The translations under genes were made by a program, and so were the position numbers. From NCBI GenBank assembly GCA_000004985.1, contig GG739094.1: a DNA stretch of 8,049 nucleotides; one strand, written 5' to 3'. This document shows, piece after piece, positions 1 to 8,049 of the stretch; within the stretch, counting starts at the first letter, position 1; each line of letters begins with the position of its first letter. The notes under the pieces are model-generated. The model saw only the letters and a program-made list of their open reading frames with translations. It was not told the DNA's origin and searched no databases. Source of the DNA: Naegleria gruberi. Taxonomy: Eukaryota.

Positions 1-904
1 TGACCAGCATTACCAAAAGACCAATGCAAACAAGTGCCACAATGAAACAAGAAATACCCTTCCAAATATTGTAGAATGGTCTTGTTTGAAAAAAAGCTGC
101 ATTACATTCCTTTTCCCATCCATGTGATTGAGTCAAGTTGAAAATTTGAACCACTTCGAATAGTTGCTCCTCCTTCAGAAATGGAGCCGTGTAAGACTCA
201 TTTCTCGAAAATTTAACAAACTCTTGTAGTCCAGTATTTTTCTTGAACACTATTTGCACAATAGTTTTACCATTCAAACGTGGCAATAGGGTATTATCGA
301 TGTTGAGTTTAGTTGTCAATTGAATAGGATAAAAGGAGTTCAATTGCAAGTCCTGATGGGTTAATTCACTCCTATTAGAATTGAAAATTAAATTCTCCAA
401 TTTAGTAGCTGGTCGACGACACTCTTCAAAATGTGTCTGATTCCTGTAAATGATACACACTGAATACGAATATTCTCCAAACGTATCCAAATTCCTAGGT
501 AAATAGCTAACATGATTGCAGAAAAAGTAATAGGGAACATTAACAAGCATGCCACTAGGAGTAGTTGTTAAAGTTTCTGAAGGTGTGACTGAAGTAAGAA
601 ACGAAATTCCATGACAAATAATAGTCCTATCAATACTTGATGATTTTAGTTGAAATTTCATGTTACTCATCATTGATTGATTAACACCCCCTGAAAGAAT
701 TAAATCCCATTCCACTCGTACAGGTCCAGTCACTAGACAATTATTAAATAAATTCGTAGAAATCCCAGCAGTAGCCTCCACCATCATCACATTTTCCAAC
801 ATTAATAAATTAAATATCCAATAATAACAAATTATATTGACAATAATTCCAGATATTGCTCCTCCCTTTTGATGATGATTATATTTCCTGTTGTTCGTTA
901 TCAT
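1..904 (-). CDS. Hypothetical membrane glycoprotein, 5'-complete and 3'-truncated by the window start. 301 codons are visible, beginning MITNNRKYNHHQKGGAISGIIVNIICYYWIFNLLML... and ending ...NIWKGISCFIVALVCIGLLVMLV before running off at position 1.
   Basis: Hand translation of the minus strand with codons on + coordinates 2-4, 5-7, ... 902-904. There is no + strand tta/cta/tca triplet in this frame from 2 to 966. The first ATG is at 904-902 and an upstream in-frame stop (+ tca) lies at 968-970. Hydrophobic stretches sit at about aa 16-36 and aa 283-301. Between them are five N-x-S/T sequons (NQS, NQT, NRS, NES, NLT) and six Cys. The supplied ORF track does not list it, evidently because it has no stop inside the window. 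No family assignment was possible without a search. Confidence 0.6.
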   Translation of the reverse strand, partial: MITNNRKYNHHQKGGAISGIIVNIICYYWIFNLLMLENVMMVEATAGISTNLFNNCLVTGPVRVEWDLILSGGVNQSMMSNMKFQLKSSSIDRTIICHGISFLTSVTPSETLTTTPSGMLVNVPYYFFCNHVSYLPRNLDTFGEYSYSVCIIYRNQTHFEECRRPATKLENLIFNSNRSELTHQDLQLNSFYPIQLTTKLNIDNTLLPRLNGKTIVQIVFKKNTGLQEFVKFSRNESYTAPFLKEEQLFEVVQIFNLTQSHGWEKECNAAFFQTRPFYNIWKGISCFIVALVCIGLLVMLV

Positions 905-1037
905 TTCTCTCCGATAAAAATCATAAGAAAAAACACACAAGCAGCACCCGATGCTGTCTCTTTGATTTCAGCACAGTCGCCACACAATCCAAAATTGTTG
1001 TGGGTGGCCCTGTTTTTGCTTATTCGTAGTGTGGAGC

Positions 1038-1046
1038 TTTTTTTTT
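1038..1046. promoter_or_regulatory. A T9 tract (A9 on the minus strand) inside a T/G-rich stretch gtgtggagctttttttttgtgtgtttgatttgtggttttg, about 135-165 bp upstream of the gene A ATG.
   Basis: Read directly from the sequence. Homopolymeric poly(dA:dT) tracts are known nucleosome-excluding promoter elements in budding yeasts. A function here is inference. Confidence 0.3.
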
Positions 1047-1119
1047 GTGTGTTTGATTTGTGGTTTTGCAGAGACATAATTGGCAGAATATCATACACGA
1101 ATGGGCATGTTCCCAACCC

Positions 1120-1133
1120 GATATGATCATATC
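1120..1133. repeat. Perfect 14-bp palindrome gatatgatcatatc.
   Basis: The reverse complement equals the sequence itself, checked base by base. It lies 70 bp downstream of the gene B stop and about 215 bp upstream of the gene A ATG. Confidence 0.5.
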
Positions 1134-1161
1134 TCACTGTTTACATGTTTAATGGAACAAA

Positions 1162-1179
1162 CTTGAGAATCTTGAGAAT
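1162..1179. repeat. Tandem duplication of the 9-mer cttgagaat, two exact copies.
   Basis: Positions 1162-1170 are identical to 1171-1179. It lies in the presumed 3' UTR of gene B, 22-40 nt downstream of the stop on the minus strand. Confidence 0.5.
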
Positions 1180-1200
1180 TAAATTGATGTTTTATTTGAG

Positions 1201-1675
1201 TTATAAGAGAGTAGCTCTTTCACCAGAGACACGTTTGTAATTCCTTACAAACATGACAACGGTCACAATGAGTAAGGCAACTGCAAAGATTAAGAAGAGA
1301 GCACATAGGGAAATAATGATACCAAAGAAGGCCTTACCAACTTTCATATCTTCTGAAATCACACAAGTATTCTTTGAGGCATTGTAATCATAACCATCAT
1401 CACAAGCGAATGGACAATTGTTGGTAGTGGATGAGTTGGTGTAGACTGCATTTTCAGCTGGCTTATTAGTACAAGCAGTACAGGAAAGTTGACCTGGGTT
1501 ATATTCACCAATGGCACATGGAATGCAGTTCTTCTTTTCAGCAGAGAAACCAAATCCAGGATTACAGCTGGTCAAGATACAGGTTGGAACATATTTACCA
1601 GTGTTGGTATTACAATTTTGAACACCTTGTCCATTGGTCAAGTTACATGCCTTGGTTTGCCATTTAGCACAAATA
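1201..1675 (-). CDS. C-terminal fragment (157 codons plus stop) of a cysteine-rich single-pass membrane protein. The N-terminal remainder lies in the N-run. The fragment reads ICAKWQTKACNLTNGQGVQNCNTNTGKYVPTCILTSCNPGFGFSAEKKNCIPCAIGEYNPGQLSCTACTNKPAENAVYTNSSTTNNCPFACDDGYDYNASKNTCVISEDMKVGK, then the TM helix AFFGIIISLCALFLIFAVALLIVTVVMFV, then the tail RNYKRVSGERATLL*.
   Basis: The TAA stop is at + 1201-1203 (tta), confirmed by hand. There are 13 Cys in 104 ectodomain residues. C-x2-C-x2-G-x-Y-type modules occur (CIPCAIGEY, CPFACDDGY), the hallmark of furin-like, ephrin-receptor-like (GCC2_GCC3) or growth-factor-receptor Cys-rich repeats. There are three N-x-S/T sequons. A 29-residue hydrophobic helix is followed by a 14-residue charged tail, which reads as a TM segment rather than a GPI signal. 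Codon usage is strongly yeast-optimal (ggt, cca, ttg, caa, acc/act, gct, tgt, aag, ttc, tac). Confidence 0.75.
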
Positions 1676-4600
1676 NNNNNNNNNNNNNNNNNNNNNNNNN
1701 NNNNNNNNNNNNNNNNNNNNNNNNNNNNNNNNNNNNNNNNNNNNNNNNNNNNNNNNNNNNNNNNNNNNNNNNNNNNNNNNNNNNNNNNNNNNNNNNNNNN
1801 NNNNNNNNNNNNNNNNNNNNNNNNNNNNNNNNNNNNNNNNNNNNNNNNNNNNNNNNNNNNNNNNNNNNNNNNNNNNNNNNNNNNNNNNNNNNNNNNNNNN
1901 NNNNNNNNNNNNNNNNNNNNNNNNNNNNNNNNNNNNNNNNNNNNNNNNNNNNNNNNNNNNNNNNNNNNNNNNNNNNNNNNNNNNNNNNNNNNNNNNNNNN
2001 NNNNNNNNNNNNNNNNNNNNNNNNNNNNNNNNNNNNNNNNNNNNNNNNNNNNNNNNNNNNNNNNNNNNNNNNNNNNNNNNNNNNNNNNNNNNNNNNNNNN
2101 NNNNNNNNNNNNNNNNNNNNNNNNNNNNNNNNNNNNNNNNNNNNNNNNNNNNNNNNNNNNNNNNNNNNNNNNNNNNNNNNNNNNNNNNNNNNNNNNNNNN
2201 NNNNNNNNNNNNNNNNNNNNNNNNNNNNNNNNNNNNNNNNNNNNNNNNNNNNNNNNNNNNNNNNNNNNNNNNNNNNNNNNNNNNNNNNNNNNNNNNNNNN
2301 NNNNNNNNNNNNNNNNNNNNNNNNNNNNNNNNNNNNNNNNNNNNNNNNNNNNNNNNNNNNNNNNNNNNNNNNNNNNNNNNNNNNNNNNNNNNNNNNNNNN
2401 NNNNNNNNNNNNNNNNNNNNNNNNNNNNNNNNNNNNNNNNNNNNNNNNNNNNNNNNNNNNNNNNNNNNNNNNNNNNNNNNNNNNNNNNNNNNNNNNNNNN
2501 NNNNNNNNNNNNNNNNNNNNNNNNNNNNNNNNNNNNNNNNNNNNNNNNNNNNNNNNNNNNNNNNNNNNNNNNNNNNNNNNNNNNNNNNNNNNNNNNNNNN
2601 NNNNNNNNNNNNNNNNNNNNNNNNNNNNNNNNNNNNNNNNNNNNNNNNNNNNNNNNNNNNNNNNNNNNNNNNNNNNNNNNNNNNNNNNNNNNNNNNNNNN
2701 NNNNNNNNNNNNNNNNNNNNNNNNNNNNNNNNNNNNNNNNNNNNNNNNNNNNNNNNNNNNNNNNNNNNNNNNNNNNNNNNNNNNNNNNNNNNNNNNNNNN
2801 NNNNNNNNNNNNNNNNNNNNNNNNNNNNNNNNNNNNNNNNNNNNNNNNNNNNNNNNNNNNNNNNNNNNNNNNNNNNNNNNNNNNNNNNNNNNNNNNNNNN
2901 NNNNNNNNNNNNNNNNNNNNNNNNNNNNNNNNNNNNNNNNNNNNNNNNNNNNNNNNNNNNNNNNNNNNNNNNNNNNNNNNNNNNNNNNNNNNNNNNNNNN
3001 NNNNNNNNNNNNNNNNNNNNNNNNNNNNNNNNNNNNNNNNNNNNNNNNNNNNNNNNNNNNNNNNNNNNNNNNNNNNNNNNNNNNNNNNNNNNNNNNNNNN
3101 NNNNNNNNNNNNNNNNNNNNNNNNNNNNNNNNNNNNNNNNNNNNNNNNNNNNNNNNNNNNNNNNNNNNNNNNNNNNNNNNNNNNNNNNNNNNNNNNNNNN
3201 NNNNNNNNNNNNNNNNNNNNNNNNNNNNNNNNNNNNNNNNNNNNNNNNNNNNNNNNNNNNNNNNNNNNNNNNNNNNNNNNNNNNNNNNNNNNNNNNNNNN
3301 NNNNNNNNNNNNNNNNNNNNNNNNNNNNNNNNNNNNNNNNNNNNNNNNNNNNNNNNNNNNNNNNNNNNNNNNNNNNNNNNNNNNNNNNNNNNNNNNNNNN
3401 NNNNNNNNNNNNNNNNNNNNNNNNNNNNNNNNNNNNNNNNNNNNNNNNNNNNNNNNNNNNNNNNNNNNNNNNNNNNNNNNNNNNNNNNNNNNNNNNNNNN
3501 NNNNNNNNNNNNNNNNNNNNNNNNNNNNNNNNNNNNNNNNNNNNNNNNNNNNNNNNNNNNNNNNNNNNNNNNNNNNNNNNNNNNNNNNNNNNNNNNNNNN
3601 NNNNNNNNNNNNNNNNNNNNNNNNNNNNNNNNNNNNNNNNNNNNNNNNNNNNNNNNNNNNNNNNNNNNNNNNNNNNNNNNNNNNNNNNNNNNNNNNNNNN
3701 NNNNNNNNNNNNNNNNNNNNNNNNNNNNNNNNNNNNNNNNNNNNNNNNNNNNNNNNNNNNNNNNNNNNNNNNNNNNNNNNNNNNNNNNNNNNNNNNNNNN
3801 NNNNNNNNNNNNNNNNNNNNNNNNNNNNNNNNNNNNNNNNNNNNNNNNNNNNNNNNNNNNNNNNNNNNNNNNNNNNNNNNNNNNNNNNNNNNNNNNNNNN
3901 NNNNNNNNNNNNNNNNNNNNNNNNNNNNNNNNNNNNNNNNNNNNNNNNNNNNNNNNNNNNNNNNNNNNNNNNNNNNNNNNNNNNNNNNNNNNNNNNNNNN
4001 NNNNNNNNNNNNNNNNNNNNNNNNNNNNNNNNNNNNNNNNNNNNNNNNNNNNNNNNNNNNNNNNNNNNNNNNNNNNNNNNNNNNNNNNNNNNNNNNNNNN
4101 NNNNNNNNNNNNNNNNNNNNNNNNNNNNNNNNNNNNNNNNNNNNNNNNNNNNNNNNNNNNNNNNNNNNNNNNNNNNNNNNNNNNNNNNNNNNNNNNNNNN
4201 NNNNNNNNNNNNNNNNNNNNNNNNNNNNNNNNNNNNNNNNNNNNNNNNNNNNNNNNNNNNNNNNNNNNNNNNNNNNNNNNNNNNNNNNNNNNNNNNNNNN
4301 NNNNNNNNNNNNNNNNNNNNNNNNNNNNNNNNNNNNNNNNNNNNNNNNNNNNNNNNNNNNNNNNNNNNNNNNNNNNNNNNNNNNNNNNNNNNNNNNNNNN
4401 NNNNNNNNNNNNNNNNNNNNNNNNNNNNNNNNNNNNNNNNNNNNNNNNNNNNNNNNNNNNNNNNNNNNNNNNNNNNNNNNNNNNNNNNNNNNNNNNNNNN
4501 NNNNNNNNNNNNNNNNNNNNNNNNNNNNNNNNNNNNNNNNNNNNNNNNNNNNNNNNNNNNNNNNNNNNNNNNNNNNNNNNNNNNNNNNNNNNNNNNNNNN

Positions 4601-6920
4601 NNNNNNNNNNNNNNNNNNNNNNNNNNNNNNNNNNNNNNNNNNNNNNNNNNNNNNNNNNNNNNNNNNNNNNNNNNNNNNNNNNNNNNNNNNNNNNNNNNNN
4701 NNNNNNNNNNNNNNNNNNNNNNNNNNNNNNNNNNNNNNNNNNNNNNNNNNNNNNNNNNNNNNNNNNNNNNNNNNNNNNNNNNNNNNNNNNNNNNNNNNNN
4801 NNNNNNNNNNNNNNNNNNNNNNNNNNNNNNNNNNNNNNNNNNNNNNNNNNNNNNNNNNNNNNNNNNNNNNNNNNNNNNNNNNNNNNNNNNNNNNNNNNNN
4901 NNNNNNNNNNNNNNNNNNNNNNNNNNNNNNNNNNNNNNNNNNNNNNNNNNNNNNNNNNNNNNNNNNNNNNNNNNNNNNNNNNNNNNNNNNNNNNNNNNNN
5001 NNNNNNNNNNNNNNNNNNNNNNNNNNNNNNNNNNNNNNNNNNNNNNNNNNNNNNNNNNNNNNNNNNNNNNNNNNNNNNNNNNNNNNNNNNNNNNNNNNNN
5101 NNNNNNNNNNNNNNNNNNNNNNNNNNNNNNNNNNNNNNNNNNNNNNNNNNNNNNNNNNNNNNNNNNNNNNNNNNNNNNNNNNNNNNNNNNNNNNNNNNNN
5201 NNNNNNNNNNNNNNNNNNNNNNNNNNNNNNNNNNNNNNNNNNNNNNNNNNNNNNNNNNNNNNNNNNNNNNNNNNNNNNNNNNNNNNNNNNNNNNNNNNNN
5301 NNNNNNNNNNNNNNNNNNNNNNNNNNNNNNNNNNNNNNNNNNNNNNNNNNNNNNNNNNNNNNNNNNNNNNNNNNNNNNNNNNNNNNNNNNNNNNNNNNNN
5401 NNNNNNNNNNNNNNNNNNNNNNNNNNNNNNNNNNNNNNNNNNNNNNNNNNNNNNNNNNNNNNNNNNNNNNNNNNNNNNNNNNNNNNNNNNNNNNNNNNNN
5501 NNNNNNNNNNNNNNNNNNNNNNNNNNNNNNNNNNNNNNNNNNNNNNNNNNNNNNNNNNNNNNNNNNNNNNNNNNNNNNNNNNNNNNNNNNNNNNNNNNNN
5601 NNNNNNNNNNNNNNNNNNNNNNNNNNNNNNNNNNNNNNNNNNNNNNNNNNNNNNNNNNNNNNNNNNNNNNNNNNNNNNNNNNNNNNNNNNNNNNNNNNNN
5701 NNNNNNNNNNNNNNNNNNNNNNNNNNNNNNNNNNNNNNNNNNNNNNNNNNNNNNNNNNNNNNNNNNNNNNNNNNNNNNNNNNNNNNNNNNNNNNNNNNNN
5801 NNNNNNNNNNNNNNNNNNNNNNNNNNNNNNNNNNNNNNNNNNNNNNNNNNNNNNNNNNNNNNNNNNNNNNNNNNNNNNNNNNNNNNNNNNNNNNNNNNNN
5901 NNNNNNNNNNNNNNNNNNNNNNNNNNNNNNNNNNNNNNNNNNNNNNNNNNNNNNNNNNNNNNNNNNNNNNNNNNNNNNNNNNNNNNNNNNNNNNNNNNNN
6001 NNNNNNNNNNNNNNNNNNNNNNNNNNNNNNNNNNNNNNNNNNNNNNNNNNNNNNNNNNNNNNNNNNNNNNNNNNNNNNNNNNNNNNNNNNNNNNNNNNNN
6101 NNNNNNNNNNNNNNNNNNNNNNNNNNNNNNNNNNNNNNNNNNNNNNNNNNNNNNNNNNNNNNNNNNNNNNNNNNNNNNNNNNNNNNNNNNNNNNNNNNNN
6201 NNNNNNNNNNNNNNNNNNNNNNNNNNNNNNNNNNNNNNNNNNNNNNNNNNNNNNNNNNNNNNNNNNNNNNNNNNNNNNNNNNNNNNNNNNNNNNNNNNNN
6301 NNNNNNNNNNNNNNNNNNNNNNNNNNNNNNNNNNNNNNNNNNNNNNNNNNNNNNNNNNNNNNNNNNNNNNNNNNNNNNNNNNNNNNNNNNNNNNNNNNNN
6401 NNNNNNNNNNNNNNNNNNNNNNNNNNNNNNNNNNNNNNNNNNNNNNNNNNNNNNNNNNNNNNNNNNNNNNNNNNNNNNNNNNNNNNNNNNNNNNNNNNNN
6501 NNNNNNNNNNNNNNNNNNNNNNNNNNNNNNNNNNNNNNNNNNNNNNNNNNNNNNNNNNNNNNNNNNNNNNNNNNNNNNNNNNNNNNNNNNNNNNNNNNNN
6601 NNNNNNNNNNNNNNNNNNNNNNNNNNNNNNNNNNNNNNNNNNNNNNNNNNNNNNNNNNNNNNNNNNNNNNNNNNNNNNNNNNNNNNNNNNNNNNNNNNNN
6701 NNNNNNNNNNNNNNNNNNNNNNNNNNNNNNNNNNNNNNNNNNNNNNNNNNNNNNNNNNNNNNNNNNNNNNNNNNNNNNNNNNNNNNNNNNNNNNNNNNNN
6801 NNNNNNNNNNNNNNNNNNNNNNNNNNNNNNNNNNNNNNNNNNNNNNNNNNNNNNNNNNNNNNNNNNNNNNNNNNNNNNNNNNNNNNNNNNNNNNNNNNNN
6901 NNNNNNNNNNNNNNNNNNNN
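1676..6920. other. Run of 5245 N: an assembly gap or hard-masked segment. Its content is unknown.
   Basis: Read directly from the sequence. The length is not a round number, so it may reflect an estimated or real span rather than a placeholder. This is inference. Confidence 0.95.
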
Positions 6921-6985
6921 TCACAACTCAATTCCTTAATTGAATTTCAGTTGTCGAATCAAGGATCCAATTAAGATGTTGGCAG

Positions 6986-7011
6986 CCCGCCAAAAGTTAA
7001 ACCCGCCAAAA
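6986..7011. repeat. Two exact copies of cccgccaaaa in direct orientation, 16 bp centre to centre.
   Basis: Positions 6986-6995 equal 7002-7011, checked base by base. They form a GC-rich island in an AT-rich region, 34-59 bp upstream of the gene C ATG. The second copy runs into ccaaaatttgg, which is nearly palindromic. Confidence 0.5.
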
Positions 7012-7029
7012 TTTGGGCATTTTGAAATT

Positions 7030-7038
7030 AAAAAAAAA
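7030..7038 (+). promoter_or_regulatory. An A9 tract immediately upstream of the gene C start, in the context aaaaaaaaatagaggATGg.
   Basis: Read directly from the sequence. A-rich leaders with a purine at -3 are typical of yeast start contexts. The in-frame TAG at 7039-7041 bounds the ORF. Confidence 0.3.
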
Positions 7039-7044
7039 TAGAGG

Positions 7045-8049
7045 ATGGTACCACCAAGAAGCCGTCCATTAGAATCAATATTAACAAGACGAACAAGACG
7101 TTCCACTTGTGAGGCTTTGGAGGCAAATTATGTTAGACCAAACAATAATGCTTACTTCACGGACCAGTATGAGAAAGTTCCGTATGTAGTTAGGTCTGAA
7201 GTAGACACACAAATGTTGAATTGTTGGTTTACTGTTTTCTTTCCTTACTTGCTTTCTCTGTTTTGTAGTACATACACATTTAACCAATTGTTATTAATGT
7301 GGTTGACTAATACAAGACTTGGAAGGTCATTATTGAATCAAGCAATTAATTCAGTAGAAGACAAACATCTCAAAAAGCATTCACAATTAGGTTATACAAT
7401 CAGCAAACGAGCCAAAACAAGGATATCGGTTGTTGCAATGGGTACATCTTGGATTAGGACAGGTATATCTATTGGAAAATATATCAAATTCAAGAAATTC
7501 ATCCATCCATACGATCCAAAAAAAGCTATTCCAAGTGGAGACGACATTAAGGGTTTCTCAGGGAGTATCAGGACTTGGTTAACAAAAACAGCTCCTTTTA
7601 AAATAATTTCAGATACCACCAAATCATATTACACTATTTCTAATGGGGTTGCATTTTTGATGGATGCTGTTAGAGTGTTTGTTAAAGAGAACTTGATAGA
7701 AAATGCGAGCATATTTCTAAAGTATTCTTGGGATTCAAGAATTGCTGTTCAATCAACGCCTACTGTATTGACGGTTTCATTAGCAGGTAATAATATTTCA
7801 ATTGAAAATTGTATTACATTATCTGCTTTCAAAACAAATGAGAAAGTTGCACTTCAACATACAGGAGCATGGAAATGCATGCAAGAAATGTTACGAATGT
7901 CATCTATGCATTTTGAAAATAAGTTATATTCTGTTACTCACATTGTTTCACCTGATTTGTGTGCATTAAGGGCGTCTGTGAATTTACATGAAGTACAGCA
8001 ACCAGTAGAAAGGTGTGGATGTATCAACAAGCTGCATTGGTTTGAAATA
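7045..8049 (+). CDS. Hypothetical protein, 5'-complete and 3'-truncated by the window end. 335 codons are visible: MVPPRSRPLESILTRRTRRSTCEALEANYVRPNNNAYFTDQYEKVPYVVRSEVDTQMLNCWFTVFFPYLLSLFCSTYTFNQLLLMWLTNTRLGRSLLNQAINSVEDKHLKKHSQLGYTISKRAKTRISVVAMGTSWIRTGISIGKYIKFKKFIHPYDPKKAIPSGDDIKGFSGSIRTW...NKLHWFEI.
   Basis: Hand translation of + frame 1. The in-frame TAG at 7039-7041 is followed by the ATG at 7045, and no stop follows through 8049. It has a basic, Arg-rich N-terminus and one predicted TM helix at about aa 58-80 (nt ~7216-7284). Codon usage is non-optimal (aca, agg, ata, cga), as expected for a low-expression yeast gene. Alternative starts are at 7213 and 7297. A possible intron is described in the findings. 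The ORF is absent from the supplied track because it runs off the window. Confidence 0.55.
   Translation, partial: MVPPRSRPLESILTRRTRRSTCEALEANYVRPNNNAYFTDQYEKVPYVVRSEVDTQMLNCWFTVFFPYLLSLFCSTYTFNQLLLMWLTNTRLGRSLLNQAINSVEDKHLKKHSQLGYTISKRAKTRISVVAMGTSWIRTGISIGKYIKFKKFIHPYDPKKAIPSGDDIKGFSGSIRTWLTKTAPFKIISDTTKSYYTISNGVAFLMDAVRVFVKENLIENASIFLKYSWDSRIAVQSTPTVLTVSLAGNNISIENCITLSAFKTNEKVALQHTGAWKCMQEMLRMSSMHFENKLYSVTHIVSPDLCALRASVNLHEVQQPVERCGCINKLHWFEI

Follow-up and report, generated by a model that had tools for sequence, protein, structure and literature searches.

The readable gene fragment in the window, by which we mean the whole 8,049-base stretch of DNA that was analyzed, is best explained as the stalk, the membrane anchor, and the sorting tail of a type I, CPAF-like S41 protease of Naegleria gruberi. 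We assign this reading, taken as a whole, a probability of roughly 80%. According to homology and modeling, the protein would be laid out in the order signal peptide, S41 domain, rod, transmembrane helix, and tail. The readable part of the gene consists of its last 157 codons, on the minus strand at 1204-1674 (ICAKWQ...RNYKRVSGERATLL). The features assigned to it, together with the run of N in the window, are as follows.

1201-1203, minus strand: stop codon TAA, from the translation (end of the ORF)
1204-1221, minus strand: last six residues of the tail, E-R-A-T-L-L, which fit [DE]xxxL[LIM]
1204-1245, minus strand: predicted cytoplasmic tail of 14 aa, RNYKRVSGERATLL, from the translation; its pattern occurs in 7/7 heterolobosean tails
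1246-1332, minus strand: predicted single transmembrane helix, fragment residues 115-143, AFFGIIISLCALFLIFAVALLIVTVVMFV, then basic residues (positive-inside); from Kyte-Doolittle hydropathy, AlphaFold2, and ortholog conservation
1333-1362, minus strand: short juxtamembrane linker, VISEDMKVGK, variable among orthologs; from the translation and ortholog comparison
1363-1527, minus strand: cysteine-rich sub-module B, fragment residues 50-104, predicted to be ephrin-receptor-like/TNFR-like
1528-1674, minus strand: cysteine-rich sub-module A, fragment residues 1-49, a predicted EGF-like beta-hairpin unit
1676-6920, no strand: run of 5,245 N, covering the gene's other 630 codons and whatever lies between them and the next readable ORF

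Since the N run hides the rest of the gene, the 1,907-aa minus-strand open reading frame (ORF) of the window is an artifact, in which N is translated as X. Scans of the readable flanks for Rfam families, tRNAs, and repeats gave no matches, and a PHROGs search returned nothing relevant.

Source and identity of the fragment

A phmmer search with the 157-aa fragment gave 97 matches among 1.84 billion representatives. The best of them, XP_002668396 (P0001), is 100% identical to the fragment over residues 1-142 (E = 1.1e-89); its record reads "predicted protein, partial [Naegleria gruberi]" and belongs to an 8,124-bp contig. The 90% cluster of this protein includes the full-length, 787-aa NAEGRDRAFT_80844 (XP_002673858, UniProt D2VQ36, P0098), which is encoded on a 351,708-bp scaffold, and all 157 fragment residues are an exact substring of XP_002673858 (residues 631-787). 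These matches identify the readable codons as the C-terminus (the C-terminal 20%) of NAEGRDRAFT_80844, and they identify the host as the heterolobosean amoeboflagellate N. gruberi or a near-identical strain. The budding-yeast host that the earlier note had put forward is thereby replaced: the source is a protist and not a yeast. Trichomonas, Entamoeba, Spironucleus, ciliates, and giant viruses, which had also come into question as sources, dropped out with this identification. Because a protist host is the very case that the note had set against its own reading, the interest of the fragment as a budding-yeast oddity is void.

Given the position of the fragment in the 787-aa protein, the N run covers 1.9 kb or more of coding DNA. 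As judged from the database proteins that are identical over the readable part, this portion is predicted to encode a signal peptide and the CPAF-like S41 peptidase domain. The description of a "large Cys-rich protein" could not be read from the window, given the N run at 1676-6920, and it also fell away, as the full-length product has 787 aa and combines a predicted S41 peptidase with one 106-aa cysteine-rich module.

A word-indexed protein search returned no match for the 157-aa fragment, nor for the right-hand neighboring ORF. Because this search missed the identical 142-residue match, which is present in the same collection, its negatives carry little weight. A 39-mer taken from the fragment had no exact match in the contig collections of viruses, prokaryotic genomes, and metagenomes.

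The cysteine-rich module

The first 104 fragment residues contain 12 cysteines (~11.5%), compared to 10 cysteines in the 630 residues that come before them in the complete protein. All 12 are conserved in 7 orthologs/paralogs, and for 9 of these positions, a cysteine is retained in 58 or more of the 62 related repeat units that other proteins supplied. Judged from the aligned sequences, the cysteine pattern is no product of chance, and the 12 cysteines presumably form six disulfides. The motifs to which the earlier note had drawn attention (C-IP-C-AIG-E-Y, C-TA-C, and C-PFA-C-DDG-Y) are indeed there, as CIPCAIGEY at fragment residues 50-58, CTAC at 65-68, and CPFACDDGY at 87-95.

The module can be divided into two parts. 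Sub-module A follows the pattern C-x7-C-x3-N-G-x-G-x3-C-x10-C-x4-C-x2-G-F, and sub-module B follows C-x2-C-x2-G-x-Y ... C-x2-C-T-N-K-P ... Y-T ... C-x3-C-x2-G-Y ... C. The family consensus reads C-x7-C-x3-N-G-x-G ... C-x4-C ... C-x5-G-x-Y-S ... C-T-N-K-P ... Y-T ... C-x-W-x-C-x2-G-Y ... C. With a local HMM of the 106-aa module, we counted 433 instances in 110 retrieved proteins, sub-module repeats included. Each part also recurs alone: module residues 1-52 are found in tandem with a period of ~50 aa (for example, in P0012, P0016, and P0017), and residues ~43-105 recur with a period of ~55-60 aa (for example, in P0006, P0106, and P0028). The complete 106-aa unit is repeated ten times in P0002, and the 787-aa Naegleria protein has a single copy.

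The pair Cys53 and Cys65, to which the module owes its "C-x2-C" look, tends to be kept or lost together. Both cysteines are present in 19 units and both are absent in 40, with only one of the two in 3 units (Fisher P = 3.6e-13, a value that overstates independence, as units within one protein are related). This pair is probably an optional sixth disulfide, which most of the related repeats lack.

To which repeat class the module belongs was addressed by sequence, profile, and fold comparison. The fragment falls below the Pfam gathering scores of both Ephrin_rec_like/GCC2_GCC3 (PF07699; 15.6 bits, E = 0.015, gathering score 23.1) and TNFR_ELAPOR1_6th (PF23091; 18.5 bits, E = 0.0019, gathering score 33.2). 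The related proteins reach 16.3-20.6 bits against PF07699, for which the cut-off is the same 23.1. Sub-module A gives weak Pfam matches to cEGF and CPL1-like, and the module profile has weak matches to the EGF domains of factor IX and factor X. When a 22-sequence profile of the module was compared with the PDB, it matched Chlamydomonas Mst1, an "ephrin type A/B receptor-like domain-containing protein" (3.8e-10), human ELAPOR1 (3.3e-6), EphB6 (2.4e-4), EphA2 and EphB2 (up to 1e-3), and TNFRSF4 (1.1e-3). AlphaFold2 models the module alone as a string of small beta-hairpins with a pLDDT of 97.2. The best Foldseek matches of this model are EphB2, EphA4, EphB6, and DR5, at E-values of 1.4e-2 to 3e-2, weak scores of the kind expected of an elongated disulfide rod. 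Since the three methods agree despite the weak scores, we take the classification of the repeat type to be right. As such, on sequence and model, the module is assigned as an ephrin-receptor-like/TNFR-like rod, whose first half is EGF-like and whose second half is ephrin-receptor-like/TNFR-like. The profile matches to Mst1, ELAPOR1, Eph receptors, and TNFRSF4, with which the weaker fold matches agree, bear out the repeat class that had been claimed from the DNA letters.

Besides Naegleria and Willaertia, the named carriers of the module are Rhodomonas salina, Chlorochromonas danica, Capsaspora owczarzaki, and the annelid Owenia fusiformis, and the module also occurs in alphaproteobacterial MAGs, within BspA/DUF285-type surface proteins. 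Because it turns up, as one copy or in tandem, in proteins of hosts as far apart as a cryptophyte, a chrysophyte, Capsaspora, an annelid, and bacterial MAGs, the module is to be regarded, by its sequence matches, as a widely distributed and ordinary extracellular repeat, and C-x2-C-x2-G-x-Y as ordinary for this repeat class in protists. Consequently, an ephrin-receptor-like cysteine-rich module beside a transmembrane helix is unremarkable once the host is Naegleria.

The predicted peptidase ectodomain

The closest relatives of the 787-aa protein come from Naegleria lovaniensis (64% identity), a Logan assembly (63%), and Willaertia magna (51%), followed by the N. gruberi paralog NAEGRDRAFT_82227 (46%) and metagenomic proteins (42-45%). 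The architecture is common to N. gruberi, N. lovaniensis, W. magna, the metagenomic relatives, and Capsaspora. Fungal relatives are 21-28% identical over ~73% of the length (E down to 1.5e-40), and they are annotated as "tail specific protease domain-containing," "peptidase S41 family protein ustP," or "secondary metabolite-associated S41A peptidase." The gathering score of Pfam Peptidase_S41 (PF03572) is 24 bits. The full-length N. gruberi protein (P0098) lies just under it (22.6 bits, E = 8.4e-5), and the paralog and orthologs score 24.2-39.5 bits (P0108, 33.6; P0111, 28.3; P0112, 27.6; P0114, 39.5; P0008, 24.2). Weak Pfam matches to PDZ_CPAF_rel also occur within the family.

A phmmer search with the full protein against PDB sequences gave no match; only the profile and fold searches did. 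Specifically, a profile of 26 family members matches Escherichia coli Prc (E = 8e-6) over the D-x-R/T-x-N-G-G-G region. The AlphaFold2 model of the full protein, built from the alignment of these 26 members, has a mean pLDDT of 86.3. Its top PDB matches in Foldseek are the CPAF entries 3dpm/3dor (E = 7.5e-16, TM 0.59 normalized to CPAF), followed by CtpA, CtpB, the D1-processing protease D1P, and Prc, with E-values down to ~1e-6. On the AlphaFold2 model and the Foldseek matches, the ectodomain is thus predicted to have the S41/CPAF fold.

Ser511, Asp373, Asn377, Gly379, and Gly380 are invariant in the 26 sequences, which span Heterolobosea, Capsaspora, and fungi, and His125 is conserved in at least 90% of them. 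Ser511 is part of C-A-S-T-C-A-L-F, and AlphaFold2 places it at the N-terminus of a helix (512-524) after a strand (501-505). This motif resembles the Ser499 region of CPAF, D-F-S-C-A-D-F-F, as read from the PDB sequences. Ser499 was located through its S499A entry, which scores lower over the D-F-S-C-A-D-F-F stretch, where there is a single serine. Since the profile alignment of this short region is not significant, we only infer that Ser511 is equivalent to the S41 nucleophile, which is Ser499 in CPAF and Ser452 in Prc. The peptidase would then be active as in CPAF, with Ser511 as its putative nucleophile and His125 as the base.

Membrane anchor and candidate sorting signal

Hydropathy on the 787-aa protein gives a hydrophobic N-terminus (residues 3-27) and a hydrophobic segment at 740-777, and AlphaFold2 models one continuous helix at 738-778. 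In the fragment, the hydrophobic segment spans the 29 residues 115-143, with a Kyte-Doolittle peak of 3.29 (19-residue window). It is conserved among the orthologs and is directly followed by R-N-Y-K-R. These features agree with a predicted type I, single-pass topology that has a signal peptide, one C-terminal transmembrane helix, and a basic cytosolic side. The transmembrane helix with a very short cytoplasmic tail that the earlier note had proposed was upheld by the 29-residue hydrophobic segment, a basic tail of 14 residues, and the AlphaFold2 helix.

In every heterolobosean member, the module is followed by a short linker, then by the hydrophobic helix, basic residues, and a tail of 10-14 residues. 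The tails are divergent except for a match to [DE]xxxL[LIM] near the C-terminus, which is present in 7 of 7. It takes the form of ERATLL in N. gruberi NAEGRDRAFT_80844, EALRLI in both N. lovaniensis and the Logan ortholog, ERRGLI in Willaertia, EHTRLL and ERARLI in metagenomic relatives, and ETMQLM in the N. gruberi paralog. When the composition of each tail was shuffled, the pattern arose in 0.7-3% of trials. As the tails are homologous, this frequency should be read as a sign that the pattern was kept by selection, and not as a probability of independent events. The pattern [DE]xxxL[LIM] has the form of the acidic dileucine signal that is read by clathrin adaptor complexes. The conserved E-x3-L-[LIM] motif suggests that adaptors may sort this membrane-tethered S41 protease to the endolysosomal system.

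Codon usage

The earlier note had described the codons as almost exclusively optimal ones of yeast. We found that these codons make up 69% of the fragment and 45-46% of the two flanking ORFs of the window (Fisher P = 1.9e-7), with an "optimal" set that is that of Saccharomyces cerevisiae, and with yeast being the wrong reference for Naegleria. The bias is therefore real relative to the neighboring ORFs, but use of these codons is not near-exclusive. In a Naegleria host, the earlier deduction of high expression from codons optimal for yeast lacks a foundation.

DISCUSSION

Among known proteins, Chlamydia trachomatis CPAF (CT858; MEROPS S41; PDB 3DOR/3DPM) is the best structural match to the modeled Naegleria ectodomain, and its serine motif is similar. 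CPAF differs in being a soluble bacterial effector that is activated by autoprocessing and that has no cysteine-rich stalk, transmembrane helix, or cytosolic tail, and the sequence identity between the two is 12-14%. Horizontal transfer of CPAF from the Chlamydia-like symbionts of amoebae was considered and found to be unsupported, because the nearest retrieved relatives are eukaryotic (fungi and Capsaspora). Outside Heterolobosea and Capsaspora, the nearest relatives by sequence are the fungal CPAF-like S41 proteins (AvrStb9 of Zymoseptoria tritici, ustP, PTHR37049). This fungal branch has become known through AvrStb9, an avirulence protein of a wheat pathogen, for which CPAF is likewise the closest structure, and it shares a signal peptide and the CPAF-like fold with the Naegleria protein (PMC10208482). 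The fungal proteins are ~620-700 aa long and are described as secreted. Since they align with the Naegleria protein over no more than its first 73-75%, they lack the cysteine-rich module, the transmembrane helix, and the tail.

On the side of the module, the C-x2-C-x2-G-x-Y...C-x2-C core is shared with the Ephrin_rec_like/GCC2_GCC3 repeats (PF07699) of Mst1 and ELAPOR1. Human ELAPOR1 is, in addition, a type I protein with such repeats, and its depositors name it endosome/lysosome-associated. The Naegleria unit differs from PF07699 repeats in being a composite of 106 aa that occurs once per protein, with an EGF-like first half and with T-N-K-P ... Y-T ... C-x3-C-x2-G-Y in the second half. Compared to the cysteine-rich regions of the TNFR superfamily and of Eph receptors, which it matches with weak scores, the Naegleria module is attached to a predicted enzyme and not to a signaling domain. 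The closest parallel in layout is the hypothetical protein CAOG_04122 of Capsaspora owczarzaki (814 aa, 30% identity), in which Peptidase_S41, the cysteine-rich module, a hydrophobic segment, and a short basic tail follow in the same order. Unlike in Naegleria, its hydrophobic segment is Gly/Ala-rich and lies under the hydropathy threshold that we used, and its tail ends in YSPI, of the YxxPhi type, in place of E-x3-L-L.

In the reading that we prefer, a luminal or extracellular CPAF-like S41 domain of ~600 aa (residues ~30-630) would cleave its substrates via Ser511/His125, and the single 106-aa disulfide rod would serve as a rigid stalk that keeps the peptidase off the membrane. The E-x3-L-L motif may act as an adaptor-protein (AP) sorting signal, such that the enzyme would cycle between the surface and endosomes or go to lysosomes or phagosomes, where it could trim or degrade luminal proteins, for example those of ingested prey. 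The same parts could instead make up a receptor or adhesin, with the rod binding a ligand and the S41-like domain being a catalytically inert scaffold. The closest folds of the module are, after all, ligand-binding receptor ectodomains, P0098 stays under the Pfam S41 threshold, and, according to the AvrStb9 authors, enzymatic activity is undemonstrated for the eukaryotic CPAF-like S41 family (PMC10208482). We nevertheless consider such an inert protein unlikely, given that Ser511 and the D-x-T-N-N-G-G-G motif of the oxyanion region are invariant, and His125 nearly so, across very distant members. Conservation at these sites is expected of an active enzyme, and a single rod module between an enzyme domain and the membrane is in the position of a stalk. 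The enzyme may also simply reside at the plasma membrane as an ectoprotease, its E-x3-L-L motif being kept for another reason (ER export or lipid contact) and not for endolysosomal sorting. Type I topology with a signal peptide places an enzyme outside the cell by default, and a motif is easily matched in error in tails this short. Against this possibility, which we hold to be a real but doubtful one, the motif is the sole feature kept in the diverging tails of relatives that are 42-65% identical, with a shuffle frequency of 0.7-3%, and the C-terminus of the Capsaspora homolog carries a classical endocytic motif of the other type, YxxPhi (YSPI).

Two further readings can be set aside with more confidence. 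GPI attachment would replace the transmembrane helix if the hydrophobic segment, which is near the C-terminus, were a GPI-attachment signal, and many cysteine-rich surface proteins of protists are GPI-anchored. GPI signals, however, end in a hydrophobic stretch. Here, the 29 hydrophobic residues are followed by a 14-residue tail that is hydrophilic, has four basic residues, and bears the conserved motif, which argues against a GPI signal and makes this alternative very improbable; a transmembrane anchor with a short cytosolic tail is what fits the sequence and the model. The reading from which the analysis set out, that of a highly expressed, large cysteine-rich type I surface protein of a budding yeast, with a repeat class unusual for Saccharomycotina, has next to no chance of being correct. 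It could draw on a GC content of ~35% and on a preference for TTG, CCA, GGT, CAA, GAA, AGA, and TGT that resembles Candida/Saccharomyces, but N. gruberi proteins match the fragment with 100% identity, orthologs occur in Naegleria lovaniensis and Willaertia magna, and the protein has 787 aa with a single cysteine-rich module.

The type I CPAF-like S41 protease that we propose is a modest addition. Public databases already list NAEGRDRAFT_80844 as a hypothetical protein, and neither of its two domain classes is new. The fusion of S41 domain, stalk, and transmembrane helix, with its conserved tail motif, is a small new annotation and not a new kind of system. Our literature search found no work on the gene identifiers, none linking Naegleria to CPAF or to tail-specific proteases, and none describing a Naegleria S41 protein or a membrane-anchored S41 architecture. 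What the family gains is a functional annotation, in that a group of Naegleria/Willaertia "hypothetical proteins" can be described as putative membrane-anchored CPAF-like S41 peptidases with a disulfide stalk. More tentatively, heterolobosean amoebae, and Capsaspora either independently or by ancestry, might own an undescribed class of membrane-tethered CPAF-like S41 proteases that are sorted by their tails (E-x3-L-L or YxxPhi) to the endolysosomal/phagosomal system and act there on ingested bacteria or luminal proteins. If this were true, the protein would stand as the first example of a eukaryotic S41 protease with a membrane anchor. The pathogen Naegleria fowleri is likely to have an ortholog. 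Therefore, if sorting of the dileucine type proves true and extends to N. fowleri, this family would provide an unstudied membrane protease as a candidate factor in phagocytic feeding or pathogenicity.

The N run and the gene model

The readable part of the gene, a 157-codon fragment on the minus strand (1204-1674), borders a long stretch of N, listed here.

1676-6920, run of N, 5,245 bases

The run begins no more than one codon from the point where, at residue 630/631 of NAEGRDRAFT_80844 (P0098, 787 aa), the S41 domain gives way to the Cys-rich module. A partial NCBI model of the same N. gruberi protein (P0001, XP_002668396) lies on a contig of 8,124 bp, a length near the 8,049 bp of the window. 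It carries 487 residues upstream of the fragment, and the readable DNA of the window can encode none of them; the N-terminal 39 residues, which are unique to this model, are absent from every frame of that DNA. Therefore, either the N run is a mask over real sequence or the window represents another copy or assembly.

The N. gruberi assembly contains three near-identical models of the S41-stalk protein, on scaffolds of 351,708, 43,517 and 8,124 bp, and an ENA copy shows a single Ala-to-Val change, located within the TM helix; the database proteins concerned are P0098, P0099, P0001 and P0100. Allelic or haplotig duplication is the probable origin of these entries. In the P0099 model the TM segment is shorter by 19 residues (GKAFFGIIISLCALFLIFA), a gap that looks like a miscalled intron.

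An optional cysteine pair in the module

Two cysteines of the fragment, numbered along its length, vary together among related repeat units.

1480-1482 and 1516-1518, minus strand, Cys65 (the leading Cys of the second C-x2-C pair) and Cys53 (the trailing Cys of the first) of the fragment

Over 62 related units, both residues are present in 19, only one in 3 and neither in the remaining 40. This co-occurrence implies that Cys53 and Cys65 would form an optional disulfide. Most relatives of the Cys-rich repeat lack the C-x2-C motif entirely.

Search sensitivity and the flanking reading frames

The word-indexed search returned zero matches for the fragment, despite the presence in its collection of an entry that matches it over 142 residues with 100% identity. 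Such an index may be ill-suited to cysteine-rich, low-diversity sequence. Two further reading frames, both open at a window end, flank the gene.

1-802, minus strand, left ORF of at least 267 codons, ATG at 802, open at the left window end
7045-8049, plus strand, right ORF of at least 335 codons, ATG at 7045, open at the right window end

The left ORF encodes a hydrophobic segment (GISCFIVALVCIGLLVMLV) at the window edge, and sequence searches of Pfam, PHROG and PDB found no match to it. The right ORF was likewise without a match in Pfam, PHROG, PDB or the word-indexed search, the last of which is a weak negative because the same search missed the fragment's 100% match. Given the length of the right frame at 35% GC, a chance origin is unlikely.

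The module and the family elsewhere

One metagenomic family member (P0114, 617 aa, on a 2,762-bp contig) stops directly after the S41 domain, with neither the Cys-rich module nor the TM helix. It represents either a secreted form or a protein cut short where the contig ends. Alphaproteobacterial MAGs also encode very large proteins with the Cys-rich module (P0036/P0177, P0020/P0163 and P0005); these proteins either have an annotation as surface proteins of the BspA leucine-rich-repeat family or contain DUF285. Inter-domain transfer could explain why bacterial surface proteins carry such a disulfide-rich, "eukaryotic" repeat, and so could eukaryotic contigs that were mis-binned.
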